Positions 1 through 10,260 of a stretch of DNA of 10,260 nucleotides are shown in pieces. Positions within the stretch are counted from its first letter, which is position 1, and each line of letters starts with the position of its first letter. The notes below the pieces were generated by a model that was given only the letters and a program-made list of their open reading frames with translations, had not been told where the DNA came from and did not search any database. This DNA is from a virus. The position numbers and the translations under genes were made by a program. The stretch lies in UHGV virus genome UHGV-0142988; one strand, written 5' to 3'.

Positions 1-38
1 CGAGTCTCGTGGGCTTCGGAGATGTGTATAAGAGACAG
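1..38. other. Sequencing adapter remnant (Nextera/Tn5 mosaic end, one-base indel) at contig start; artefact
   Basis: Positions 20-38 read AGATGTGTATAAGAGACAG, the 19-bp Tn5 mosaic end, preceded by GTCTCGTGGGCT(T)CGG, the Nextera read-2 adapter with one extra T. Confidence 0.85.
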
Positions 39-42
39 CTCA

Positions 43-238
43 TGTCCGCCCCACACGGACACTTCCCCAAATTTGTCCGTCCACCACGGACACTCACAGA
101 CACAGATGTCCTCTGTACGCACACAACGGACAAAATAATAGTGCAATATACACAACTATTACTGGAAATCAATCCAATAATTGTGCACATTGCACTATAA
201 AAATCAGTTATTTTAGAACATTATGCTCTTGTGTCCGT
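43..238. repeat. Terminal-region short repeats TGTCCG(T)/ACGGACA: two hairpin-capable inverted pairs (~43-61, ~74-92) plus solo copies (~126-132, ~232-238)
   Basis: Six copies of the 6-7-mer within ~200 bp directly after the adapter; the first two pairs are inverted repeats with 5-7 nt spacers. Confidence 0.6.
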
Positions 239-269
239 GTGTGAGAGACACATACAGGGGTGATGTTTT

Positions 270-283
270 CGAACATGTGTTCT
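270..283. promoter_or_regulatory. Candidate LexA/DinR SOS box (Cheo-box-like, cGAAC-atgt-GTTCt), with an overlapping GTTC-tat-GAAC
   Basis: GAAC-N4-GTTC with 5' flanking C, ~17 bp upstream of the predicted -35. This is the only such site I found in the window. Confidence 0.5.
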
Positions 284-299
284 ATGAACAATATGGACT

Positions 300-328
300 T
301 TGAATAAATCTAAATAATTACATATAAT
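300..328 (+). promoter_or_regulatory. Candidate sigma-A-type promoter for the rightward early operon
   Basis: TTGAAT (-35, ~300-305), 17-bp spacer, TATAAT (-10, ~323-328); ~30 bp upstream of a GAGGTG RBS and the ATG at 359. Confidence 0.5.
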
Positions 329-358
329 AATGTTATCAAATGAAAGAGAGGTGAACAG

Positions 359-508
359 ATGACAGATTACGAAGAAAGCTACAAAAATTATCTTGCATGG
401 CTCACTCCACGTGAGCTATTGCATGAATACAAGATCATGCGTTTACCGTGGCGTTATCGGGAACGAAAATGGATCAAAGAAGAAATAGAAAGTAGGTGTG
501 TGTACTAA
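359..508 (+). CDS. Small hypothetical protein (49 aa; MTDYEESYKNYLAWL...), below the ORF-track length cutoff
   Basis: ATG with GAGGTG RBS ~7 nt upstream; first ORF after the promoter; read by eye. Confidence 0.35.
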   Translation: MTDYEESYKNYLAWLTPRELLHEYKIMRLPWRYRERKWIKEEIESRCVY

Positions 509-602
509 TGTTGGATGCTATATTGTGGTTTGGTTTTGGTGCTATATTAATTTTTCCGTATGGAGTTTGGTGTGGGGCAAAATGGTCAGGAGGATATAAG
601 AA

Positions 603-806
603 ATGAAAAATTATTGTGATATATGTTTTACATGTAATGATGCTGAAGTTTGTCATTCATGTAGCCAGCCAGAGATTTGTTCCGAATTTAAAAAGTGTTT
701 TGATCATAAGCCTTATATAATGTGGGAGAAAATGACAAGTTTTGACGATATCATGAGATGTGTTGAGAAATGGAGGGTGTACAATGAGCAGACCGTTAAA
801 CAGTAA
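603..806 (+). CDS. Small Cys-rich protein (67 aa), possible zinc-ribbon-like
   Basis: AGGAGG RBS ~7 nt upstream of the ATG; CxxCxxC...CxxC spacing in the N-terminal 32 residues (seven Cys). Confidence 0.55.
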   Translation: MKNYCDICFTCNDAEVCHSCSQPEICSEFKKCFDHKPYIMWEKMTSFDDIMRCVEKWRVYNEQTVKQ

Positions 807-1041
807 GAAGTCATGGTATAAGGTATATATCAAAGAATTAAATACACCGAATATCATTAAAAGTCAGTGTAAATATAAATGCGATTATCTATTAGTAAAG
901 GCATACACAGGATCAGTCGCAATGGCAATCGTGCAGGACTACGTTGTCGAGTTTGAAGAAAATTTCCGTCCTGTATACTACAACAAATTGGAGGGAGGTG
1001 TTCCTATTGACAACAAAAAAGTCTTATTTGAAGAAGAGTAA
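784..1041 (+). CDS. Hypothetical protein (86 aa from internal ATG; track ORF begins at 760)
   Basis: GGAGGG RBS ~6 nt upstream of the ATG at 784; overlaps the 3' end of the previous gene; protein-like composition. Confidence 0.45.
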   Translation: MSRPLNSKKSWYKVYIKELNTPNIIKSQCKYKCDYLLVKAYTGSVAMAIVQDYVVEFEENFRPVYYNKLEGGVPIDNKKVLFEEE

Positions 1042-1648
1042 ACCACAAGGTCTTATAAGAACAAAAGACGATTATACGCCGCTTGCTCTCGAGTTAACAT
1101 GGGATATGAAAGACGTTAGAAAAGAGTATTCACGGTTAAGATCAATCTGGCGTAAACGTTATGAAAGATTACTGAAATCTGACTATAAAGATATCAACCT
1201 TGTAACGGATCGACCGATCCAACGTTACAAGCAGTTGAAAGATATAACAAGTGATAGAGAACTCTATCACTTGTTATCTGAACTATCAACTATTATAGGA
1301 TCAGATCGAACTACAGTAACAGGATTGAAAAAACGGGAAAAAGAGCAGATGGAACACATCAACGATGTGTATGGAACAGAGTTAAAAACGCACGAAGATT
1401 TATTAAATTTTGGACGTTTCATGGAACAGTTACGGGATTTTGCATCTGATAGAATATACGATTCTGATTTTGCAGTTGATTTATATTCTGATGGTGAAAA
1501 GCTGAGTACGGGCAAAATGTTAGAGCTATACAAGGAATTTTTGAAAACTGGATCACGTAACATCGAAAAATTGAAATCTGGCATAGCAAAGAAAGAAAAA
1601 GCGAAACGTCAGAAGAGGAAAGCAGGCAAACGTAAACGTAGGAGGTAA
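1007..1648 (+). CDS. Candidate terminal protein (~213 aa if started at TTG 1007; track ORF 944..1648)
   Basis: Directly upstream of, and translationally coupled to, the protein-primed DNA polymerase (its stop lies in the polymerase RBS). Strongly basic C-terminal tail KKEKAKRQKRKAGKRKRRR. GGAGGGAGGTG lies ~6 nt upstream of TTG 1007. Function is from synteny, not homology. Confidence 0.45.
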   Translation: MTTKKSYLKKSKPQGLIRTKDDYTPLALELTWDMKDVRKEYSRLRSIWRKRYERLLKSDYKDINLVTDRPIQRYKQLKDITSDRELYHLLSELSTIIGSDRTTVTGLKKREKEQMEHINDVYGTELKTHEDLLNFGRFMEQLRDFASDRIYDSDFAVDLYSDGEKLSTGKMLELYKEFLKTGSRNIEKLKSGIAKKEKAKRQKRKAGKRKRRR

Positions 1649-1651
1649 CAC

Positions 1652-3733
1652 ATGGAAAATCTGTATACTATTGACACATATAATTATAATAGAATACGGA
1701 ATTTACCATGTTTACATGATACTAGGTCTAACAAAGGAAGTAAAAAAGCAAAAGGTTATAAAAATTGTCTGTGTGCTTTCGATATCGAAACAACTAGATT
1801 GGAAGATATCGAGCAGTCAATAATGTATATCTGGCAGTTTTCAATTCTTTTTCTTGATGATTTACATGTTGATACGATAATTGGAAGAACGTGGACAGAA
1901 TTTGAGTTATTTCTTGATAATCTTATGAATGACGATAACTATGCATATTATATGATTTTTGTTCATAATCTTTCATATGAATTTCAGTTTTTGCGTGGTA
2001 TATATACATTTTCACCGGATGAAGTTTTTGCCATAAAATCACGTAGAATATTGAAATGTGAAATGTTAGAGCGTTTCGAGTTTCGTTGCTCATATTTACA
2101 AACTAATATGTCACTAAATACGTTTACCTCAAAAATGAAAGTAAAACATCAGAAATTATCTGGTGAAAAATTCGATTATAGTAAAAAGCGTTTTCCATGG
2201 ACAGAACTAACCGATTATGAAATAAAGTATAGTACATACGACACGATTGGACTAGTTGAAGCAATGTATAAACGTATGATACTGTCAAATGACAATCTAT
2301 ATACACTACCATTAACGTCAACCGGTTATGTACGTCGTGAAACGAAAAAAGCCATGTATGGTTGGTCACGAAAACACAAGGATATATTTCCCACTATAGA
2401 TGTTTTCGATCTGCTAGAGGAGGCGTTTCGGGGCGGAGATACTCACGCTAACCGTTATTACTCAGGAACCGTGATACGTGCATATGGTAAAAATATTCTA
2501 GGAATCGGTTCATATGATAGGTCATCCTCTTATCCTGACGTTGTGTTGAATTGTGTTTTCCCGATGACACGTTTTGTATATATCGGATCAATAGATGAAT
2601 CTGATATAGATAAGAAACTGGATAGAGGAAAAGCACTCTTATTCCGATGTAAAATAACAGGTATTGAGCAGATCGACAAGTATTACGGATCGCCCTATAT
2701 TTCATATTCAAAATGTAGAAATGTTTCATGTGAAACACTTGACAATGGGCGTATTTTAAGTGCTGACTATATTGAAATAACGCTCACTGATATTGATTAT
2801 GAGATAATGAAACGTGAGTACAAATGGAAACATTTTGAAATAACAGAGTGTTATGAGAGTAAATACGGAGCATTGCCAGAACCGTTGAAAGACATTTTCC
2901 GTAAATATTATACTGACAAAACAGAGTTAAAAGGAATCGTGGAACAGGAACTTTTCTACAACTTGCAAAAGGCTTTGCTTAACGCTGGCTATGGAATGAT
3001 GGTTCAATCACCCGTGAAACAGTCGTTAATATTTACAGAATCGGCAGAAAACATATATACAGTTGATGAAAATGTTTCACGTGAAACATTACTCACTAAA
3101 TATAACAGAACAGCTTTCTTGCCTTATCAATGGGGTGTTTGGGTAACAGCATGGGCACGCCAGCGATTGAAAGAGGGTATAAACATAGTTGGAGATCGTT
3201 ACGTTTACAGCGATACGGATTCAGTAAAATATATAAAAGTAAGAGGTGATAATATTGACGAGTTATTTGATAGATACAATTCTGAGAGAAAAGAGCAAAG
3301 TATCTCCAATTCCGCATACGCAACAGACCGTTATGGCGTTAAACATTATATGGGGGTGTATGAATTCGAGGATACGTATACTGAATTCTCCACCATTGGT
3401 ACAAAAAAATATGTCTATAGAACTAAAGATGGAAAACTACACGCAACAATCGCAGGAGTTAATAAAAAGCTTGCACCGGATGAGTTGGAAGAACATGGAG
3501 GAATTGAAGCTTTCAAAACTGGATTTACCTTTTTACGATCAGGAGGAACTGAAAGCGTGTACAATGACGTTCCTTATGGGGATTACACCGTGGAAAATCA
3601 TGTTTTAAAAATTACACAAAATGTAGTTATCAGACCGTCAACTTACACAATAGGAATAACAGATGAGTACCGTAGGATTTTGGCAGACGCAAGAACATTA
3701 AAAGAATTTAAATATACTTTTGACAAAAATTAA
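1652..3733 (+). CDS. Protein-primed family-B DNA polymerase (693 aa)
   Basis: AGGAGG RBS. Exo I FDIETT, Exo II HNLSYEF, Exo III YSTYDTIGLVEAM, motif A YDRSSSYP (Dx2SLYP-like), motif B KALLNAGYG (Kx3NSxYG-like), motif C YSDTDS, KxY in TIGTKKYVY. Confidence 0.95.
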   Translation: MENLYTIDTYNYNRIRNLPCLHDTRSNKGSKKAKGYKNCLCAFDIETTRLEDIEQSIMYIWQFSILFLDDLHVDTIIGRTWTEFELFLDNLMNDDNYAYYMIFVHNLSYEFQFLRGIYTFSPDEVFAIKSRRILKCEMLERFEFRCSYLQTNMSLNTFTSKMKVKHQKLSGEKFDYSKKRFPWTELTDYEIKYSTYDTIGLVEAMYKRMILSNDNLYTLPLTSTGYVRRETKKAMYGWSRKHKDIFPTIDVFDLLEEAFRGGDTHANRYYSGTVIRAYGKNILGIGSYDRSSSYPDVVLNCVFPMTRFVYIGSIDESDIDKKLDRGKALLFRCKITGIEQIDKYYGSPYISYSKCRNVSCETLDNGRILSADYIEITLTDIDYEIMKREYKWKHFEITECYESKYGALPEPLKDIFRKYYTDKTELKGIVEQELFYNLQKALLNAGYGMMVQSPVKQSLIFTESAENIYTVDENVSRETLLTKYNRTAFLPYQWGVWVTAWARQRLKEGINIVGDRYVYSDTDSVKYIKVRGDNIDELFDRYNSERKEQSISNSAYATDRYGVKHYMGVYEFEDTYTEFSTIGTKKYVYRTKDGKLHATIAGVNKKLAPDELEEHGGIEAFKTGFTFLRSGGTESVYNDVPYGDYTVENHVLKITQNVVIRPSTYTIGITDEYRRILADARTLKEFKYTFDKN

Positions 3734-3781
3734 CATATGTGTTATAATTCATGTAAAGAGATATTACAAGGAGGTGATAAT

Positions 3782-4036
3782 ATGAAAATTACACGTTCAT
3801 TAACAGTTAACAAGATCAACGTTATCTGCTACGATCCTGAGAATAAGTGTGAGTTTGTACAGGAAGTTGGTTTGATCGGAAATCTTACTGATGAGCAGAT
3901 CAGCAAAGAGATTAAAAAAAGAAATTTTGGAATTGTTATTGATTGGGAAAGAACATCAGAAGAAACAAAATTATACGGAATGGATGCCGAAGTGTTTTTA
4001 AAAAATGCAATCATTATTAAAGAAAAGGAGAACTAA
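3782..4036 (+). CDS. Hypothetical small protein (84 aa from internal ATG)
   Basis: AGGAGGTG RBS ~6 nt upstream of the ATG at 3782; sits between polymerase and ATPase genes. Confidence 0.55.
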   Translation: MKITRSLTVNKINVICYDPENKCEFVQEVGLIGNLTDEQISKEIKKRNFGIVIDWERTSEETKLYGMDAEVFLKNAIIIKEKEN

Positions 4037-4039
4037 ATC

Positions 4040-4474
4040 ATGGCAAAGAATTATACTATCATTAAATCATCGGGAAACCTTGATACCTATTCAGAATATG
4101 AACTCATCGAGTCACCTGCAATCGTTTCACTTAAAAACGTAGAAAACAAAGGACTTATCTGTGTTGGAGCGTGGGTGAAATATCTTACCACCGACAATAT
4201 CGGAAATGAAATAACCTGCATTTCAGTGCAGGACGCAAACACAGGAGAGGTATTCTCAGGTCAGTCAGCACCTTTCAGAGAAACATTCGAGGCTGTTACC
4301 GATCGTATTTCTGACATGGACGAAGCTCCAGAAATGTTTTTCATCGAGGTTCTTCATAGACAGTCAAAGTCAGGTCGTGATTATCTTATGTGCGCACTTG
4401 TTTCCCCGGATCGTGCTTTTGCCCGCATGGGATATACTGAAAAGAACATTCCTATGCCAGAGCCCCAGAAATAA
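4040..4474 (+). CDS. Hypothetical protein (144 aa); an SSB or DNA-binding role is only a positional guess
   Basis: AAGGAGA RBS before the ATG at 4040; tightly packed with neighbours; no motif recognised. Confidence 0.6.
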   Translation: MAKNYTIIKSSGNLDTYSEYELIESPAIVSLKNVENKGLICVGAWVKYLTTDNIGNEITCISVQDANTGEVFSGQSAPFRETFEAVTDRISDMDEAPEMFFIEVLHRQSKSGRDYLMCALVSPDRAFARMGYTEKNIPMPEPQK

Positions 4475-4475
4475 T

Positions 4476-5525
4476 ATGTTATCGTTATACGAAAATAGCG
4501 GGTATCTATCGATACCCGCTATTTTAGGATATGGACAAAAGTTTAATTACATCTGGGGTGGCCGTGGTACGGGGAAAACTTACGGTGCTCTTAAATACTG
4601 TATTGAACATAAAAAAATTTTTGCTTATATGCGATCATTGCAAACACAAATTGATATGATTAAAATTCCAGAACTTTCACCTTTTAAAAAATTAAATCGT
4701 GATTTAGGATGGTCAATATATCCGAAAAGTGTCGGGAAAAATATTGCTGTGTATTATAATGCAGAAATTGACGAAAATGGTAAAATAAAATATACTGGAG
4801 ATATACTCGGTTATTCCATAGCGTTAAATACATTTGCCAATTTACGAGGTTTTGATGCATCAGACGTTGAGATAGGAATATATGATGAATTTATCCCCGA
4901 AAAACGTGAACGCAAAGTTGAAAATGCTGGATATGCTTTTAAAAACGCATATGAAACAATGAATCGAAACCGTGAACTTGATGGAATTAATCCGATACAG
5001 TTTTTATTGTTTTCTAATTCTGAAAGTTTATCATGTGATATGTTTATAGAGAATAATTTAATGGAAAAAGTATCGAGCATGGATATTAATAAACAATCTA
5101 TGTCTATTATACGTGATAGAGGTATTGGACTTTTTAACTTGTATGATTCGCCGATTTCTGAAAAGAAAAAAGACACAGCTCTGTATAAAATGTCTGGATC
5201 AGATTCAGCATTTAACAGGATGGCACTAGGAAATGAATTTTATTCCGCTGATTATTCAGGAATTAGAAGCATGAACATTAAAGAACTGATACCACTATGT
5301 AAAATGGACGCTATTACAATATATCAGCACAAGAGAAAAGACTTAATATATGTAACACGGCACAGCTCTGGTACACCGCCAGAGTATTCCAATACAGATA
5401 AGGATGTAAAAGCTTTCAGACGAGATTTTATTTATTTATGGGATATGTATTTATCAAACAAGGTGCTGTTTGAGGATATCACAAGCAAGTCCCTATTTGA
5501 GATTTATTTTAAAAATAAATATTGA
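4476..5525 (+). CDS. P-loop ATPase, phi29 gp16-like DNA encapsidation ATPase candidate (349 aa from the ATG right after the upstream stop)
   Basis: Walker A GGRGTGKT near the N-terminus and Walker B EIGIYDEF about 110 residues later. Size and motif spacing fit phage packaging ATPases of the ASCE/FtsK-HerA class. Confidence 0.75.
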   Translation: MLSLYENSGYLSIPAILGYGQKFNYIWGGRGTGKTYGALKYCIEHKKIFAYMRSLQTQIDMIKIPELSPFKKLNRDLGWSIYPKSVGKNIAVYYNAEIDENGKIKYTGDILGYSIALNTFANLRGFDASDVEIGIYDEFIPEKRERKVENAGYAFKNAYETMNRNRELDGINPIQFLLFSNSESLSCDMFIENNLMEKVSSMDINKQSMSIIRDRGIGLFNLYDSPISEKKKDTALYKMSGSDSAFNRMALGNEFYSADYSGIRSMNIKELIPLCKMDAITIYQHKRKDLIYVTRHSSGTPPEYSNTDKDVKAFRRDFIYLWDMYLSNKVLFEDITSKSLFEIYFKNKY

Positions 5526-5671
5526 TTTTGTGTTTTATATCTGATATTATCTTTAATAGAAAGACAAGTGTTCGTGGCACACGTACAACACGTCGGGAGC
5601 GTGGGATCATAAGAATCCAATGTGCATGAGCATGTACAGCTCAAGAATTTGTAACACTTAATCTTTCATCA

Positions 5672-5708
5672 CATATGCAGAGTGTCAAAGCCTGCATATG
5701 TTTTGTTT
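5672..5708 (+). terminator. Candidate intrinsic terminator after the ATPase operon
   Basis: 9-bp stem CATATGCAG / CTGCATATG with an 11-nt loop, followed by TTTTGTTT. Confidence 0.55.
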
Positions 5709-5754
5709 CACGTGAAACATTTATCACCTTTCTTTAATGTTTCACGTGAAACAT
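5704..5754. promoter_or_regulatory. Tandem palindromic operator-like sites: TGTTTCACGTGAAACA (~5704-5719) and ATGTTTCACGTGAAACAT (~5737-5754)
   Basis: Two perfect 16-18-bp palindromes 33 bp apart, directly upstream of a TATAAT-like element (~5774-5779) and the RBS of the gene at 5791. Confidence 0.6.
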
Positions 5755-5790
5755 GTTATATGTTGTGCTAATATATAATGGAGGTGAAAT

Positions 5791-5988
5791 ATGGACGTTA
5801 ACTCATTATCAACTCTTATCAGTAACATTGGTGTGCCTTGCGCCTGCCTTATTGCGACTTTCTATCTTTGGCAGAAAGAAACGGATTCTCACAAAGAAGA
5901 AATGAAACGCATGACAGACGCACTCAACAACAACACTCAGGCACTTACAAAACTCACAGAACATATCACAGGAAGTGAAAAAAAATGA
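5791..5988 (+). CDS. Small single-pass membrane protein, holin-like (65 aa)
   Basis: GGAGGTG RBS; one hydrophobic segment (LSTLISNIGVPCACLIATFYLW) then a charged C-terminal tail; ATGA overlap with the next gene. Confidence 0.55.
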   Translation: MDVNSLSTLISNIGVPCACLIATFYLWQKETDSHKEEMKRMTDALNNNTQALTKLTEHITGSEKK

Positions 5989-6230
5989 CGATTAACTACA
6001 ACAAAAATATCAGAGGTGTGTATATCGTCGCAACGAACACAGGGCCTCTGATGGTCAGGGCAGAGCCTAGTACAGACGGAACAGTTATCGCAGAAATGCC
6101 GAAAAACACAAAATGCATCTGTCTAGGATGCTATTCTGGAAACTGGTATGCAGTCATTTACGAACATGACAGTATCATTTCCACCGGCTTTTCTCACAAA
6201 AATTATCTCAGGAGGGATTATAAGATATGA
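5985..6230 (+). CDS. Stand-alone SH3b-like cell-wall-binding domain protein (81 aa)
   Basis: Pattern GVYIVATNTGPLMVRAEPSTDGTVIAEMPKNTKCICLG...GNWYAVIYEH...GFSHKNYLRR resembles bacterial SH3 domains; no catalytic domain attached. Confidence 0.6.
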   Translation: MTINYNKNIRGVYIVATNTGPLMVRAEPSTDGTVIAEMPKNTKCICLGCYSGNWYAVIYEHDSIISTGFSHKNYLRRDYKI

Positions 6231-6421
6231 CGTTAGACAACTTAATTACACTCATTTCAGCAGGATTCACGAAAGAAGAGATCCTCACAATGTCAGGTAC
6301 AGTCACCCAGCGTGCCCCACAGCCACAGCCACAGCCACAGCCACAGCCACAGCCACAGCCACAGCCACAGCCACAAAATACAAAGCAGAAATTGCAAAAT
6401 CAAGATCTAAATACAAATTAA
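6227..6421 (+). CDS. Small protein with a (PQ)10 linker-like repeat (64 aa)
   Basis: ATGA overlap with the upstream gene; contains the in-frame hexamer repeat. Confidence 0.5.
   Translation: MTLDNLITLISAGFTKEEILTMSGTVTQRAPQPQPQPQPQPQPQPQPQPQNTKQKLQNQDLNTN
6317..6375. repeat. Tandem hexanucleotide repeat (CCACAG) x ~9.8
   Basis: Perfect tandem copies read directly in the sequence; encodes PQPQ... in the 6227 ORF frame. Confidence 0.95.
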
Positions 6422-6608
6422 GTGATATTTTAATTCGTGTAGAAAAAAATAGCCTTTATTTTTATTTGCGTAAATGATTCCTTTACTTTTAGCACTAAAA
6501 GCAAGAAAACTATAATTTTATAATTTTCTTTGTTTAAGGCCAGTAATGTTTTCGGCGTTTCAATTGTCCTCGACGAAGGCCGCTTCCGCGACCTTATCTA
6601 GCCCGTGC

Positions 6609-6965
6609 TCATTGAGAACGATCAACTACCATGTATGTTGGTTGACACAGGCTGCCGCGTTCCTGTAACCAGTAGTAATCAAGATCCGCAACACGCATAT
6701 CCAACCCCGAATCCACACGATTGATCTGTAACCGCAGCCCTACAGTATCTTTGTACGATAAACCAGATTTAACATTGTACTTGTACTTAACCCCGCTTTC
6801 TTCTTCAAAAGATTTGAGATAAGGGGGGATTTGCTTCTGAATTTCTTTCAAACAAATAACTTCCCCATCAATTACGAACGGCTTTTCAGTTTTACCGTCA
6901 GGAATAGTAGCCGCAATTGTGGTTAATGGAACTATCGACAACAGTACTGATAATGCTCTTTTCAT
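6609..6965 (-). CDS. Secreted small protein with N-terminal signal peptide (118 aa from the MKRALS start)
   Basis: AAGGGGA RBS before the internal ATG; MKRALSVLLSIVPLTTIAA is signal-peptide-like with no lipobox Cys; ~20 nt downstream of the partner gene. Confidence 0.6.
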   Translation of the reverse strand: MKRALSVLLSIVPLTTIAATIPDGKTEKPFVIDGEVICLKEIQKQIPPYLKSFEEESGVKYKYNVKSGLSYKDTVGLRLQINRVDSGLDMRVADLDYYWLQERGSLCQPTYMVVDRSQ

Positions 6966-6987
6966 CTGTTCTTCCCCTTGAATATAA

Positions 6988-7599
6988 TCATTGTTTAGAA
7001 CAAATTTGTGTAATGGTTGCATTATGGTTAAATTCAACATCAATTACTTTTATAGTATTATCATTAAGTACAGATACAAAATAATTACTTGACGAATTTC
7101 CGTACTTCCTTGAACCATCTGCTGCAATCTTGTTGAATTTAGCAGTATACACACTATCTTTATCGCCGGGAATTGGCATTCGACTGATTAATTCATTATC
7201 GGAAATAGTATAATAAATTAAAATTCCTTTATCTGAATAGTAACCTGAATCGCTTTTTGTTCCCTGTCGAGTTTGTATTATTGCATCGAACTTATCGCAT
7301 TTATAAACATTGGTTTTGGCCTTTTCAGTACTGGTAGACGTTGAAGCCTTTACATCAGTACTTTTATCTTGTGAAACAACCCCGGAACCGATACCTACCG
7401 AAACGACAAAGACAATAAAACTCATGCCTAACGACGTAATCAAAGTACGGAACTTTCCCCGACCTTTATTTCTGGAATAGTTTGAAACTTTCCTGAAAGT
7501 AAGTACTGCAAGGATCACACAAATGATGAAAACGACAAGCCCGGCCATAAAATCCCTCAAACGTTGTGTATCAAAGGCAATCATAGTATCACTTCGCAA
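6988..7599 (-). CDS. Two-TM membrane protein with Ser/Thr-rich ~130-aa extracytoplasmic domain (203 aa, or 198 aa from ATG 7584)
   Basis: Hydrophobic segments AGLVVFIICVILAVLTF and LITSLGMSFIVFVVSVGIGSGVV separated by a basic loop; TTG start in the track with an in-frame ATG 5 codons later. Confidence 0.6.
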   Translation of the reverse strand: MRSDTMIAFDTQRLRDFMAGLVVFIICVILAVLTFRKVSNYSRNKGRGKFRTLITSLGMSFIVFVVSVGIGSGVVSQDKSTDVKASTSTSTEKAKTNVYKCDKFDAIIQTRQGTKSDSGYYSDKGILIYYTISDNELISRMPIPGDKDSVYTAKFNKIAADGSRKYGNSSSNYFVSVLNDNTIKVIDVEFNHNATITQICSKQ

Positions 7600-7601
7600 T
7601 A

Positions 7602-7624
7602 CATTGATCGATTAAAGCGATCAA
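7602..7624. promoter_or_regulatory. Palindrome ATTGATCG-attaaag-CGATCAAT in a divergent control region (7600-7700) that also carries three ATCAAT copies
   Basis: 8-bp inverted repeat just upstream of the leftward gene start and upstream of the rightward leader. Confidence 0.35.
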
Positions 7625-7699
7625 TTTTTGATTTTCGATCGGTTAAATCTATCAATATCTATTAATTGAAGACAAATCAATAGGTAAAAACGATCAGAC

Positions 7700-8100
7700 G
7701 TTGGTCAGTACTTCGGAAACACCAGAAGTATGGTTTGGGTCTGCCGTTTAAACGCCCTCAGAAAACCGCTAAGGTCTCTTTATCGCATATGGCTTGGGAT
7801 TTCAGCCTTTGGCTAAAATCGCTTTCAGGGGGGCTTCTTGTGCGTTTTGTCGGGAACACCATCATGGAGGGGGATAAATCGGATCGAAGTCGCTTCGCTC
7901 TGGTCAGTACTGGAAGGGTTAGCTTATCTGGCGAGGGAAGATGAATTGCCAGGCTTCATGAAGATGGTTGGTTTTGTGGACAAGAAGAACTGCCGTTTTG
8001 AGTATTCCCCCTCACACCCAACAAACCTACCCATTAGCAAGGGGGAGTACTTTCTCGTAGTATACAGAACGAATAAATTCTTTGTATACTTCCGTTTTAT
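7700..8100 (+). ncRNA. Candidate structured 5' leader / cis-regulatory RNA (class unassigned)
   Basis: ~400 nt without a convincing ORF, visibly more GC than flanks. 12-bp stem (~8001-8012 / 8040-8051, one G-U pair) with a C/A-rich 27-nt loop, then an AT-rich hairpin (~8059-8090) plus U-tract just before the downstream start. The 11-mer TGGTCAGTACT occurs twice (~7703, ~7901). Confidence 0.35.
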
Positions 8101-8111
8101 CCTAAAGCGAT

Positions 8112-8801
8112 TTGATTATGGACGAGAATAATAAAGAAGTTATTGAAATAAGACCAGAAGATAAGGACTTTTTCGCAGAATTTATTGATTGTGAAGGTCC
8201 AATTATCCAAGATTCAATTGATCATAAAAAAATCACCCTCGCACTTGATAAAGCCCACGACATAAGAAAGTTTGAAATAGATCTCTATTGGAAGCGTGCT
8301 ACATACTTCTTCGCATTCTTCACTGTAATAACAGCTGCATTTGGTTATTTGTTCACCCATGACAACTATACTTTCTTAGCCCCTGCACTTGCGATCATTG
8401 GTTCTGTTTTTGCTTTATGTTTTTGTTATGTGAATATCGGTAGTAAGTATTGGCAAGAAAACTGGGAGTTTATAATTGATAAAATTGAATATTATGTCAC
8501 AGGAAACCTTTATAAACTTTTCTTCTTCGAAAACCATAGAACCAAACGCCCATCAGTCACTAAGATTAATATATTTCTAAGCAAGCTAATTATAGCTACA
8601 TGGTACGCTTGCTTTATACTTTCCATGCACCAGATATGGAATCAAAGCATGGTATTAAATGTCTCTTATATTATCCTTACCATATATAGCACTGGAACGA
8701 CATTATATTACTGCGATAAAACTGTTGCAGACATATCGAACAATGATAAAGAATCACCACGATTCTTTAGATTCAGAAATCCTAATTACATAAAATCATA
8801 A
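8112..8801 (+). CDS. Multi-pass (about 4 TM) membrane protein with ~60-aa soluble N-terminal domain (229 aa; probable ATG at 8118)
   Basis: Four hydrophobic segments (ATYFFAFFTVITAAFGYLF; FLAPALAIIGSVFALCFCYVNI; INIFLSKLIIATWYACFILSMH; MVLNVSYIILTIYSTGTTLYY); weak RBS. Confidence 0.65.
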   Translation: MIMDENNKEVIEIRPEDKDFFAEFIDCEGPIIQDSIDHKKITLALDKAHDIRKFEIDLYWKRATYFFAFFTVITAAFGYLFTHDNYTFLAPALAIIGSVFALCFCYVNIGSKYWQENWEFIIDKIEYYVTGNLYKLFFFENHRTKRPSVTKINIFLSKLIIATWYACFILSMHQIWNQSMVLNVSYIILTIYSTGTTLYYCDKTVADISNNDKESPRFFRFRNPNYIKS

Positions 8802-8805
8802 ACAT

Positions 8806-8824
8806 GGGGGCATTTGATGCCCCT
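8806..8824 (+). terminator. Candidate terminator hairpin GGGGCAT-ttg-ATGCCCC just after the stop codon
   Basis: Perfect 7-bp GC-rich stem with 3-nt loop; the downstream U-tract is weak on plus and better on the minus strand. Confidence 0.45.
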
Positions 8825-9065
8825 TGTAAATTGATAATCCGACCTAAAAACACTTTGAGTACTTCATTTGTCAGTACTGTTATCTGTTTGAGCGAAAGCG
8901 AGTAACGGCTTTGGCGTGCTTTCGAGTACTGCGAGAAAAACGCAAAGTTACGATCTGATATTTGGTTTTTATAGAGACTAACAAGCAAAGCGAAGTTAGG
9001 CTCTTTAGATACTGAATATCAGTAAGGCTAATACATTCAAAATATCAGGTGAAAGGCAATATTAT

Positions 9066-9194
9066 ATTAAGTTACGGTTATTCACCCCACTGCATAAAAC
9101 AAGAATAACCTACTGATTTTACGGACTTTTATTTGAATAATAATTCACTAATAATCATGATAACCGTATTTCTTAGTTTTAAGTTACGGTTATA
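9066..9194. repeat. 15-bp direct repeat TTAAGTTACGGTTAT (~9067-9081 and ~9179-9193) with an inverted partial copy ATAACCGTA (~9161-9169)
   Basis: Read directly; lies in a convergent intergenic region abutting the 3' end of the gene at 9202. Confidence 0.7.
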
Positions 9195-9201
9195 GGTACG
9201 A

Positions 9202-9669
9202 TTAAACAATGGTTCGTAGATATGCAATCAGATCTTTCGCTGAGGCATTACTGTTCAATAATTCCTGTACTGCGTTCTTCTGTTCGTCGGTTAATGGCTT
9301 ACCAGGCAATGCTTTCTTTAGTCCACATAGCGTACCACCTTCTTCTACAAACTTATCCAATGCTTTAGCAACTGCGGTACAGGCTAATTTGTACTTCTCG
9401 ATAGATGATTCACTTGCTGCAAATTTCTTCATCTGATCTGAACGGGTTAAGGTAAGATAATACTTAACCTGTACTTTTGAAAGCTCTGTAGCGTGTTTGA
9501 CGATGTAGAAGACATCTTTAACAGGTAACTTGTACTTTCCCAATGATTTACACTCTTGAATCGTCTGGTTAATTATTAGAGTTGCTTCTGATGTTAGGCC
9601 ACTGTAAGTAACACGTTTTAGTGCTTCTTCTAACTTTTTATTGTTATAAATCCTTTCTTTTTTTGCCAT
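9202..9669 (-). CDS. Hypothetical protein (155 aa)
   Basis: Clean ORF with ATG start; protein-like composition; no motif recognised. Confidence 0.6.
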   Translation of the reverse strand: MAKKERIYNNKKLEEALKRVTYSGLTSEATLIINQTIQECKSLGKYKLPVKDVFYIVKHATELSKVQVKYYLTLTRSDQMKKFAASESSIEKYKLACTAVAKALDKFVEEGGTLCGLKKALPGKPLTDEQKNAVQELLNSNASAKDLIAYLRTIV

Positions 9670-9759
9670 GATAAATACCCCTATGGAAGATGTTAATTAA
9701 TATTGGCCTGATGTATTCCTAATACTCAGGCTTTTTATTTAAGAAGAAAATGGGTGGGG

Positions 9760-10026
9760 TTATACTCCACGTACCTTCTTGAACCATTCACGATACTCTG
9801 GCACTTTATTTTTGCGTAAATTGCTAATGAAATCTTGATCGCAATTAACTTTAAGTAAATTACAAATCCTAGCACTTGTCATATCACTTAGTAGGATATT
9901 CTCGTACTGAGAGAATGTTAGTTGAATGAAATTAACCTTTTCTTTCTTTCGAACTGATTTGTTCAATGACTTCCTATTAGTCCTGATTTTATTTTTTGTT
10001 TTTATTTTACCGTTTTTCTTTGACAT
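9760..10026 (-). CDS. Small basic protein with possible C-terminal helix-turn-helix (88 aa)
   Basis: GGAGTG RBS before the ATG; very basic N-terminus (KKNGKIKTKNKIRTNRK) followed by an HTH-like segment. Confidence 0.55.
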   Translation of the reverse strand: MSKKNGKIKTKNKIRTNRKSLNKSVRKKEKVNFIQLTFSQYENILLSDMTSARICNLLKVNCDQDFISNLRKNKVPEYREWFKKVRGV

Positions 10027-10260
10027 TTTGTCACTCCTCTAAATTAAAATTCATCTCATGGTTAACCTCCTACGGCTGTTGTTTATGTTCGATTGGCTAT
10101 ATGTTAACGGGCAAAATTGCCCCAATCAAGGAATAGTTGCAACTTTTTCTTGACAAGATCATTACTATTCAAGTCAAAAAATCATATATCATTTAGGCAC
10201 TATCTTTGGGTAATGACTCCAACTTATTGATAGTGTTTTATGTTCAGATAATGCCCGATG

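Follow-up and report, generated by a model that had tools for sequence, protein, structure and literature searches.

A Nextera adapter probably joined near the left end of a linear phi29-like phage genome in a chimeric metagenome contig

Bacteriophage phi29 uses reiterated terminal bases for sliding-back initiation. The terminal hexamer of phi29 is AAAGTA, and the Amedibacillus, astrithr and Phanie phages are treated as phi29-related in a recent review (PMC11476376). In the linear, 11-12 kb records of Amedibacillus phage AD70P3 (Guelinviridae), Salmonella phage astrithr and Acinetobacter phage Phanie (Astrithrvirus), an open reading frame (ORF) of ~200 aa is followed by the genes for the DNA polymerase and the packaging ATPase, in the same order as in the DNA described here, and this block starts 1-2 kb from one end; in the record of Clostridium phage HM2, that region is largely unannotated. 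These isolated phi29-related phages are only distantly related to the phage analyzed here, the lineage of which is known from gut metagenome contigs alone.

The DNA in question is a stretch of 10,260 nucleotides from the virus genome UHGV-0142988 (hereinafter, the window). An exact-protein look-up identified it as the complete contig NODE_2955_length_10260_cov_14.568349 of the ENA metagenome assembly ERZ1755413. Given that the window is a whole contig, position 1 is a contig end, which bears out the statement to that effect in an earlier note made from the letters of this DNA. The best explanation for the whole set of observations, to which we assign a probability of roughly 0.87, is that bases 1-38 are synthetic and were joined by Tn5 near the end of the linear genome of a phi29-like podophage. 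The native DNA from base 39 to about 6316 is identifiable, by sequence comparison, as the left arm of this uncultivated phage. The assignment of the terminus is drawn from comparative data rather than from the adapter, and it concerns the first ~6.3 kb of the contig alone.

The kinship with phi29 is apparent in the gene for a phi29-type protein-primed family-B DNA polymerase (1652-3733, plus strand). A tblastn search revealed 33-35% identity over more than 85% of the length with the polymerases of HM2, AD70P2/P3, astrithr and Phanie. Used alone as the query, the window polymerase had no match in Pfam, PHROGs, NCBIfam or PDB. A profile that combines it with 4 homologues matched the phi29 DNA polymerase (PDB 1xhx, E = 1.1e-15) as well as seven further PDB entries of the same enzyme; PF03175 is matched by four of the five members of the polymerase alignment, and the translated window gene displays the motifs DIETT, SSSYP, KALLNAGYG and YSDTDS. 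Immediately 5' of the polymerase gene lies an ORF of ~200 aa (998-1648, plus strand), for which Pfam, PHROGs and further searches yielded no family match and no annotated homologue. This ORF is a candidate terminal protein by position, in synteny with AD70P3, astrithr and Phanie. Downstream, the window encodes a small protein with a match to a phage dsDNA-binding family (3737-4036, plus strand; phrog_6370, E = 1.5e-5) and a phi29 Gp16-type DNA encapsidation ATPase (4476-5525, plus strand; PF05894 with 34.5 bits against a cut-off of 25; phrog_2150, E = 4e-20).

Thus, the polymerase (1xhx) and the Gp16 ATPase are shared with phi29, as is, in the relatives, the small linear genome with inverted terminal repeats (ITRs). 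In contrast to phi29, the window contains neither an Rfam pRNA match nor a terminal protein that is recognisable from its sequence. No Rfam family reached its threshold anywhere in the window, and no pRNA match with E <= 1 was detected in 1-1000, which is weak negative evidence given that pRNAs diverge quickly. In GenBank, the lineage is represented by unannotated 'Bacteriophage sp.' entries such as MT837693, with 80% polymerase identity; it is abundant in IMG/VR.

Complete relatives of 13.6-14.3 kb, the polymerases of which are 88-97% identical, carry ITRs of ~250-315 bp at both ends, as opposed to the 6 bp ITR of phi29. The far ends of these genomes match the window from 39 to ~276-300. Accordingly aligned with the relatives' ITRs, the segment 39-280 (plus strand) is predicted to be the left ITR of a phi29-like phage, without its first ~8 nt (GCG[A/T]TTAT). 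The ITR of this particular genome is deduced from the relatives, as the window lacks the right arm and carries Escherichia coli DNA in its place. The terminus would be of a known kind, namely that of a phi29-like linear genome with ITRs.

To place the junction, contig ends were aligned against the longest version of the end (GCGATTATCTCATGTCCGCCCC...) as the reference. The close relatives and the window together provided 33 distinct ends, all of which start at consensus positions 1-33. The most common start is position 1 (6 of the 33 ends, GCG[A/T]TTATC), and the terminal sequence common to the relatives' ends most often begins GCG(A/T)TTATCTCATG. None of these 33 ends has native sequence upstream of position 1, where the extra bases consist solely of adapters, a single stray T and a single GC-rich chimera. 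Two exceptions have sequence beyond consensus position 1. In contig L178, 31 extra nt at both ends are the reverse complement of the hairpin loop inside the contig's own ITR, suggestive of a fold-back artefact; in contig L063, the last 45 nt match no other locus, and this extra sequence looks like an artefact as well. A scan of ENA/JGI metagenomes added 11 further contigs; the motif is located at most 43 nt from the contig end in all 11, and the start falls at positions 1-11 in 10. Altogether, ~45 independent ends, which come from various samples and were produced by various assemblers, lie no more than 33 nt apart, most of them within 12 nt.

The strongest of the alternatives, albeit an improbable one, is that the adapter marks an arbitrary assembly break in a circular or circularly permuted genome, with no end nearby. 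Breaks of this kind do occur: in the related contig L117, the adapter Tn5ME-A joins sequence ~320 nt from the genome end, and other assemblies of the phage itself break at window positions 164 and ~253, with none found by exact-protein look-ups to reach further upstream than the window. Yet an arbitrary break is hard to reconcile with ~45 independent ends that stop within the same 33 nt, none of them with new native sequence, with the presence of the same sequence, inverted, at the other end of complete relatives, and with a gene content that is that of linear protein-primed phages. We consider this alternative largely refuted already.

Returning to the linear genome with an end close to the junction, window base 39 corresponds to consensus position 9. 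It could be argued that the junction is the exact physical end, such that the genome begins CTCATGTCCG, and contig L172 indeed starts at the same consensus position (CTTATG...). This is very unlikely, considering that the ends of at least 19 distinct relatives reach up to 8 nt further, into the conserved GCG(A/T)TTAT, and that Tn5 is unable to insert at the very end of a duplex, so that Nextera data lose termini. The adapter junction therefore is best placed ~8 nt, give or take a few, inside the real end of the linear genome. The earlier note had called the start of the contig consistent with a physical terminus and had named native sequence upstream of the adapter as the observation that would speak against it. 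The relatives do continue upstream, by at most 8 nt, which touches the proposal only trivially, and the ~45 related ends, in placing the junction 8 nt inside, strengthen it.

The exact first base of the genome can be inferred to within a few nucleotides. The longest ends of this lineage start GCG(A/T)TT (in full, GCG(A/T)TTAT) without obvious reiteration of terminal bases, an apparent difference from phi29, whereas more distant sister lineages of this phage begin AAAGTA, as phi29 does (AAAGTATA... / AAAGTATATACATGTCCG), with the first palindrome (see below) likewise at nt 13. The lack of terminal reiteration in the GCG start implies that a few more bases may be missing from all the available ends. 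The terminal motif had no match in 185,579 species-representative genomes, and accordingly, this search provided no clue to the host and no integrated copy.

Another feature that sets the window apart from phi29 is the presence of phased palindromes within the ITR. A motif scan located the palindrome TGTCCG-N7-CGGACA twice, at 43-61 and at 74-92, with a spacing of 31 nt, and further TGTCCG/CGGACA half-sites at 127-132 and 232-237; the hexamer occurs six times in the 10.26 kb window, each time within the ITR, between 43 and 237. A scan of IMG/VR for the motif yielded 107 stretches, in 59 of which the motif is located at most 100 nt from an end and in the same outward orientation; in 18 stretches it is present at both ends, and the median length of the contigs with the motif at an end is 13.3 kb. 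The palindromes have variable 7-nt spacers and recur with a period of ~31-33 nt in several lineages (L011, L029, L032, L043 and others), and in several lineages the first palindrome lies 12 nt from the genome end. TGTCCG/CGGACA sites were not found in the terminal sequences of AD70P3, astrithr, Phanie and HM2. We tentatively suggest, as a possibility with rather low odds, that the palindrome array is an undescribed origin-recognition element for protein-primed replication in a widespread, uncharacterised gut phi29-like lineage, which would be bound by a dimeric phage protein, for instance a p6-like dsDNA-binding protein or the complex of terminal protein and polymerase.

The ITR also contains a long imperfect hairpin, or palindrome (138-198), with a predicted DNA fold of -13.3 kcal/mol (z = -5.8 compared to shuffles), which gives rise to spurious, sub-threshold, miRNA-like Rfam matches. 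The phased palindrome array and this hairpin may both be previously undescribed. Other assemblies of the phage tend to break at this hairpin; one of them, contig L003, starts at window position 164.

Beyond the left arm, the contig changes its identity. Matches to viral loci cover window positions 39-6375, with none beyond 6375, and the segment 6317-10207 shows 99.9% identity to 31 complete E. coli chromosomes. The chimeric junction is a perfect (CCACAG)n tract of 59 nt (6317-6375, plus strand), as delineated by the phage and E. coli matches, and the segment 6376-10208 (plus strand) is assigned, from the same 99.9% identity to 31 chromosomes, to an E. coli chromosomal island rather than to the phage. 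In the phage relatives, the tract encodes the (PQ)n of a protein of 150-180 aa that continues PQ...FYPQNYQQ...; in E. coli, the tract has a length of 88 nt and specifies the C-terminal (PQ)n of a hypothetical protein, the last residues of which are NTKQKLQNQDLNTN. The window ORF 6227-6421 is a hybrid of the two, with the N-terminus of the phage protein and the C-terminus of the E. coli protein (the NTKQKLQNQDLNTN tail). L003, a contig of the same phage that was assembled independently with MEGAHIT, breaks off within the (CCACAG)n tract. The contig is thus evidently an assembly chimera of phage and E. coli, with the switch in a repeat common to both. The length of 59 nt would correspond to the minimal walk through a period-6 graph loop at k = 55, with this value of k deduced from the SPAdes-style name of the contig.

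Among the homologues of ORF 6227-6421 (L028, L056, L136, L100, L023, L070 and L111), the number of (PQ)n/(PH)n units and the CAG/CAT composition vary widely. To judge from these variants, the repeat is a hypervariable coding microsatellite among otherwise close genomes.

The opposite view is that there is no chimera and the phage arm is truly joined to the E. coli island by recombination via the (PQ)n microsatellite, in which case the left end would be no virion terminus. In its favour, the phage and the E. coli part alike have a low G+C content. We nonetheless regard a true junction as highly improbable, because the switch falls exactly in a perfect repeat common to both partners, the length of which fits the k = 55 loop (k being itself deduced); because more than 40 phage relatives continue from this point with phage sequence and 31 E. 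coli genomes continue with an E. coli gene upstream, at >=99% identity; because the first 3 kb of the window match no complete E. coli genome; and because the contig obtained for this phage in an independent assembly breaks off in the repeat. Read literally, the contig analyzed here would point to a false host link, or to an exchange of genes between a phi29-like gut phage and E. coli, and neither should be inferred from it.

At the far end of the contig, the last 52 or so nucleotides (10209-10260, plus strand) are the terminal inverted repeat region of IS1, with 96-100% identity to the IS1 copies that are annotated in phage P1, SfIV and others, and this terminal segment is present in 4960 of the 5426 E. 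coli genomes. The IS1 end is a typical repeat-induced break. The possibility that the whole contig is E. coli DNA, prompted by this IS1 end, was ruled out: a megablast search with window 1-3000 against 5,426 complete E. coli genomes produced no match, and the E. coli part is confined to 6317-10260.

Several observations pertain to the E. coli side itself. The E. coli genomes that match the adjacent island have no IS1 at that spot within the aligned stretch. The segment 6609-10026 (L001) is a low-G+C island of hypothetical genes, and in E. coli strain XJ34 the matching island adjoins ffs and an integrase gene. ORF 8112-8801 encodes a membrane protein of the 8xMP/RipA family (PF24838, E = 3e-28), the sole family identified in a Pfam scan of the E. 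coli-side ORFs and one with no bearing on the adapter. A PADLOC search with the E. coli-side ORFs found no meaningful match to a defence system, with a single marginal one (E = 0.009).

We now turn to the first 38 letters of the window, cgaGTCTCGTGGGCTtCGGAGATGTGTATAAGAGACAG, which are followed by CTCATGTCCGCC..., as read directly from the sequence. The 19-nt Tn5 mosaic end AGATGTGTATAAGAGACAG matches window 20-38 (plus strand) exactly, with 0 mismatches; there is no second match on either strand of the window with up to 3 mismatches allowed, and the mosaic end was found in none of 200 dinucleotide-preserving shuffles. The Nextera oligo Tn5ME-B (34 nt) reads 5'-GTCTCGTGGGCTCGGAGATGTGTATAAGAGACAG-3' (Picelli et al. 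2014, PMC4248319). An ungapped search for it with up to 3 mismatches retrieved nothing from the window, and with a single inserted base it matches window 4-38 (GGGCT[T]CGG) and none of the shuffles. Compared to the published oligo (PMC4248319), the window contains all 34 bases in the right order, without a mismatch in the mosaic end, and the 3' end of the adapter abuts the insert, as it does after Tn5 strand transfer; the difference is the extra T in GGGCT[T]CGG. The Read-2 primer part of Tn5ME-B (GTCTCGTGGGCT[T]CGG; PMC4248319) occupies 4-19 (plus strand), immediately before the mosaic end, and comprises the 15 nt GTCTCGTGGGCTCGG that are specific to Illumina, with one inserted T. The one-base insertion suggests thin or low-quality read support.

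Bases 1-3 (CGA, plus strand) fall outside the Tn5ME-B oligo and are missing from the related genomes. The Nextera PCR primer has the layout P7-i7-GTCTCGTGGGCTCGG, with the i7 index directly 5' of GTCTCGTGGGCTCGG. From this design, CGA is probably the last 3 nt of an i7 index. Compared to a full Nextera adapter, the window thus would retain just 3 nt of the presumed index and no P7.

The boundary at 38/39 is exact. The best-matching contigs of related phages align from window base 39; the base that precedes CTCATG is a T in the related contigs as opposed to the G of the adapter in the window, and the sole match to window 6-38 among the related contigs is the adapter carried by one of them, L067. 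Bases 1-38 are therefore a synthetic laboratory artefact, namely a P7-side Nextera adapter, and part of no genome. The alternative that this stretch of 38 nt is native and represents a natural Tn5/IS50 end of some organism has virtually nothing to recommend it beyond the derivation of the mosaic end from IS50 ends, given that the mosaic end is a sequence engineered to be hyperactive (PMC4248319), that the Illumina-specific GTCTCGTGGGCTCGG precedes it, and that the 38 nt stand at the very first bases of the contig and are absent from every homologous genome. The claim in the earlier note that a Tn5 mosaic end and a Nextera adapter should be trimmed from this end accordingly holds, with the exact match at 20-38 and Tn5ME-B at 4-38. 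Its extent of 1-38 needs refinement: the adapter is present, but the oligo proper spans 4-38, with a 1-nt insertion and with CGA on its 5' side.

Adapters were detected at the ends of related contigs as well. L067 (IMG/VR) carries Nextera Tn5ME-A at 1-34, joined at consensus position 11; L065 (IMG/VR) carries Tn5ME-A with the i5 index TAGATCGC at both ends; and L095 (IMG/VR) carries the TruSeq sequence GCTCTTCCGATCT at position 3, with the adapter of L095 and L152 occupying 1-13. In L067, L065 and L095, all the adapters lie within ~20 nt of the same genome end as that of the window; compared with the window, either the side or the kit of the adapter differs, and the junctions differ by a few bases. 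Contig L117 has Tn5ME-A at 1-44, and here the adapter is joined where the ITR gives way to unique sequence, ~320 nt inside the genome. The notion that an adapter alone marks a terminus was rejected on account of this ~320 nt offset. The L117 case implies that an adapter shows where no further path was available to the assembler, which need not be a terminus. For linear genomes, adapter-tagged contig ends thus are a useful but insufficient pointer to termini.

A plausible route of the adapter into the assembly can be proposed. The phage would have a linear genome of ~14 kb that is bounded by ITRs of ~250-315 bp, with each 5' end presumably bearing a terminal protein. During library preparation, the Tn5 transposase would have attached the adapter to a phage DNA strand at its 5' end, and the plus strand of the window shows such a product, with the adapter joined directly to native DNA at 38/39. 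Outward reads from short inserts would then have run past the junction into the adapter, presumably by read-through, and so carried it into the assembly. Inside a genome, the assembler would clip adapter tips, preferring the genomic path; here, the tip would have been kept because there was no competing path at the true end, ~8 nt further out. Tn5 requires duplex DNA to either side of its 9-bp staggered cut, and two insertions are needed to generate a library fragment. That Tn5 cannot tag the outermost bases would explain why GCG(A/T)TTAT is missing from the window. Nextera data have been reported to lose phage termini (PhageTerm paper, PMC5557969).

The adapter has left a trace in the deposited record. 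In the ENA record, a gene for a 65-aa protein is called at 3-200, with the start inside the adapter, so that its product begins with adapter-encoded residues (SLVGFGDVYKRQ...). This gene call is a path for adapter-derived peptides into protein databases. The main value of the present analysis, then, lies in quality control: the adapter should be trimmed and the contig split at 6317-6375. For the phage itself, the adapter junction taken together with the comparative data would fix the left end of an uncultivated linear genome to within ~8 nt.

What the first reader, a model, noticed from the sequence alone, without database searches (positions are those of the whole stretch)
39..260. Repeat-rich genome terminus next to an adapter junction
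Directly after the adapter, the motif TGTCCG(T)/ACGGACA occurs six times in ~200 bp, including two inverted pairs able to form hairpins, plus other short palindromes (GTGCA-cat-TGCAC ~186-198). In protein-primed genomes the origin and terminal protein-polymerase recognition sequences lie at the ends, so this is a candidate origin or terminal-repeat region.
Basis: partly seen in the sequence, partly recalled or inferred. Interest (0 to 1): 0.5.

Follow-up and report, generated by a model that had tools for sequence, protein, structure and literature searches.

The report
Inverted terminal repeat of phi29-like phage
The repeat-rich stretch is almost the whole left inverted terminal repeat (the likely replication origin) of a small, uncultivated phi29-like gut phage, and its TGTCCG/CGGACA palindromes are conserved sites that always start 12 bases from the genome end.

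Summary
Bases 1-38 are a Nextera adapter. Bases 39-~283 are the left inverted terminal repeat (ITR) of a ~13.7-14.3 kb linear phi29-like phage, short of the true end by only 8 nt. Complete relatives carry a 246-304-nt ITR that is 100% identical at both ends. Across 67 distinct contig ends the sequence never extends more than 12 nt beyond the first palindrome, apart from adapters and unrelated joins.

The motif is a 19-bp palindrome, TGTCCG-N7-CGGACA:
- Perfect at 43-61 and 74-92; degenerate at 114-132 and 232-250.
- Sites 1 and 2 lie at nt 13-31 and ~44-62 from the terminus in every lineage, including phages whose polymerases are only ~33% identical.
- Half-sites never vary and spacers do, which points to a sequence-specific dimeric binder rather than a hairpin.

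I infer that these are auxiliary origin sites beside an AT-rich 12-bp end. The binder is unknown.

Also seen:
- A 61-nt palindrome that occurs in both orientations (flip/flop).
- A LexA-like box at the inner ITR boundary.
- Four parS-like sites.
- The contig is a chimera: 6317-10260 is E. coli DNA plus IS1.

This is a known kind of element with a previously undescribed conserved site architecture. Interest is moderate.

The parts
1..38 (.). Sequencing adapter (Nextera read-2 / Tn5 mosaic end, one extra T); not biological
   Evidence: Read directly; adapter identity from my own knowledge. The same AGATGTGTATAAGAGACAG abuts this terminus in the independent contigs L105 and L108.
39..283 (.). Left inverted terminal repeat (ITR) of the phage genome, lacking the outermost 8 nt (GCGATTAT or GCGTTTAT in relatives)
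   Evidence: Window 39-6375 is colinear with more than 60 relatives. In complete relatives the two ends are 100% identical in inverted orientation for 246-304 nt. The repeat ends exactly after the GAAC-N4-GTTC box, which is window 270-282.
39..42 (.). Last 4 nt (CTCA) of the 12-nt AT-rich terminal leader
   Evidence: The longest relatives start GCGATTATCTCA or GCGTTTATCTCA immediately before site 1. The leader-length mode is 12 nt.
43..61 (.). Site 1: perfect 19-bp palindrome TGTCCG-CCCCACA-CGGACA (nt 13-31 from the true terminus)
   Evidence: Half-site columns are invariant and spacer columns variable in 24 distinct related ends. The position is fixed at 12 nt from the end in all lineages.
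62..73 (.). Linker with a conserved TTCCCC motif between sites 1 and 2
   Evidence: The linker is CTTCCCCAAATT here. TT(T)CCC(C) is kept in nearly all lineages although flanking bases differ.
74..92 (.). Site 2: perfect 19-bp palindrome TGTCCG-TCCACCA-CGGACA, 31 bp (three helical turns) after site 1
   Evidence: (D17).
114..132 (.). Site 3: degenerate palindrome TGTACG-CACACAA-CGGACA (1 mismatch)
   Evidence: It is a perfect TGTCCG...CGGACA in relative L004. Related lineages have third and fourth sites at ~32-34-bp spacing.
138..198 (.).
   Evidence: I12. L031 matches window 138-197 in reverse orientation at 93% identity. There are 46 'flip' and 13 'flop' ends, and contig L024 carries one of each. 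The ssDNA hairpin is -12.7 kcal/mol, z = -5.6. There is no covariation for or against pairing.
231..251 (.). Site 4: conserved GTGTCCG half-site inside the palindrome GTGTC-N11-GACAC. It belongs to a ~53-nt unit that is tandemly duplicated in some relatives
   Evidence: 2 mismatches to the 19-mer. The same GTGTCCGTGTGAGAAAGACAC element occurs in the 15-17 kb lineage, whose polymerase is only 33% identical. Tandem copies occur in L014, L030, L034 and L046.
270..282 (.). CGAACATGTGTTC: GAAC-N4-GTTC box resembling the Firmicute LexA (Cheo) box; marks the inner edge of the ITR
   Evidence: It is the only exact match in the window. Exact GAAC-N4-GTTC boxes are ~140-fold enriched in the terminal 350 nt of 19 representative genomes. 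The ITR ends right after it. The LexA consensus is from my own knowledge.
300..328 (+). Early promoter TTGAAT-17-TATAAT, just inside the ITR boundary (unique sequence), reading into the early genes
   Evidence: Best promoter-like site in 1-1000, 10 of 12 matches. Conserved in all relatives including the 80%-polymerase lineage.
944..1648 (+). Candidate terminal protein gene (immediately upstream of the polymerase, basic C-terminus, conserved IYDS motif)
   Evidence: Its position, plus a family present in all 16 representative genomes by transitive phmmer clustering. The alignment shows invariant Y, D-S. No hit in Pfam, PHROGs, NCBIfam or PDB, so the assignment is inferred.
1652..3733 (+). Protein-primed-type family-B DNA polymerase
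   Evidence: tblastn hits annotated polymerases of Amedibacillus phages AD70P2/P3, Salmonella phage astrithr, Acinetobacter phage Phanie and Clostridium phage HM2. The profile hits phi29 polymerase 1XHX/2EX3/2PYJ at E=1.2e-15. DIETT and YSDTDS motifs are read.
3737..4036 (+). Small protein matching a PHROG annotated as dsDNA-binding protein (possible p6-like origin-activating protein)
   Evidence: phrog_6370, E=1.5e-5. Detectable only in the window lineage and the 80% lineage.

Best explanation
Window 39-~283 is the left inverted terminal repeat of a linear, ~14-kb phi29-like podovirus genome from the human gut. It stops 8 nt short of the true end because the library was made by tagmentation.

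I read the ITR as the replication origin of a protein-primed genome, used identically at both ends. Its layout, from the outside in:
1. A 12-bp AT-rich terminal leader whose first and third bases are always the same.
2. Two to four 19-bp palindromes TGTCCG-N7-CGGACA, spaced about three helical turns apart, with the first always at nt 13-31.
3. A 61-nt palindrome that exists in both orientations.
4. A conserved GTGTCCG element.
5. A LexA-like box at the inner boundary.

Most likely mechanism (inferred):
- A sequence-specific dimeric DNA-binding protein, phage- or host-encoded and not identified, occupies the phased palindromes on one face of the helix next to the terminal-protein-capped end.
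- It either helps open the AT-rich 12 bp and recruit the terminal protein-polymerase complex, or it blocks that step as a host-state switch.
- The polymerase then initiates opposite the third template base and jumps back to position 1.
- The displaced strand's ITRs can pair as a panhandle, which would keep the two repeats identical.

Shown here: terminal position, inverted duplication, conservation pattern, polymerase type.
Inferred: origin function, protein binding, jump-back initiation, panhandle homogenisation.
For: Terminal position
- 24 of 67 distinct related ends stop exactly 12 nt before site 1 and none extends 13-22 nt. The longer ones are adapters or unrelated joins (sequences).

Inverted duplication
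- The ITR is 246-304 nt and 100% identical between ends within each complete genome, although genomes differ from one another by 5-10%.
- The double palindrome is at both ends of at least 12 whole contigs.

Protein-primed machinery
- The polymerase profile hits phi29 polymerase at E=1e-15.
- A gp16 ATPase, a phi29-type capsid protein and a connector are present.

Sites look like protein-binding sites
- In a set ascertained through the polymerase rather than the motif, 0 of 24 half-site columns vary, against 8 of 14 spacer columns (p=6e-5) and 22 of 61 other columns (p=2e-4).
- The same half-sites at the same distance from the end occur in lineages with no detectable DNA similarity to this one and polymerases only 33-43% identical.
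- Degenerate third and fourth sites keep one half-site without compensating changes in the other.
- Site spacing is 31-34 bp.

Jump-back initiation
- All 14 distinct 12-nt leaders begin X-Y-X: AAA, GCG, GGG, CGC, GTG. So do the isolates AD70P2 (GTG) and HM2 (ACA).
- Bam35 ends (3'-ATAATA) initiate at the third base and jump back (PMC5175343).

Precedent for proteins acting at protein-primed ends
- phi29 p6 nucleates at nt 46-125 from the ends, and Spo0A sites lie near both phi29 ends (PMC4974454; PMC2731898).
Against: - No binding protein was identified. Only terminal protein, polymerase, ATPase, capsid and connector families are shared by all lineages that carry the sites. No small ORF shows a DNA-binding domain in Pfam, PHROGs or NCBIfam except a weak p6-like PHROG match restricted to two lineages.
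- The motif-based scans require intact half-sites, so cross-lineage 'invariance' is partly ascertainment. Only the polymerase-ascertained set is unbiased, and it is shallow (~90-95% identical overall).
- Sites 1 and 2 can also form hairpins of -5.6 and -6.6 kcal/mol in single-stranded DNA, and invariant stems cannot exclude a structural role.
- The window contig itself has no right-hand phage end, so its own ITR is inferred from relatives.
- The terminal protein gene is assigned by position only.
- Assemblies may still miss one or two terminal bases.
Confidence: 0.8

Rival explanations
1. The palindromes act as DNA structures rather than protein sites. In the displaced single strand (or as cruciforms) they fold into hairpins that protect the 3' end, position the polymerase-terminal protein complex, or nucleate the panhandle. 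The flip/flop of the 61-nt palindrome would then be a by-product of hairpin-mediated template switching.
For: - 39-290 folds much better than shuffles as ssDNA (z=-5.5).
- Individual hairpins are -5.6, -6.6 and -12.7 kcal/mol with z of -4 to -5.6.
- The 61-nt palindrome occurs in both orientations among close relatives, and in one contig the two ends differ. This is what hairpin-driven inversion would give.
Against: - Half-site sequence, not just complementarity, is fixed across lineages whose polymerases are ~33% identical.
- There is no compensatory change anywhere. Degenerate sites lose pairing on one side only.
- The 61-nt palindrome shows no covariation above shuffles.
- Six-bp stems with 7-nt loops are weak.
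Confidence: 0.12
2. The sites are regulatory operators rather than origin elements. A host or phage repressor binds them to silence early transcription or replication in particular host states (SOS off, sporulation). This would be comparable to Spo0A boxes at the phi29 ends or LexA/gp7 control in tectivirus GIL01. The right-end copy would exist only because the ITR is homogenised.
For: - A strong early promoter lies just inside the ITR at 300-328.
- A LexA-like box sits 17 nt upstream of it and is ~140-fold enriched at termini across lineages.
- The genome also carries parS-like host-factor sites.
- phi29 has Spo0A sites near both ends that block origin activation (PMC2731898).
- Lineages carrying the motif are scattered over the polymerase tree with AD70P2 and HM2 (different hosts, different terminal hexamers) nested among them, which fits a host-specific factor.
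Against: - Sites 1-3 lie 170-260 nt upstream of the only convincing promoter.
- No good inward promoter lies inside the ITR.
- Their fixed 12-nt distance from the physical end in every lineage points to an end-related rather than a promoter-related role.
- At the right end the ITR abuts the 3' end of the last gene, so there is nothing to regulate there.
- This rival overlaps the main explanation (protein binding at the origin) and differs mainly in sign.
Confidence: 0.2
3. The region is an artefact or is not a genome end: adapter-driven misassembly, an internal repeat, or the terminal inverted repeats of an integrated self-synthesising transposon.
For: - The contig begins with an adapter and is demonstrably chimeric further along. 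Window 6317-10208 is 99.9% E. coli chromosome and 10204-10260 is an IS1 end.
- Polymerase-B-bearing transposons (casposons, Polintons) also have terminal inverted repeats (my own knowledge).
Against: - The same sequence is found at the ends of dozens of independent assemblies from different studies, with the same 12-nt limit and no flanking host DNA.
- Complete relatives encode a full phi29-like virion module.
- The genome-collection scan found no integrated copy, only one distant MAG contig.
Confidence: 0.03

Closest known systems
Replication origins at the ends of Bacillus phage phi29 and relatives (Salasmaviridae)
   Same: - A linear genome of similar gene content: polymerase related to phi29 polymerase, gp16 ATPase, phi29-type capsid and connector.
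- The origin is at the physical ends.
- Some lineages even start AAAGTA, like phi29.
- A p6-like PHROG match sits next to the polymerase.
- Host-factor sites (parS) lie in the genome.
   Different: - phi29 has only a 6-bp ITR. Its origin activator p6 recognises bendability rather than sequence, at nt 46-125.
- Here the ITR is ~250-300 nt and carries sequence-specific 19-bp palindromes at nt 13-31 and 44-62.
- All genes are on one strand.
- No pRNA family match.
Adenovirus ITR origin (core origin plus NFI and Oct-1 auxiliary sites)
   Same: - Protein-primed replication with a long ITR.
- A short terminal core followed immediately by binding sites for sequence-specific factors, one of which is a dimer on a spaced palindrome (NFI, TTGGC-N5-GCCAA; my own knowledge).
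- Jump-back initiation on a terminal reiteration.
   Different: - Eukaryotic virus with unrelated proteins.
- The binders here are unknown and the motif differs.
- This is a resemblance of architecture only, not tested functionally.
Tectiviruses Bam35/GIL01 (Gram-positive, protein-primed)
   Same: - Terminal X-Y-X triplet compatible with initiation at the third base and single-nucleotide jump-back.
- ITRs of tens of bp.
- LexA boxes control GIL01 (my own knowledge), and a LexA-like box lies in this ITR.
   Different: - Tail-less, membrane-containing virions with different structural genes.
- The LexA box here is at the ITR boundary and has not been shown to bind LexA.
- No gp7-like partner identified.
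Iteron-type origins (e.g. phage lambda ori: four 19-bp palindromic O-protein sites next to an AT-rich region)
   Same: Three or four phased ~19-bp palindromic repeats with conserved arms, adjacent to an AT-rich stretch to be opened (lambda facts from my own knowledge).
   Different: - Lambda initiates internally with a helicase loader and RNA priming.
- Here the AT-rich stretch is the 12-bp genome end and priming is by a terminal protein.
- No O-like initiator gene is present.
ITRs of isolated relatives: Amedibacillus phage AD70P2 and Clostridium phage HM2
   Same: - Same phage group (polymerase ~35% identical).
- ITRs of ~55 and at least 150 nt, starting with X-Y-X, with repeated or inverted hexamers close to the end.
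   Different: Their repeated hexamers are different: GTGCTA/TAGCAC in AD70P2 and GGACAT/ATGTC in HM2. The recognition sequence is therefore lineage- or host-specific.

Membership tests
ITR / origin of a protein-primed linear dsDNA phage (phi29-like) | The sequence lies at the physical end of the linear genome | tested here: met
   The leader before site 1 is exactly 12 nt in 24 of 67 distinct ends and never 13-22 nt. Longer cases are adapters or unrelated joins. Window base 39 is 8 nt from that end.
ITR / origin of a protein-primed linear dsDNA phage (phi29-like) | An inverted copy is present at the other genome end | tested here: met
   Met in complete relatives: 246-304 nt at 100% identity, and both-end matches in at least 12 contigs. 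It cannot be tested on the window contig itself, whose right part is E. coli DNA.
ITR / origin of a protein-primed linear dsDNA phage (phi29-like) | Family-B DNA polymerase of the protein-primed type encoded in the genome | tested here: met
   The profile of the window polymerase plus 13 relatives hits phi29 polymerase 1XHX/2EX3 at E=1.2e-15 over profile positions 173-538. tblastn hits annotated phage polymerases. The single sequence misses Pfam, NCBIfam and PDB.
ITR / origin of a protein-primed linear dsDNA phage (phi29-like) | Terminal protein gene next to the polymerase | tested here: inconclusive
   The ORF at 944-1648 sits directly upstream. Its family is present in all 16 representative genomes and it has a conserved IYDS motif. 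It has no similarity to any annotated or solved terminal protein.
ITR / origin of a protein-primed linear dsDNA phage (phi29-like) | Terminal base reiteration allowing sliding-back or jumping-back | tested here: met
   All 14 distinct terminal leaders start X-Y-X (AAA, GCG, GGG, CGC, GTG). AD70P2 starts GTG and HM2 starts ACA. The window lacks these bases. Which template base directs initiation was not tested.
ITR / origin of a protein-primed linear dsDNA phage (phi29-like) | [quoted passage not shown] | not testable with these tools
   Needs virion DNA: protease dependence of end ligation or sequencing, and an in vitro initiation assay.
Origin iterons / auxiliary origin factor sites (lambda O sites, adenovirus NFI/Oct-1) | Repeated, phased, sequence-specific sites with conserved arms and free spacers next to an AT-rich segment | tested here: met
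   Four sites, 31-34-bp spacing. Half-sites have 0 of 24 variable columns against 8 of 14 in spacers. The 12-nt leaders are AT-rich.
Origin iterons / auxiliary origin factor sites (lambda O sites, adenovirus NFI/Oct-1) | A cognate DNA-binding protein, and dependence of initiation on the sites | tested here: inconclusive
   No candidate binder co-occurs with the sites and no DNA-binding domains were found. Functional dependence is not testable here.
phi29 p6 nucleation regions | Recognition by bendability pattern without a sequence signal, with p6 dimers every 24 bp (PMC4974454) | tested here: not met
   The sites here are sequence-specific palindromes with 31-34-bp spacing. A p6-like PHROG match exists but only in two lineages.
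Spo0A 0A boxes near phi29 ends | Consensus TGTCGAA (PMC2731898), with paired boxes separated by 3 bp | tested here: not met
   The motif is TGTCCG in inverted pairs separated by 7 bp. It shares only TGTC with the 0A box.
Firmicute LexA (Cheo) box, for 270-282 only | CGAAC-N4-GTTCG-type palindrome (consensus from my own knowledge) bound by LexA | tested here: inconclusive
   CGAACATGTGTTC is the only exact match in the window. Boxes are ~140-fold enriched at termini, and L105 has a perfect CGAACACTCGTTCG. Binding, and even the host, are unknown.

The most novel reading that the evidence does not exclude
The TGTCCG-N7-CGGACA array is a conserved, sequence-specific origin-recognition module for a host dimeric DNA-binding protein. 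It would be a bacterial-virus counterpart of the NFI/Oct-1 sites of adenovirus. Together with the LexA-like box at the ITR boundary and the parS sites, it would let a whole group of gut phi29-like phages couple protein-primed replication to host state (SOS, sporulation, chromosome segregation) and persist as a silent linear episome. The flip/flop palindrome would record hairpin intermediates at the origin.
Probability: 0.2. Interest if true: 0.6.

Novelty: new member of a known kind. Interest (0 to 1): 0.38.

Why it matters
ITRs are the expected origins of protein-primed phages, so the identity of the region is ordinary.

What the comparison adds is a precise and testable origin architecture for a large, uncultivated group of human-gut phi29-like phages:
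- An exact genome end.
- A 12-bp leader whose first and third bases match.
- Phased 19-bp palindromes that stay put while the rest of the genome diverges beyond DNA-level recognition.

This gives experimenters defined oligonucleotide substrates for terminal-protein-primed initiation assays and for fishing out the binding protein. It also gives a simple completeness test for metagenomic assemblies of these phages: the contig must start 12 nt before TGTCCG-N7-CGGACA.

The accompanying LexA-like and parS-like sites suggest that the host-state-dependent dormancy known for phi29 in Bacillus may be widespread among gut relatives.

Practically, it also flags this contig as an adapter-contaminated chimera of phage and E. 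coli DNA.

Tried and rejected
- Stop-codon recoding. I considered it to explain the lack of long ORFs in 5.5-10.2 kb. Read-through of TGA, TAG or TAA gives no structural-size ORFs. The real reason is that 6317-10260 is E. coli DNA plus IS1.
- A pRNA or other known RNA in the non-coding terminus. Rfam gives only sub-threshold microRNA-like hairpin matches.
- Covariation support for the 61-nt palindrome as a hairpin. None was found; the observed values do not exceed shuffles.
- A phage-encoded binder found by co-occurrence. phmmer clustering of all ORFs from 16 genomes shows that no small family tracks the sites. Pfam, PHROGs and NCBIfam find no DNA-binding domain in the small early ORFs.
- The polymerase as the specificity determinant. 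Lineages with TGTCCG termini are spread over a rough NJ polymerase tree, with AD70P2 and HM2 (other terminal motifs) nested among them.
- Host identification. The polymerase scan of 185,579 species genomes gave only one distant MAG contig.
- Similarity of 39-1000 to deposited phages. blastn found nothing.
- Terminal protein confirmation by a PDB profile search. Only noise.
- Literature search for the motif. Nothing relevant.
- Internal TGTCCG arrays in 30-60 kb prophage-like and environmental contigs. These are other repeat families picked up by the pattern and were set aside.
- MT837693 (L001). I first took it to end at site 1. Comparison with L100 shows that it is truncated by two sites.
Full report
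**1. What is in the sequence**

Bases 1-38 end in GTCTCGTGGGCTTCGGAGATGTGTATAAGAGACAG. I recognise this as the Nextera read-2 adapter with one inserted T (my own knowledge). Two independent related contigs (L105, L108) carry the same Tn5 mosaic-end 19-mer fused to the same terminus.

TGTCCG/CGGACA occurs six times in the whole 10,260-nt window, and all six lie in 43-237. The count alone is not unusual (2.75 expected). The clustering is (p~2.5e-9).

The real unit is a 19-bp palindrome, TGTCCG-N7-CGGACA:
- perfect at 43-61 and 74-92;
- one mismatch at 114-132;
- two mismatches at 232-250.

Chance expectation for this pattern is 0.12 per window.

GTGCA-cat-TGCAC (184-196) is part of a 61-nt imperfect palindrome at 138-198.

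**2. What genome this is**

Downstream ORFs are as follows.
- A 693-aa family-B polymerase (DIETT and YSDTDS motifs). It hits annotated polymerases of Amedibacillus phages AD70P2/P3, Clostridium phage HM2, Salmonella phage astrithr and Acinetobacter phage Phanie.
- A gp16-type packaging ATPase.
- A small protein matching a PHROG annotated as dsDNA-binding.

The polymerase alone misses Pfam, NCBIfam and PDB. A profile of it with 13 relatives hits phi29 polymerase structures at E=1.2e-15.

Sixty-five IMG/VR contigs encode 76-97% identical polymerases and indicate a genome of ~13.7-14.3 kb. A complete one, L030, has all genes on one strand and encodes a phi29-type capsid protein, a connector and a tail lysozyme.

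The ORF directly upstream of the polymerase (944-1648) is the candidate terminal protein. The evidence is its position, a family shared by all 16 representative genomes, and a conserved IYDS motif. No database confirms it.

**3. The region is the genome end and is inverted-repeated**

Window 39-6375 is colinear with the relatives. In complete relatives the first 246-304 nt are 100% identical to the reverse complement of the last 246-304 nt. The genomes differ from each other by 5-10%. The two copies are therefore homogenised within each genome.

The repeat ends exactly after a GAAC-N4-GTTC box, which is window 270-282. The window ITR is thus 39-~283, and the finding (39-260) covers most of it.

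A pattern scan for two adjacent sites found the module at both ends of at least 12 whole contigs in IMG/VR and at many ends in metagenome assemblies.

Over 67 distinct ends, the distance from the contig end to site 1 has a sharp mode at 12 nt (24 ends), with nothing at 13-22 nt. The five longer cases are a TruSeq adapter, a Nextera adapter, two unrelated sequences and one fold-back join. The window starts 4 nt before site 1, so it is 8 nt short of the end. That is expected for a tagmentation library, which cannot capture the very end.

**4. Conservation pattern of the palindromes**

In the polymerase-ascertained set (no motif bias) there are 24 distinct left or right ends. All 24 half-site columns of sites 1 and 2 are invariant. 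By contrast, 8 of 14 spacer columns vary (Fisher p=6e-5), as do 22 of 61 other columns (p=2e-4).

Beyond that set, the same module occurs at the ends of 12.4-17.2 kb phages. The module is a 12-nt leader, site 1, a linker with TTCCCC, and site 2, with 31-32 bp from start to start. These phages show no blastn similarity to L030, and their polymerases are only 33-58% identical to the window's. This second observation is partly circular, because the scan demanded the half-sites. The fixed 12-nt offset, the linker motif and the extra sites were not demanded.

Some lineages have four sites at ~32-34-bp spacing. The distal sites keep TGTCCG but lose the other arm without compensation. The window's site 4 element (GTGTCCGTGTGTGAGAGACAC) recurs almost unchanged in the 15-17 kb lineage.

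The isolates AD70P2 and HM2 are nested among these lineages on a rough polymerase tree. They have ITRs with different repeated hexamers.

**5. How it most likely works**

Shown:
- terminal position;
- perfect ITR;
- protein-primed-type polymerase;
- sequence-specific, phased, arm-conserved palindromes abutting an AT-rich 12-bp end.

Inferred:
- The ITR is the origin used at both ends.
- A dimeric sequence-specific protein binds the palindromes on one helical face.
- That protein either promotes opening of the end and recruitment of the terminal protein-polymerase complex, or represses it.

The positive role would resemble p6 in phi29 and, architecturally, NFI/Oct-1 at adenovirus ITRs (my own knowledge). 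The negative role would resemble Spo0A at the phi29 ends.

All 14 distinct leaders, plus the two isolates, begin X-Y-X: AAA, GCG, GGG, CGC, GTG, ACA. This fits initiation opposite the third template base followed by a jump or slide back to base 1, as shown for Bam35.

The binder is unknown. No small protein family co-occurs with the sites, which leaves three candidates: a host factor, the terminal protein, or a fast-evolving phage protein. I put ~0.95 on 'ITR of a protein-primed phage' and ~0.55 on 'protein-binding origin sites that act in initiation'.

**6. Rivals**

- *Hairpins in displaced ssDNA.* The folds are favourable. However, sequence rather than pairing is conserved, one-sided degeneration occurs, and there is no covariation.
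- *Transcriptional or host-state operators.* This is plausible given the nearby early promoter (300-328) and the LexA-like box. However, the sites track the physical end, not the promoter, and the right-hand copy has nothing to regulate.
- *Artefact, internal repeat or transposon TIR.* This is excluded by dozens of independent assemblies ending at the same base with no host flanks.

**7. Comparison with the known**

The element is a member of the known class 'ITR/origin of protein-primed phi29-like phages'. A 2024 survey already lists ~13.8-kb human-metagenome clusters of this kind (PMC11476376).

It differs from phi29 itself in three ways:
- a 250-300-nt rather than a 6-bp ITR;
- sequence-specific palindromes where phi29 uses sequence-independent p6 nucleation;
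- no pRNA family match.

It fails the definitions of Spo0A boxes and of p6 nucleation regions.

I found no description of the TGTCCG-N7-CGGACA module (a limited search). I rate it a new member of a known kind with an undescribed site architecture, of moderate interest.

**8. Other things seen**

- *Chimeric contig.* Window 6317-10208 is 99.9% identical to E. coli chromosomes, and 10204-10260 is an IS1 end. The join lies in a (CCACAG)n repeat present in both sources.
- *Flip/flop palindrome.* The 61-nt palindrome at 138-198 occurs in both orientations among relatives: 46 flip and 13 flop ends. The two ends agree in 13 of 14 genomes and differ in one.
- *LexA-like boxes.* GAAC-N4-GTTC boxes are ~140-fold enriched at termini.
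- *parS-like sites.* The 16-bp palindrome TGTTTCACGTGAAACA matches the parS consensus (my own knowledge). It occurs four times in the window (chance 0.05) and in most related lineages including HM2. This recalls the five parS sites that phi29 uses for spore entrapment.

Noticed in passing
window 6317-10260 (junction within 6305-6381): The contig is a chimera. Phage homology stops at 6375. Window 6317-10208 is 99.9% identical to E. coli chromosomes (29 genomes; includes a RipA/8xMP octameric membrane protein gene at 8112-8801). Window 10204-10260 is an IS1 terminal repeat. The join lies inside a (CCACAG)n hexanucleotide repeat present in both sources.
   Followed up: yes
window 2722-2737, 3073-3088, 5704-5719, 5738-5753: There are four copies of the 16-bp palindrome TGTTTCACGTGAAACA (three perfect, one with 1 mismatch; chance 0.05). 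It matches the Firmicute parS/Spo0J site consensus TGTTNCACGTGAAACA (my own knowledge). Two copies lie inside the polymerase gene and two in the intergenic region before the holin-like ORF. One to four such sites occur in most related lineages, including Clostridium phage HM2. phi29 carries five parS sites used for spore entrapment (PMC2731898).
   Followed up: partly
window 270-282: CGAACATGTGTTC resembles the Firmicute LexA (Cheo) box. It sits at the inner boundary of the ITR, 17 nt upstream of the early promoter's -35. Exact GAAC-N4-GTTC boxes are ~140-fold enriched in the terminal 350 nt of 19 representative genomes. L105 has a perfect CGAACACTCGTTCG, and the box is tandemly repeated with a ~53-nt unit in L014 and L030.
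   Followed up: partly
window 138-198: The 61-nt imperfect palindrome is found in both orientations among close relatives (46 flip, 13 flop ends). The two ITRs of one genome agree in 13 of 14 cases, but contig L024 has flop on the left and flip on the right. A weak outward-facing promoter-like site (172 to 145, minus strand) would flip with it. There is no covariation evidence for a hairpin.
   Followed up: partly
relatives only: first 12 nt of L031, L040, L073, L075, L084, L087, L094, L103, L113, L151, L212 and others (the window lacks these bases): All 14 distinct terminal leaders are exactly 12 nt, are AT-rich, and start with a triplet whose first and third bases are equal (AAA, GCG, GGG, CGC, GTG). 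Several start AAAGTA, like phi29. The isolates AD70P2 (GTG) and HM2 (ACA) follow the same rule.
   Followed up: partly
L139 (Amedibacillus phage AD70P2) 1-55 and L140 (Clostridium phage HM2) 1-150: Isolated relatives have ITRs built on different repeated hexamers: GTGCTA/TAGCAC four times in AD70P2, and GGACAT...ATGTC in HM2. The terminal recognition motif therefore appears to be lineage- or host-specific.
   Followed up: no
L081, L085, L092, L099 and others; L088, L102; L095; L119, L137: Unrelated 30-60 kb prophage-like contigs contain internal arrays built on the same hexamer, e.g. CCATGTCCGG/CCGGACATGG repeats and runs of TGTCCGGACA. They look like iteron or operator arrays of other phages.
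   Followed up: no
window 4469-4548: This is the longest local inverted repeat in the window (38-nt arms, 76% complementary, 4-nt loop), at the end of the 144-aa ORF and the start of the packaging ATPase region. No Rfam pRNA match was found anywhere in the phage part, so the location of any packaging RNA is open.
   Followed up: no
window 6227-6421 and 6305-6381: The (CCACAG)n repeat encodes a (PQ)n run in a phage ORF (a 162-aa protein in L030) and evidently also exists in E. coli DNA. It is an example of a simple repeat causing a cross-genome misassembly.
   Followed up: partly
window 944-1648: The candidate terminal protein has a strongly basic C-terminal tail (KRQKRKAGKRKRRR). It also has an IYDS motif with invariant D-S across lineages that are otherwise 23-37% identical, which is a possible priming residue region.
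   Followed up: partly

Follow-up and report, generated by a model that had tools for sequence, protein, structure and literature searches.

Host LexA is a recurrent regulator of temperate phages, acting directly in CTX-phi and indirectly in many others. In the linear phage GIL01 this control is direct: the operators dinBox1 and dinBox1b are located downstream of the start site of P1, and LexA binds weakly to a half-site beside the full box (PMC4551915); in the GIL01 sequence, CGAACAAGCGTTTT follows the P1 −10 element, and the boxes lie outside the 73-bp inverted terminal repeat (ITR). GIL01 persists without obvious plasmid modules (PMC11511902). Another host regulator, Spo0A, has sites near the phi29 early promoters and both phi29 origins, where transcription is repressed and p6-dependent initiation is blocked; there are six 0A boxes in phi29 versus one in Nf, and this number explains the differing behaviour of the two phages (PMC2731898). 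The clostridial LexA operator is GAAC-N4-GTT[T/C], with GTTT in lexA, recA and ruvC and GTTC in uvrB, and the C. difficile operators are given as GAAC....GTTY cores (PMC4234289). A 2024 survey of more than 2000 phi29-like podophage genomes makes no mention of LexA, SOS or lysogeny, and the known phi29-like phage-plasmids, of ~29–34 kb, carry partition and toxin-antitoxin genes (PMC11476376). Our literature search found no description of LexA-type operators for phi29-like podophages or inside their terminal repeats. Direct LexA control of phages (GIL01) and the use of a host regulator by phi29 were known already; new, within the literature searched, are the arrays of LexA-type operators in phi29-like terminal repeats.

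The stretch of DNA analysed in the present study, referred to as the window, comprises 10,260 nucleotides and represents one whole SPAdes contig (ENA ERZ1755413 NODE_2955). Its phage part extends from 39 to ~6375 only, related phage genomes aligning up to 6375, and the segment 6317–10208 matches an E. coli chromosomal island at 99.9% identity, with the last ~57 bases of the window belonging to IS1. The phage and E. coli sources overlap solely in a (CCACAG)n repeat at 6317–6375, and the window is a chimeric assembly join of phage and E. coli DNA (6317–10260). The right half of the window, being E. coli DNA, was excluded as a part of the phage element, and the structure of the ITRs was read from relatives because this DNA replaces the right arm. 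The box region falls in the genuine phage arm. Relatives reach 5–10 nt further left than the phage part of the window, and three of them (L002, L030 and L092) start with GCGATTATCTCATGTCCGCC; judging from these genomes, the true genome terminus is at least ~10 nt beyond base 39. The features of the window are collected in Table 1.

Table 1 Features located in the window (positions refer to the whole stretch; "." marks features given without strand)
Feature	Position	Strand	Remarks
Nextera transposase adapter (…AGATGTGTATAAGAGACAG)	1–38	.	Non-biological
Terminal TGTCCG…CACGGACA repeats, outer part of the ITR	43–126	+	Repeats D10, I15, I17
Imperfect inverted repeat, 23-nt arms with 15 nt between	138–198	.	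I7; start of the clade-specific module
Degenerate box-like palindrome AGAACATTATGCTCT (GAAC-N5-GCTC)	215–229	.	
Repeat-unit spacer TGTGTCCGTGTGTGAGAGACACATACAGGGGTGATGTTTTC	230–269	+	
LexA-type (Cheo/SOS) box CGAACATGTGTTCT	270–283	.	Core GAACATGTGTTC at 271–282
Conserved GAAC half-site within TGAACAATATGGACT	286–289 (segment 285–299)	+	Abuts the −35 element
Early sigma-A-type promoter TTGAAT-17-TATAAT	300–328 (TTGAAT 300–305, TATAAT 323–328)	+	Predicted start ~335
Strong Shine-Dalgarno sequence AAAGAGAGGTG of the first early gene	343–353	+	ATG at 359
Two small early ORFs, 49 aa (359–508) and hydrophobic 32 aa (508–605)	359–605	+	
Cys-rich ORF, 67 aa	603–806	+	
ORF, 85 aa	784–1041	+	
Putative terminal protein, basic, 216 aa	998–1648	+	Directly 5′ of the polymerase
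Protein-primed family-B DNA polymerase, 693 aa	1652–3733	+	
p6-like dsDNA-binding protein	3737–4036	+	
SSB-position protein	4040–4474	+	Phi29_Phage_SSB in the orthologous position of L190, L192
phi29-type Gp16 packaging ATPase	4476–5525	+	PF05894 1.3e-8, phrog_2150 3.8e-20

The initial annotation had placed a LexA/DinR box of the Cheo architecture, GAAC-N4-GTTC, ~17 bp upstream of a TTGAAT-17-TATAAT promoter, and both elements were confirmed. The box agrees with the core in 12 of 12 positions and with the extended Firmicute Cheo consensus CGAACRNRYGTTYC in 13 of 14; scoring was done by consensus matching rather than with a position weight matrix. The −35 element follows after 16 nt counted from the 14-mer CGAACATGTGTTCT and after 17 nt counted from the core GAACATGTGTTC, in accordance with the distance given at first, and the promoter itself scored 10/12 in a promoter scan, ranking second on the + strand of the window. 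Among the 10,260 bases there is a single exact GAAC-N4-GTTC, against a mean of 0.11 in shuffled sequences and at least one occurrence in 22 of 200 shuffles, and this statistic alone lends the box modest weight. A chance match was ruled out because the box is conserved across the clade and such sites are concentrated at the genome termini, as described below. The assignment of the box to the Firmicute LexA (Cheo-box) architecture is supported by its sequence.

The position of the box relative to the promoter is less usual than its sequence. Its centre lies at ~−58.5 relative to the predicted start site, upstream of the −35 element and outside the region (−35, −10 or start site) that LexA operators usually overlap, while the GAAC half-site adjoins the −35. 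This centre, together with the 16-nt gap, forms an atypical geometry for simple steric repression, and repression from such a position would be possible, in a non-canonical way. The GAAC columns of the half-site are kept in 43–45 of 47 distinct relatives, and by analogy the half-site of segment 285–299 could be a weak second LexA site.

The promoter had been described as driving a terminal protein/polymerase operon, and this description holds firmly for the polymerase. A profile built from polymerase homologs retrieved phi29 DNA polymerase (1XHX/2EX3, E = 3.7e-13), and PF03175 was found in 6 of 9 members of the polymerase family, with the window protein alone remaining sub-threshold in Pfam; when the polymerase and the putative terminal protein were compared with PDB and Pfam as single sequences, nothing was returned, and the profile search alone succeeded. 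The window polymerase is 35% identical to the DNA polymerase of Amedibacillus phage AD70P3. The other half of the description, the terminal protein, is putative and follows from gene position only: the corresponding ORF has no Pfam, PHROG or PDB match, and it is conserved at 82–98% within the clade and at 36–72% in sister lineages. Family matches were likewise not obtained for the early ORFs in 603–1648. The polymerase in the window and the ITRs in full-length relatives bear out the proposal of a linear, protein-primed replicon. Further downstream, the 3737–5525 region matched phrog_6370, PF05894 and phrog_2150, and genes for a holin and an SH3 protein are likewise present in the window; Rfam gave no RNA family matches in the window. 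In the Shine-Dalgarno region, a 19-mer, TATCAAATGAAAGAGAGGT, is common to many gut viral contigs.

The 49-aa and 32-aa ORFs located directly behind the promoter occur in every box-bearing genome (84–100% identity) and are absent from the 80% sister lineage, and weak homologs, at 48% and 42%, are present in the box-less L186. They have neither Pfam nor PHROG matches and no similarity to GIL01 gp7, and their candidacy for the role of a LexA cofactor is only speculative. GIL01 gp7 is 50 aa long, and the early ORF that co-occurs with the box is 49 aa long. The Cys-rich early ORF is variable and does not co-vary with the invariant box.

Conservation was followed in 65 relatives retrieved from IMG/VR with 76–97% polymerase identity. 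Promoter-proximal sequences were compared for all contigs of these ~14 kb metagenomic phages that extend into the region, and 45 of the 47 distinct ones carry CGAACAT[G/A]TGTT[C/T] in identical register, related genomes in such counts being non-independent samples. The CGAAC and GTT columns are invariant in 44–46 of the 47; the central purine is G in 37 and A in 9, the terminal pyrimidine is C in 28 and T in 17, the flanks vary, and a perfect 14-bp palindrome, CGAACATATGTTCG, is found in L027 among others. These natural variants remain inside the operator definition because clostridial operators accept both GTTT and GTTC (PMC4234289). When 33 distinct genomes with a length of 13 kb or more were scanned, 59 GAAC-N4-GTTY sites were located in the terminal 500 nt and 7 in the interior, corresponding to densities of 1.79 and 0.017 per kb, a difference of ~100-fold. 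The distance from the innermost box to the −35 element is fixed at 16–17 nt in all members of the clade, which suggests a relationship between box and promoter. At the same time, the ITR columns around the box are nearly as conserved as the box itself, so the conservation footprint does not single it out.

In full-length relatives, the ITRs are 230–313 nt long and often 100% identical. Six genomes are complete at both ends, and in five of these the left and right arms cease to be identical precisely at the final bases of the innermost box. Because the box marks the inner edge of the inverted terminal repeats, it is present at the right end too, and the boxes are placed symmetrically, ~290–300 nt from both termini. 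In the left arm the box is followed by the promoter; in the right arm, the unique sequence behind it is the 3′ end of the last tail gene and contains no promoter, and the right-end copies could persist merely through ITR homogenisation. The outer terminal repeats (43–126), the presumed core of the protein-primed origin, have motifs that are also found at the ends of the box-less L186, L188, L192 and L001.

The box is, moreover, part of a repeated unit. The spacer and one box form a unit of 53–80 nt with the box at its 3′ end, and relatives carry 1–4 tandem units per end, most genomes having a single box per end; the start-to-start spacings of boxes range from 42 to 82 nt, with 53 the commonest. 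The array of L046 contains four perfect boxes and a fifth, promoter-proximal site of the GTTT type, and L020 has two perfect boxes with a similar promoter-proximal GTTT-type site. The 215–229 palindrome of the window sits where the genomes with tandem units (L020, L042, L044 and L046) have a true box, and it is probably a decayed box copy. The central segment of the module was found in both orientations among relatives, at 40 window-like and 12 inverted ends; in L023 its orientation differs between the two ends of the same genome. The location of the box in the ITR, its presence at both ends and its variable copy number suggest a role beyond the simple repression of one promoter.

Sister lineages with 80% (MT837693/L001, L188, L106 and L125), 70% (L186) and 56–57% (L190 and L192) polymerase identity were compared. 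The box and the whole ~170-nt module (window ~125–299) are absent from all of them. The terminal TGTCCG…CACGGACA repeats are common to the sisters except L190, whose end is partly similar, and all sister lineages have a near-consensus early promoter in the equivalent place, TTGCAA-17-TATAAT in L001, L188 and L192 and TTGACA-17-TATAAT in L186. No box was found near the ends of L001, L064, L066, L180–L193 and other small linear phages with different ITRs, and it is absent from the distant relatives examined, namely AD70P3 of the Guelinviridae, Clostridium phage HM2 and gut metagenomic records. In INPHARED, the 120–360 segment matched MT837693 over the promoter part and nothing else, and PLSDB gave no match. 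Because the sister and distant lineages carry no box near their ends, the box was gained specifically in this clade and is not ancestral, and its distribution over the lineages compared shows one discrete gain with subsequent retention and amplification. For protein-primed replication as such, the box is dispensable, since its box-less sisters replicate with the same terminal repeats.

Judged by gene content, the element is a minimal phi29-like podophage, not a tectivirus. The full-length relatives, of ~13.7–14.2 kb, encode a phi29-type SSB, Phi29_MCP, a connector, the Gp16 ATPase, a tail lysozyme/amidase and tail genes, all genes being co-directional, and no repressor, integrase, partition or toxin-antitoxin gene was found among their genes. 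Pfam and PHROG searches likewise detected no LexA-like, HTH or recognisable DNA-binding-domain protein among the phage proteins. The nearest cultured relatives are the Amedibacillus phages AD70P2/P3 (Guelinviridae) and Clostridium phage HM2, with ~35% polymerase identity. A gut member of the Bacillota is the likely host because of the strong Shine-Dalgarno sites, the lysis set of holin, SH3 protein and lysozyme/amidase, and relatives that infect Clostridium and Amedibacillus. Some Bacillota lack LexA. In 185,579 species-representative genomes no member of the clade was found, the single match being a polymerase of 49% identity, encoded by a 6.5 kb contig that was binned to a Christensenellaceae MAG, and the protein database matches had no named sources. 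All contigs of the clade are at most 14.7 kb long and come from metagenomes or viromes, none from isolate genomes; the host may simply be uncultured.

From these data, it seems probable to us that the box is a true operator of the host LexA repressor, kept by selection. It belongs to a module of ~170 nt that, from its distribution, was gained by one clade of ~14 kb phi29-like phages between the origin repeats and the early promoter and that now forms the inner edge of both ITRs. An operator for host LexA is the simplest reading because 12–14 bases are identical to the operator, the variants respect its degeneracy, the phage has no LexA-like or HTH protein and the Cys-rich ORF does not co-vary with the box. 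We infer LexA binding, the direction of its effect and any carrier state, and the scheme may be outlined as follows. In the undamaged cell, LexA dimers would occupy the box and perhaps also the GAAC half-site adjoining the −35, and this occupancy would damp the single early promoter of the terminal-protein/polymerase operon, either through occupation of both sites or by blocking upstream contacts of RNA polymerase. As the boxes lie ~290–300 nt from both termini, LexA could also affect initiation at both origins: bound near the two ends, it may hinder the p6-like nucleoprotein complex for protein-primed initiation, in a way comparable to Spo0A on phi29. RecA-stimulated self-cleavage of LexA would release this brake, the trigger being DNA damage or, possibly, single-stranded DNA from the phage's own strand-displacement replication; a self-reinforcing release, in which such replication intermediates activate RecA, is speculative. 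Phage development would in this manner be tuned to, or sped up by, the SOS state of the host.

The initial annotation had taken the site as a hint that this may be an inducible, temperate-style linear element comparable to GIL01/Bam35. Spelled out as an SOS-inducible linear plasmid-prophage, LexA and a phage cofactor would silence the early operon during stable carriage and DNA damage would induce it. What stands of this proposal is an operator-type site by a conserved early promoter, the sole one of its kind in a linear genome with protein-primed replication; the half-site adjoining the full box recalls dinBox1/dinBox1b, the 49-aa ORF co-occurring with the box has a counterpart in length in the 50-aa gp7, and GIL01 itself persists without obvious plasmid modules (PMC11511902). 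The assignment to GIL01/Bam35-type elements had to be abandoned, however: the virion genes are phi29-type and not tectiviral, the box precedes the −35 element instead of following the start site, and BLASTP of the GIL01 regulator gp1, the LexA-like activator gp6, the LexA cofactor gp7 and gp8 against all early ORFs gave a best E of ~0.6, so that no homologs of gp1, gp6 or gp7 were found, although proteins as short as these might still be related in fold. The plasmid-prophage reading is, in our estimation, unlikely, considering that repressor, partition and toxin-antitoxin genes are missing, unlike in the phi29-like phage-plasmids (PMC11476376), that the clade is absent from the 185,579 species-representative genomes and consists of metagenome or virome contigs of at most 14.7 kb, and that the 49-aa ORF has a homolog in L186, which carries no box.

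The terminal location of the box admits two other explanations. The box might not be a LexA site in vivo and might serve instead as an architectural or replication element of the ITR or as the operator of a phage-encoded or another host protein, resembling the Cheo box in sequence only, with its palindromy perhaps driving unit duplication and setting the ITR boundary. The exact coincidence with the inner ITR boundary in 5 of the 6 both-ends-complete genomes, the right-end copy without any promoter, the position at the junction of tandemly amplified units, the almost equal conservation of the flanking ITR, the other palindromes in the ITR and the two small conserved early ORFs that co-occur with the module are all consistent with such a function, which we nevertheless regard as rather improbable: an arbitrary palindromic operator with half-sites of 4–5 nt would, by our estimate, show the 12–14 nt operator identity by chance in only ~1 in 250 to 1 in 1000 cases, the natural variants fall solely on LexA-tolerated positions, box-less sisters replicate with the same terminal repeats, and no phage protein has a recognisable DNA-binding domain. 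Alternatively, LexA might bind, but the boxes, numbering 2–8 per genome and multiplied by copy number, would titrate it and induce the host SOS response without damage, or would exert their main effect on the start of replication at the two ends. This explanation is purely inferential, and most genomes with their one box per end, as well as the fixed distance of 16–17 nt between the innermost box and the −35, fit it poorly; we consider it very unlikely, even though boxes occur in 1–4 copies at both ends, including the promoter-less one, the ~−58 position is ill-suited to occlusion of RNA polymerase, and, on phi29, Spo0A prevents initiation by disturbing p6 at the two origins (PMC2731898).

The reading as a host LexA operator can be extended to the arrays as a whole. 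According to this more tentative and, in its full form, doubtful scenario, the clade, otherwise obligately lytic in appearance, would have co-opted the host SOS repressor: amplifiable LexA-operator arrays, placed at the inner edges of the two ITRs, would gate the early promoter and initiation at both ends, a dormant or carrier state lacking its own repressor and partition system would be released by damage or by displaced strands, and the number of boxes would be a fast-evolving dial of the strength of the hold. With a box of this type by its first promoter and in both terminal repeats, an apparently lytic phage may sense host DNA damage. If the boxes are functional, common small phages of the human gut would couple infection to the DNA-damage state of the host without lysogeny genes, and this would bear on the reshaping of gut viromes by antibiotics and inflammation, on the lytic/temperate dichotomy and on which phages are selected as "strictly lytic" for therapy. 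Genomes that are otherwise near-identical form a natural series with 0, 1, 2, 3 and 4 boxes, which renders the hypothesis directly testable.

Compared with the described systems, the motif itself is that of chromosomal Firmicute Cheo boxes, GAAC-N4-GTT[C/T], as in clostridial lexA, recA, ruvC and uvrB; the chromosomal boxes overlap the core promoter, whereas the box described here lies in a phage terminal repeat, ~58 nt upstream of the predicted start. The Guelinviridae and other small phi29-like podophages (AD70P2/P3, HM2 and the gut "Bacteriophage sp." records MT83xxxx), with 35–80% polymerase identity, share with this clade the gene order, the Gp16 ATPase, Phi29_MCP, the connector and the TGTTTCACGTGAAACA palindrome, but they carry neither the LexA-type box nor the ~170-nt module. 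GIL01/Bam35 (Betatectivirus) and this phage both have linear protein-primed genomes of ~14–15 kb with ITRs, and GIL01 resembles it further in the GAAC-N4-GTTY box by the promoter of the replication operon, in the adjoining half-site and in having no CI-type repressor. The two differ in their boxes, which in GIL01 lie downstream of the start and outside the ITR, whereas those described here precede the −35, belong to the ITR, occur at both ends and vary in number. They also differ as phages, GIL01 being a tectivirus with demonstrated lysogeny and this phage a phi29-like podophage known from sequence. The use of Spo0A by phi29 is the closer analogy. phi29 and this phage alike lack lysogeny genes and, close to the early promoter(s) and to both ends, have sites of the type that a global host regulator recognises, and in both groups the number of sites differs between close relatives; the pattern of sites near an early promoter and both origins is reproduced here by box location alone. 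In phi29, the regulator is Spo0A and the signal is sporulation, as shown experimentally, whereas here LexA and DNA damage are proposed from sequence; unlike in phi29, the sites of this clade belong to the ITR and are tandemly amplified.

The window, which is the entire contig NODE_2955 of ENA ERZ1755413, is chimeric, with bacterial DNA from 6317 to 10260. Positions 6317–10208 are 99.9% identical to an Escherichia coli chromosomal island, which encodes a RipA/8xMP octameric membrane protein and is adjoined by an integrase gene in the matching E. coli chromosomes, and the last positions, 10204–10260, correspond to an IS1 terminal repeat. Phage homology ends with base 6375, and the join between the phage and E. 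coli DNA is a (CCACAG)n repeat common to both; within the phage reading frame that starts at 6227, it codes for a PQ repeat. At the other end, the contig starts with a Nextera transposase adapter (…CGGAGATGTGTATAAGAGACAG) at positions 1–38. The first phage base is 39, and the sequence falls short of the true terminus by at least about 10 nt; the relatives start with GCGATTATCTCATGTCCGCC.

The outer part of the inverted terminal repeat (ITR; 43–126 and 231–250) carries multiple TGTCCG/CGGACA motifs in direct and inverted orientation, which persist in lineages whose polymerase identity is as low as 56% and are probably recognition elements for the terminal protein-polymerase complex or for an origin-binding protein. 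Between the arms of an inverted repeat within the ITR (138–198), a segment of ~15–25 nt was found in both orientations, with 40 of the relatives' ends window-like and 12 inverted, and in the related genome L023 the left and right ends differ from each other in this respect. The two orientations suggest flip-flop inversion of the segment via hairpin/cruciform formation or inter-arm recombination.

Coordinates of early-region features and repeated elements in the window
Feature	Position	Location or character
19-mer TATCAAATGAAAGAGAGGT	332–350	5' UTR and Shine-Dalgarno of the first early gene
Cys-rich early ORF, 67 aa	603–806	seven Cys within residues 1–32, with CxxC spacings among them
16-bp palindrome TGTTTCACGTGAAACA	2722–2737, 3073–3088	within the polymerase gene
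16-bp palindrome TGTTTCACGTGAAACA	5704–5719, 5738–5753	ATPase-holin intergenic region

The product of the Cys-rich early ORF is possibly zinc-binding. Genomes that are otherwise nearly identical carry this ORF in highly diverged alleles of at least two types (about 80–100% vs 37–49% identity), and such divergence suggests cassette exchange or diversifying selection, for instance if the product serves in anti-defence.

Exact matches to the 19-mer are present in at least 119 viral contigs (loci L067–L140 among them), including unrelated phages of 20–195 kb, often with several copies each, and further small linear phages (L075, L097, L099, L103, L111 and L121), with ITRs quite different from that of the window, carry it at both termini. 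The 19-mer may be a strong translation-initiation cassette common to the phages of one host group, and its distribution could help to identify the host. The only taxonomic hint for the wider group, and a weak one, is the binning of L180 (JAZNMA010000061.1), a 6.5 kb contig with a 49%-identical polymerase, into a Christensenellaceae MAG; the contig is probably that of a phage, either mis-binned or co-binned with its own host.

The four copies of the palindrome are divided equally between the polymerase gene and the ATPase-holin intergenic region, where the pair may flank a late promoter. Full genomes have further copies near 8.6 kb and 11.3 kb. Conservation of this element reaches far outside the clade with the LexA-type box, to the box-less sister lineages at 56–80% polymerase identity and to the distant cultured Amedibacillus phage AD70P3 and Clostridium phage HM2, and the polymerase gene is a frequent site for it in these other phages as well. 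The palindrome resembles an operator for a phage regulator shared across the family, perhaps an analogue of p4, or another DNA-level signal.

Follow-up and report, generated by a model that had tools for sequence, protein, structure and literature searches.

The 10,260-nt stretch of UHGV virus genome UHGV-0142988 analyzed here (the window) raises the question of where the gene directly upstream of a family B DNA polymerase begins, and which function its product has. Upstream of this gene, an ORF encoding 85 amino acids is located on the plus strand in frame 1 (784..1041), extending from ATG 784 to the stop codon TAA 1039-1041. Coding-like sequence continues from its end in frame 2, in which the first in-frame ATG is found at position 1106. 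A first-pass annotation had offered two readings of this arrangement, either an independent gene with a TTG start at 1007 behind a strong Shine-Dalgarno sequence or a homopolymer indel or +1 slippage at a run of six adenines, which would fuse both ORFs into one protein of ~287 aa; the product was regarded as a candidate terminal protein. The features on which these readings were built, i.e. the upstream ORF, the Shine-Dalgarno sequence, TTG 1007, the A6 run, and ATG 1106, were all found in the sequence where they had been placed. The downstream frame is an independent, ordinary gene with an overlapping, Shine-Dalgarno-driven TTG start and is neither a frameshift fusion nor a sequencing error. 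The gene structure and the start at TTG 1007 are regarded as highly probable, and the best explanation as a whole, comprising gene structure, start, and a role as terminal protein, is held with good confidence.

The putative terminal-protein CDS covers positions 1007..1648 of the plus strand in frame 2, encodes 213 aa, and ends with TAA 1646-1648. Its initiation codon TTG (1007..1009) is preceded by the Shine-Dalgarno sequence GGAGGGAGGTG (990..1000, plus strand), which is separated from the TTG by a spacer of 6 nt (TTCCTA) and has its core GGAGG at 994-998, 8 nt ahead of the TTG. This motif sits inside the upstream ORF, where it codes for E-G-G, and further genes in the operon have Shine-Dalgarno sequences of the same type. 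For 35 nt (1007..1041, plus strand), the terminal part of the upstream ORF doubles as the beginning of the putative terminal-protein gene; this dual-coding overlap contains the A6 run (1015..1020), which is incidental Lys-Lys / Asn-Lys-Lys coding and no conserved slippery site. According to the ORF list, frame 2 is open in the window from position 899 and has its first TTG at 944. The stretch from 899 to TTG 1007 is non-coding, since a stop codon closes the downstream frame within 10 codons upstream of the TTG in 48 of 64 related loci. In most loci, one Leu codon of frame 1 is TTA instead of TTG, a synonymous change by which a TAG arises in frame 2 at a distance of five codons from the start.

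For comparison, 65 IMG/VR loci and GenBank entry MT837693 were gathered, and in 64 of them the upstream ORF could be located together with the downstream gene. In all 64 loci, the two ORFs are separate, and the downstream gene is offset by +1 frame and carries its own initiation signals, namely a GGAGG-type Shine-Dalgarno sequence and a TTG or ATG. This includes the only ~58-60% identical relatives L064 and L065, and the spacing of the motif to the start is conserved across related loci. The codon homologous to TTG 1007 is TTG in 63 loci and ATG in one (L001, MT837693). MT837693 is the most divergent close relative; its product is 70% identical, also consists of 213 aa, and has the N-terminus MAKQSIIKKRSRPQGL. 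The upstream ORF has no match in Pfam, PHROG or NCBIfam. Its homologues are traceable only to relatives with a ~58%-identical terminal-protein candidate; they have 84-86 aa and are always separate, and where a homologue is longer, as is the case for a few (up to 143 aa), the additional residues are N-terminal and not C-terminal.

Further evidence comes from the substitutions in 50 unique close sequences, which were analyzed by region and frame. Between 784 and 1003, 80% of the substitutions are synonymous in frame 1, compared to 6% in frame 2, where 96 new stop codons would arise. Between 1042 and 1250, the relation is inverted, with 83% synonymous substitutions in frame 2 and 6% in frame 1, the latter with 87 new stops. 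Overall, 4-10% of the substitutions are synonymous when read in the wrong frame, where many new stops would arise, and this frame-switch signal lies far above chance. Wobble variation with retention of the amino acids starts at codon 1043 and runs through P-Q-G-L-I/L-R-x-K-D-D-Y-T-P-L-A-L-E-L-T-W, so that its onset precedes ATG 1106 by 21 codons. Within the overlap, per-site divergence is 0.037 as opposed to 0.095-0.106 in the flanks, as expected from dual coding. Most changes in the overlap are silent in the upstream ORF but replace an amino acid in the putative terminal protein, so that the first ~11 residues of the latter are weakly constrained. TTG 1007 itself is invariant in all 50 unique sequences. 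It spans the conserved Ile-Asp (ATT GAC) of the upstream ORF, in which a change to ATG would turn Ile into Asn, and this accounts for the start having stayed a TTG. The assignment of TTG 1007 as start codon, in which the first of the two earlier readings is borne out, is thus based on the conserved TTG/ATG, the Shine-Dalgarno sequence, and the frame switch, together with the loss of alternative starts in some of the sequences. Ribosomes start at TTG 1007, directed there by the strong GGAGG Shine-Dalgarno within the 3' end of the 85-aa ORF, and the two genes, overlapping by 35 nt in different frames, are translated into separate proteins. Their translation may also be coupled through the overlap.

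Three other readings of the locus have to be weighed against this gene structure. It is improbable that the real gene uses another start codon, namely GTG 998, TTG 1028 or ATG 1106. GTG 998 was picked by some gene callers (216 aa), which in variants also chose an upstream ATG (218 aa), but it overlaps the Shine-Dalgarno sequence and is lost in 7 of the 50 unique sequences. TTG 1028 is replaced by TCG in 11 of 50. ATG 1106 is the earliest in-frame ATG, but it reads AAA in 7 of the 50 sequences, and 21 codons ahead of it, including that of near-invariant Y23, are already under purifying selection; moreover, MT837693 has its ATG exactly at the position equivalent to 1007. It is highly improbable that programmed +1 frameshifting, or slippage during transcription, at the A6 run produces the ~287-aa fusion, either alone or beside the 213-aa form. 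A +1 slip of tRNA-Lys on AAA AAA (1015-1020) would formally reach frame 2, and the +1 offset between the two ORFs is common to all 64 loci. However, A6 is present in only 51 of these loci and broken by substitution in 13, with variants such as ACAGAAAAG, ACACAAAAG, and ACAAGAAAG, and it is absent in the divergent relatives L001, L064, and L065, so that no slippery sequence is conserved in the overlap. The overlap itself is variable in length (35 nt in 53 of 64 loci; 23, 32, 38 or 44 nt in the rest), and there is no overlap between the genes in more distant relatives, whereas the independent Shine-Dalgarno sequence and start codon are conserved. Six adenines are also short for efficient slippage. 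No fused homologue was found among the examined matches for the putative terminal protein, the family representatives, and the upstream ORF, and the N-terminal extensions of a few distant family members are low-complexity basic tails in which the upstream-ORF domain was not found.

Equally at odds with the comparative data is a sequencing or assembly indel in the homopolymer at 1015-1020 that would have split one gene into two ORFs, a reading that is barely credible. Homopolymers are error-prone, and the contig is otherwise imperfect. Nevertheless, the same two-ORF structure and frame offset are found in 64 independently assembled loci from many samples, none of which has A5 or A7, and according to the substitution patterns frame 1 is coding up to its own stop while frame 2 is non-coding upstream of 1004. 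Because the 64 independent assemblies agree on the frame structure, an indel artefact is very unlikely. With two separate proteins encoded in all 64 loci at the same frame offset and with a similar overlap, the comparative finding that the first-pass annotation itself had named as refuting a fusion, the proposal of a ~287-aa protein by indel or +1 frameshift has to be abandoned. The accompanying argument, that 287 aa would be nearer to the size of terminal proteins, fails because 213 aa is normal for the protein family, as described below.

The independent gene starting at TTG 1007 belongs to a large family. For its product, 1572 homologues were found, the best 120 of which have 213-218 aa; the longer calls up to 218 aa differ only in starting from the GTG further upstream or from an ATG present in variants. 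At 50% identity, an exhaustive phmmer search yielded 485 representatives, with matches starting from near the N-termini. The median length among 146 wider-family representatives is 208 aa, and only one of them reaches 270 aa. Searches of the protein and 74 family members against Pfam, PHROGs, and NCBIfam gave scattered chance hits only, and the family profile had no hits among PDB sequences at E<=10. Near-invariant positions are Y23, E40, Y41, R43, L44, R45, K50, R51, G106, F135, M139, and S153. The AF2 model is all-helical (pLDDT 88, pTM 0.76), and a BFVD search with it returned only uncharacterized metagenomic podovirus proteins. The N-terminal 22 residues have a net charge of +5 and the last 28 residues of +14, and these basic termini may well serve DNA binding. 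The basic C-terminal tail, which the first-pass annotation had taken as fitting for a DNA-binding protein, is therefore real in the protein studied here, but it is found in only about half of the family.

The gene is embedded in the genome of a small phi29-like podovirus. The left 6.3 kb of the window (39 to ~6375) are collinear with ~14-kb human gut virome contigs at 84-91% identity. The source contig is imperfect in that it carries an adapter at one of its ends and is chimerically joined to E. coli DNA. The gene order starts with small ORFs and the 85-aa ORF, followed by the putative terminal-protein gene. Directly downstream of the latter, a family B DNA polymerase of 693 aa is encoded (1652..3733, plus strand). 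Its Shine-Dalgarno sequence AGGAGG (1640..1645, plus strand) is part of the final codons of the putative terminal-protein gene, and its ATG at 1652 follows 3 nt after the stop codon of that gene. The polymerase aligns end-to-end with phi29 gp2, and this pairwise alignment covers the Exo I/II, Dx2SLYP, Kx3NSxYG, and YxDTDS motifs. By tblastn, it is 33-35% identical to the annotated polymerases of the Amedibacillus phage AD70P3, the Salmonella phage astrithr, and the Acinetobacter phage Phanie. Its identity is based on these two comparisons; a simple HMM/phmmer search gave no match in Pfam or PDB. The polymerase gene is followed by genes for a p6-like dsDNA-binding protein, a 144-aa ORF, and a gp16-type packaging ATPase, and the ORF 4040-4474 occupies the place where relatives have a Phi29_Phage_SSB-type gene. 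Beyond these genes, the full-length relative L070 encodes a Phi29_MCP capsid protein, then a tail lysozyme/amidase, a connector of the gp10 type, and an appendage protein.

The genome ends point to the same type of phage. Perfect inverted terminal repeats (ITRs) of ~245-300 bp are present in six full-length relatives of 13.6-14.3 kb. The left ITR is located at 39..283 of the window (plus strand), where positions 39-276/283 correspond to both ends of the relatives L082 and L083. Many independent contigs begin 1-19 nt from the equivalent of window position 39, which marks a defined terminus, and the window is without roughly the last 8-10 terminal nucleotides of the phage genome. Gene content, ITRs, and common contig ends together identify the phage as a small podovirus of the phi29-like kind that shows the hallmarks of replication by protein priming. 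Phages of this kind have been surveyed (PMC11476376).

Because a protein-primed polymerase and ITRs require a terminal protein, the question arises which gene encodes it. Based on synteny, the ITRs, and elimination, the 213-aa product is regarded with fair confidence as the putative terminal protein, or protein primer, of this phage. Among six distant family members, sampled singly and sharing 24-32% identity, the family gene is directly upstream of the next large gene in all six. This large gene has a DNA_pol_B_2 match in five of the six and is cut by the contig end in the sixth; further downstream, a gene of the Phi29_Phage_SSB type, a gp16 gene, or both are often present. The adjacency to the polymerase is also found in the cultured phages astrithr and Phanie, and in AD70P3. 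Besides the candidate, the proteins of at least 150 aa in the genome are the polymerase, the packaging ATPase, or products of the structural/lysis block, two of which (458 and 212 aa) are without a family match; another unassigned non-structural protein of this size is thus not left over.

It is unlikely, though to be taken seriously, that the 213-aa protein is instead another polymerase-associated factor with an origin-binding, membrane-anchoring or processivity function, with the true terminal protein encoded elsewhere or very small. This would agree with the fact that the protein has no sequence or fold likeness to any characterized terminal protein. With hhalign, the probability was 0.3% for phi29 gp3 and 0.4% for the terminal protein of Cp-1, i.e. 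no similarity, no fold similarity to the terminal-protein chain of 2EX3 was found, and neither sequence nor fold placed the protein in the phi29 gp3 family (PF05435). However, known terminal proteins of different phage groups are also mutually dissimilar and not conserved between these groups (PMC5175343, PMC11476376). Furthermore, a terminal protein is indispensable for a genome with ITR ends and a protein-primed polymerase, and the only other unassigned early ORFs encode 49-85 aa. For the p6-like dsDNA-binding role, the window already encodes a candidate, ORF 4040-4474 occupies the SSB-type position of relatives, and the strict adjacency to the polymerase is kept across 25-97% identity. The label of terminal protein given in the first-pass annotation is thus plausible from synteny, ITRs, and elimination, while a similarity to known terminal proteins does not come with it. 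Lacking likeness to the phi29 and Cp-1 terminal proteins in sequence and fold, the 213-aa protein is to be seen as a functional analogue and not as a member of the phi29 gp3 family.

The nearest relatives of the putative terminal protein are astrithr gp02 and Phanie gp2, and its nearest functional analogues are the terminal proteins of phi29, Cp-1, and tectiviruses. Astrithr gp02 (YP_009857578.1; hhalign 97.2%, E 3e-11) and Phanie gp2 (PHANIE_0020; hhalign 96.7%, E 4e-10) are homologous to it, and the homologue of AD70P3 is linked more weakly (hhalign 49%). With 197-202 aa, the astrithr and Phanie proteins have the same size and the same position upstream of the polymerase as the 213-aa protein, and they share a K-E-x-S-R...K-R-L-x-R-L helix (K-E-[YVI]-S-R) and an S-T-V-x-G loop with it. 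They are nevertheless only ~22-24% identical to it, and neither the D-Y-T-P motif of the N-terminal region nor Y41 nor a basic tail at the C-terminus is present in the Astrithrvirus proteins. They have been deposited as 'hypothetical protein'; a terminal-protein counterpart has been labelled among the replication proteins of Phanie- and Astrid-type genomes, which belong to Gram-negative phi29-like phages, with the gene not specified (PMC11476376).

As in the phage studied here, the phi29 gp3 gene (PF05435; PDB 2EX3) lies directly upstream of the polymerase gene in an early operon, and an overlap is present there as well, with 112 nt shared by gene 3 and the end of gene 4 before it. Both proteins fall into a similar size class, are helical, and have basic regions, which in the protein studied here would bind DNA as well, and both phages have a phi29-type major capsid protein, a connector, a gp16 ATPase, and a p6-like protein. 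In the Streptococcus phage Cp-1, the terminal protein encoded by orf4 has a similar size (230 aa), its gene is located upstream of the polymerase gene with the RBS inside orf3, and the ITR comprises 236 bp compared to ~245-300 bp here. The tectivirus terminal proteins (Bam35 ORF4, PRD1 gene VIII) were also assigned by their polymerase-adjacent position. They show no sequence conservation across groups and are modular, with basic regions and a conserved hydroxyl residue, and the basic termini of the 213-aa protein match the listed hallmarks of phage terminal proteins (PMC5175343).

According to the proposed mechanism, the helical 213-aa product would act as partner of the DNA polymerase, whose gene starts 3 nt downstream, with the basic N-terminus and the +14 C-terminal tail binding DNA. 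The hydroxyl group of a Ser/Thr residue (T103 or S153) would accept the first nucleotide at the inverted-repeat ends, and the primer protein would then stay covalently attached to the 5' ends. T103 is encoded at 1313..1315 (plus strand) and located in the S-T-V-x-G loop between two helices of the AF2 model. Of 92 family members, 89 have Ser or Thr at position 103. S153 (1463..1465, plus strand) belongs to a Y-D-S motif (Y/F-D-S across homologues) in the C-terminal half and is Ser in 89 of 92 members; it is kept in astrithr and AD70P3 but not in Phanie. The tyrosines Y23 and Y41 are conserved in 88 and 91 of 92 family members, respectively, but are absent or replaced by V/I once astrithr, Phanie, and AD70P3 are added. 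Of these four positions, only S/T103 is kept in all three of these phages. Since Y23 and Y41 are not conserved in the Astrithrvirus homologues, priming from Ser/Thr is favored here, in contrast to the Bam35 and PRD1 terminal proteins, which prime from a Tyr (Y194 in Bam35) in their C-terminal part.

T103 is the likeliest candidate for the priming residue and S153 the second, although conservation as such cannot separate a catalytic from a structural role. It counts against a terminal-protein role that T103, the best-conserved hydroxyl, lies in the middle of the protein, whereas known terminal proteins use the C-terminal half. S153, by comparison, lies in a loop of lower confidence in the C-terminal half (residues 151-160, pLDDT 64), possibly a flexible one, which resembles known priming loops. 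The S-T-V-x-G and Y-D-S motifs provide a short list of residues for the priming hypothesis.

The family is without a name in Pfam, PHROGs, and NCBIfam, and it is constantly found ahead of a protein-primed polymerase in small phi29-like phages that abound in human gut metagenomes. It is tempting, albeit doubtful at present, to see in its 485 clusters a second class of tailed-phage terminal proteins that would be structurally unrelated to phi29 gp3 and would prime from the Ser/Thr of the mid-protein S-T-V-x-G motif (T103 here), and not from a residue of the C-terminal domain. Such a class would span gut Bacillota phages and the Gram-negative Astrithrvirus group. Conceptually, nothing new is involved, as terminal proteins are routinely assigned by position and are known to be unconserved between phage groups. 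A family model named 'putative terminal protein' would improve the annotation of thousands of contigs. For the present locus, the gene should be called from TTG 1007 (213 aa), and the two ORFs should be kept apart without a frameshift or pseudogene flag.

The putative terminal-protein gene (1007-1648) is preceded by two short ORFs, a cysteine-rich one of 67 amino acids at 603-806 and one of 85 amino acids at 784-1041. In a few metagenomic contigs these two ORFs are fused in frame into proteins of 142-143 amino acids (P0121 and P0139, homologs of the 85-aa ORF), which look like indel variants or assembly errors and lie upstream of the terminal-protein start region. In phi29, gene 4, encoding the late transcriptional activator, overlaps gene 3, which encodes the terminal protein, by 112 nt at its 5' end (3575-3686 of the phi29 locus L084). 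Thus, the type phage already offers an example of an overlap at the start of the terminal-protein gene, with the preceding gene likewise extending into this start.

The polymerase encoded at 1652-3733 contains every motif of the family-B, protein-primed type and can be aligned with phi29 gp2. When searched alone, it had no match in Pfam (PF03175), NCBIfam, or PDB sequences, in contrast to the polymerases of related loci, which match PF03175. It may therefore stay unannotated in automated pipelines. A sigma-70 promoter with perfect consensus (3720-3748) is located where the polymerase gene ends; it consists of TTGACA, a 17-nt spacer, and TATAAT with an extended -10 TG. For the p6-like gene, ATG 3782, which is preceded by the Shine-Dalgarno sequence AGGAGGTGA, is more likely to be the start than ATG 3737.

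Perfect inverted terminal repeats (ITRs) of ~245-300 bp are present at both ends of the full-length relatives L070, L072, L073, L078, L082, and L083 (13.6-14.3 kb). This is long for a phi29-like phage; the ITR of phi29 comprises 6 bp and that of Cp-1 comprises 236 bp. Copies of a CACGGACAC / GTGTCCGTG motif abound in the ITR (39-283 in the window), and this motif might serve as an origin or as a binding site for a DNA-binding protein. The inner region of the ITR (~205-300, around GGAACATTATGGACTTGTGTCCGTGTGTGAGAAACACATACAGG) seems to be present as tandem repeats of differing copy number in several relatives (L030, L060, L012, L017, and L018), in which 211-295 gives several BLAST hits per locus. 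Compared with the relatives, which start with GCGATTATCTCATGTCC..., the true genome end is located ~8-10 nt outside the first phage nucleotide of the window. Phage sequence directly abuts a Nextera transposase adapter at 1-38 (GTCTCGTGGGCT[T]CGGAGATGTGTATAAGAGACAG). In one of the relatives, L030, a remnant of an Illumina adapter is likewise found at this end.

At the right-hand side, the contig is a chimera of phage and E. coli DNA. Phage homology stops at ~6375, and 6317-10208 matches the E. coli chromosome at 99.9% identity. The junction lies within a (CCACAG)n hexanucleotide repeat (6317-6375) and, since this repeat is common to both sequences, the join is probably a misassembly through it. 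The E. coli-derived part (6317-10208) encodes a membrane protein of the RipA family in addition to hypothetical proteins, and this end of the window is closed by an IS1 terminal repeat at 10204-10260.

Follow-up and report, generated by a model that had tools for sequence, protein, structure and literature searches.

The window analysed here (the whole stretch of 10,260 nucleotides from UHGV virus genome UHGV-0142988) is a chimera that runs from a sequencing adapter through about 6.3 kb of a phage left end into E. coli DNA. The phage part is the left end of a phi29-like genome with a full size of about 14 kb, and the carrier is a small linear protein-primed phi29-like podophage of the human gut. 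Its phi29-like hallmarks are a gp16 ATPase (PF05894), Phi29_MCP (PF25622), a connector (PF05352), an adaptor matching the Ad4 PHROG, a p6-like protein and a family B DNA polymerase (PolB), and full genomes of the family have inverted terminal repeats. The PolB, in which Exo and Pol motifs were identified by eye, gave no Pfam match in a domain search and in tblastn shared 33–35% identity with DNA polymerases annotated in small podophages, those of Amedibacillus and Salmonella astrithr among them. In full genomes the gene at 5791 is followed by SH3, capsid, tail, connector and adaptor genes. Stop-codon recoding was considered for the seemingly ORF-free right 1.9 kb of relatives and was rejected, as a long ORF there runs off the end of the locus. 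The features discussed below are as follows (palindromes carry no strand):

1652–3733, plus strand: ORF of PolB, family B DNA polymerase of the protein-primed type, housing parS-A and parS-B
2722–2737: candidate site parS-A, TGTTTCATGTGAAACA, differing from consensus parS at one central base, in PolB (codons NVSCET)
3073–3088: candidate site parS-B, a perfect TGTTTCACGTGAAACA, in PolB (codons NVSRET)
5671–5708, plus strand: terminator (hairpin 5671–5701 and T-tract 5701–5708) that ends an upstream small-RNA unit and abuts or overlaps parS-C
5704–5719: candidate site parS-C, a perfect intergenic 16-mer that overlaps the T-tract of the preceding terminator
5738–5753: candidate site parS-D, a perfect 16-mer inside a perfect 18-bp palindrome (5737–5754), just 5' of the late-gene block
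5791–5988, plus strand: ORF of a holin-like gene (PHROG holin match, E = 1.3e-4), first of the lysis/structural block 3' of the parS pair

A preliminary description of this DNA had reported four copies of a palindrome, and an exact scan with read-out of the extended forms found them real and placed as described. The core GTTTCA-NN-TGAAAC had exactly four matches in the window (at 2723, 3074, 5705 and 5739) and none in its E. coli-derived part; extended to 16 bp, these gave the three perfect copies of TGTTTCACGTGAAACA and the one with a single mismatch listed above. ParS-B sits within a perfect 20-bp palindrome, AATGTTTCACGTGAAACATT (3071–3090), and the centres of parS-C and parS-D are 34 bp apart. 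The copy number is far beyond chance, as had been claimed: shuffled comparable phage genomes gave 0.01–0.1 sixteen-mers with ≤3 mismatches per genome, against four with ≤1 mismatch in the 6.3 kb phage part of the window. A 2-mismatch match at 4124–4137 is at chance level and was disregarded.

The motif had gone unrecognised in that description, with no binding factor named. Its identity was reached through a full-text literature search with the core decamer and then verified: judged by its bases, the palindrome is identical in every letter to the consensus parS of chromosomes, the site of ParB/Spo0J, and on account of this identity the binding factor to be expected is host ParB/Spo0J. Using the rule after Livny et al. 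2007, in which a parS is a 16-bp palindrome matching TGTTNCACGTGAAACA / TGTTTCACGTGAAACA with ≤2 mismatches, the window holds three sites at 16/16 and one at 15/16. The B. subtilis parS, of which that species has 10, is TGTTNCACGTGAAACA, and the 16-mer is the sequence used in ParB co-crystals and assays and looked for by parS-finding pipelines; a 16-bp palindrome also suits a dimeric DNA-binding protein, as had been proposed. The Noc-binding sites (NBS) of Firmicutes, TATTTCCCGGGAAATA, are likewise a related 16-bp palindrome and are bound by a ParB paralogue, but all four phage sites have the parS bases (consensus TGTTTCAC-GTGAAACA) rather than those of NBS (TATTTCCC-GGGAAATA) at both discriminating positions of each half-site, namely G at position 2 and A at position 7. 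The Firmicute boxes of Rex, CcpA (cre), PadR (ATGT-N8-ACAT), TnrA and Cra were rejected for wrong half-site orientation or spacing. Chromosomal parS centromeres of bacteria share with the phage sites the same 16-bp palindrome, frequent location in coding sequence and clustered multiple copies, yet they lie near oriC, whereas here the sites are on a virus without a cognate ParB of its own. ParABS was present in 12/12 gut bacteria of the OMM12 set, in which setting the consensus with ≤2 mismatches occurs only 1–10 times per whole genome, compared with 4–6 sites in the 14 kb of the phage.

The motif scan was extended to 64 IMG/VR relatives (PolB identity 76–100%), in which the parS sites occupy corresponding positions. 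In the 32 near-complete genomes there are 3–5 sites within one mismatch and 4–6 within two, and full genomes show a fifth site (E) and a degenerate sixth beyond the four of the window, bringing the intragenic sites from 2/4 in the window to 4/6. ParS-B was perfect in 51/64 relatives and had ≤1 mismatch in 62/64. The intergenic spacer with parS-C and parS-D held two sites within two mismatches in 59/61 relatives (both perfect in 34/61), the two being 34 bp apart in 45, 37 bp in 8 and 31–35 bp in 6, while the distance from parS-D to a downstream TATAAT varied by indels of several bp. ParS-A is the weakest and least constrained site, with decay in about half of the relatives (perfect in 17, one mismatch in 16, two in 16 and at least three in 15), often through the synonymous exchange TCA>TCC combined with CGT>AGT. 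Two close relatives, L065 and L001, showed only site B within the sequence available, and PolB relatives at 43–51% identity had no parS sites.

Within PolB, both sites are read as AAT GTT TCA (C/T)GT GAA ACA, giving the NVS(R/C)ET peptides noted earlier. Their common codon phase, also pointed out then, is observed but is weak evidence and not significant, because the palindrome creates a TGA in one of the three frames and only two frames are open; one relative reads the motif in the other open frame, as MFHVKH. The silent positions are more informative. Third-position entropy over the six codons of parS-B was 0.13, as against a gene median of 0.60 (rank 3–6 of 687 windows); parS-A was weaker (rank 30 of 687), and at site E the corresponding window ranked second of 309. 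The NVS(R/C)ET peptides sit in PolB linkers whose sequence differs among more remote homologues, the parS-B linker being rich in indels. With silent positions highly conserved and the peptides in variable linkers, conservation exceeds coding constraint and the pattern indicates selection on the DNA and not on the peptide, in agreement with the earlier suggestion. Around parS-C and parS-D the whole intergenic region is highly conserved, and conservation there does not single out the parS pair.

The arrangement has a precedent in phi29 itself, for which five parS sites and the use of host Spo0J for prespore segregation and spore entrapment are reported (Meijer et al. 2005, as cited in PMC2731898). 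In our scan, phi29 had four sites with one mismatch and one with three. Both are phi29-like protein-primed linear podophages without their own ParB, a likeness that extends to Nf and B103, and in both about five host-type parS sites are distributed along the genome, most of them intragenic. One of these lies just 3' of the gp16 packaging-ATPase unit beside a terminator (17243 in phi29, 5704 here). Site E lies at the very end of the connector gene (PF05352), within its last 12 codons; the connector is 27% identical to phi29 gp10, and site E aligns with sites of phi29, Nf and B103 (KNVSRETSGGDDD* versus ENVSRGTSDGETNE*, the asterisk marking the stop); by this alignment, it is positionally homologous with a phi29 parS match. 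The differences are also clear. In phi29, four sites of the B. subtilis type match at 15/16 and a fifth at 13/16; the sites here follow the pan-bacterial consensus perfectly, are denser (4–6 in 14 kb versus 5 in 19 kb), and include two within PolB and two arranged as a tandem pair between genes. All genes of the present phage are on one strand, the proteins in common are only about 25–30% identical, and the host is a gut organism, in which spore entrapment is putative. The Spo0A-box arm of phi29, which suppresses the lytic cycle (6 boxes, grouped near promoters and the right genome end), is absent here: TGTCGAA occurred 0–1 times per genome versus 1.7 expected and not at all in the window, so a spore-specific role is not supported by that marker.

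Other phi29-like phages carry the same 16-mer. Two independent IMG/VR lineages, L158 and L102, have 4–6 perfect parS sites, and Clostridium phage HM2, Hungatella phage CH17P1 and Amedibacillus phage AD70P3 have 1–2 each; the cultured parS-positive relatives infect Bacillus, Clostridium, Hungatella and Amedibacillus. Scans of the phi29-like phages GA-1, Karezi and Cp-1 and of Salmonella phage astrithr found no parS; to our knowledge, the host of astrithr is without chromosomal ParABS. Since GA-1, Karezi, Cp-1 and the PolB relatives at 43–51% identity have none, the parS trait is lineage-specific and dispensable. Inheritance of a Par type without integration is likewise a property of the plasmid-prophages P1, N15 and EF62phi, but these encode their own ParA/ParB and have distinct centromeres (EF62phi carries a ParA gene but lacks host-type parS), whereas the present phage has neither and would borrow the host site.

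A ParB domain was absent from all 17 phage proteins scanned, that is, the phage encodes no recognisable ParB, and its candidate sites are most likely bound by the ParB of the host. The host search found no PolB relatives among 100,044 reference genomes or among PLSDB plasmids; homologues of the tail lysin were confined to contigs of ≤19 kb, with a single tail-lysin cluster of the phage family comprising 1,890 member sequences. The host is probably a gut Firmicute, and the sites offer a host-range clue, as any host would need a ParB able to recognise the canonical site. On these observations it is probable, with good though not full confidence, that the host-type parS sites of this phage recruit host ParB for co-segregation or spore hitchhiking. 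Host ParB (Spo0J) dimers would nucleate on the 4–6 phage sites, load as CTP-dependent sliding clamps and coat the small genome, so that phage DNA would behave like origin-proximal host DNA, and the ParABS/SMC machinery would retain it and carry it along with the chromosome origins. With the lytic cycle delayed, the phage genome could then be inherited by daughter cells or caught in the forespore, as proposed for phi29. A selective benefit of the sites is likely.

The same sequence evidence would fit a ParB decoy, or sponge, in which the sites bind host ParB to the benefit of lytic growth. Hundreds of replicating genomes with 4–6 high-affinity sites each would titrate ParB from about 10 chromosomal sites and perturb origin segregation, SMC loading or the ParA(Soj)–DnaA control to the advantage of the phage. 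The site density of about one per 2.5–3.5 kb, set beside the few sites in a whole gut-bacterial genome, and the absence of Spo0A boxes, which would have indicated a dormancy programme, are in keeping with this. However, the phi29 literature indicates prespore segregation, and titration has no obvious need for sites that stay in place, for instance at the 3' end of the connector gene, in distantly related lineages. We know of no precedent for a ParB sponge and consider this explanation rather unlikely.

The position of the tandem pair also bears on gene expression. Bound or sliding ParB might act as a transcriptional brake on the late/lysis genes, its occupancy timing lysis in place of the Spo0A control of phi29, and such an effect is compatible with co-segregation. 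In favour are two perfect sites 34 bp apart between the terminator and the first late gene and the absence of Spo0A boxes; moreover, a consensus scan of the stretch from the pair to the 5791 gene found no promoter of the sigma-70 type, and ParB-dependent repression of promoters adjoining parS sites has reportedly been seen in P. aeruginosa. Against it, the distance from parS-D to the −10-like sequence is variable, the remaining sites are intragenic, and the parS of other lineages are not consistently at the early/late boundary. As the purpose of the sites a brake is unlikely, though ParB may have a side effect on the adjacent late promoter.

The pair had originally been read as a tandem operator of the 5791 operon. 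The placement on which this was based stands, with parS-C at the terminator T-tract and parS-D near a −10-like element (a TATAAT-like sequence 20–25 bp 3' of parS-D, ahead of the 5791 gene); the reading as an operator is not supported. Control of the operon by a dedicated phage or host factor, with the intragenic copies as auxiliary operators, could draw on this promoter-proximal palindromic pair and on small early proteins of undefined function (359–508, 603–806 and 784–1041), but the small proteins showed neither a helix-turn-helix nor any other DNA-binding domain. Neither a fixed spacing to a core promoter nor a restriction to promoters was found, the indels after parS-D altering the former and most sites per genome being intragenic and distant from recognisable promoters. 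In addition, all 16 of 16 bases match consensus parS, and the 16-mer is found in phi29, Nf, B103, HM2, CH17P1 and distinct metagenomic phi29-like lineages that have only core genes in common, recurring in other phi29-like lineages at unrelated positions. A dedicated operator is accordingly very improbable. An RNA element acting in mRNA processing or termination can practically be dismissed. The sequence is able to fold as a hairpin (8-bp stem, ACGU loop) and parS-C adjoins a terminator, but the motif lies both inside and outside coding sequence, equals a known DNA-binding site, and has arms that are conserved or decaying and never compensatory, whereas the neighbouring terminator does covary (four stem pairs with compensatory double changes in 36 relatives, columns 160–163 with 177–180). 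An Rfam search of positions 1–6400 at E ≤ 1 gave only chance miRNA-like matches, which arise because two palindromes pair with each other, and RNAalifold pairs sites C and D, a trivial outcome of their being identical.

Recruitment of host ParB for co-segregation would make a borrowed host centromere a compact route to persistence, in cell lineages or spores, for a virus with neither integrase nor partition genes. The aligned parS at the connector tail is a rare case in which a gene has retained or regained an internal non-coding signal across about 27% protein identity. The perfect arrays in an abundant uncultured gut family and in other phi29-like lineages suggest that the phi29 strategy extends well beyond Bacillus. 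More speculatively, host-type parS arrays could be a general trait, as yet unreported, of many small protein-primed phages of the human gut and not one peculiar to Bacillus phages. Through them nominally lytic phages would ride ParABS into daughter cells or spores and pass between persons by spore transmission, and in the present family, in which Spo0A boxes are missing, the tandem pair at the late-gene boundary might also turn ParB into a switch delaying lysis. Should the sites work as proposed, such phages would be enriched in the spore fractions of stool, and the sites would offer a possible account of how 'lytic' small podophages persist in the gut.

The motif GTTTCA-NN-TGAAAC occurs exactly four times in the window (at 2723, 3074, 5705 and 5739), as the preliminary description had counted. 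These copies extend to the 16-mer TGTTTCACGTGAAACA, and shuffled phage genomes yielded 0.01–0.1 such 16-mers per genome even with 3 mismatches allowed, bearing out that the copies are beyond chance.

Palindromic sites in the window
2722-2737: site A, inside the PolB gene, one central mismatch to the 16-mer
3073-3088: site B, inside the PolB gene, perfect
5704-5719: site C, intergenic, perfect
5738-5753: site D, intergenic, perfect

The motif had been described as an unrecognized regulator box with an unknown binder, a view that gives way to a known element, as the 16-mer is the consensus parS of work on the chromosome-partition protein ParB (Spo0J). A full-text literature search with the central decamer returned almost only ParB/parS papers. 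In ParB biochemistry the consensus parS is TGTTTCAC-GTGAAACA and the site of the ParB paralogue Noc is TATTTCCC-GGGAAATA; B. subtilis uses TGTTNCACGTGAAACA and has 10 parS sites across the whole chromosome, and gut-bacterial genomes are routinely searched with exactly the same 16-mer at ≤2 mismatches, giving 1–10 sites per genome. Since the 16-mer equals the published consensus, the palindrome corresponds to the canonical chromosomal centromere site, and host ParB would, judged by sequence identity, almost certainly recognize these copies as parS sites.

The window contains more than one genome. Bases 1-38 are what we take to be a Nextera/Tn5 adapter remnant, bases 39 to ~6317 belong to a small AT-rich phage, of which they form the left end, and 6317-10208 share 99.9–100% identity with E. 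coli chromosomes; the final 52 bases (10209-10260), presumably an IS1 end, match thousands of E. coli genomic locations. The phage/E. coli join at 6317 lies inside a (CCACAG)n repeat common to both partners, which led the assembler astray and made the contig an assembly chimera; the window therefore lacks 7.5 kb from the right-hand side of the phage genome, with two further parS sites. This repeat encodes the long (Pro-Gln)n stretch of a protein (window 6227-6375; 6191-6679 in the compared locus L004) that occupies a scaffold or head gene position.

Features of the phage part of the window
39-260: terminal region with repeated CACGGACA-type motifs
near 138-198: inverted repeat with 23-bp arms
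phage part of the window: small early proteins
1007-1648: putative terminal protein, assigned from position only
1652-3733: PolB, protein-primed type
3720-3748, plus strand: perfect consensus promoter TTGACA-17-TATAAT with TG upstream, spanning the PolB 3' end and a short spacer
3782-4036: p6-like dsDNA-binding protein
4040-4474: 144-aa protein
4476-5525: gp16-type packaging ATPase (PF05894)
between the ATPase gene and the 5791 gene: 265-bp spacer
5522-5708, plus strand: candidate small RNA of ~150 nt with its promoter and terminator, directly after the ATPase gene; the RNA itself is placed at 5557-5703
from 5791: holin-like gene
after the holin-like gene: SH3 protein gene

A Pfam search with PolB gave no match; the protein shows recognizable Exo and Pol motifs and shares 33–35% identity with annotated polymerases of small podophages. 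Relatives of this PolB were found in none of 100,044 reference genomes, and no matches were found in PLSDB plasmids. Homologues of the tail lysin (Amidase_5 + Phage_lysozyme2) occurred only on contigs ≤19 kb, consistent with a non-integrating phage, and their 90%-identity clusters held up to 1,890 member sequences in a single cluster; on these grounds the phage group is very common in public metagenomes and never seen integrated. A gut Firmicute is the host suggested by strong Shine-Dalgarno sequences and by the closest cultured phages, whose hosts are Clostridium (HM2), Amedibacillus and Hungatella. In three of the compared loci (L030, L017 and L046) the first and last 120 nt are reverse complements of each other, and because contig ends mirror each other in several relatives the genome carries long inverted terminal repeats (≥120 bp); the phage part of the window starts ~5 nt in from the end of the L030 contig.

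The relatives used to assess conservation came from 66 IMG/VR loci retrieved with PolB, mostly from human-gut data, 64 of which showed 76–100% PolB identity; many came from 13.7–14.3 kb contigs. IMGVR_UViG_3300045988_067040 is one contig of the family. Site B was perfect in 51 of the 64 relatives scored and carried ≤1 mismatch in 62. The intergenic pair was retained with ≤2 mismatches at both sites in 59 of 61 relatives (both perfect in 34), with a C-D spacing of 34 bp in most, and site A was perfect in 17 of 64 and had ≥3 mismatches in 15. The proposed motif scan, now run on the relatives' full genomes, recovered these sites together with a fifth, site E, at ~11.3 kb (≤1 mismatch in 40 of 45 relatives) and a degenerate sixth, (G/A)GTTTCACGTGGAACA, at ~8.7 kb, amounting to 3–5 sites with ≤1 mismatch and 4–6 with ≤2 in each of 32 near-complete genomes.

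The intragenic sites further argued for selection at the DNA level, as had been suggested. Across the PolB alignment mean entropy was 0.59 at third codon positions and 0.80 at four-fold sites; the third positions of the six site B codons averaged 0.13 (rank 3–6 of 687 windows), and site E reached 0.08 against a median of 0.60 (rank second of 309). In PolB homologues at 32–51% identity the flanking motifs (KCR…DNGR) were retained and the stretches encoded by sites A and B were variable or indel-rich, which places these copies in tolerant linkers. The proposed check on whether polymerase homologues keep the palindrome rather than just the peptide favoured the palindrome at site B and did so less at site A, whose silent positions ranked 30 of 687 and which was often broken by TCA>TCC and CGT>AGT. 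In one relative site E lay in the other open frame (…MFHVKH…), with the DNA kept and the peptide changed; as this was seen in a single contig, it may be an assembly indel. Both PolB copies read AAT GTT TCA (C/T)GT GAA ACA and do share a codon phase, as described, a weak argument since the palindrome would introduce a TGA stop in one of three frames.

The exact 16-mer was present in at least 120 IMG/VR stretches. Among the 80 loci listed, 12 were phi29-like by tblastn, belonging to several lineages with 24–50% identity to each other and to the present family, and in the large human-gut dataset 3300045988 the proportion was 11 of 17 among the loci listed; these raw counts are suggestive of enrichment. 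Two unrelated phi29-like contigs, both with gp16 and PolB by Pfam, were L158 (IMGVR_UViG_3300045988_082053; 15 kb), where five sites are perfect and another has 1 mismatch, and L102 (IMGVR_UViG_3300042922_000412; 17 kb), with four perfect sites; L158 also encodes a connector and a phi29-type capsid, and the L102 capsid was a tblastn match only. PolBs of such other parS-bearing phi29-like contigs do match PF03175. One L158 parS comes immediately after the stop codon of gp16, an arrangement shared with phi29, and a second lies 182 bp further on, inside a ~490 bp non-coding gap. Among isolates, HM2 (Clostridium) carried two sites, CH17P1 (Hungatella) and AD70P3 (Amedibacillus) one each, and Cp-1, BD811P2, EF62phi, GA-1, Karezi and Salmonella astrithr none.

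A consensus scan for sigma-70-type promoters identified good candidates at 300-328, 3720-3748 and 5522-5550. The second would serve to transcribe the p6-like, 144-aa protein and ATPase genes. The candidate small RNA has its own TG-extended promoter (TTGATT-17-TATTAT), a body near-invariant in 36 relatives, a fold z-score of -3.2 and compensatory changes in three internal and four terminator stem pairs. No Rfam match was found for it; by analogy it could be a counterpart of the phi29-style packaging RNA (pRNA).

As to purpose, phi29 is reported to have five parS sites, with Spo0J involved in segregation of its genome into the prespore (Meijer et al. 2005, as cited in PMC2731898). Co-segregation or spore hitchhiking of this kind is our leading inference for the present sites, held with about even confidence; many sites along a short linear genome would keep ParB clamps reloading while they slide off the ends. 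Titration of host ParB by the phage sites is a less likely purpose and could coexist with the others. ParB-dependent damping of late transcription may occur as a side effect; it ranks as a minor alternative and is compatible with co-segregation. The scan showed no sigma-70-type promoter downstream of site D and ahead of the 5791 gene, making a factor-dependent late promoter plausible there. The initial reading of sites C and D as a tandem operator of a dedicated regulator of the 5791 operon is argued against by indels of several bp that shift site D relative to the TATAAT-like sequence among relatives, by the intragenic location of most sites, by the lack of a detected DNA-binding domain in the small phage proteins and by the occurrence of the same 16-mer in many lineages with only core genes in common.

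The parallel between the parS sites and those of phi29 extends to their placement. Our scan placed the phi29 sites at 10445, 15903, 17243 and 18760 (15/16 each) and 3528 (13/16); Nf and B103 had two apiece. Phi29 site 17243 directly follows gene 16 and adjoins terminator TD1, and in the present phage site C comes after the gp16 gene and the small-RNA unit with its terminator. Spo0A boxes are reported to repress phi29 promoters, and six TGTCGAA boxes occur in phi29; unlike phi29, the present family has 0–1 per genome against 1.7 expected (none in the window), so that a phi29-type sporulation-coupled switch is not visible in the family. Site E falls within the final 12 codons of the gene for a 314-aa protein (11287-11325 in L004), the connector (PF05352; PHROG 'upper collar connector'; 27% identity to phi29 gp10). 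BLASTP pairs its end, …KNVSRETSGGDDD-stop, with …ENVSRGTSDGETNE-stop of phi29 (10445-10484), placing site E and the phi29 parS in the same columns. The connector-tail parS was also present in Nf and B103 and was not found in GA-1, Karezi, Cp-1 and the other phi29-like phages scanned; it may reflect ancestry, or else convergence at a permissive C-terminal tail that lies immediately before the ribosome-binding site of the following gene. The palindromes are real, they are conserved, and a known element accounts for them, namely parS of the host type carried by a phi29-like phage; the connector-tail alignment with phi29 and the pattern across gut phi29-like lineages are the points that merit follow-up.

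Follow-up and report, generated by a model that had tools for sequence, protein, structure and literature searches.

The polymerase gene and its motifs

The locus is centered on a gene for a protein-primed family B DNA polymerase, as judged from homologs and profiles, located on the plus strand of the window, i.e., the whole 10,260-nucleotide stretch of DNA that was analysed. The gene and the motifs recognised in its product are as follows:

1652-3733, plus strand: protein-primed family B DNA polymerase gene, 693 aa (ORF; profile, hhalign, and AF2/Foldseek matches)
1781-1789, plus strand: Exo I, D44-I-E46 (translation; aligned with phi29 D12/E14; D44 and E46 in 151 of 151 sequences with residues there)
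1964-1990, plus strand: Exo II, H105-N-L-S-Y-E110-F-Q-F113, i.e., HNLSYEFQF (translation; alignments; AF2 model)
2153-2155, plus strand: K168, counterpart of phi29 Lys143 (Kx2hxA, auxiliary exonuclease lysine; hhalign against the phi29 LKGD lysine; Lys in 155 of 155)
2228-2242, plus strand: Exo III, Y193-S-T-Y-D197 (aligned with phi29 Y165/D169; Y193 and D197 in 156 of 156)
2513-2539, plus strand: polymerase motif A, YDRSSSYPD, including D289 (alignments; D289 in 156 of 156)
2969-2995, plus strand: polymerase motif B, KALLNAGYG (alignments; K440 and G448 in 156 of 156)
3206-3223, plus strand: polymerase motif C, YSDTDS, including D521 and D523 (alignments; both Asp in 156 of 156)

The sequence agrees with the patterns expected of polymerase motifs A (Dx2SLYP), B (Kx3NSxYG), and C (YxDTDS), and with those of Exo I (D-x-E), Exo III (Y-x3-D), and the Kx2hxA lysine; an SSYP variant of SLYP in motif A has previously been noted for Clostridium phages (PMC3362512). 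The exception is Exo II. Positions 1955-1990 correspond in the polymerase frame to residues I102-F113, IFVHNLSYEFQF, and here the pattern N-x(2-3)-[FY]-D is broken at its last residue: N106 and Y109 are kept, and the carboxylate is supplied by Glu110 (codon GAA, 1979-1981), such that the chemical group is retained and the identity of the residue is changed. The DEDDy set (Asp-Glu-Asp-Asp plus Tyr) accordingly reads Asp44-Glu46-Glu110-Asp197 plus Tyr193, a DEED-Tyr variant in which the third carboxylate is Glu.

Genomic setting

The polymerase gene is adjoined by genes encoding a gp16-type ATPase and a protein assigned to the phrog “dsDNA binding protein”, while the ORF directly upstream (944/1007-1648) gave no family match. 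A complete 14.1-kb relative encodes a gp16 packaging ATPase, a Phi29_MCP capsid protein, a connector, and a lysozyme, which is the gene set expected of a phi29-like phage. Positions 230-285 of the window match the far end of this relative with 96% identity in reverse orientation, suggesting a terminal repeat.

The window itself is a chimeric contig composed of adapter, phage DNA, and then E. coli DNA with the end of an IS1 element. Its first 38 nucleotides (...AGATGTGTATAAGAGACAG) are adapter sequence of the Nextera type, and positions 39-6346 are colinear with the 14.1-kb gut phage at 88% identity. Phage similarity stops inside a (CCACAG)n microsatellite at approximately 6317-6375, a repeat also found in a chromosomal gene of E. 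coli. Positions 6380-10208 match the chromosome of 29 E. coli genomes at 99.9% identity and include the gene for the RipA/8xMP octameric membrane protein (8112-8801), and the IS1 end occupies 10204-10260; none of 67 related phage loci matched 6381-10260. Since the polymerase gene lies entirely in the phage part, what is said below of its Glu is unaffected by the chimera.

Assignment to the phi29 type

On its own, the window polymerase is too divergent for single-sequence searches of Pfam, PHROGs, and the PDB, and profiles are needed. The lone protein had no Pfam match at E<=1 (PF03175 included), and its PHROGs and PDB sequence searches returned nothing useful. PF03175 (DNA_pol_B_2) was matched, however, by 11 of 21 close homologs, with a best E-value of 5.4e-15. 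Homologs are plentiful, numbering 7065 proteins at E<=1e-3 in a word-indexed search and 3417 clusters at 50% identity in an exhaustive HMMER scan at the same threshold, and in public databases these polymerases are annotated just as “DNA polymerase” or carry no annotation.

A profile built from the 21 homologs (alignment A1) retrieved phi29 polymerase (1xhx, E 4e-8) in a HMMER search of the PDB, with Exo III and motifs A, B, and C aligned; residues 169-530 aligned well and residues 41-94 weakly, and the Exo II region was skipped. Because the phi29 chains in the PDB carry the D12A/D66A substitutions, a wild-type phi29-type profile made from GenBank phage records was used with hhalign, the wild-type polymerases taken from GenBank being those of phi29, Gxv1, Av-1, RHph_N3_8, CH17P1, Cp-1, PRD1, 44AHJD, and Bam35. 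Comparison of A1 (21 sequences) with the resulting profile A2 (5 sequences) gave a probability of 99.6% and an E-value of 2.9e-24 over 513 columns. Structure prediction pointed the same way. The AlphaFold2 (AF2) model built on A1 has a mean pLDDT of 86.5 and a pTM of 0.81, and phi29 polymerase entries account for all nine of its best Foldseek matches in the PDB (E 1.7e-27 to 3.5e-26; target-normalised TM 0.73-0.78), with archaeal family B enzymes scoring far lower, at approximately 1e-11. The whole-length structural match to phi29 polymerase (TM 0.75-0.78) is consistent with the presence in the predicted fold of TPR1 and TPR2, insertions peculiar to protein-primed enzymes. By the similarity of its homologs and profiles, then, the window polymerase is a protein-primed family B DNA polymerase of the phi29 type.

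Position of E110 opposite phi29 Asp66

The original prediction had aligned HNLSYEFQF by eye with the phi29 segment HNLKFDGAF, thereby placing a Glu at the position of the catalytic Exo II Asp, and had described Exo I (DIE) and Exo III (YSTYD) as canonical in appearance. The canonical character of the latter two motifs was confirmed at 1781-1789 and 2228-2242, respectively. The placement of the Glu was reproduced by MAFFT alignments of 11, 15, and 20 protein-primed polymerases, in which N106 falls under Asn62, Y109 under Phe65, E110 under Asp66, and F113 under Phe69. It was also reproduced by the profile alignment that had been proposed as a check, in which hhalign pairs “VHNLSYEFQF” with “fhnlkfdg~f” and E110 with Asp66 (phi29 Asp66 is D62 in A2, the first sequence of which starts four residues later than the canonical 575-aa protein). 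An alignment putting a conserved Asp at the catalytic position was looked for and was not found; each of these alignments sets E110 opposite Asp66, conserved Asp residues are absent nearby, and the caveat that the pairing might equally be a misalignment did not hold up.

The second proposed check, structure prediction, places E110 in the first turn of a helix (107-114) that follows beta-strand 4 (99-104), with a block pLDDT of 90-94 around E110. In DnaQ-like domains, the Exo II Asp occupies the first turn of the helix after that strand. Among 156 aligned sequences, moreover, column 110 is the sole 100% acidic column between Exo I and Exo III (residues 47-192), the next most acidic being E143 (148/155) and D175 (126/155). 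The stretch HNLSYEFQFLR is invariant in the 21 homologs, down to 53% identity. This invariance, together with a column restricted to Glu and Asp and a codon that is GAA or GAG throughout the related loci, indicates that the Exo II motif is not a chance match. Alignments and model alike put E110 at the position that the Exo II carboxylate, Asp66, holds in phi29.

Distribution and conservation of the glutamate

Conservation was assessed in an alignment of 156 sequences, comprising the window protein, 150 cluster representatives that are 40-50% identical to it, and five enzymes from cultured phages. Two fragments do not cover the E110 region; in the remaining 154 sequences, which include 149 of the 150 cluster representatives, column 110 holds Glu in 149, Asp in five, and no other residue. 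D44, E46, Y193, D197, D289, D521, and D523 are all invariant in the sequences covering each position. The five Asp-bearing sequences share 37-43% mutual identity and are not each other's closest relatives. For each of them the nearest neighbours with a residue at column 110 are Glu-type, although for two the single closest sequence is a fragment lacking that column. Asp and Glu thus interchange at this position, and the switch to Asp looks recurrent and scattered across the alignment. At the nucleotide level, the E110 codon is GAA in 66 and GAG in one of the 67 related phage loci, a usage too uniform for any argument about selection beyond the protein-level counts.

A reference set of 20 polymerases divides into eight with Glu and 12 with Asp:

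Glu-type: the window polymerase; Clostridium HM2; Amedibacillus AD70P3; Salmonella astrithr; Vibrio K58 g2; C. perfringens phi24R and CPS1; gut contig MT835901
Asp-type: phi29; Gxv1; Av-1; RHph_N3_8; CH17P1; Cp-1; PRD1; 44AHJD; Bam35; gut contigs MT839814, MT835861, and MT835873

Six of the Glu-type enzymes (HM2, AD70P3, astrithr, K58 g2, phi24R, and CPS1) belong to isolated, propagating phages. From its distribution across these sequences, the Glu is a lineage trait that the Guelinviridae and Astrithrvirus share with a very large group of uncultured gut phages; phi24R, CPS1, and AD70P3 are the members of the Guelinviridae considered here, HM2 is an unclassified Clostridium phage, and the lineage also holds Vibrio phage K58 g2. 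A comparison of six Glu-type with nine Asp-type references revealed no clear compensatory partner within the exonuclease domain, where only column 110 discriminates between the two types. The other columns that separate them (224, 227, 228, 353, 365, and 366) all lie outside that domain.

A predicted DEED-Tyr proofreading site

The exonuclease site of phi29-type polymerases is the textbook “DEDD” site (PMC6351526, PMC4974454). In phi29 polymerase, two metal ions are bound by the carboxylates of Asp12, Glu14, Asp66, and Asp169, with Tyr165 orienting the water that attacks and Lys143 in an assisting role; most of the contacts that the protein makes to the metal B water shell are lost on D12A/D66A double substitution (PMC4974454). 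The D12A/D66A enzyme is the standard exonuclease-deficient version and is also impaired in strand displacement (PMC6351526).

The reading that best accounts for the observations, to which we assign a probability of roughly 80%, is that E110 is the true equivalent of Asp66 in a DnaQ-like 3'-5' proofreading site, whose catalytic set would comprise Asp44, Glu46, Glu110, and Asp197 together with Tyr193 and Lys168 (“DEED-Tyr”) and would carry out ordinary two-metal-ion exonucleolysis. In such a site, Glu110 would stand in for the Exo II Asp, its carboxylate holding the second metal ion and that ion's water shell in place, and the local backbone would make room for the extra methylene of Glu. From conservation alone we infer an active exonuclease of this form, in which Glu110 would be a ligand of the metal site; the DEEDh site of coronavirus nsp14 offers a natural precedent. 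The swap is conservative, a large phage clade has it fixed, and the other residues of the proofreading site are all retained; it thus most likely represents a functional variant as opposed to a defective one. Likewise, the acceptance of only Glu or Asp at the position, the invariance of the other exonuclease residues, and the carriage of Glu by viable cultured phages argue for a proofreading site that has adapted to Glu rather than been weakened by it. The Glu may also modulate proofreading, as the original prediction suggested. Enzymatic data for a Glu-type polymerase were searched for in the accessible literature, and none were found.

A possible but doubtful extension of this reading is that Glu adaptively re-tunes the proofreading site, as opposed to being a neutral look-alike of Asp, and marks an old, very large polymerase clade. 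The 149:5 preference for Glu, even though an Asp codon is just one transversion away, suggests a polymerase scaffold tuned to Glu, and this preference, along with the appearance of Asp in several separate lineages, is compatible with re-tuning. If it were true, Glu-type and phi29-type enzymes would be expected to differ in metal B binding (e.g., Mg/Mn preference), in the balance of exonuclease to polymerase activity, or in the coupling of the exonuclease domain to strand displacement, and an E110D swap would be detectably worse in the scaffold of the window polymerase.

It is unlikely that the exonuclease is instead attenuated or re-purposed, with Glu lowering proofreading (giving a higher mutation rate or an altered exonuclease-to-polymerase balance) or with the domain kept mainly for strand displacement or interactions with the terminal protein. 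For the Klenow fragment, more than 96% of exonuclease activity was reportedly lost when catalytic carboxylates were replaced conservatively (cited in PMC7654266), so that Asp and Glu cannot simply be exchanged within a given scaffold. The strand-displacement defect of phi29 D12A/D66A shows in addition that the Asp residues of the site affect more than exonucleolysis (PMC6351526), and the skew toward Glu, whose codon differs from that of Asp by a single third-position transversion, suggests that Glu itself may be selected for some property. However, a relaxed or non-catalytic site should admit residues other than Asp and Glu, and none of the 154 sequences has one; the rest of the catalytic set, Tyr193 and Lys168 included, likewise shows no variation. 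Tyr193 and Lys168 are not known to act outside exonucleolysis, which further counts against a re-purposed domain.

Far less probable still is a misalignment in which E110 is a bystander and a different residue is the true Exo II Asp. HMMER did leave Exo II unaligned to phi29, and there is a precedent for such an error, in that motif II of the coronavirus exonuclease nsp14 was originally placed at D243 before being reassigned to E191 (PMC7654266). Against this stand the agreement of hhalign with three MAFFT alignments, the match of the flanking H-N-L-x-[YF] and x-x-F to phi29 H61-N62-L63-x-F65 and F69, the lack of any other fully acidic column within 47-192, the presence of Asp at exactly column 110 in five relatives, and the fit of the predicted secondary structure around E110. 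Finally, a sequencing or assembly error might be suspected in a chimeric contig that begins with adapter, but this explanation is rejected as having almost no chance of being correct, given that the whole gene falls within the phage part (39 to ~6346) and that, beyond the 149/154 Glu column, all 67 related phage loci, from independent samples, carry a Glu codon, as do isolated phages.

Novelty and implications

Isothermal DNA amplification uses phi29-type polymerases as its standard enzymes. In the searchable literature, outside subscription journals, no account was found of a protein-primed polymerase with Glu at Exo II. For example, a 2012 paper on C. perfringens podoviruses comments on motifs A and C and leaves the exonuclease unmentioned (PMC3362512), and the accessible portion of a 2024 review of phi29-like phages makes no mention of the Exo II residue. 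The DEED-Tyr form of this known proofreading site may thus be new as far as the searchable literature extends, and prior mention is possible.

The existence of a large natural clade with Glu would indicate that the fourth carboxylate of a DNA proofreading polymerase can be either acidic residue, in parallel with the DEEDh site of nsp14. In practical terms, motif annotation that demands Asp would miscall Glu-type enzymes as exonuclease-deficient, E110 would be the residue to target in making exonuclease-deficient versions of them, and these polymerases offer a natural source of variants in which the proofreading balance is possibly different. As the substitution is conservative and probably functionally quiet, its biological importance is modest.

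Comparison with known systems

The closest well-characterised counterpart is the polymerase of phi29 (Salasmaviridae; PDB 1XHX, 2PZS, and 2EX3), which shares the predicted fold (Foldseek E ~1e-27; target-normalised TM 0.75-0.78) and the order of motifs (Exo I, Exo II, Kx2hxA, Exo III, A, B, and C). The gene neighbourhoods are also similar, both including a gp16-type packaging ATPase, with complete relatives of the window phage further encoding the Phi29_MCP capsid protein and a connector. The window enzyme differs from that of phi29 in having Glu for Asp66, in motif A (SSSYP versus NSLYP), and in motif B (YGM versus YGK); it is approximately 120 residues longer, is ~17% identical in the structural alignment, and is missed by PF03175 when searched on its own.

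Among cultured phages, HM2, phi24R, CPS1, AD70P3, astrithr, and K58 g2 share with the window polymerase the Exo II pattern HN-x-x-Y-E. HM2, AD70P3, astrithr, and K58 g2 have genomes of 10-17 kb and polymerases 32-35% identical to the window protein, whereas the match to phi24R and CPS1 is confined to the C-terminal 30% of the window query. The window phage, unlike these cultured Glu-type phages, is a member of an uncultured group from the human gut with genomes of ~14 kb.

Beyond phages, the coronavirus nsp14 ExoN resembles the window enzyme in being a proofreading exonuclease of the DEDD superfamily with Glu in motif II, an analogy that is one of mechanism only. It differs in acting on RNA, in belonging to the His subtype, and in having zinc fingers and nsp10 as a cofactor, whereas the Exo III motif of the window enzyme carries Tyr in place of His. 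The motif II residue of this natural DEEDh enzyme is Glu191, an E191D mutant of the MERS-CoV protein is viable with near wild-type activity, and Glu and Asp alternate at the motif II site among nidovirus ExoNs (PMC7654266).

Chimeric structure of the contig

The window is a chimeric assembly, with its junction at approximately positions 6317-6375. Similarity to the related 14-kb phages ends here, within a (CCACAG)n microsatellite, and positions 6380-10208 show 99.9% identity to E. coli chromosomal DNA (29 genomes). This hexanucleotide repeat is found in the phage relatives and also in an E. coli gene, and the false join between phage and E. coli sequence is explained by the fact that the two have it in common. 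Many public contigs from this phage group end at approximately 6.0-6.4 kb, and these end points probably reflect assembly breaks at this (CCACAG)n repeat, which also lies behind the window's chimera.

Two features beyond the junction were annotated:

8112-8801, + strand: octameric membrane protein gene, family 8xMP/RipA (PF24838, E 3.2e-28; assigned to the RipA family by E. coli annotation)
10204-10260 (right end of the window): terminal part of IS1, 96-98% identity to IS1 copies

The 8xMP/RipA gene, located in the E. coli part of the window, is flanked by hypothetical genes, and a site-specific integrase lies nearby in the E. coli genome; for these reasons, the gene probably resides within a genomic island. 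The IS1 copies that match the right end are present in phage P1 and many plasmids.

Left end of the contig and possible terminal repeats

The contig begins with a Nextera-type transposase adapter, occupying positions 1-38 (CGAGTCTCGTGGGCTTCGGAGATGTGTATAAGAGACAG), and alignment to the related phage places the start of phage DNA at approximately position 39. An ORF at 9..200 in the ORF listing of the window (MGFGDVYKRQ...) is, in part, translated adapter. Slightly further in, positions 230-285 match positions 13925-13871 of L011, at the far end of this complete 14.1-kb relative, in reverse orientation and with 96% identity; positions 138-197 also match L011 164-105, again reversed. Judging from sequence, the reverse match of positions 230-285 is consistent with inverted terminal repeats a few hundred bases in length, as would be expected of a protein-primed linear genome.

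Comparison with phi29-like phages

One ORF adjoins the polymerase gene on its 5' side, and two motif regions of the polymerase were compared across the reference polymerases:

944/1007-1648, + strand: upstream ORF, 213-234 aa, with a basic C-terminus (KKEKAKRQKRKAGKRKRRR)
2513-2539, + strand: motif A region, polymerase residues 288-296
2969-3001, + strand: motif B region, polymerase residues 440-450

The upstream ORF, which had no match in Pfam or PHROGs, sits where phi29-like phages have their terminal-protein gene. In motif A, the reference polymerases nearest the window protein carry SSYP, as in Clostridium phages, rather than the SLYP of phi29; this SSYP variant has already been described (PMC3362512). 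Likewise, their motif B reads YGM, whereas phi29-type enzymes possess YGK.

Follow-up and report, generated by a model that had tools for sequence, protein, structure and literature searches.

A gp16-family packaging ATPase of a phi29-like gut podophage and a candidate prohead RNA encoded behind its gene

In phi29, the gp16 ATPase and the connector are the partners of the prohead RNA (pRNA), which this phage requires to package its DNA. A 2024 review regards pRNA as confined, so far as is known, to phi29 and its Bacillus relatives (PMC11476376), and in a 2025 survey new pRNAs turned up only when models built from the phi29, GA1, and DLc1 pRNAs were used (PMC12670572). Structural work on gp16 describes the first appearance of pRNAs as unknown, connects the reduction of the gp16 C-terminal domain with the presence of pRNA, and reports K236, K239, F240, and W254 as residues that touch the RNA (PMC7672431).

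The window analyzed here is the whole 10,260-nt stretch of UHGV virus genome UHGV-0142988, in which a gene for a gp16-type ATPase is directly followed by a structured RNA of about 110 nt (Table 1). The ATPase by itself is a routine gp16-family annotation, a further member of a known family, and deposited genomes already show its gene order; it is the adjoining RNA that carries the interest.

Table 1. Features of the phage part of the window and the evidence for each.
Feature	Position	Strand	Basis or remark
Nextera adapter	1-38		sequence read directly
Inverted terminal repeat (ITR), true left end of linear phage genome	39-283	.	match to relatives
Terminal-protein-like gene (putative)	998-1648	+	position only, directly upstream of polymerase
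Protein-primed family B DNA polymerase (PolB), 693 aa	1652-3733	+	DIETT and YSDTDS motifs
Sigma-70-type promoter TTGACA-17-TATAAT with TG	3720-3748	+	12/12 consensus; overlaps polymerase stop codon
p6-like double-stranded-DNA-binding protein	3782-4036	+	PHROG 6370 'dsDNA binding protein', 1.5e-5
SSB-like protein (p5 position)	4040-4474	+	orthologues match PF17427 Phi29_Phage_SSB
gp16-type DNA encapsidation (packaging) ATPase, 349 aa	4476-5525	+	profile, alignment, fold
Hairpin of ~15 bp in ATPase codons 6-17, then AUUUUA	4491-4526	+	inverted repeat I1
Walker A GGRGTGKT; R30 = phi29 gp16 R26, K34 = K30	4557-4580	+	residue mapping
Walker B Asp137 and catalytic Glu138 = gp16 D118/E119	4884-4889	+	invariant columns, residue mapping
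Arg164 in RNRE = gp16 R146, trans-acting arginine finger (predicted)	4965-4967	+	invariant, residue mapping
Small-RNA promoter TTGATT-17-TG-TATTAT	5522-5550	+	starts in ATPase last codon and stop codon
Three-way-junction RNA, pRNA topology	5558-5668	+	structure and covariation
Closing A-like helix	5560-5571/5654-5666	+	
C-like helix	5577-5581/5621-5625	+	
5'-side bulge	5582-5588	+	
Bulge GUAC, pairs with D-like loop	5583-5586	+	covariation
E-like hairpin, loop CGGGA	5589-5603	+	
Extra hairpin	5604-5618	+	
D-like hairpin	5628-5642	+	
D-like loop GUAC, partner of bulge	5634-5637	+	covariation
3' hairpin (5672-5700), loop GUGUCAnAGC, then UUUUGUUU	5672-5708	+	covarying stem
Two copies of 16-bp palindrome TGTTTCACGTGAAACA (5704-5719, 5738-5753) before first late gene	5704-5753	.	
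Holin-like first gene of late (structural/lysis) module	5791-5988	+	orthologue in L015

Source genome and replication gene block

The contig is chimeric, with E. coli chromosome and an IS1 end occupying bases 6376-10260: bases 6376-10208 share 99.9-100% identity with an E. coli chromosomal island, and bases 10204-10260 are the end of IS1. A reading of this right half as phage genes or as a capsid-less element was accordingly rejected. The switch from phage to E. coli falls inside a (CCACAG)n repeat (6317-6375) common to both sequences; relatives are 89-93% identical at the DNA level up to the switch point and then run into MCP, connector, and tail genes. Neither the ORF list nor Pfam or PHROGs showed a capsid, portal, or tail gene anywhere in the 10.26-kb contig. 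Capsid and portal genes are missing from the window because the contig is chimeric after 6375, and structural context was therefore taken from relatives. At the other end, bases 39-283 align in reverse complement with the right end of relative L009 (95.9% over 245 nt), and the left ends of relatives match them as well. Complete relatives encode ITRs, a terminal-protein-like gene, PolB, SSB, ATPase, holin, Phi29_MCP, lysozyme, Phage_connector, and tail genes, with Phi29_MCP and Phage_connector present in complete family members of 41-52% ATPase identity; PHROG head and connector families were found in the close relative L015. The source of the phage part of the window is a ~14-kb, protein-primed, phi29-like podophage of the human gut.

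The five genes from the terminal-protein-like gene to the ATPase lie on the + strand with gaps of 1-3 nt (the p6-like frame being open from 3737), and the SSB-like ORF ends in TAA one base before the ATPase ATG. The initial annotation had placed the ATPase co-oriented with and just downstream of a polymerase operon, and this description holds. Its statement that such an order occurs in small protein-primed podoviruses rather than in phi29 is also borne out: polymerase, small genes, and ATPase follow each other on one strand in the cultured Amedibacillus phages AD70P2 and AD70P3 and in all metagenomic relatives examined, whereas phi29 gene 16 stands at the end of the late operon. The protein of 998-1648 matched no family in Pfam or PHROGs, and its terminal-protein-like role is suggested by the phi29-type gene order. 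The window polymerase has no Pfam match of its own; orthologues at the equivalent position in relatives match PF03175 (DNA_pol_B_2).

The promoter at the polymerase stop codon is kept in 68 of 71 relatives and likely starts a transcription unit of the p6-like, SSB-like, and ATPase genes. The Pfam p6 match of the p6-like protein is weak (0.018), and its true start is probably the ATG at 3782, which is preceded by the ribosome-binding site AGGAGGTGA; the p6-like gene call of a relative is 84 aa. The SSB-like protein itself gave no significant match in Pfam or PHROGs, and the PF17427 match of its orthologues is weak in L104, L105, and L110 and unmarked in L109. The same order of promoter, p6-like gene, SSB-like gene, and ATPase recurs in ~14-kb gut phage genomes and in AD70P2/P3. 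The ATPase gene is the last cistron of this tightly packed unit, which directly continues the terminal-protein and polymerase genes. The enzyme would therefore most likely be made together with the replication proteins, and promoters and gene spacing suggest that its expression is early. A conserved hairpin near the start of the ATPase gene (4491-4526), two stem positions of which have changed on both sides (CG/TA) among 51 distinct relatives and which has equivalents in L104-L106, could with its U-rich stretch mediate transcription or translation attenuation into the gene.

The packaging ATPase

The ATPase ORF runs on the + strand from an ATG at 4476 to a stop codon ending at 5525, as initially annotated. 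An in-frame GTG at 4377 was rejected as the start, since a start there would overlap the SSB-like gene and the gene calls of relatives begin at the Met that corresponds to 4476. PF05894 (Podovirus_Gp16) was the sole Pfam match at E<=0.1 (35.1 bits against a gathering cutoff of 25, residues 10-263), the terminase family phrog_2150 was the sole match in PHROGs (3.8e-20), and the best solved structures by sequence were those of phi29 gp16 (7jqq and 5hd9; E 1.5e-4 against the PDB). Annotated phage records matched by tblastn carry the names 'encapsidation protein', 'DNA packaging protein', and 'terminase', and in DLc1 'ATPase'; several metagenomic records among the matches carry no annotation. The AlphaFold model (pLDDT 89.6) found gp11 of phage asccphi28 as its best PDB fold match (Foldseek E 1e-14, TM ~0.63, 370-390 aligned columns), followed by phi29 gp16 (5e-11). 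Both matches are full-length and include the short C-terminal domain, and the predicted model thus has the two-domain architecture of an N-terminal ASCE domain and a short C-terminal domain. Homologues form 1961 clusters, nearly all of those listed carrying PF05894, on contigs of at most ~14.6 kb. The agreement of Pfam, PHROGs, and the gp16/gp11 structures upholds the proposed packaging-type ATPase; for the partition or replication ATPases that had been named as the adverse outcome, the result was the opposite, the Pfam and PHROGs matches being packaging families. We therefore consider it very probable that 4476-5525 encodes the gp16-family DNA-packaging motor ATPase of a phi29-like podophage.

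The catalytic motifs point the same way. The Walker A motif with its internal arginine is present as first described (residues 28-35, codons ggt ggc cgt ggt acg ggg aaa act) and fits the gp16-type pattern G-x-R-G-x-G-K-[ST]. It is not a chance match, because R30, G33, and K34 do not vary in an alignment of 15 sequences, phi29 gp16 among them, nor in 32 homologues whose identity goes down to 41%. D137 and E138, which sit in IYDEF, and R164, whose RNRE aligns with FRNRE around gp16 R146, are likewise invariant in homologues. The idea that the arginine marks phi29-type enzymes did not stand: it is near-universal at position 3 or 4 of Walker A in viral terminases, as in GG-R24-GSGKS of Sf6 terminase, and falls under the general 'arginine toggle' literature (PMC6379665). 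A literature search found no specific role for gp16 R26.

Other identities of the ATPase can be weighed against these results. That it is a ParA-like partition or a replication ATPase of a linear replicon might be suggested by its place in the replication block directly after the SSB-like gene. However, Pfam gave no ParA/CbiA, AAA, DnaA/DnaC, or helicase family at E<=0.1, the Walker A motif is GGRGTGKT instead of the deviant ParA form KGGxxK[ST], and fold matches were to packaging ATPases, with helicase-like chains only at E>=0.01 and TM ~0.3 and none of ParA/CbiA type. No partition, replication, or FtsK-type match emerged from either profile or fold searches, which largely refutes this very unlikely reading. 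Moreover, the PHROG matches listed for L015 and the precomputed Pfam matches of complete relatives include no second ATPase or terminase, and the present enzyme would therefore be their sole packaging enzyme. A conventional large terminase with an active nuclease has in its favor a Walker A nearly identical to GGRGSGKS of Sf6 TerL (PMC6379665) and the TerL ATPase domains (P74-26 TerL) that come next after gp11 and gp16 among the fold matches; a tectivirus-type FtsK/HerA (P9-like) packaging ATPase would be the related option. Both are hardly credible for a 349-aa protein that matches gp16 and gp11 over the full length and has no Terminase_6, Terminase_3, nuclease, or FtsK/HerA match in Pfam and no FtsK/HerA chain among its fold matches. 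Its genome has ITRs and a protein-primed polymerase, and concatemer cutting is therefore not needed. The least probable reading is a satellite- or plasmid-like element that carries a packaging ATPase without capsid genes; a contig devoid of capsid, portal, and tail genes would suit it, but the E. coli and IS1 origin of the right half, the switch within a shared repeat, and the structural genes that follow in close relatives argue against it. A point against the gp16-family assignment is an identity to gp16 of only 21-23%.

Ring assembly and packaging activity are predictions. The enzyme would be a two-domain ASCE ATPase with packaging-type R30 and K34, Walker B Asp137, and catalytic Glu138, in which R164, judged by its alignment with gp16 R146, would act as a finger in trans within a ring assembled on the prohead portal vertex. 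This ring would drive the unit-length genome with its terminal-protein cap into the capsid. With lower confidence, though somewhat favored, the motor may dock on the prohead via the RNA encoded directly downstream.

A three-way-junction RNA and its possible roles

Bases 5522-5708 contain a promoter, a three-way-junction RNA of ~110 nt, and a terminator-like hairpin. The promoter reads TTGACT/TATAAT in most relatives, and an equivalent was found in 13 of 17 lineages; in AD70P2/P3 a TTGACA/TATATT promoter stands about 7 nt before the expected start of the RNA (L001 6292-6378, minus strand), whose predicted length there is about 85-95 nt. Among close relatives, 99.1% of RNA cells are paired and 24 of 40 pairs have changed on both sides, values that no shuffle reached. 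The pairing of the GUAC in the bulge with the GUAC in the D-like loop, which may be either a pseudoknot or a contact between molecules, is intact in 100% of cells, with three of its four pairs changed on both sides. Compared with the consensus structure line of Rfam RF00044, the RNA has the topology of pRNA: an A helix made from the 5' and 3' ends closes a junction of a C-E arm with a 5'-side bulge and a D hairpin. The 3' hairpin, which L104 and L105 share, combines a covarying stem with a nearly invariant loop and, with UUUUGUUU behind it, looks like a terminator. The TGTTTCACGTGAAACA palindromes that come next occur four times in the window against 0.01 expected, also precede the late genes in L097-L099 and L104, and look like operator sites. 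The late module then begins with a gene whose L015 orthologue matches PHROG 4898 holin at 1.4e-4.

The same RNA architecture was identified in 17 lineages, including cultured phage AD70P3, with 15 different bulge/loop pairing sequences. Complementarity between bulge and loop averages 4.65 nt for cognate and 2.37 nt for non-cognate combinations, and none of 20000 permutations reached the observed value, a result biased upward by keeping the parse with the best complementarity where several existed. Genome-wide and shuffled-genome controls of a strict descriptor address this bias: the descriptor matches once per genome in 15 of the 17 lineages and nowhere else in 419 kb. A MAFFT alignment of 16 lineages analyzed with RNAalifold yielded the E-like and D-like hairpins alone, several lineages being misplaced in the sequence alignment, and the cross-lineage structure therefore rests on our custom descriptor and parsing scripts. 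A covariance model built from close relatives (R1) gave weak matches in more distant lineages (E 0.08-2), five of six immediately behind the ATPase gene and in its orientation, the sixth (L095) antisense inside it; these matches alone are not proof of the RNA in those lineages. A tRNA-like T-arm after the RNA in L102 and L103 is not a tRNA according to ARAGORN.

We favor, with a probability of about 0.55, the reading that this RNA and its counterparts in at least 17 lineages of 12-14.6-kb gut phages, AD70P2/P3 among them, are genuine prohead RNAs; by analogy with phi29, a pRNA-like role in packaging is somewhat favored for the RNA of the window as well. Copies of the RNA would join into a ring by means of the covarying pairing between bulge and D loop and would anchor the gp16-type ATPase at the portal vertex. 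Some observations speak against it. The Rfam pRNA model gives no match, either at E<=1 in window positions 1-6400 or at E<=10 in five relatives, with phi29 scoring 145 bits as positive control. Of the gp16 C-terminal-domain residues reported to contact pRNA, K236, K239, and F240 are not conserved in the window ATPase and W254 alone has an aromatic counterpart.

Alternatively, the RNA might act in cis as the 5' leader of the late operon, in the manner of a riboswitch or by antitermination or attenuation; it would then have no part in packaging, and its bulge-loop pairing would be an intramolecular pseudoknot. We judge this the less likely reading. In every case the RNA sits immediately before the holin/late operon and on its strand, also in L003 and L109, where it is apart from the ATPase gene, and in several lineages 17-40 nt separate its end from the start codon of the first late gene, a second promoter not being obvious; location and short gap fit a leader as well. 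Several lineages also have a U-run after the closing helix, like a terminator, and the C-like (4-6 bp) and D-like (2-6 bp) stems are similar in length, so that an intramolecular contact looks sterically possible. On the other hand, in the lineage of the window the RNA is flanked by a promoter and a terminator-like hairpin of its own, and a separate region with palindromic operator-like sites stands between it and the late genes. Its helices follow one another as in the Rfam consensus structure of phi29 pRNA, and the phages that encode it carry the gp16-type ATPase and phi29-type connector with which pRNA works in phi29. Nor does it match a riboswitch or leader family: searches of the window and five relatives with other Rfam families returned only chance-level microRNA, leader, sRNA, and riboswitch matches far below gathering scores.

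If these RNAs are prohead RNAs, pRNA-dependent packaging would be no peculiarity of phi29 and its Bacillus relatives but widespread, and perhaps ancestral, in phi29-like phages, the gut-phage form having diverged beyond what the Rfam model recognizes. The presence of a pRNA-shaped RNA in a very large gut-phage clade (1961 ATPase clusters and a cultured member) would make the origin of pRNA testable, and the clade would supply many natural variants of the ring-forming loop pair, which RNA nanotechnology employs as a motif. Should the RNA prove to be a late-gene leader, it would represent a new structured regulatory RNA of a very abundant gut-phage group.

Comparison with known systems

The window ATPase shares with phi29 gp16 the profile family and the two-domain size class (349 vs 332 aa), and the Walker A Arg/Lys, Walker B Asp-Glu, arginine finger, and SN-motif Asn align and are invariant. 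Similarly to phi29, the window encodes a protein-primed PolB and carries an ITR, and its relatives have phi29-type MCP and connector genes. It differs in its low identity to gp16, in its place behind an SSB-like gene within the replication block, and in the C-terminal residues reported for pRNA contact. Lactococcus phage asccphi28 gp11 (7jq6, 7jq7, 7jqp) provides the best full-length fold match, although it shows 15-17% identity and comes from another phage lineage and genome. Large terminases such as Sf6 gp2 and P74-26 TerL have in common with the window ATPase the ASCE fold and the Walker A arginine at position 3 (PMC6379665), but they are larger, possess an RNase H-like domain with nuclease activity, and take concatemers as their substrate in headful or cos packaging; the window ATPase matched no terminase nuclease family in Pfam.

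The gut-phage RNA is likened to phi29 pRNA (RF00044) by topology and covariation, intermolecular pairing and prohead binding being putative. Both have the order of A helix from the 5' and 3' ends, three-way junction, C helix, 5'-side bulge, and E and D hairpins, and a Watson-Crick complementarity of bulge and D loop, which in the gut phages spans 3-6 nt (mostly 4-6) and covaries between lineages; both are encoded by phages with a gp16-type ATPase and a phi29-type connector. Different from phi29 pRNA, the gut-phage RNA is undetected by the Rfam model, has a shorter A helix (~9-15 bp) and a conserved CGGRA as E loop, and is encoded upstream of the late operon instead of at the left end of the genome.

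The closest cultured counterpart is Amedibacillus phage AD70P3, filed like AD70P2 under Guelinviridae in GenBank. Its genome is smaller (12.2 kb), its RNA is without the extra hairpin, and it is a cultured phage, whereas the phage of the window is known from metagenomes only. Nevertheless, its 'DNA packaging protein' (WAX05411.1) is 35% identical to the window ATPase over 88% of the length, its polymerase, small genes, ATPase, and structural genes likewise lie on one strand, and the 123-nt gap after its ATPase gene holds a similar RNA with an AUCC/GGAU pairing.

Phage and chromosomal parts of the contig

The sequence represents an entire metagenomic contig (ENA ERZ1755413 NODE_2955). Behind an adapter lies a terminal repeat shared with related contigs of 13.5–14.3 kb and ~89–93% DNA identity to the window (table below), and the left end of the contig, with phage sequence from position 39, is probably the physical genome end. 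Likeness to related phages ends at 6375, inside a (CCACAG)n hexanucleotide run (6317–6375) that is common to the PQ-repeat gene of the phage and an Escherichia coli gene. Judged from these sequence matches, the contig is an assembly chimera, which accounts for the lack of capsid genes in the window.

Coordinates of features in the window and of the RNA genes in three relatives
Feature	Position	Strand	Remarks
Nextera transposase adapter	1–38		gives a spurious 'GDVYKRQ' ORF
Inverted terminal repeat of linear phage genome	39–283		~245 bp; matches both ends of related contigs
PolB, 693 aa	1652–3733	+	DIETT and YSDTDS motifs
16-bp palindrome TGTTTCACGTGAAACA	2722–2737, 3073–3088, 5704–5719, 5738–5753		
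Promoter TTGACA-17-TATAAT	3720–3748		perfect consensus with TG extension; overlaps polymerase stop codon
ATPase ORF, 349 aa	4476–5525	+	ATG start, TGA stop
Hairpin of ~15 bp, then AUUUUA	4491–4526		within codons 6–17 of ATPase gene; conserved
Walker A GGRGTGKT	4557–4580	+	residues 28–35
Small-RNA gene	5522–5708		right after ATPase; promoter, ~110-nt three-way-junction RNA, 3' hairpin
Second strong promoter	5522–5550		begins within last codon and stop codon of ATPase gene
RNA core	5558–5668	+	closing helix from both ends
3' hairpin	5672–5700		stem strongly covarying; loop GUGUCAnAGC almost invariant
E. coli chromosomal island	6376–10208		low GC; 99.9–100% identity
RipA/8xMP membrane protein gene	8112–8801		of the E. 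coli island
IS1 end (terminal repeat)	10204–10260		
RNA in Amedibacillus phage AD70P3 (L001)	6292–6378	-	
RNA gene in MT835998 (L003)	1035–1135		stayed with late operon, not ATPase gene
RNA gene in relative L109	5016–5093	-	stayed with late operon, not ATPase gene

Identity and setting of the ATPase

The ATPase ORF, found both in the ORF list and by reading the sequence, is real, and its ATG lies 1 base from the end of the preceding ORF. Its sole Pfam match is PF05894 (Podovirus_Gp16), over the curated cutoff, and PHROGs returned one terminase family. Matches among phage genomes include Amedibacillus phages AD70P2/P3 (35% identity), Cp-1, and Enterococcus and Bacillus phi29-like phages; those annotated are named encapsidation protein, DNA packaging protein, terminase or ATPase (DLc1), and several metagenomic records carry no annotation. 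The top PDB matches by sequence are full-length phi29 gp16 (7jqq) and its N-terminal domain (5hd9). An AlphaFold model made from 32 homologues (pLDDT 89.6) matched the asccphi28 gp11 motor and phi29 gp16 best, both over their full length; the P74-26 TerL ATPase domain ranked next, and helicase-like ASCE proteins appeared only at E>=0.01. Residues R30, K34, D137/E138, R164 (arginine finger), R166 and N181 correspond to gp16 R26, K30, D118/E119, R146, R148 and N158, and none of them varies in either alignment. The profile and fold searches gave no partition, replication-initiator or FtsK/HerA signal. Because the best profile matches are not to partition or replication ATPases, the packaging role proposed in the initial annotation stands. 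The Walker A arginine, proposed there as a phi29-type feature, is genuinely present in gp16 but general to viral packaging ATPases: nearly all terminases have it at position 3 or 4, as in GG-R24-GSGKS of Sf6 (PMC6379665).

All five genes spanning 998–5525 read along the + strand, separated by 1–3 nt, and the ATPase indeed follows the polymerase operon closely in the same orientation. The polymerase, a strongly diverged protein-primed PolB, has no family match in Pfam or PHROG, although its orthologues in relatives match PF03175. Complete relatives carry all genes on one strand in the order small genes, terminal-protein-like, PolB, p6-like, SSB-like, ATPase, a gap of ~130–330 nt, holin-like, SH3 protein (most relatives), repeat/scaffold-like protein, MCP, further virion and lysis proteins, connector, lower collar and tail. 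The ATPase follows the polymerase and small genes in AD70P3 and all relatives fetched, including L003 and L109, in which the structural genes lie on the strand opposite to the replication–ATPase block. Different from phi29, where gene 16 closes the late operon, the ATPase here sits in the replication block, as the initial annotation had recognized. A survey from 2024 covering 2115 sequences related to phi29 notes that genes are often rearranged (PMC11476376). Taken alone, the ATPase is an ordinary addition to the gp16 family; this survey and the deposited genomes of AD70P2/P3, where it is annotated as 'DNA packaging protein', already contain both the protein and its position.

Downstream of the promoter at the polymerase stop codon, which 68 of the 71 relatives retain, come three genes (p6-like, SSB-like and ATPase) with no predicted terminator between them. 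For the p6-like gene, the ATG at 3782, preceded by AGGAGGTGA, is the likely start codon, as against 3737 in both the mechanical ORF and the database annotation. Since the second promoter begins within the end of its coding sequence, the ATPase is probably the last cistron of a DNA-binding-protein unit within the replication block. Host-type consensus promoters suggest that this unit is expressed early. The hairpin near the start of the ATPase gene, with two stem positions altered on both sides among relatives, G-Y and I-P codons kept complementary, and equivalents in three other relatives (L104–L106), could modulate expression as an attenuator or translational control element.

Structured RNA and palindromes between the ATPase and late genes

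The 265-nt gap 3' of the ATPase gene is conserved above the level expected of spacer, contains a segment folding at z = -3.2 to -5.1, and holds a hairpin followed by UUUUGUUU. Over 73 close relatives, a 40-pair structure is 99.1% paired, with 24 pairs altered on both sides; none of 500 shuffles reached the observed pairing values, and sliding the 3' partners by 1–3 columns lowered pairing to 28–47%. Inside its closing helix, the core comprises a 5-bp helix (GCACA/UGUGC) with a 7-nt bulge (CGUACAA) on the 5' side only, then a loop-CGGGA hairpin, a variable extra hairpin and a GAGC-AUGUACA-GCUC hairpin. Bulge and last loop carry complementary GUAC motifs, replaced in sublineages by GUGC/GCAC or GGGUA/UACCC.

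The same layout occupies the corresponding region of distant relatives (ATPase 35–55% identical), AD70P3 and MT835998 included, where the loop CGGRA is almost invariant and the bulge and last loop pair differently in each, as GGUC/GACC, GGAC/GUCC, GACA/UGUC, AAUCA/UGAUU, AUCC/GGAU, AGACA/UGUCU, GUAAC/GUUAC, AGGC/GCCU, GUGAU/AUCAC, GCUA/UAGC or ACACA/UGUGU. Bulge/loop complementarity averages 4.65 nt for cognate versus 2.37 nt for non-cognate partners (0 of 20000 permutations reached the observed total). The RNA was found in 17 lineages, that of the cultured phage AD70P3 among them. In 15 of these, a strict descriptor matched a single site per genome, always at the same place and strand, with no match elsewhere in 419 kb and seven in 1.26 Mb of dinucleotide-shuffled genomes. 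In most lineages, folding without constraints also yields the three-way junction, and 13 of the 17 have a TTGACA-type promoter ahead of the RNA.

The 3' hairpin, also seen in L084–L086, L104 and L105, looks like more than a terminator because its loop is near-invariant on a covarying stem and because L084–L086 have no U-run behind it; it is possibly a protein-binding site or second domain. Directly 3' of the RNA, two further relatives (L102 at ~4836–4880 and the equivalent in L103) contain a mini-helix that GCGGAAG/CTTCCGT closes and whose T arm GTAGGTTCGATTCCTAC resembles that of a tRNA; ARAGORN called no tRNA at this site.

The window contains four copies of the palindrome TGTTTCACGTGAAACA where 0.01 would be expected: one pair within the polymerase gene, the other on either side of the region immediately ahead of the first late gene. 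Copies also precede late genes in L097–L099 and L104, and these palindromes are probably operators for a phage regulator of late transcription.

Comparison of the RNA with phi29 pRNA

A 2024 review regards prohead RNA (pRNA) as unique to phi29 and related Bacillus phages (PMC11476376), and a 2025 search reported 12 new pRNAs using phi29, GA1 and DLc1 models only (PMC12670572). A search of open-access papers and bioRxiv yielded no earlier description of pRNA-like RNAs from these gut phages. As a whole, the packaging module, in which the ATPase stands next to an RNA of pRNA topology missed by the Rfam model, merits experimental follow-up. The RF00044 model scores 145 bits on phi29 pRNA and has no match in the window or five relatives; because membership in that family fails, we propose that the RNA may work like pRNA rather than that it belongs to RF00044.

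We assign a pRNA-like function a probability of about 0.55. The main rival, that the RNA is a cis-acting regulatory leader of the late operon, draws on its constant position just ahead of the holin/late genes, which it keeps in L003 and L109 although their ATPase gene lies elsewhere, and on several lineages with a U-run behind the closing helix and the first late start codon 17–40 nt off. In the window's lineage, however, the RNA comes with a promoter and terminator-like hairpin of its own, and a separate region with two 16-bp palindromes stands ahead of the late genes, an arrangement resembling an independent gene. We consider a leader less likely than a pRNA-like function, and the remainder falls to roles of any other kind.

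The pRNA-like reading draws on both partners and architecture. In phi29, pRNA physically bridges the prohead and gp16 (PMC7672431), and these phages encode both protein partners, a gp16-type ATPase and Phage_connector. Similar to phi29 pRNA (Rfam consensus), the RNA presents an A helix from both ends, a C helix, a 5'-side bulge and an E hairpin, followed by the C return strand, the D hairpin and the A return strand. The complementarity between bulge and D loop, which covaries here, is the feature through which pRNAs build their ring.

Follow-up and report, generated by a model that had tools for sequence, protein, structure and literature searches.

A putative holin gene, a free-standing SH3b gene and a chimeric third frame at the start of the late operon of a phi29-like gut podophage, with a possible two-gene lysin

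How does a small phage open its host cell when its putative lysis genes encode a holin and a wall-binding domain but no enzyme? The question is raised by three reading frames of UHGV-0142988, which lie on one strand of the 10,260-nt stretch of DNA analysed here (the whole of which we call the window). Each of the three starts is preceded by a Shine-Dalgarno-like motif and the genes are coupled through ATGA start/stop overlaps, found at 5985-5988 and 6227-6230 just as a preliminary description from the sequence alone had them. That description took the products for a holin-like protein, a stand-alone SH3b domain and a PQ-rich linker, for what looked like pieces of an endolysin without its enzymatic domain, and offered as explanations a modular or split lysin with the catalytic part outside the window, a decayed gene, or small virion or membrane proteins. 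Our overall reading is of a holin, an SH3b-only gene and a chimeric third frame at the start of a late operon, together with an inferred two-gene lysin, and we give it an even chance. The features of the locus are as follows.

39-~6375: phage part, left half of the genome of a phi29-like gut podophage (~14 kb)
5671-5708, + strand: hairpin (inverted repeat) with a 10-bp stem, 5671-5680 / 5692-5701, then TTTTGTTT
5705-5718 and 5739-5752, no strand: two exact copies of the 14-nt perfect palindrome GTTTCACGTGAAAC, candidate operators
5791-5988, + strand: ORF1, 65 aa, putative holin (PHROG 4898, topology, context)
5985-6230, + strand: ORF2, 81 aa, free-standing SH3b (SH3_3) domain (Pfam, AF2, Foldseek, hhalign)
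6227-6421, + strand: ORF3 as read, 64 aa
6227-6316, + strand: genuine phage 5' end of the scaffold-position gene, ~30 codons, matching all relatives
6317-6375, + strand: (CAGCCA)n repeat common to the phage gene and an E. coli gene, the misassembly junction
6317-10208: E. coli part, 99.9% identical to E. coli chromosomes
6376-6421, + strand: 3' end (the final 14 codons and the stop) of the E. coli gene for a hypothetical membrane protein of 558 aa, read as the C-terminus of ORF3

The window is a chimeric SPAdes contig that joins phage DNA to the E. coli chromosome, and ORF3 as read is an in-frame fusion made by the assembler, not a real protein. Positions 39-6316 have no E. coli match; E. coli identity starts at 6317 and phage identity extends to at least 6371, which leaves a common repeat of 55 nt, a typical SPAdes k. 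All 64 of the 64 IMG/VR relatives lose similarity to the window at ~6375, the L067 contig is 100% identical up to 6371, its own end, and four further contigs of the same phage terminate within the (CAGCCA)n repeat. An adapter is found at one end of the contig and an IS1 fragment at the opposite end. The E. coli side is ordinary chromosome with a full 558-aa gene of its own, the product of which (L070) also has a (QP)n run near its C-terminus, where it reads ...(QP)n QNTKQKLQNQDLNTN and stop. ORF3 consists of a phage N-terminus, (PQ)11 and the last 14 residues of this E. coli protein, the match to its C-terminus being exact through the stop (NTKQKLQNQDLNTN and stop). A genuine recombinant molecule that encodes a 64-aa PQ protein would agree with the unbroken contig and with the reading frame being maintained through the junction, but the hexamer repeat is read as PQ in both genes, so the frame is kept automatically. 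The k-mer size of the exact repeat, the breaks within it in assemblies of the identical phage, the foreign ends of the contig, the intact gene on the E. coli side and the continuation in 54/54 complete relatives, which run on into the C-terminus of the scaffold-position protein and then into the capsid gene, led us to reject such a recombinant, to which we attach next to no credence. What had been proposed as a lysin linker is chimeric: it begins in the scaffold-position gene of the phage and ends in a gene of E. coli.

The gene that the phage itself carries at this place can be read in its relatives. Positions 6227-6316 encode a conserved N-terminal motif, MTLDNLITLISAGFTKEEILTMSG, and the true homolog is a protein of 132-185 aa in all of the 54 complete relatives, with the conserved motif at its N-terminus, a hypervariable P/Q-rich middle and a conserved C-terminus. 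In 49 of them its stop lies within TAATG and overlaps the start codon of the Phi29_MCP gene. It is, like phi29 gene 7, a small gene just upstream of the major capsid gene, with which it is co-translated, and the same order of scaffold-position gene and capsid gene is found in L249, L252 and L253; the layout is not visible in the window because the contig is chimeric. The protein belongs to no Pfam, PHROG or NCBIfam family, its family profile matches nothing below E = 1 among PDB sequences, tblastn returns unannotated gut contigs only and, in this unlike phi29, similarity to gp7 is not detectable. It is by holding the gene 7 position that the gene is putatively assigned as the scaffold gene.

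With this region begins the late operon, which serves morphogenesis and lysis, of a phi29-like podophage from the human gut. The phage genome has ~14 kb and inverted terminal repeats, and the host is probably a Gram-positive member of the Bacillota. Shared with phi29 are the protein-primed polymerase, a p6-like protein, the gp16 ATPase, Phi29_MCP, the connector and a gp13-like Phage_lysozyme2 protein. In phi29 the holin is gp14, the endolysin gp15, the tail lysin gp13 and the scaffold gp7; the window's clade, in contrast, is without a gp15-like endolysin, and its predicted holin is a one-TM protein of 65 aa at the start of the late operon that has no Pfam holin match. The upstream, early operon has the gp16-like packaging ATPase as its last gene, and the hairpin at 5671-5708 is probably its intrinsic terminator, as suggested by the predicted RNA fold of 5660-5720 (-19.8 kcal/mol, z = -4.6 vs shuffles); a scan for consensus terminators missed it owing to its AT-rich stem. 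The two palindromes GTTTCACGTGAAAC, which are 34 nt apart and lie 39-86 nt before ORF1, are candidate operator sites at the promoter of the ORF1-led operon and may have a regulatory role. The polymerase gene contains a third exact copy, at 3074, and one with a single mismatch, at 2723. Upstream of ORF1 the core motif is present in two copies in 51 relatives and in one copy in 11; of the more distant relatives checked, L208 has one copy and L047, L052 and L062 have none. Rfam and tRNA scans of the window gave sub-threshold microRNA-type noise only, with the strongest match over the palindrome region.

Every relative with sequence over this region has ORF1 and ORF2 in the order seen here, and this conserved order together with their dN/dS values (0.04-0.2) marks them as real genes. 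The holin-like character ascribed to ORF1 is borne out by its relatives. In the protein a short acidic N-terminus is followed by one TM helix and then by an amphipathic, charged helix at the C-terminus (HKEEM...ALNNNT...KLT): the single hydrophobic segment spans residues 6-27 (KD19 max 1.68) and includes the invariant G14 and P16, and the C-terminal 38 residues hold 7 K/R and 7 D/E. This agrees with the topology of holins, which are small membrane proteins with one or more TM helices and a C-terminus that is hydrophilic and charged; the dN/dS of ORF1 is 0.04-0.09. PHROG 4898 'holin' is matched at E = 1.3e-4 by ORF1 and at best at E = 2.2e-10 within its family, seven of the eight members of which match it; the top PHROG match of ORF1 is a family of unknown function, and neither Pfam nor NCBIfam has a holin match to it, PADLOC being blank as well. 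We surveyed the downstream neighbour of the ORF1 family in 146 loci and found Amidase_3 with a binding domain in 43, ELLD/Amidase_5/NlpC-P60 with SH3_3 in ~20, Amidase_2 with SPOR in two, GH25 in two and NlpC/P60 in one. Since the endolysins that directly follow the family have catalytic domains of at least five unrelated types, ORF1 is a putative holin on the basis of gene context and weak profile matches, and in the window's clade the gene that follows it is the binding-domain-only ORF2. Were ORF1 instead a membrane anchor or organiser, similar to the early membrane protein p16.7 of phi29, or a spanin-like protein, ORF1 and ORF2 would form no lysis module. The blank Pfam and NCBIfam results, the unknown function of the best PHROG family, additional weak matches to Rz-like spanins and a weak homolog located among the replication genes of Amedibacillus phage AD70P2 would all agree with that, but the bona fide endolysins of five catalytic types directly downstream of the family in >65 loci, the matches of the family to PHROG 4898 and the size and topology of the protein argue for a holin and make this alternative improbable.

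ORF2 is, by profile and model comparisons, an SH3b domain and nothing else, as had been described, and it is a predicted cell-wall-binding domain. It has no signal peptide and no catalytic domain and occupies the endolysin slot after the holin. It scores 28.0 bits against Pfam SH3_3 (PF08239; cutoff 27), its orthologs in L062 and P0138 scoring 37.3 and 34.7 bits, and a profile of the family finds 596 proteins at E <= 1e-3, among them wall proteins with several SH3_3 domains and lysins of the CHAP-SH3_3 and Amidase_2-SH3_3 types. ORF2 has no match in NCBIfam or PADLOC, and the match of the family profile to PDB sequences is weak (2kyb only, E = 0.28). The AF2 model built from a diverse alignment has a pLDDT of 97.1 and a pTM of 0.86; it replaced a poor first model from 17 close homologs (pLDDT 57), the Foldseek matches of which were meaningless. 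The top Foldseek matches are the SH3b of the phiSM101 endolysin Psm (4krt), 2krs, 2kt8, 9ovi, 2kyb and the binding domain of phage 2638A (7aqh), with a probability of 1.00 (0.99 for 7aqh) and a target-normalised TM of 0.66-0.73 for single-domain targets (0.49 for 7aqh). PlyCB, to the fold of which SH3b is to our knowledge unrelated, is absent among the PDB sequence and fold matches of ORF2, all of which are of SH3b type. By hhalign ORF2 aligns with the C-terminus of the endolysins that occupy the same slot in sister lineages (95.3%, E = 2e-8), which identifies it at the sequence level as a homolog of their C-terminal binding domain.

Is ORF2 then what remains of such an endolysin? Given its homology to the C-terminal domain of same-slot endolysins of 231 aa, it may plausibly derive from an endolysin that lost its catalytic domain, and a non-functional remnant could have arisen in this way. 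The gene, however, is under strong purifying selection: its dN/dS of 0.04-0.2 is similar to that of the packaging ATPase, all relatives have kept its length, its start codon and its Shine-Dalgarno motif, and even orthologs diverged to 35-48% identity still have 77-85 aa and still lie between the holin-like and scaffold-like genes. Retention at ~80 aa across a deep clade contradicts the decayed gene considered in the preliminary description and leaves a functionless remnant a very slight chance. Nor is there a longer frame to be restored by a frameshift in the window's clade, where 27/27 close ORF2 clusters have 81 aa or are fragments. A tblastn search with ORF2 against phage records returned one unannotated fecal contig only. 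The same description had foreseen that relatives might show conserved, independent small genes unrelated to lysis; three conserved small genes are indeed what they show, of which two, however, have a context that links them to lysis.

Where is the catalytic activity then? That it lies outside the window, as had been suggested, is consistent with the complete relatives, in which the only recognisable peptidoglycan hydrolase is a gp13-like protein with Amidase_5/NlpC-P60 and Phage_lysozyme2 domains; this tail lysin was the sole hydrolase detected when whole-genome annotation was checked in three genomes (L004, L252 and L253). An HMM survey of orphan binding genes, which covered the SH3b and CW_7 fold types only, found them only in genomes whose holin-adjacent slot has no endolysin, and among ~65 genomes with a slot endolysin there was no stand-alone SH3b or CW_7; this complementary pattern represents perhaps three independent lineages. 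Two other lineages have a CW_7 orphan, a protein of 59 aa. In Hungatella phage CH17P1 and in L248 the holin gene is followed by CW_7 and then by the gp13-like gene, and in the L208 clade the CW_7 gene abuts the gp13-like gene, the two overlapping by 1 nt. In the window's clade the gp13-like gene lies ~3 kb downstream of ORF2, past the scaffold, capsid and tail-knob genes, and the gp13-like proteins have no docking feature common to the lineages with orphan binding genes, a ~40-aa N-terminal extension being present in the SH3b clade and absent from the CW_7 clades; the distance and the lack of a common docking feature both count against a two-gene lysin. A hidden NlpC/P60 domain in the 560-aa tail-fibre protein of L004, considered for its C...H motif, was rejected, as Pfam, PHROG, hhalign against NlpC-SH3 endolysins and phmmer against PDB gave it no support; the C-terminal part of this protein varies between close relatives, as expected of a receptor-binding protein.

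We propose that the lysin may consist of two gene products, ORF2 as a binding subunit acting in trans and the gp13-like hydrolase. Late in infection the holin would permeabilise the membrane, upon which cytoplasmic ORF2 and unassembled gp13-like hydrolase would gain access to the wall, with ORF2 providing wall targeting in trans, so that the tail lysin would double as the endolysin. Extended to a whole clade of 12-16 kb phi29-like gut phages without a dedicated endolysin, the proposal would be that lysis is carried out by the gp13-like tail lysin of the virion, with its two catalytic domains, which a separately encoded, interchangeable binding subunit (SH3b here, CW_7 elsewhere) would direct to the wall; we put this forward tentatively, as possible but doubtful.

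Besides phi29, there are three known arrangements to which the locus can be compared. PlyC of the streptococcal podophage C1 is made from two genes, with a catalytic PlyCA and eight PlyCB wall-binding subunits. As in PlyC, the wall-binding subunit (~70-80 aa) has its own gene, which for ORF2 overlaps the holin gene, the candidate partner also has two catalytic domains, of glycosidase and Cys-peptidase types, and the phage is a small protein-primed podophage. In contrast to PlyC, that partner is a tail lysin 3 kb away and not an adjacent, dedicated gene: a separate binding-subunit gene within the lysis module is found in ORF2, and equivalently in the CW_7-only genes of CH17P1, L248 and the L208 clade, but the cassette of the window's clade contains no dedicated catalytic gene, and the gp13-like gene adjoins the binding gene only in the CW_7 lineages. 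PlyC is the only endolysin described as made from two genes (PMC6356687). A free wall-binding domain that is made beside a catalytic protein and acts with it is described for CTP1L/CD27L, Lys170/LysIME-EF1 and phage 2638A (PMC4777826, PMC7098653, PMC12203907). ORF2 coincides with the binding-domain boundaries of the same-slot endolysins and resembles these in that respect, but their free domain is an in-frame product of the endolysin gene from an internal start, whereas no in-frame catalytic domain lies upstream of ORF2, where the holin gene is found in another frame. The third arrangement is that of the T1-like Drexlerviridae, which have a stand-alone SH3-fold protein near the holin and lysis genes, conserved in the clade and proposed as an auxiliary lysis component (PMC13164509, 2026). 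It is likewise small, beside a holin and conserved across its clade, but the hosts are Gram-negative, a complete SAR endolysin is retained and the protein is DUF7244 and not SH3_3, while ORF2 takes the endolysin's place in the slot.

Two further roles for ORF2 have to be weighed against a trans-acting lysin subunit. ORF2 and the CW_7 orphans could be virion-associated wall-binding proteins that partner the gp13-like tail lysin at adsorption and entry and not at lysis. ORF2 shares its operon with structural genes, the CW_7 orphan is directly upstream of the gp13-like gene and translationally coupled to it in the L208 clade and in CH17P1/L248, and phi29 gp13 is a tail-tip protein used at penetration (PMC11476376). 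The position of ORF2 beside the holin is, however, that of soluble endolysins in sister lineages, its homologs are endolysin binding domains, and a purely structural role does not predict that orphan binding genes should occur only where the endolysin is missing, so we regard such a role as rather unlikely, if far from negligible. The same restriction to endolysin-less genomes is left unexplained if ORF2, as a free binding domain, modulates lysis, for instance by masking wall ligands against lysis from without or by preventing adsorption of progeny to debris. A small protein without a catalytic domain and under strong purifying selection could act in that way; free binding-domain isoforms are reported to alter endolysin behaviour in other phages (PMC4777826, PMC12203907), and the T1-like stand-alone SH3 has been put forward as an auxiliary component of a lysis module (PMC13164509). 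We give modulation little chance.

The junction itself carries a warning: a coding hexamer repeat of 55 nt can join, in frame, E. coli DNA to that of a phage with a probably Gram-positive host and produce a plausible fake protein, and whoever annotated ORF3 or a 'host' from this contig would be misled. If the proposed two-gene lysin is true, it would add to PlyC a second class of two-gene endolysin, one that evolved independently and in which one hydrolase would serve for both entry and exit, and the natural pairs of binding subunit and enzyme would be candidates for enzybiotic design against gut Firmicutes. Orphan binding genes of two folds, in or beside the lysis slot and conserved under selection, in genomes where the tail lysin is the sole hydrolase detected (three of them annotated in full), suggest that phages with minimal genomes may have found a compact way to lyse their hosts.

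The three small genes that had been noted at 5791–6421 lie where described, with ATGA overlaps in which the stop of one gene overlaps the start of the next, and a Shine-Dalgarno-like motif stands before each start (GGAGGTG, GGAAGTG and AGGAGGG for ORF1, ORF2 and ORF3, respectively):

5791–5988, + strand: ORF1, putative holin, 65 aa
5985–6230, + strand: ORF2, free-standing SH3b protein, 81 aa
6227–6421, + strand: ORF3 as read in the window, PQ-repeat protein, 64 aa

ORF1 and ORF2 are real and match their description, but ORF3 is a product of misassembly. The window is one whole SPAdes contig (ena:ERZ1755413 NODE_2955) and a chimeric one. We fetched 64 related viral contigs with the packaging ATPase as probe, many of them 13.5–14.3 kb long with inverted terminal repeats, and all 64 match the window from ~39 to 6375 at most, none extending beyond. 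Window 6317–10208 matches many E. coli genomes at 99.9% identity, and no E. coli match was found for 39–6316. The genes right of 6421 are present in E. coli chromosomes within an integrase-bounded island, in a region also holding glnK, amtB, tesB, hha and acrB (Pfam context). The E. coli gene ending at the equivalent of 6421 encodes a 558-aa membrane protein, the C-terminus of which, KA(QP)n QNTKQKLQNQDLNTN followed by the stop, is the exact end of ORF3. Base by base, E. coli identity begins at 6317 and phage identity reaches 6371, the end of the contig used for comparison (L067, 100% identical to the window); the (CAGCCA)n stretch common to both sources is thus 55 nt, a typical de Bruijn k. 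Four other assemblies of the same phage stop inside this repeat, and the corresponding low-complexity stretch of a more distant relative is interrupted by an N-gap. Since the hexamer is translated as PQ in both genes, the phage–E. coli join is automatically in frame. The PQ protein can therefore be dropped as a lysin part: ORF3 is the start of a phage gene joined to the end of an E. coli gene, a clear artefact that should be flagged in this contig.

The E. coli part comprises:

6317–10208: E. coli island segment with four small hypothetical genes and the 3' end of the 558-aa membrane protein gene with C-terminal (QP)n
8118–8801: RipA/8xMP octameric membrane protein (PF24838), within this segment

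In E. coli genomes the segment lies between an integrase and a resolvase; PADLOC returned no significant match for 6317–10208. Window 1–38 is Nextera adapter (…AGATGTGTATAAGAGACAG), with the relatives' inverted terminal repeats beginning at 39, and a 57-nt IS1 terminal fragment (10204–10260) closes the contig; the adapter start and IS1 end are signs of unpolished metagenomic assembly.

What, then, is the true gene behind ORF3? In all 54 relatives covering the region it encodes 132–185 aa, and in 49 of them TAATG joins its stop to the overlapping start codon of the next gene, which matches Pfam Phi29_MCP (8.5e-19). The protein has 24 conserved N-terminal residues (M.l..li.L..AGFTk.eI), a P/Q-rich middle hypervariable in both length and sequence, and ~50 conserved C-terminal residues ending in ..ASIINP... 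We found no similarity to annotated families or solved structures, so that its correspondence to phi29 scaffold gene 7 is by position only. PQ, PQQM or PV repeats in this scaffold-position gene repeatedly break or gap metagenomic assemblies of the group (L252 5790–6257; the ends of L066–L069), and published contigs are therefore often truncated here.

Upstream of ORF1 the + strand carries a 693-aa ORF, a p6-like DNA-binding protein and a gp16-type packaging ATPase, the last two assigned through Pfam and PHROG matches. The 693-aa ORF is read as a protein-primed DNA polymerase from its position and the Pfam DNA_pol_B_2 match of the syntenic gene in relatives. With these genes, the left part of the window is, by its predicted gene content, a phi29-like podophage. 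Two sets of potential regulatory signals were found:

5671–5708: AT-rich 10-bp hairpin and TTTTGTTT, 3' of the packaging ATPase gene, fold z-score -4.6
2723, 3074, 5705 and 5739: GTTTCACGTGAAAC, a 14-nt perfect palindrome, three exact copies and one with one mismatch in 6.3 kb of phage DNA

The hairpin, not picked up by a consensus terminator scan, is probably an intrinsic terminator between the early and late operons. Two palindromes lie within the polymerase gene and two, 34 nt apart, upstream of ORF1; two exact copies come after the hairpin. Fifty-one relatives share the pair upstream of ORF1, a pair that the more distant ones checked lack, and the motif is a likely candidate binding site for a phage regulator.

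ORF1 has a short acidic N-terminus, a single hydrophobic helix (aa 6–27) and a strongly charged C-terminal helix, and shows a dN/dS of 0.04–0.09 against relatives. Its own match to PHROG 4898 'holin' is weak; seven of eight diverse family members match this PHROG (best E = 2.2e-10), the top-scoring PHROG being a family of unknown function. What decides the assignment is the genomic context, as classified at 146 loci by the next gene downstream of the ORF1-family member:

60 loci: 81-aa SH3b protein (the window's clade)
43 loci: Amidase_3 endolysin with C-terminal binding domain
about 20 loci: 231-aa ELLD/Amidase_5/NlpC-P60 + SH3_3 endolysin
11 loci: scaffold-position gene directly
2 loci: Amidase_2 + SPOR endolysin
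2 loci: GH25 muramidase
1 locus: NlpC/P60 endolysin
1 locus: 59-aa CW_7 protein (L248)

The CW_7 arrangement is also found in the isolated Hungatella phage CH17P1. For a small membrane protein that immediately precedes endolysins carrying five unrelated catalytic domains, a holin is the best explanation, as had been suggested, and another function for ORF1 is unlikely.

ORF2 stands where these relatives have their endolysin. Its Pfam SH3_3 score is just above threshold (28.0 bits against 27), and diverged orthologs score clearly over it (37.3 and 34.7 bits). AlphaFold2 with a diverse alignment gave a pLDDT of 97.1, with the best PDB fold matches to the SH3b of the Clostridium perfringens phage phiSM101 endolysin Psm, followed by several clostridial SH3b domains and the binding domain of the phage 2638A endolysin. 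An exhaustive profile search returned 596 proteins at E <= 1e-3. Wall proteins with several SH3_3 repeats and lysins (e.g. CHAP-SH3_3, Amidase_2-SH3_3) make up most of them, and a handful are stand-alone proteins of 77–85 aa. In profile–profile comparison, residues 4–77 align with 159–229 of the 231-aa same-slot endolysins of a sister lineage (95.3% probability, E = 2e-8). Together with the domain match and predicted fold, this identifies ORF2 as the binding module of an endolysin minus its enzyme, predicted to bind the wall, and bears out the reading of a stand-alone SH3b domain. Is it then a functionless remnant? The missing enzyme might suggest decay, but dN/dS is 0.04–0.2, every close homolog is exactly 81 aa, leaving no frameshift-restored longer form, and orthologs at 35–48% identity (L249, L250, L252, L253) keep both a length of 77–85 aa and the position between holin-like and scaffold-like genes. 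ORF2 thus shows the constraint of a gene that is not decaying, and a remnant is unlikely. A Cys triad (C44-x-C46-x-x-C49 in KCICLGCYSG, window 6114–6131), invariant in the window's clade and missing from stand-alone orthologs at greater distance (L062, P0138 and P0152), could be a metal or disulfide site.

The suggestion that the catalytic part lies outside the window is borne out by complete relatives. The 16-gene genome L004 has a single recognisable peptidoglycan hydrolase, of ~375–400 aa with Amidase_5/ELLD (NlpC/P60-type) and Phage_lysozyme2 domains, which falls in the same family as the phi29 tail-tip protein gp13 and is encoded after the capsid and tail-knob genes. A gp13-like protein is likewise the sole recognisable hydrolase in L252 and L253 (precomputed Pfam), these three being the genomes checked by whole-genome annotation. 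All fetched genomes were surveyed with HMMs for two binding-domain types, SH3b and CW_7. Stand-alone genes of either type turned up only where the slot after the holin holds no dedicated endolysin, and in none of the ~65 genomes having one; the complementary pattern represents perhaps three independent lineages. The suggested interpretation is partly supported: the region reads as a lysis cassette that lacks its enzyme, the latter being encoded at another place in the genome. The L208 clade has a one-base overlap between the CW_7 gene and the start of the gp13-like gene, and the order in CH17P1 and L248 is holin, CW_7, gp13-like.

The gp13-like proteins compared have no common docking feature. 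Those of the SH3b-carrying clade (L003, L004 and L047; e.g. L004 9170–10369) carry a conserved ~40 aa N-terminal extension (…SNISMFVALMTSANAGQNPWGSGGAG.IGGLM…), which could be a docking or membrane-interacting segment, and lack the C-terminal 'KMPIW..RR' tail of other lineages. In L253, a deep relative with stand-alone SH3b, the protein (9048–9674) has 208 aa and only the Phage_lysozyme2 domain, so the Cys-peptidase domain is not universal in the proposed partner enzyme. The terminal tail-fibre gene (L004 12013–13695 and homologs) keeps an N-terminal anchor of ~80–130 aa and has its C-terminal part swapped among genomes otherwise >90% identical, typical of receptor-binding mosaicism.

Taking as established the gene identities, synteny, selection and the way in which orphan binding genes and dedicated endolysins complement each other across genomes, we propose that the early operon would end at the hairpin and U-run (5671–5708) and the operon from ORF1 would be transcribed from a regulated promoter. 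Accumulating holin would permeabilise the membrane, after which ORF2, lacking a signal peptide, could reach the wall, as could unassembled gp13-like hydrolase, with ORF2 supplying wall targeting in trans. We hold this targeting role only tentatively, at somewhat less than even chances. The main rival, in which the orphan binding proteins sit on the virion and partner the tail lysin during entry, we consider rather unlikely, and a modulatory free binding domain is a minor alternative.

The closest functional analogue of ORF2 plus hydrolase is PlyC of podophage C1, reported as the sole endolysin built from two genes (PMC6356687). Free binding-domain subunits arise from internal starts in CTP1L, LysIME-EF1 and phage 2638A (PMC4777826, PMC7098653, PMC12203907). 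A stand-alone SH3 was described in 2026 in the lysis module of T1-like coliphages (PMC13164509), where SH3 domains in Gram-positive phage lysis modules are stated to be fused or stand-alone. In the 2024 review of phi29-like phages (PMC11476376), terms for SH3, CW_7 or cell-wall binding do not occur; orphan binding genes are thus not described there. What appears to be new is an orphan binding gene, of two interchangeable folds, replacing the endolysin where only the tail lysin is kept, which offers a testable and reasonably novel hypothesis on lysis in minimal phages.

Follow-up and report, generated by a model that had tools for sequence, protein, structure and literature searches.

Chimeric contigs that join two genomes through a de Bruijn graph combine sequence of two parentages and break at an exact repeat, k-1 nt or longer, that both genomes have. 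The in-frame variable number tandem repeats (VNTRs) of bacteria and phages, of the MLVA type, consist of a repeated unit between conserved flanks and vary in copy number without frameshift. The window analysed here, a stretch of 10,260 nt that makes up one whole contig (ENA ERZ1755413, NODE_2955_length_10260_cov_14.57, a SPAdes-style name), likewise has two parentages that meet at such a repeat, and is very probably a phage/E. coli chimeric metagenome contig produced by an assembler misjoin. The repeat is a CCACAG array, and the native loci that carry it in the two parents are like VNTRs in unit, in conserved flanks and in frame-preserving copy number variation.

The array was characterised using Tandem Repeats Finder, which gave a single strong array in the window at 6317-6375 (+) with a period of 6, 9.8 copies, the consensus CCACAG, 100% matches, no indels and a score of 118. 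The 59 nt are perfect; the exact 59-mer occurred once in the window and in 0 of 200 dinucleotide-preserving shuffles, with 3 mismatches permitted. The array is enclosed by an ORF on the + strand (6227-6421) that encodes 64 amino acids, MTLDNLITLISAGFTKEEILTMSGTVTQRA(PQ)10NTKQKLQNQDLNTN, in which Gln codon number 10 of (PQ)10 is CAA. An earlier note, made from the letters of the window, had described a perfect hexamer array, read as Pro-Gln and with a unit that is a multiple of three, and both the repeat analysis and the translation of the ORF bear this description out. The same note had placed the array inside a natural coding region, which does not hold: the array is the seam of a chimeric contig and an allele of no gene. 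The ORF is composed of 30 phage codons, the array, and the final 14 codons and stop of an E. coli gene; it is very probably an assembler-made fusion rather than a natural coding region. It remains open because the phage and E. coli genes both read the unit as Pro-Gln. Other frames across the array, a Thr-Ala ORF at 6148-6477 and the minus strand, were considered and rejected, as both native genes use the Pro-Gln frame and have conserved sequence downstream in it. Searches of the 64-aa ORF against Pfam and PHROGs returned compositional matches only, such as Trypan_PARP and a tail-fibre repeat, and a search of the whole window against Rfam returned only sub-threshold miRNA and leader matches, none of them at the repeat.

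The two parentages were resolved by comparing the window with phage relatives and with E. coli genomes. A search of IMG/VR with the packaging ATPase of the left part gave 64 related contigs of up to ~14 kb, which provided a comparison set of 65 loci (one, L065, duplicates L020). These matched the window with up to 93% identity across 39-6375 (blastn). In all 65 loci the homology to the window gave out inside the array or ahead of it, in 32 of them exactly at 6375, and the sequence from 6376 to 10260 had no blastn match in any of the 64 IMG/VR relatives. Megablast against 5,426 complete E. coli genomes gave 99.9% identity to E. coli chromosomes across 6317-10208, the match starting at the first base of the array, while the phage part (39-6316) had no match among the same genomes. 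The phage and E. coli homologies therefore overlap on 6317-6375 only, the one stretch common to both parents. Both parents have an in-frame (CCACAG)n array of their own, the native E. coli one being followed by the sequence found at 6376-6421 of the window. The fusion protein is recorded on the NODE_2955 contig alone. Junctions with the phage sequence on the left, the E. coli sequence on the right and arrays of 29-89 nt were absent from JGI metagenomes, from IMG/VR and from GTDB genomes (185,579 species, one each), the window itself being found as the positive control for the junction pattern. The reciprocal junction was absent from the JGI metagenomes, the collection in which it was sought.

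The unique part of the left arm (39-6316, +) belongs to a ~14 kb phi29-like gut phage with a GC content of ~35%. The contigs of this family reach only ~14 kb at most, which is small among tailed phages. The arm contains, all on the + strand, a DNA polymerase B-like ORF of 693 aa (1652-3733) with DIETT and YSDTDS motifs in its translation, a gp16-type packaging ATPase (4476-5525; Pfam Podovirus_Gp16, 2e-08; PHROG terminase, 3.7e-20), a holin-like ORF (5791-5988), an SH3_3 protein (5985-6230; Pfam SH3_3, 2.5e-06) and the first 30 codons of the gene that carries the array (MTLDNLITLISAGFTKEEILTMSGTVTQRA, 6227-6316). The polymerase-like protein had no match in Pfam or NCBIfam. Upstream of it, a basic 234-aa ORF (944-1648) occupies the position expected for a terminal protein; it had no match in Pfam, PHROGs or NCBIfam. 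In 11 loci the homology to the window begins at base 39, which corresponds to positions 1-8 of those relatives' contigs, and base 39 is the natural left terminus of the phage genome. In the relatives a tail protein joins a tail lysozyme to an Amidase_5 domain; this, the ~35% GC and the SH3_3 protein suggest that the host is a Gram-positive bacterium and not E. coli.

A 14-bp palindrome, GTTTCACGTGAAAC, was also observed in this arm. Two copies lie 34 bp apart in the 265-nt gap (5526-5790) that separates the ATPase gene from the holin-like one, in a region that folds at z=-5.6, and the palindrome is found again within the polymerase gene (listed sites 3074-3087 and 2723-2736); shuffles predicted 0 copies. 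The sites hold their position across the 64 relatives, which have a further copy near 11.1-11.5 kb. The palindrome has the look of an operator site of a phage regulator, close to a late promoter.

The right part of the window (6376-10207) is a chromosomal island that lies between ybaA/pdeB and ffs and is 99.9% identical to many E. coli chromosomes. In E. coli the genes of the island include those for an integrase and a RipA/8xMP membrane protein, besides several hypothetical ones; of these, the window holds the RipA/8xMP gene (8118-8801, +; Pfam 8xMP, 3.2e-28) and, following the E. coli annotation, hypothetical genes on the minus strand at 6609-6965, 6988-7584, 9202-9669 and 9760-10026. An exact-protein look-up with the 118-aa product of the first of these (6609-6965, -) reached 1,154 indexed blocks; the 8 places listed were all NCBI genome assemblies with chromosomes of 4.7-5.1 Mb, and several of these were also present among the E. 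coli matched by megablast. A non-coding, GC-richer stretch of ~400 nt (7700-8110) precedes the RipA/8xMP gene. An RNA element at this position was rejected, the stretch having no Rfam match and a fold that did not surpass that of shuffles (z=0.09). Island proteins compared with PADLOC and NCBIfam gave only low-complexity matches to the PQ tail described below, and no defence-system assignment.

Technical signs, which count in favour of a misjoin, are also seen at both ends of the contig. Positions 1-38 are a sequencing adapter, GTCTCGTGGGCT(T)CGGAGATGTGTATAAGAGACAG, which we take to be the Nextera read-2 adapter with mosaic end (…AGATGTGTATAAGAGACAG) and one extra T. It abuts the phage left terminus directly, and yields a spurious ORF beginning MGFGDVYKRQ. 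At the other end the island homology stops at 10208, after which the reference E. coli genomes have other island sequence. The terminal ~53 nt of the window (10208-10260) match annotated ends of IS1, among them those in phage P1 and SfIV, at 96-100% identity; the contig breaks off inside this multi-copy element, ~53 nt into its terminal inverted repeat. This end is either an IS1 insertion of the strain or a second graph join.

The length of the array was compared with the shortest path available to an assembler. In a toy de Bruijn graph built at k=55 with the real flanks, the shortest walk from the phage to E. coli was exactly 59 nt, and this held when the parental copy numbers were set to three different pairs of values. 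Where every k-mer of the walk is to occur in at least one parent, the array cannot be shorter than k-1 nt, and the phase of the E. coli right flank sets the array length to 5 mod 6; together these give 59 nt for k=55-60. The earlier note had taken the perfection of the repeat as a sign of recent expansion. As 59 nt is the shortest k=55 walk, neither the copy number nor the perfection is evidence of such an expansion, and that reading was abandoned.

The join would have arisen as follows. One sample would have contained both a gut phage and a strain of E. coli, each with an in-frame (CCACAG)n in a gene unrelated to the other. Provided that neither array was shorter than the assembler k-mer, their pure-repeat k-mers would collapse to one six-node cycle, which SPAdes would enter from the phage side and leave on the E. 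coli side. The product would be a 10,260-nt contig consisting of adapter, phage left arm, array of minimal length, E. coli island and IS1 end, with an artificial 64-aa ORF kept in frame by the Pro-Gln reading of the unit in both parents. The native arrays encode extended Pro-Gln spacers, the length of which would drift by slipped-strand mispairing without frameshift. The two parentages, their exact overlap on the array, the uniqueness of the fusion and the k=55 arithmetic are results; the value of 55 for k and the placing of the join in the graph, as opposed to a chimeric molecule of the library, are our inferences.

Three other origins of the junction were weighed against the assembler misjoin. 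A chimera could have formed before assembly, either in library PCR, through a switch of template or an extension left incomplete within the repeat, or by ligation. Repeats favour PCR-mediated recombination, and the adapter in the contig points to untrimmed, imperfect library data; however, the k-mer coverage of ~14.6 is unlikely to come from rare chimeric molecules, which would also not be expected to carry an array of exactly the graph minimum for k=55, making this origin improbable. A natural small gene, with a recently expanded perfect microsatellite acting as a length-variable linker, is hardly credible at all. The array is indeed perfect and in frame and the homologous arrays of both parents vary in length, but the halves of the ORF belong to genes, and to genomes, that are not related to each other, the ORF is confined to a single contig, and its copy number is the assembler minimum.

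A real recombinant, formed in vivo by exchange between phage DNA and the chromosome of E. coli at the 59-nt microsatellite and carrying a fused 64-aa gene, is very improbable. The parents are indeed identical over 59 nt or more, in the same reading frame, and 59 nt is within the range that allows RecA-dependent recombination, so that the tract could in principle have permitted real homologous recombination, which counts against the misjoin. Likewise, the E. coli strain of the sample might happen to carry a true allele of exactly 59 nt. Against the recombinant, the phage arm was found in none of the 5,426 E. coli genomes and the island sequence in no phage relative, and the junction is missing from all three large collections. 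The left end is a free phage terminus, as in 11 relatives, so the product would be a hybrid of a linear phage end and a chromosome, and such a hybrid would be without all of the phage structural genes. The phage features, as far as they indicate a host, also point to a Gram-positive organism and not to E. coli. Were the recombinant real, short coding repeats would offer genes a path between mobile elements and hosts that are unrelated. The assembler misjoin is accordingly preferred here, and the biological interest of the repeat lies in the two native genes.

The native phage gene was recovered as full-length homologues from 47 relatives. These encode P/Q-rich proteins of 138-180 aa in which a near-invariant N-terminus of 30 aa and a near-invariant C-terminus of 55 aa (…DQNDVLSALKSLTSAVQSNNVNLMQNAVPKQVTTEDAIASIINPPNYEGL…) enclose a P/Q-rich stretch of 53-95 aa. 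Its leading PQ/PH run contains 2-20 dipeptides, and the longest pure CCACAG run 2-20 units. Homologues with identical termini vary in the tract only (for example L004, L009, L010 and L024), and the complete ORF was intact with a conserved C-terminus in 47 of 47. Beyond their own arrays the relatives read TTCTATCCACAGAACTATCAGCAG (FYPQNYQQ...), which is absent from the window. Pure runs of 9 and 10 units were over-represented, being found in 14 of the 47 relatives (loci L006-L060). These are the shortest arrays that k=55 and k=59 allow in front of the phage right flank, and some public phage contigs with 9-10 units may hold collapsed arrays and so under-report long ones.

The phage gene lies directly upstream of a phi29-like major capsid gene. 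In L004 the ORF at 6191-6679 abuts the ORF at 6679-7878, which matches Phi29_MCP (PF25622, 8.5e-19), and the gene for the upper-collar connector is further downstream of the capsid gene in the relatives. In phi29 the scaffolding protein gp7 is likewise encoded by a small ORF directly upstream of the capsid gene (order 7-8), and from this gene position the phage protein is probably a scaffolding protein. The phi29 gp7 protein (98 aa) differs in that it has no P/Q-rich tract, and the two proteins had no similarity by hhalign (probability 0.2%). A profile search of the full-length phage protein against Pfam, PHROGs and PDB gave low-complexity or PQ-repeat matches only, and tblastn against 50,697 phage records gave one match, to an unannotated record, and none to an annotated phage protein.

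The E. coli gene contributes to the window only its end (6376-6421, +), which begins with the third base of a Gln codon and runs through 14 further codons (NTKQKLQNQDLNTN) to the stop; the rest of the gene, for a hypothetical membrane protein, lies outside the window. The native protein is 536-578 aa long and is annotated as hypothetical (WP_195706887.1). In the E. coli locus L066:6545-8263(-) the translation ends ...EEEVKAQ(PQ)nNTKQKLQNQDLNTN*, encoded by CCACAG units, so that the tract forms a near-C-terminal tail past the transmembrane segments, with 14 residues after it. The PQ-tailed protein matches PHROG 32650 (3e-34; module L066:6545-9312) and its gene is translationally coupled to that of a 350-aa protein annotated as nucleoid-associated (PHROG 30064, 5e-33); the two-gene module had no PADLOC match. 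Across 30 complete E. coli genomes a fixed query region of 801 nt spanned 693-867 nt, with 18 lengths, and the spans differed by multiples of 6 nt in 29 of the 30. The L066 array has 19.8 units at the 801-nt span, which sets the range of the E. coli array in these 30 genomes at 1.8-30.8 units. Arrays of 47-137 nt were present in the loci read from complete genomes. Three records named NCTC86 had spans of 801, 801 and 807 nt, a difference that may be variation or assembly error. A literature search gave nothing relevant on a CCACAG tandem repeat in E. coli.

Comparison across relatives, which the earlier note had named as a check on its length-variable linker, gave copy numbers that were not identical. 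The proposed change of length without frameshift stands for both native loci (2-20 dipeptides in the phage, 1.8-30.8 units in E. coli) but not for the array of the window. The term linker suits the phage tract, which lies between two conserved segments, but not the near-C-terminal tail of the E. coli protein.

The main use of these results is as a data-quality flag: a public ENA contig contains a phage/E. coli fusion, an adapter and a 64-aa 'gene' that belongs to no organism. Such contigs can produce false phage-host links, false calls of horizontal transfer and spurious families of small proteins. More generally, when a perfect microsatellite is longer than k in a short-read assembly, its copy number is set by k and not by biology. 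The biological residue is modest, and consists of one hexamer array that is strongly length-polymorphic in two unrelated genes, one of a phage and one of E. coli.

When the window is compared with described chimeric contigs between genomes, it resembles them further in that the repeat is at minimal path length and that the contig also ends in a repeat, here IS1. The junction differs in that the shared sequence is a 6-nt coding microsatellite, not a conserved gene, an rRNA operon or a mobile element, and in that the chimera contains an intact ORF resembling a real small gene, because the unit is read as Pro-Gln in both parents. The CCACAG microsatellite arose independently in the phage gene and in the gene of the E. 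coli island. The resemblance of the tract to the proline-rich spacer of TonB is compositional only (30 bits, compared to a cut-off of 315). The array of the window differs from VNTRs in being no allele. For both parent genes, the description as a length-variable in-frame Pro-Gln tract is correct, and is of the ordinary coding microsatellite kind. That both native (CCACAG)n arrays are hypervariable in-frame loci not described before is far more likely than that the window is a recombinant between them.

Follow-up and report, generated by a model that had tools for sequence, protein, structure and literature searches.

Contents of the contig

The window, the whole 10,260-nucleotide stretch of DNA analysed here, is an entire metaSPAdes-style contig (NODE_2955_length_10260). 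Its left part has a Pfam PF05894 match at 4476-5525 and PHROG terminase and holin matches. We found 80 IMG/VR relatives, and nine of them align with window positions 39-6375 at 89-93% identity; no E. coli match was found for positions 1-6316. About 30 complete E. coli chromosomes match positions 6317-10208 at 99.9% identity. These positions lie within a genomic island for which an att core direct repeat and the limits were determined, with NZ_CP062889 as the source of annotation. The features of the window are as follows.

1-6316, + strand (every gene): segment of a ~14-kb phi29-like gut phage with a Podovirus_Gp16 packaging ATPase; no AGTACT
6317-6375, + strand: perfect (CAGCCA)n microsatellite at the chimeric junction; its exact units span 6320-6373 (54 nt) and encode (PQ)n
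6376-6421, + strand: final 15 codons and stop of an E. coli 554-aa hypothetical protein; same stop as the CDS at 6441-8105 of the E. coli island locus L001
6376-10208, + strand: middle part of the cargo carried by an E. coli genomic island inserted at the ffs 3' end; corresponds to L001 8060-11892
6609-7040, - strand: 143-aa hypothetical protein with a signal-peptide-like N-terminus (gene call); carries CAGTACTG at 6942
6988-7584, - strand: 198-aa membrane protein of unknown function (gene call); AGTACT at 7327, 7357 and 7502
7600-7918, + strand: noncoding and conserved; promoter-like, GATC-rich stretch followed by ~95 near-invariant bases up to CAGTACTG at 7905
8000-8051, + strand: imperfect hairpin 5' of the 8xMP gene, GAGTATTCCCCCT ... 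AGGGGGAGTACT, read from the sequence; AGTACT at 8046 in the right arm
8118-8801, + strand: RipA-family / 8xMP octameric membrane protein, 227 aa (Pfam PF24838, E = 3e-28; RefSeq name)
8858-9041, + strand: noncoding stretch 3' of the 8xMP gene; three AGTACT, at 8858, 8873 and 8925
9202-9669, - strand: 155-aa hypothetical protein (gene call); distant homologues in two phage loci
9760-10026, - strand: 88-aa basic hypothetical protein (gene call)
10209-10260, + strand: IS1 terminal inverted repeat at the contig end; 96-100% identity to IS1 of phage and plasmid records
6943-8930, no strand: ten AGTACT sites, four of them within CAGTACTG; four coding and six noncoding

The 143-aa and 155-aa proteins matched no family in Pfam, NCBIfam or PADLOC, the 88-aa protein had no significant match in the same collections, and the 198-aa membrane protein gave sub-threshold Pfam matches only. 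The C-terminal part of the 143-aa protein is common to other islands (78-84%), and we infer that the 88-aa basic protein is possibly a DNA-binding candidate. The noncoding block at 7600-7918 is shared by islands that differ in cargo and integrase (alignments A2 and A3) and was annotated in 0 of 84 E. coli genomes. The GC-richer stretch at 7600-8110 matched no known RNA family in Rfam at E <= 1, and its RNAalifold covariation term over five sequences (+1.08) was unsupportive of RNA structure. In relatives, AGTACT is present in both hairpin arms, and a pair of sites spaced by 46 nt flanks the same element in L014 and L091. Homologues of the 8xMP protein were found in the accessory locus of ybhA prophages. 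Local blastn and pairwise comparison showed that 8867-9041 is common to the island L010, nine loci of the ybhA-prophage family and a Mangrovibacter remnant, L015 (76-90%). The IS1 end breaks the island right before three TATCTTTGTACTTT direct repeats.

The join at the (CAGCCA)n repeat

Identity to E. coli begins at 6317 and identity to the phage stops at 6375, the two parents overlapping in the (CAGCCA)n repeat only. Both parents possess this repeat: in E. coli L001 a separate copy spans 7990-8059 (70 nt), and the repeat is also present in the phage contigs L117, L119 and L121. Nine independent phage contigs match the window only to 6375 and, past their own repeat, continue into CAGTTCTATCCACAG..., which differs from the window; four further phage assemblies terminate inside the repeat. 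Leftward of the repeat, ~30 E. coli genomes run into their own 554-aa gene, of which the repeat forms the 3' end. The tetranucleotide log-odds of the two halves are poorly correlated (r = 0.17), and the signature of each half resembles that of its own relatives (r 0.78; 0.75 and 0.67). On this contig only, a phage ORF starting at 6227 is falsely fused to the E. coli tail, giving a 64-aa product (6227-6421). Judged from these alignments, the discontinuity at 6317-6375 is an assembly chimera of a phi29-like gut phage and an E. coli island fragment.

A metagenome assembler would have glued together a contig of the ~14-kb phage (1-6375) and a piece of E. coli chromosome (6317-10208, followed by the IS1 end). 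The join was probably allowed by a perfect (CAGCCA)n tract in both parents that is roughly as long as the assembler k-mer or longer. The arrangement is that seen when short-read metagenome assembly fuses contigs of different genomes at a repeat they share: the two flanks closely match different organisms, they overlap in a perfect low-complexity tract about one k-mer long, other assemblies break there, and the far end of the contig stops in an IS element. The one difference from the usual case is that both parents translate the repeat, as (PQ)n, which produces a plausible-looking fused ORF at 6227-6421. That the junction is real, with a phage-E. coli recombinant molecule present in the sample, is hardly credible: a shared perfect repeat of 54-70 nt could in principle serve homologous recombination, but the junction and its fused ORF are peculiar to this contig, the 13 other phage assemblies end in the repeat or go on as phage DNA, the E. 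coli genomes go on leftwards with their own gene, and an IS1 end plus 4 kb of Enterobacteriaceae sequence on a protein-primed ~14-kb phi29-type phage would be biologically implausible.

The original prediction had placed a compositional break with GC-richer islands near 6.5 kb, from about 6540, and had offered a distinct origin or a chimeric join as one explanation. Phage DNA is indeed joined to E. coli DNA, but the join lies ~200 bases further left, at 6317-6375, where source organism and k-mer signature change. GC content does not mark it, being near-identical on the two sides (0.358 versus 0.361), with local maxima of 0.44-0.45 on either side of the join.

AGTACT in the island fragment and in related elements

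Exact counting found four copies of CAGTACTG (6942, 7326, 7905 and 8872), in agreement with the number and positions given in the original prediction; 0.09 were expected, and none of 200 dinucleotide shuffles reached four. AGTACT occurs ten times (6943, 7327, 7357, 7502, 7707, 7906, 8046, 8858, 8873 and 8925) and nowhere outside 6943-8930. Shuffling of the window gave an expectation of 2.05 with a top count of six, and the Markov-1 expectation for 6940-8935 is 0.35 (Poisson P = 6e-12). The over-representation described for the right part is thus upheld against shuffled controls. In the earlier list, five near-copies had been named under a count of four, and 7357 had been overlooked. The reported absence of AGTACT from the left 6.5 kb is correct but uninformative, because only 1.24 sites were expected there (P(0) = 0.29). 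The CAGTACTG at 7905 is kept in four other islands.

The 9.86-kb ffs island has 23 AGTACT, and 10 kb of its flanks have one. Five ffs islands of differing cargo carry 2.2-3.0 sites/kb; the density in 66 kb of E. coli core is 0.076/kb. The E. coli fragment is genuinely enriched in AGTACT and CAGTACTG. AGTACT richness in the islands of ppdD and thiM is limited to their common module, with no site in the adjacent Hachiman genes. A prophage remnant (L014) and an intact prophage (L116) are AGTACT-rich all along their structural genes, unlike the L116 accessory locus with the OLD nuclease; Hachiman and OLD nuclease genes lack the motif though they are equally AT-rich. Most of 38 IMG/VR relatives have 2-3.7 AGTACT/kb, and five have 0.4-1.1. 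In 663 kb of an uncultured family of ybhA-integrated prophages, which integrate via a large serine recombinase, AGTACT stands at 7.0x expectation. It is the sole strong positive among the 64 six-base palindromes in this DNA, with 24 others at <= 0.25 and GCGC at 0.09.

The E. coli fragment belongs to an AT-rich mobile DNA pool of Enterobacteriaceae that includes the ffs islands, the ppdD and thiM modules and the ybhA prophages. The word enriched genome-wide across this pool, in genes as much as in noncoding DNA, is a nested palindrome: GTAC at the centre, A/T on either side of it and, less strongly, C/G outermost. Almost all other 6-bp palindromes have been purged from the same pool.

Apparent selection on AGTACT and its possible readers

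Synonymous-codon shuffling yielded 18.2 +/- 3.7 AGTACT against 44 observed (z ~7). In a TerL codon alignment, AGTACT was kept in 55% of identical-amino-acid pairs compared to 34% for other hexamers, other NGTACN included, the pairs being phylogenetically dependent. Synonymous shuffling and synonymous-site conservation point to DNA-level selection on AGTACT. In prophage L116, 44 of the 49 sites are intragenic and lie in all three frames, and strand bias is absent (AGTAC[^T] 61 and [^A]GTACT 67 on the coding strand).

It is rather unlikely that the signature is neutral, with AGTAC-rich composition as a by-product of the mutation/repair spectrum and codon usage of the lineage, hitch-hiking with modules long resident in the phage lineage and with no reader at all. 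Pentamer frequencies match the AGTACT count (order-4 ratio 1.02) and independent flanks on GTAC predict it (1714 versus 1674). There is therefore no palindrome-specific cooperativity, as is also expected of context-dependent compositional drift. Codon usage is skewed to GTA, AGT, ACT and CTA (Val GTA 52%, Ser AGT 32%, Leu CTA 31%), so that naive AGTACT enrichment is inflated. Newly acquired accessory genes are without the motif, as amelioration predicts, and no gene common to all AGTACT-rich elements was found. Against a neutral origin, AGTACT occurs at twice its synonymous-shuffle frequency and is conserved at synonymous positions above other hexamers. Its one-mismatch neighbours are undepleted. 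Noncoding DNA shows the excess just as strongly, as do the att arms with their variable spacers, and the excess arises in an otherwise palindrome-purging genome. A Vsr/Dcm-like conversion, the cause of the CCWGG excess in E. coli, was considered separately and rejected: the precursor is not depleted, the nine neighbour classes stand at 0.8-2.9x, and AGTATT/AATACT are at 1.1-1.5x expectation.

The reading we prefer, with a probability of roughly 0.75, is that an assembly chimera and a true AGTACT lineage motif under selection are superimposed on this contig. Weak selection may then keep the many AGTACT sites because a symmetric (dimeric) protein, a product of the phage lineage or of the host, would recognise them in double-stranded DNA. 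The original prediction had also raised a dispersed recognition site for a regulator, recombination or methylation system. Across the lineage of enterobacterial prophages and islands AGTACT is enriched and apparently selected, but it could not be assigned to any regulator, recombinase target or methyltransferase. Neither the window nor the island nor the phage early region yielded a recognisable regulator or DNA methyltransferase, and the phage early-region proteins are all of unknown function. One dimeric helix-turn-helix protein of the same host, SlmA, reads a palindrome with the same AGTACT core, GTGAGTACTCAC, and requires G1, T2 and a purine at position 3, i.e. GTRAGYRCTYAC (PMC3020112). 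The sites described here differ in this G-T-purine demand: directly 5' of AGTACT, 43% of sites have C, 33% have A and 10% have G, and 1 of ~150 sites at seven loci matches GTNAGTACTNAC. SlmA was rejected as the reader on these grounds.

Restriction-modification of the ScaI/Eco255I type, or an orphan methylation target with an epigenetic role like that of GATC for Dam/SeqA, is an improbable explanation. AGT^ACT is the ScaI/Eco255I recognition sequence. The identical word here has type II-like information content, as a bare 6-bp palindrome with near-zero flanking information over 123 unique sites, and a few phage relatives (L096, L106 and L079) have AGTACT below the half-site prediction, as if a cognate endonuclease had purged it. 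However, AGTACT is enriched rather than avoided, and searches of the window, the island and the phage early region with Pfam, NCBIfam, PADLOC and PHROG found no methyltransferase or endonuclease gene. Phages normally deplete restriction targets, as this lineage does for ~24 other palindromes, and the half-sites AGTACA, AGTACC and AGTACG are enriched as well.

We give little credence to the sites at 6940-8930 being local operators bound by a regulator of the 8xMP/RipA module and of adjacent genes. Of the ten sites, six fall in the two intergenic regions on either side of the 8xMP gene, AGTACT flanks the hairpin 5' of that gene, and the octamer at 7905 is kept in other islands; but the density is equal over unrelated cargo, capsid, tail and terminase genes, sites fall in all three reading frames, and no regulator gene accompanies the motif. 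Recombination sites for module exchange between islands and phages, such as targets of the islands' small serine recombinases, are very unlikely. Two homology blocks of differing ancestry overlap exactly at CAGTACTG 7905-7912, a small serine recombinase is present in every examined ffs, ppdD and thiM island, and alignment endpoints at >= 80% identity show a slight excess close to sites (7.3% versus 4.3% within 6 nt). Alignment ends are, however, biased by conserved motifs, and the phages have the motif without a small serine recombinase. Sharp boundaries lie within 6 nt of a site in 3.1% versus 4.1% at random (>= 90%, n = 193) and in 0% versus 4.2% (>= 95%), which largely refutes the module-boundary recombination reading.

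Outside the window, the attachment-site arms of the ffs islands are 92-100% conserved and contain 2 + 3 AGTACT. These sites are kept among islands with up to 30% integrase divergence, and the spacers between them vary. In one arm, two AGTACT sites are conserved and their 17-nt spacer varies. From the arrangement of these sites, the ffs-island integrase or excision machinery may be a candidate reader of the arm AGTACT. Lambda-like attP has two arm-type sites in the P arm and three in the P' arm, all asymmetric 10-mers. The repetition of sites in both arms and their conservation among related elements are the same in the ffs islands, whereas the lambda sites are asymmetric and AGTACT is equally enriched in serine-integrase phages, which are without arm sites.

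Chi, DNA uptake sequences (DUS), FtsK KOPS and cyanobacterial HIP1 (GCGATCGC) are short motifs over-represented genome-wide under selection. AGTACT resembles them as a many-fold enriched short word in the coding and noncoding DNA of one lineage, with synonymous-site evidence of selection. Chi, DUS and KOPS are asymmetric and orientation-biased, whereas AGTACT is palindromic and strand-neutral, and an orientation-dependent motif of their type was rejected for lack of strand skew (61 versus 67). HIP1 is a palindrome like AGTACT; AGTACT differs in being limited to mobile elements, and no cognate methyltransferase was found for it. Stoperators of mycobacteriophage L5 and C1 operators of phage P1, repressor sites dispersed over a temperate phage genome, are 13-17 bp long, asymmetric and mostly intergenic, with 17-30 per genome. 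They likewise spread many copies of one recognition sequence over a prophage, and conceptually they are the closest functional precedent for a whole-element reader. The AGTACT word differs in being 6-8 bp long, palindromic and mostly intragenic, at 50-100 per 32 kb, with no repressor identified. Dispersed repressor operators of the intergenic, oriented kind were rejected, given the intragenic position of 44 of the 49 L116 sites and a palindrome without orientation.

Within the preferred reading of a selected lineage motif, we tentatively suggest that cAGTACTg, a GTAC-centred nested palindrome, may be a genome-wide recognition code or 'self' mark. It would be read by a dimeric DNA-binding or DNA-modifying protein and positively selected in the ybhA prophages and in the ffs, ppdD and thiM defence islands that trade modules, and the ffs integrase may have co-opted it for the 2 + 3 arm sites.

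It would be a mistake to read this contig as a phage that carries the 8xMP/RipA membrane protein or further genes of the E. coli island. The 64-aa ORF (6227-6421), like host prediction and auxiliary-gene calls made on the contig, is an artefact produced by the join at a coding microsatellite. The motif itself reveals a coherent, uncharacterised pool of Enterobacteriaceae mobile DNA that combines extreme avoidance of restriction-type palindromes with one strongly favoured palindrome. Its density already tells long-resident modules from newcomers in defence islands, such as the motif-free Hachiman and OLD-nuclease loci. If a reader exists, AGTACT would add a new example of mobile elements marked by sequence.

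Origin of the two halves of the window

The window is one entire contig (ena:ERZ1755413:NODE_2955_length_10260_cov_14.57). Positions 6317-10208 share 99.9% identity with about 30 complete E. coli chromosomes, no E. coli match was found to the left of 6317, and the remainder from ~10209 to the contig end is an IS1 inverted repeat. Nine IMG/VR phage contigs align to 39-6375 at 89-93% identity. These contigs continue through their own (CAGCCA)n tract into CAGTTCTATCCACAGAAC..., whereas the window runs into E. coli sequence; four more assemblies of the same phage stop within the repeat. E. coli has its own copy of the repeat (70 nt in the NZ_CP062889 locus, L001) inside the gene for a hypothetical protein of 554 aa; it encodes the (PQ)n tail of that protein, and the stop codon of the gene falls at window 6421. 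Since the E. coli matches begin at 6317, the phage matches end at 6375 and the E. coli gene ends in the repeat, the overlap of the two parents is confined to 6317-6375, a stretch of perfectly repeated hexanucleotide about as long as a k-mer. The resulting fused 64-aa ORF (6227-6421) is on record for this contig alone.

Tetranucleotide log-odds of the left and right halves correlated poorly with each other (r = 0.17), and well with those of the left half's own phage relatives (r = 0.78) and, for the right half, with the cargo of other ffs islands (r = 0.75) and the ybhA prophage family (r = 0.67). GC content was nearly the same on the two sides (0.358 versus 0.361), with local peaks of 0.44-0.45 on each, so the break that the original prediction placed at ~6.5 kb is not one of GC; its proposal of a distinct origin or chimeric join was borne out, with phage on the left, E. 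coli on the right and the join in the repeat. Judged from these alignments, the discontinuity is a chimeric assembly of the same kind as ordinary inter-genome chimeras at shared repeats, and the compositional break would be an artefact that should be flagged as such.

A packaging ATPase of the phi29 type (Pfam Podovirus_Gp16) is encoded in the left half, whose PHROG matches are to terminase and holin; the phage has 80 IMG/VR relatives in contigs of ~12-14 kb. Its (PQ)n gene (window 6227-6421; ~6190-6440 in the phage contigs L117, L119 and L121) goes on in the relatives to encode a long low-complexity protein rich in Q and P. The (CAGCCA)n tract varies among contigs in purity and in length (30-54 nt). 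Independently, the 554-aa island protein of E. coli has this hexanucleotide repeat at its end, in a length that varies among strains (matches begin at 6317, 6324, 6330, 6336 or 6360). A 260-nt noncoding region 3' of the ATPase gene (5530-5790) contains the inverted motif GTTTCACGTGAAAC twice (5708-5721 and 5740-5753), flanking a promoter-like stretch; for the phi29-like phage, this region could be a regulatory element or something resembling an origin, and its Rfam miRNA-hairpin score is spurious. Across the whole window, Rfam at E <= 1 gave only chance microRNA-like matches, with none in 6540-9200, and no tRNA genes were found.

The right half corresponds to the central part of an island (in L001) that is 9.86 kb long, integrated at the 3' end of ffs and delimited by a 22-nt direct repeat, GAAATGGGTGGGGGCCCTGCCA. 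Among complete E. coli genomes, 62 of 5,426 carry an island of this family. The right half comprises:

minus strand, hypothetical proteins of 143 aa and 198 aa, function unassigned
530-nt intergenic region, between the 198-aa gene and the 8xMP gene
8118-8801, plus strand, octameric membrane protein (8xMP) of the RipA family (Pfam PF24838, E = 3e-28)
400-nt intergenic region, after the 8xMP gene
minus strand, proteins of 155 aa and 88 aa

PADLOC, NCBIfam and Pfam assigned nothing beyond 8xMP among the right-half ORFs, and comparison with phage and plasmid DNA collections returned IS1 or nothing. The IS1 insertion lies in, or just ahead of, the first of three TATCTTTGTACTTT direct repeats (window 10190-10260; L001 11880-12000), which are spaced ~46 nt apart between the 88-aa gene and an internal attP. 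These repeats may belong to the recombination module, because their region is 89% conserved in another island, L010, although the 88-aa gene is missing there. The ffs island (L001 3703-13562) has three attachment sites, namely attL, attR and a complete inverted attP (12079-12333) just upstream of the integrase gene (12375-13436), and the inversion creates perfect inverted repeats of 138 nt and 139 nt with attL and attR. This architecture persists in variants with 93-96% identity across the attP-integrase-attR segment. Island L011 has it too, with arms that are 92-100% conserved despite an integrase region of only ~70% identity. In strain MB19 (L008) an inversion spans the entire cargo from attL to the internal site; therefore the ffs island flips its cargo or integrase gene in nature.

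The AGTACT excess and its distribution across mobile DNA

Exact counting confirmed the four predicted copies of the octamer CAGTACTG at 6942, 7326, 7905 and 8872; dinucleotide-preserving shuffles gave 0.09 on average and never attained four. The hexamer AGTACT at its core occurs ten times, every copy within 6943-8930, against a shuffle expectation of 2.05 and a highest shuffle of 6. Under a Markov-1 model, 0.35 copies would be expected in 6940-8935 (P = 6e-12). The predicted enrichment of near-copies thus held, and the list of them was incomplete, having overlooked the site at 7357. As reported, the left part contains no AGTACT, which is uninformative (0 versus 1.24 expected, P(0) = 0.29).

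The whole ffs island carries 23 AGTACT sites, versus one in 10 kb of flanking core genes. Five ffs islands with largely different cargo have 2.2-3.0 sites/kb, compared with 0.06-0.14 in their flanks and 0.076 in 66 kb of non-overlapping E. coli core sequence. Islands at ppdD and thiM have one module in common with those at ffs. It comprises a conserved noncoding block and genes for a small serine recombinase, a helicase-like protein and two hypothetical proteins. The richness in AGTACT is confined to this module, and the neighbouring Hachiman genes, equally AT-rich, have none. The feature extends to prophages. A 15-kb ybhA prophage remnant in strain G3/10 (L014) encodes an 8xMP homologue with an upstream region of 88% nucleotide identity over window 7904-8101, and has 33 sites in 14 kb, terminase and tail-fibre genes included. 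The intact 32-kb ybhA prophage of ESBLEC_MG48 (L116), which encodes a large serine integrase, has 48 sites, only one of them in its OLD-nuclease accessory locus. Among 38 IMG/VR contigs with TerL 40-100% identical (36 at >= 64%), most have 2-3.7 sites/kb and five have 0.4-1.1. A related ybhA remnant in a Mangrovibacter genome has the same feature, and it was the only case of AGTACT excess near 8xMP relatives in 63 genomes of other phyla. The G3/10 remnant has no DNA relatives among isolated phages (best TerL protein match 36%). The enrichment in AGTACT is genuine and statistically robust, and it can be traced to an uncultured gene pool of prophages and islands rather than to this locus.

The ybhA family has no cultured relative, and its early region is tiny, with an integrase, ~6 proteins of unassigned function and no recognisable repressor or replication genes. 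Its accessory locus (L116 22132-25499; L014 10119-14229; Mangrovibacter remnant L015 3987-7411) lies on that side of the small terminase gene where the early genes are, is transcribed divergently from it and holds variable putative defence genes: OLD-like nuclease, DUF3800 with 8xMP/RipA, or Hcp/DUF1493/STM2901. The 8xMP module of the window is one such cassette, common to ybhA phages and the ffs island.

Shape of the motif, selection and drift

In 663 kb of the ybhA phage family, GTAC was 2.4-fold over-represented relative to Markov-1 and AGTACT 7.0-fold (1523 versus 218). AGTACT alone was strongly enriched among the 64 six-base palindromes; 24 others were at or below 0.25 of expectation (including the SacI, SalI, PstI, PvuII, BamHI, KpnI, XhoI, NcoI and StuI sites), and GCGC was at 0.09. 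GGTACC and CGTACG are nearly absent despite the GTAC enrichment. The AGTACT count equals that of a GTAC core with independent A/T flanks (1714 versus 1674) and its order-4 Markov ratio is 1.02, so the excess has the statistical shape of an additive, symmetric position-weight matrix rather than an all-or-none hexamer. CAGTACTG is barely above independence (263 versus 211), flanking information is present at position -1 only (C 0.43, A 0.33, G 0.10, T 0.14; 123 unique sites), and there is no strand bias.

The main rival to selection is drift, by which the motif would be a by-product of neutral lineage composition. Pentamer frequencies fully predict the hexamer, codon usage is odd (GTA 52% of Val, AGT 32% of Ser, CTA 31% of Leu), and recent accessory genes lack the motif, as expected under amelioration. 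However, synonymous-codon shuffling of the ESBLEC_MG48 prophage genes gave 18.2 +/- 3.7 AGTACT versus 44 observed, and 153 +/- 8 GTAC versus 221 observed. In a 25-gene TerL codon alignment, AGTACT was kept in 55% of pairs with identical amino acids at the site, versus 34% for other hexamers and 34% for other NGTACN (a nucleotide alignment of 29 TerL genes had a mean identity of 71%). In the att arm of the ffs islands, a pair of invariant sites 23 nt apart is separated by a spacer that differs from island to island. On balance, these results favour weak, genome-wide selection on double-stranded DNA.

Local use of the sites and candidate readers

Six of the ten window sites are intergenic, in the two gaps on either side of the 8xMP gene. 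A noncoding block in the first (7600-7918) recurs in islands with differing cargo and integrases (L008 5360-5690, minus strand; L009 11207-11525; L011 11092-11406; L012 and L013 14001-14330), across 84 E. coli genomes and annotated in none of them. It has four GATC in 90 nt, a promoter-like stretch and then ~95 near-invariant bases (7816-7912) that terminate in an AGTACT site. The block has no Rfam match; it might encode an sRNA or act in cis. As a noncoding RNA, 7685-7925 has a plausible fold; covariation is absent because the sequences are too similar. Another AGTACT forms the right arm of a hairpin at 8000-8051. Because six sites lie intergenically around 8xMP, one ends the conserved block and one forms a hairpin arm, a local regulatory use atop the lineage-wide excess is possible; it cannot explain that excess itself. 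In ybhA phages L087-L103 (L087 6512-6556), a conserved terminator-like hairpin, ACGGGAAGTACTTTT...AGAAGTACTTCCCGTTT, has AGTACT in each arm of its stem, indicating that the palindrome often forms part of a larger inverted repeat.

The original prediction had also offered a dispersed recognition site; a lineage-wide excess was found, and the candidate readers below were not supported. Recombination breakpoints gave a weak signal at >= 80% identity, probably alignment-end bias, that vanished for sharp boundaries. Helical phasing showed only the period-3 coding signal and spikes at 22, 23, 36 and 46 nt, which are the same homologous site pairs recurring across related phages. SlmA requires G-T-purine 5' of the core (PMC3020112), and on flank composition only 1 of ~150 sites fits. 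A Vsr-type conversion sink is ruled out, as one-mismatch neighbour words are not depleted. No local restriction-modification system or methyltransferase was found, and no gene is common to all motif-rich elements, which share only accessory genes (8xMP, helicase-like, 155-aa).

Searches of open-access full text found no relevant report on AGTACT, CAGTACTG, GTAC over-representation or the octameric membrane protein; covering that literature only, they are no proof of novelty. AGTACT is the ScaI/Eco255I site, yet behaves in the opposite way to a restriction target. Although it differs from known systems in being a strand-neutral 6-8-bp palindrome, confined to mobile elements, mostly intragenic and with no cognate protein found, the motif as a phenomenon is closest to selected genome-wide words such as Chi, uptake sequences, KOPS and HIP1, and in possible function to dispersed prophage operators such as the L5 stoperators and P1 C1 sites.

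Follow-up and report, generated by a model that had tools for sequence, protein, structure and literature searches.

Genome organization of the window

The window analysed here, a 10,260-nucleotide stretch of UHGV virus genome UHGV-0142988, contains a ripA-like gene on the + strand together with a compact set of flanking elements (Table 1). The window is chimeric: bases 1 to 6316 belong to an unrelated small PolB phage, and a (CAGCCA)n repeat marks the junction with an Escherichia coli island, the island part being present at 99.9% identity in 29 complete genomes. Because of this chimerism, the phage surroundings in the left 6.3 kb were rejected as a clue to ripA. The ripA-bearing island is ∼10 kb long with a site-specific integrase boundary at ffs, and it also codes for a resolvase and for an operon of the PANGU type (10.64898/2026.04.06.716658), which pairs a nucleoid-associated protein with a 554-aa product. 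The GC content is ∼0.34 to 0.35 over ripA, and the allele is present in just 29 to 31 of 5,426 complete E. coli genomes.

Table 1. Coordinates of the ripA-like gene, the segments of its product, and the flanking elements in the window
Feature	Position	Strand	Details and evidence
Frameshifted remnant of a phrog_2100-family phage gene (∼102 aa), the last 32 codons at its 3' end	7904..8001	+	Left cassette edge
RNA hairpin, stem of 11-13 bp, 27-nt loop with conserved AACAAACCTACCCA	8002..8049	+	Covariation, folding z
Promoter-like palindrome TATACA-N18-TATACT, ∼28 nt before the ATG	8061..8090	+	Consensus scan; number of such sites not above shuffles
ripA-like CDS	8118..8801	+	227 aa, stop 8799-8801; PF24838 match, RefSeq near-identity
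Variable N-terminal cytoplasmic region, residues 1-41	8118..8240	+	Model pLDDT 78-95; low conservation
Conserved juxtamembrane helix before TM1 (A42..HDIRKFEIDLYWKRATYFF)	8241..8312	+	Conservation, 95 homologues
TM1, ∼residues 61-80	8298..8357	+	Model, hydropathy
TM2, ∼residues 86-106	8373..8435	+	G95 invariant; conservation, model, hydropathy
Conserved cytoplasmic helix after TM2 (GSKYWQENWEFIIDKIEYYVTGNLYK)	8436..8516	+	S109, W112, W116, E117 invariant
SV(S/T)KIN motif into TM3, ∼residues 146-171	8553..8630	+	Pfam, conservation, model
TM4, ∼residues 178-200	8649..8717	+	Sequence variable; model, hydropathy
Basic cytoplasmic tail after TM4	8718-8798	+	
Terminator-like GC-rich hairpin GGGGCAT-caa-ATGCCCC, directly after the stop	8807..8823	.	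Consensus scan
Non-coding stretch homologous to the right edge of a prophage cargo slot	8839..9070	.	DNA comparison

A member of the 8xMP/RipA family

The sequence-only reading had drawn the open reading frame from 8112 to 8801 (+); the frame exists, but the TTG at 8112 is probably unused, and the ATG two codons downstream is favored. This ATG is the RefSeq start and homologues agree with it, MDE or MDN being the N terminus of every close homologue; in an alignment of the upstream DNA, conservation reaches up to ATTATGGA. That the frame is a real gene follows from 782 homologues at E ≤ 1e-3 in a word-indexed search, from the relatives found in a full HMM scan (3,457 cluster representatives at 50% identity, 1,279 of them with E ≤ 1e-30), and from identity at 226 of 227 residues to WP_000344175.1, which RefSeq names "RipA family octameric membrane protein."

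The product is a member of the 8xMP/RipA family of membrane proteins. It matches Pfam PF24838 (8xMP) with 98.7 bits (gathering score, 30; E value, 3e-28) over residues 45 to 171 of the 229-aa open reading frame (43 to 169 of the 227-aa protein) and profile positions 4 to 134 of 136, and the profile is matched by all 95 aligned homologues. The gene is already annotated in this named, functionally uncharacterised family and is not a new kind of system. Beyond 8xMP, Pfam at E ≤ 10 returns three weak, unrelated matches (Comm, TrbE, and PalH); none of the PADLOC-DB v2.0.0 defense HMMs matches at E ≤ 1, PHROGs has no matching family, and searches of the PDB by sequence and by fold were uninformative, with no solved relative. 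The 25 long members of the family have heterogeneous extensions, including extra TM helices, a DUF1353 domain in one, TPR_12/TPR_10 repeats in one, and probable gene-call artefacts, and none was accepted as an informative domain fusion.

Membrane topology and conserved residues

The ripA product is a four-helix inner-membrane protein, as had been proposed from the letters of the sequence, and the count of four is borne out by hydropathy together with a confident AlphaFold2 model. Kyte-Doolittle peaks lie at residues 61 to 79, 87 to 105, and 152 to 170, and the monomer model (mean pLDDT, 90.3) has helices at 34 to 80, 82 to 127, 147 to 172, and 178 to 203; TM4 is weaker in hydropathy, yet confidently modelled. 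The successive segments contain 10/0/7/0/6 lysine and arginine residues, which places the N terminus, the TM2-TM3 loop, and the C-terminal tail in the cytoplasm (N-in/C-in) and is consistent with the cytoplasmic N-terminal domain proposed earlier. In the model, the long helices 34 to 80 and 82 to 127 make up a membrane-crossing hairpin that reaches into the cytoplasm. The N-terminal 41 residues are modelled as a short strand, a helix (residues 13 to 23), and a second short strand, and have lower alignment occupancy.

Two motifs that had been singled out by eye are located where they were reported, LYWKRATYFF at residues 56 to 65 (nucleotides 8283 to 8312) in the helix before TM1, and YWQENWEF at residues 111 to 118 (nucleotides 8448 to 8471) in the helix after TM2. 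Among the 95 homologues these are the most conserved positions and constitute the family signature, which flanks TM1 and TM2 (IRKFEI..YWKRATYF; GSKYWQENWE; SVSKIN) and is present in the window protein. The residues R50, F52, E53, Y57, W58, R60, G95, S109, W112, W116, E117, and S146 are invariant in all 95 sequences and present here, and conservation is 90% or higher at K59, A61 to F64, Q113, and N115; the 8xMP core ends at the TM3 region.

The same motifs had suggested a resemblance to SLATT-type effectors, and this part of the sequence-only reading found no support. A true SLATT superfamily effector would be a 2-TM pore former that responds to a nucleotide-, DNA-, or RT-derived signal supplied by a partner enzyme. 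SLATT-5 is the effector of DRT10/UG17. The outlines are alike, with a cytoplasmic helix, two closely spaced TM helices, and a second cytoplasmic helix with aromatic and acidic residues; conserved juxtamembrane residues, conflict contexts, and a proposed membrane-perturbing output are also common to both, SLATT proteins being predicted pore-forming toxins in conflict systems according to the account of Burroughs et al. (2015) given in 10.64898/2026.04.29.721553. However, no SLATT_1 to SLATT_5, SLATT_fungal, or DUF4231 model in Pfam matches the window protein at E ≤ 10, such models are absent among the 25 most frequent families listed for the 95 homologues, and PADLOC is likewise empty. The window protein has four TM helices rather than two, the conserved core encompassing three of these and extending into TM3, and it is stand-alone, without a nucleotide-synthase, RT, or TIR partner; no SMODS, SLOG, RT, or TIR partner recurs among 76 clustered loci or when 91 and 150 neighbors are scanned with the Pfam and PADLOC models. 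The resemblance is limited to the helix-TM-TM-helix hairpin with its aromatic and charged juxtamembrane residues, and true membership of the SLATT superfamily is highly improbable, although a distant kinship at the level of fold is conceivable.

Relationship to Francisella RipA

The presumed namesake of the family, RipA of Francisella tularensis (FTL_1914, FTT_0181c), is described as an ∼18-kDa protein of the cytoplasmic membrane that forms homo-oligomers and has two cytoplasmic domains, both essential (PMC4322802, PMC2767360). Mutations in lpxA and glmU suppress its loss, linking it genetically to lipid A synthesis (PMC4322802), and intracellular growth requires its gene, which belongs to the core chromosome. 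The ripA of the window differs from that description as patchy mobile cargo coding for a fourth TM helix. Compared by published description, its core topology agrees with that of the window protein, whose two conserved cytoplasmic juxtamembrane helices match the two essential cytoplasmic domains. As a core, non-phage, lipid A-linked protein, Francisella RipA counts against an anti-phage reading.

An alternative is a mobile fitness gene rather than an immune effector, with a product acting in envelope homeostasis or lysogenic conversion in the manner of Francisella RipA. The two cytoplasmic regions of a homo-oligomer would modulate envelope biosynthesis, as the genetic link to LpxA and GlmU suggests for Francisella, and any effect on phages would come about indirectly, an altered LPS receptor being one possible route. 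The RefSeq family name and housekeeping neighbors at many loci, such as CTP synthase, LysR, the trp operon, and TRCF, are consistent with such a role, as are weak Pfam LptF_LptG matches in 13 of the 95 homologues, although these are probably noise from TM composition. Against it, the family is also present in bacteria without lipid A (Bacillus, Paenibacillus, Vagococcus, Clostridium, and others), and a core envelope factor would not be expected to show the pattern seen in the Enterobacteriaceae, namely a patchy distribution, low GC, and location in exchangeable prophage slots. An envelope role is unlikely, albeit a credible contender.

An autonomous moron-type cassette

The ripA gene is part of an autonomous moron-type cassette, which is found in hot spots of E. 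coli prophages and defense islands. The transferable unit, the block from 7904 to 8832, opens with the 3' stub of a phage gene and a covarying RNA hairpin; a promoter-like palindrome, ripA itself, and a terminator-like hairpin come next. The stub reads SVLEGLAYLAREDE in frame +2 and then IARLHEDGWFCGQEELPF and a stop in frame +1, and the phrog_2100-family gene from which it derives is intact at five other loci (L212, L091, L204, L207, and L179). The palindrome is kept in close relatives, and the T-run of the terminator-like hairpin was scored on the minus strand. To the right of the block, the non-coding stretch is 78 to 93% identical to sequences at L227, L212, L084, and L088, where it follows other cargo genes.

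The RNA hairpin is more stable than its shuffles (z = −3.58), and comparison between loci reveals covariation, with at least six unrelated stem sequences of 8 to 17 bp around the same loop; the G-U pairs in the stems fit the + strand, and Rfam has no match for the ripA leader or hairpin. A structured leader had been proposed upstream of the gene, and this stands for the local hairpin; structure over the full 436-nt upstream stretch was rejected, as its minimum free energy is no better than that of shuffles (z = −0.07). A scan of IMG/VR with a 14-mer hairpin-loop motif gave matches that are nearly all due to chance, with ripA in 2 of 120, and a few true hairpins were found before other cargo genes.

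Exchange within prophage cargo slots

In enterobacterial prophages, the ripA-type cassette is found in a cargo slot flanked by the terminase and the recombinase genes, as illustrated by homologues P0011, P0007, P0004, and P0009, which have a GpA/Nu1 terminase on one side and a large serine recombinase on the other. Other membrane-protein genes can fill the same slot. Loci L159 and L212 have common flanks, with ripA in one and different genes in the other, and homology stops just past the start codon. The cassette thus has the features of moron or hot-spot cargo, with promoter-like and terminator-like signals (both predicted by consensus), a variable slot with constant flanks, and exchanged content. 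Elsewhere, the P0002 homologue follows a CI-like S24 repressor, and relatives are present on 12 IMG/VR contigs; tblastn against 50,697 sequenced phage genomes identified no ripA homologue.

The slot context bears on two further alternatives. At several loci (L084 to L087, L091, L212, and L308) ripA adjoins genes for Hcp, Tlde1-domain, DUF1493, and DUF8209 proteins, which would fit an immunity protein for a neighboring type VI secretion effector in an orphan Hcp-effector-immunity islet. However, these genes are on the opposite strand and convergent with ripA, and they are absent from the window, from the 29 to 31 E. coli genomes with the allele, and from most of 72 diverse loci; moreover, the conserved parts of RipA are cytoplasmic, whereas Tlde1-type effectors work in the periplasm. 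The adjacency is explained by residence in a common cargo slot, and an immunity function is very unlikely. The small size and multiple TM helices of the product, along with weak Phage_holin_3_6 matches in 4 of the 95 homologues, could also point to a holin-like prophage lysis protein, but no endolysin or spanin gene adjoins ripA at any locus examined, the gene is in a cargo region and runs against the direction of the structural genes, PHROGs has no family for it, and it is also found in non-prophage islets. The chance that RipA is a holin is close to negligible.

A candidate role in phage exclusion

The surroundings of ripA at other loci include genes commonly associated with conflict. An OLD-family nuclease gene is two genes upstream on the same strand in P0009 and L004, OLD/GajA-like ATPases are within four genes at 5 of 72 loci across phyla, and other neighbors across phyla include Abi_alpha, AbiTii, AbiEi, HEPN, CHAT, DNA methylase, and TPR proteins; this defense-neighbor signal is modest and was counted without a control set. 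Ordinary neighbors at many loci count against a role in phage defense, as does the lack of matches in PADLOC, PHROGs, and the sequenced phage genomes. Clustering by blastp of the four genes on either side at 76 RipA-carrying loci identified no conserved operon partner, which fits a single-gene module. The profile search did not assign the protein to a housekeeping or transporter family devoid of conflict neighbors. The idea of a conflict effector has contextual support from the location in prophage and integrative-island cargo slots, from the OLD-family, Abi, and HEPN neighbors at some loci, and from the PANGU-like operon, and a membrane effector of a conflict system with a role in phage exclusion is plausible.

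The best explanation, which we hold tentatively and somewhat short of calling it probable, is that RipA acts on its own, as an oligomeric membrane protein, in phage exclusion or abortive infection. The protein would form a homo-oligomeric ring, an oligomeric state suggested by the family name alone, and the invariant cytoplasmic belt of aromatic and charged residues (R50, E53, Y57, W58, R60, W112, W116, and E117) would line or gate it. Acting at the membrane in conflicts among phages and other mobile elements, it may block superinfection, or it may permeabilize or depolarize the membrane of the infected cell, and the variable N-terminal ∼40 residues together with TM3 and TM4 would give specificity. 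A broader proposal, possible but decidedly more doubtful, is that 8xMP/RipA proteins constitute an uncatalogued, phylum-spanning group of single-gene exclusion or abortive-infection effectors, which in the Enterobacteriaceae enter a prophage slot as cassettes with expression governed by a previously undescribed RNA hairpin, with its conserved AACAAACCTACCCA loop and freely covarying stem, that is also found ahead of a second membrane-protein family (TM plus coiled coil, ∼190 to 260 aa).

If a role in exclusion or abortive infection is correct, then a 227-aa stand-alone module with ∼3,500 diverged relatives across phyla is new to the defense catalogues, and it would be a compact and easily testable addition to the membrane-acting anti-phage effectors. 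It would also provide a function for a family known, if the reading of its name is right, only through a virulence phenotype in Francisella. The anatomy of the cassette may mark a recombination and regulation module for swapping prophage cargo, and could be used to mine cargo genes.

Comparison with known exclusion systems

No sequence or fold similarity was detected between RipA and lambda RexB, P22 SieA, or HK97 gp15, and RexB requires RexA, whereas ripA has no fixed partner. Nonetheless, all four are small inner-membrane proteins with their own signals for expression in a lysogen, which for ripA are predicted, and RipA resembles prophage morons in its location in a variable slot near the prophage end. 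P2 carries OLD-family cargo, and the OLD-family nuclease preceding ripA in P0009 and L004 recalls the P2 old-type cargo position.

RipA is a four-helix member of the 8xMP family

The ripA gene is real. The ORF at 8112-8801 (+; TTG start, 229 aa) lies where the sequence-only reading had placed it, and the start used in RefSeq and in all close homologues is the ATG at 8118, two codons downstream of the TTG, giving a 227-aa product (MDENNKE...); alignment conservation of the DNA upstream of the start reaches 'ATTATGGA'. The gene is supported by 782 homologues in a word-indexed search (E ≤ 1e-3) and by 3,457 (E ≤ 1e-3; 1,279 at E ≤ 1e-30) when 1.84 billion cluster representatives were scanned in full with an HMM, with relatives in Pseudomonadota, Bacteroidota, Bacillota, Spirochaetota, Acidobacteriota, and other phyla. 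RipA matches Pfam PF24838 ('8xMP, octameric membrane protein family'; E 3e-28, 98.7 bits, cut-off 30), and its E. coli counterpart in RefSeq, WP_000344175.1 (226/227 identical), is annotated as 'RipA family octameric membrane protein'. There is no matching model in NCBIfam, PADLOC, or PHROGs, and no naming paper for '8xMP' or 'RipA family' was found in the literature. The gene is thus already annotated in a named family.

The AlphaFold2 model (built from an alignment of 95 homologues 27-82% identical to the query; mean pLDDT 90.3, pTM 0.81) has helices at residues 13-23, 34-80, 82-127, 147-172, and 178-203, hydropathy gives three strong TM windows (61-79, 87-105, and 152-170), and the K+R counts of successive non-membrane segments are 10/0/7/0/6, which places the N-terminus, the TM2-TM3 loop, and the tail in the cytoplasm. 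RipA is confidently modeled as a long membrane-spanning helical hairpin projecting into the cytoplasm together with two further TM helices, in agreement with the four-TM topology and cytoplasmic N-domain proposed from sequence. The motifs flagged in that reading, LYWKRATYFF (residues 56-65) and YWQENWEF (111-118), show the strongest conservation within the family; R50, F52, E53, Y57, W58, R60, G95, S109, W112, W116, E117, and S146 are invariant in the 95 sequences, and the conserved surface forms a cytoplasmic juxtamembrane belt, with the N-terminus and TM3/TM4 variable. RipA is a small, strongly conserved, stand-alone inner-membrane protein; extensions of the long family members are heterogeneous (one TPR_12/TPR_10 array, one DUF1353), and none is recurrent.

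The assignment to SLATT-type effectors that had been suggested by eye finds no support. At E ≤ 10, RipA matches only 8xMP and three weak, unrelated Pfam families (Comm, TrbE, and PalH), with no match to SLATT_1-5, SLATT_fungal, or DUF4231; all 95 homologues match 8xMP, their recurrent weak matches are to DUF2207_C, DUF4131, Imm17, LptF_LptG, and similar families, and the SLATT and DUF4231 models are absent from the list of the 25 families that they match most often. According to Burroughs 2015 (as cited in 10.64898/2026.04.29.721553), SLATT modules have two TM helices and work with SMODS, SLOG, RT, or TIR partners, whereas RipA has four TM helices with a conserved core extending into the third, and neighbor scans of RipA loci found no such partner recurring. 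With no profile match, four TM helices, and no recurring partner, SLATT membership is unsupported, and true kinship is very unlikely, ranking below the envelope-related rival considered below.

The window is chimeric and carries part of an E. coli island

Positions 1-6316 derive from a small phage, 74.5% identical over 2.7 kb to the unannotated gut 'Bacteriophage sp.' MT837693 from human feces, and are absent from 5,426 complete E. coli genomes. By its motifs, the 693-aa product of its PolB-like gene is likely a protein-primed PolB, and it has no Pfam match. Positions 6317-10208 match 29 E. coli chromosomes at 99.9% identity. The switch (6317-6373) falls within a perfect (CAGCCA)n repeat present in both sources, so the join is probably an assembly artifact; the window may instead be a real recombinant, but the join is seen in no complete genome. 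A Nextera mosaic-end adapter, AGATGTGTATAAGAGACAG, lies at 20-38 of the contig start (1-38), with 0 chance matches expected, and the last stretch of the window (10204-10260) is ~55 nt from an IS1 terminus, with 96-100% identity to IS1 copies in P1, SfIV, and others, whereas in complete genomes the island runs on from here towards the integrase and ffs. As the window is chimeric, its left-hand context is set aside in reading ripA.

Features of the window, the E. coli island, and related loci
Feature	Locus	Coordinates	Strand	Remarks
Long inverted repeat	window	138-198		left phage part
PolB-like gene	window	1652-3733		693 aa
144-aa ORF	window	4040-4474		left phage part
phi29-type gp16 packaging ATPase	window	4377-5525		Pfam
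SH3_3 protein	window	5985-6230		left phage part
DUF2188 protein, resolvase	L003			island order 1-2
Nucleoid-associated protein, overlapping 554-aa gene	L003			island order 3-4; only last ~105 nt of 554-aa gene in window (6317-6421)
Two divergent hypothetical membrane/secreted proteins	window	6609-7599	-	island, before ripA
Gene stub	window	7904-8001		frameshifted last 32 codons of ~102-aa phage gene, phrog_2100 family, function unknown
RNA hairpin	window	8002-8049	+	27-nt loop with AACAAACCTACCCA
RNA hairpin	L084	~7885-7935
RNA hairpin	L088	~7880-7930
RNA hairpin	L179	~8358-8405
RNA hairpin	L123	~10596-10680
RNA hairpin	L091, L168, L175, L017, L170, L207
Palindromic promoter-like site	window	8061-8090		leader
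GC-rich hairpin	window	8807-8823		after ripA stop codon
155-aa hypothetical protein	window	9202-9669	-	after ripA
Site-specific integrase	L003			after ripA, beside ffs
TM + coiled-coil protein	L017	7155-7868
TM + coiled-coil protein	L004	5851-6528
TM + coiled-coil protein	L212	8229-8942
TM + coiled-coil protein	L084	10231-10944
TM + coiled-coil protein	L305	6242-6805
TM + coiled-coil protein	L175, L159

In E. coli the island (locus L003) spans ~10 kb between ybaA and ffs. A recent report describes operons of a nucleoid-associated protein and a partner as abortive-infection systems named PANGU (10.64898/2026.04.06.716658), and the corresponding pair in the island (L003 12309-15022) has the same architecture; on account of this layout, the ffs island would resemble a defense island. 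The 554-aa partner has a PQ repeat, and its gene overlaps the upstream one by 4 nt. The two divergent neighbors of ripA, one of 198-203 aa with N-terminal TM helices and the other of 118-144 aa with a signal-peptide-like start, match no family in Pfam, PHROGs, PADLOC, or NCBIfam; a counterpart 75% identical to the smaller one lies close to the ripA locus of homologue P0002 (L001 7534-7832). A perfect 15-nt direct repeat, TTAAGTTACGGTTAT, occurs at 9067-9081 and 9179-9193 (spacing 112 nt) and is intergenic, following closely on the end of the 155-aa gene beyond its stop codon. Non-coding 8839-9070 and a gene start at 9653-9739 are 78-93% identical to the right edge of a variable prophage cargo slot (L227, L212, L084, and L088), a sign that the ffs island may be related to the cargo-slot prophages in reduced form.

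ripA is carried in an exchangeable cassette with a conserved leader hairpin

A gap of 519 nt separates the divergent gene from ripA, and the ~215 nt of it nearest to ripA (7904-8117) share 88% identity with the DNA upstream of homologue P0011, though the P0011 protein is only 56% identical to RipA. This segment is made up of the phrog_2100 stub, the RNA hairpin, and the promoter-like site. In five loci (L212, L091, L204, L207, and L179) the full phrog_2100 gene survives ahead of ripA or other cargo; the remnant partly accounts for the higher GC content of the leader and for the spurious ORFs 7735-7944 and 7838-8131. The leader had been described as structured, which holds for a local hairpin with a constant loop and changing stems but not for the leader as a whole (z -0.07). 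The loop (AACAAACCTACCCA, ~22-27 nt) is kept across loci, whereas the stems are wholly different (CCCCCT/AGGGGG, CACGCC/GGCGTG, TTCCACC/GGTGGAA, and CCACCCTCAAGCC/GGCTTGAGGGTGG) and 8-17 bp long (17 bp in L123), compared with mostly 5-7 bp at chance occurrences of the 14-mer. For the five correctly cropped hairpins, single-sequence z-scores lie between -2.9 and -9.1, G-U pairs match the + (coding) strand, and no Rfam family matches. Located 60-110 nt upstream of cargo genes, the hairpin may bind a protein or an sRNA, act in processing or stability, or regulate cargo expression.

The same leader also precedes a 131-aa membrane protein (L159) and ~240-aa TM + coiled-coil proteins (L175, L168, and L017). 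L159 and L212 share both flanks, and their homology stops directly after ATG-GAC-GAG; the window and the prophage slots share block 7904-8832 and the right flank 8839-9070. With common flanks, differing contents, and this common block, ripA belongs to a group of exchangeable cassettes. The TM + coiled-coil family (~190-260 aa, with an N-terminal TM region, a long helical tail, and the motif 'YAA(x)(N/R)(A/K)K(N/A)(W/P)(L/E)W..') has no match in Pfam, PHROG, or PADLOC. It accompanies ripA in 22/182 loci, nearly always on the same strand, and is absent from the window, and is therefore not an obligate partner.

Genomic contexts and proposed role of RipA

RipA is carried as autonomous cargo on prophages and islands. 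The homologues P0011 (seen in about 400 assembly blocks), P0007, P0004, and P0009 are all encoded in integrated prophages, where their genes occupy the cargo region flanked by a lambda-type terminase (Nu1/GpA) on one side and a large serine recombinase on the other and run in the opposite direction to the structural genes; a holin role is the least probable of the readings considered. P0002 (82% identical) follows a CI-like S24 repressor, and Yersinia P0020 occupies an islet between trpA and ompW alongside a Tlde1-domain gene; a role in T6SS immunity is very unlikely, if slightly less so than SLATT kinship. Relatives are present on 12 IMG/VR contigs and, at low identity, on 14 plasmids, and in none of the sequenced phages in INPHARED.

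At the P0009 loci and in Mangrovibacter (L004), an OLD-family nuclease gene is followed by one for a ~190-225-aa membrane protein and then by ripA. No neighbor is conserved across 72 diverse genomes; OLD/GajA-like ATPases lie within four genes of ripA in 5 loci, and other neighbors include Abi_alpha, AbiTii, AbiEi, HEPN, CHAT, methylase, and TPR proteins as well as plainly housekeeping genes. The conflict-system context is real in the enterobacterial clade and suggestive for the family at large.

The reading favored here, with somewhat less than even confidence, is that RipA would act as an oligomer at the membrane in phage conflict, through either exclusion or abortive permeabilization, oligomerization being suggested by the family name and by the description of Francisella RipA. 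That 8xMP is an uncatalogued single-gene class of anti-phage effectors delivered with a new regulatory RNA hairpin is a rather doubtful possibility. RipA may also do something outside all the readings considered, a chance about equal to that of the main rival. This rival, rather unlikely in itself, is a role in envelope homeostasis or lysogenic conversion as described for Francisella RipA, loss of which is suppressed by lpxA and glmU mutations (PMC4322802); against it, the family occurs in bacteria without lipid A and its distribution is patchy and mobile. The Francisella tularensis protein, described as a homo-oligomer of the cytoplasmic membrane in which two cytoplasmic domains are essential (PMC4322802; PMC2767360), is the sole fitting RipA, and this description agrees with the topology of the window protein.
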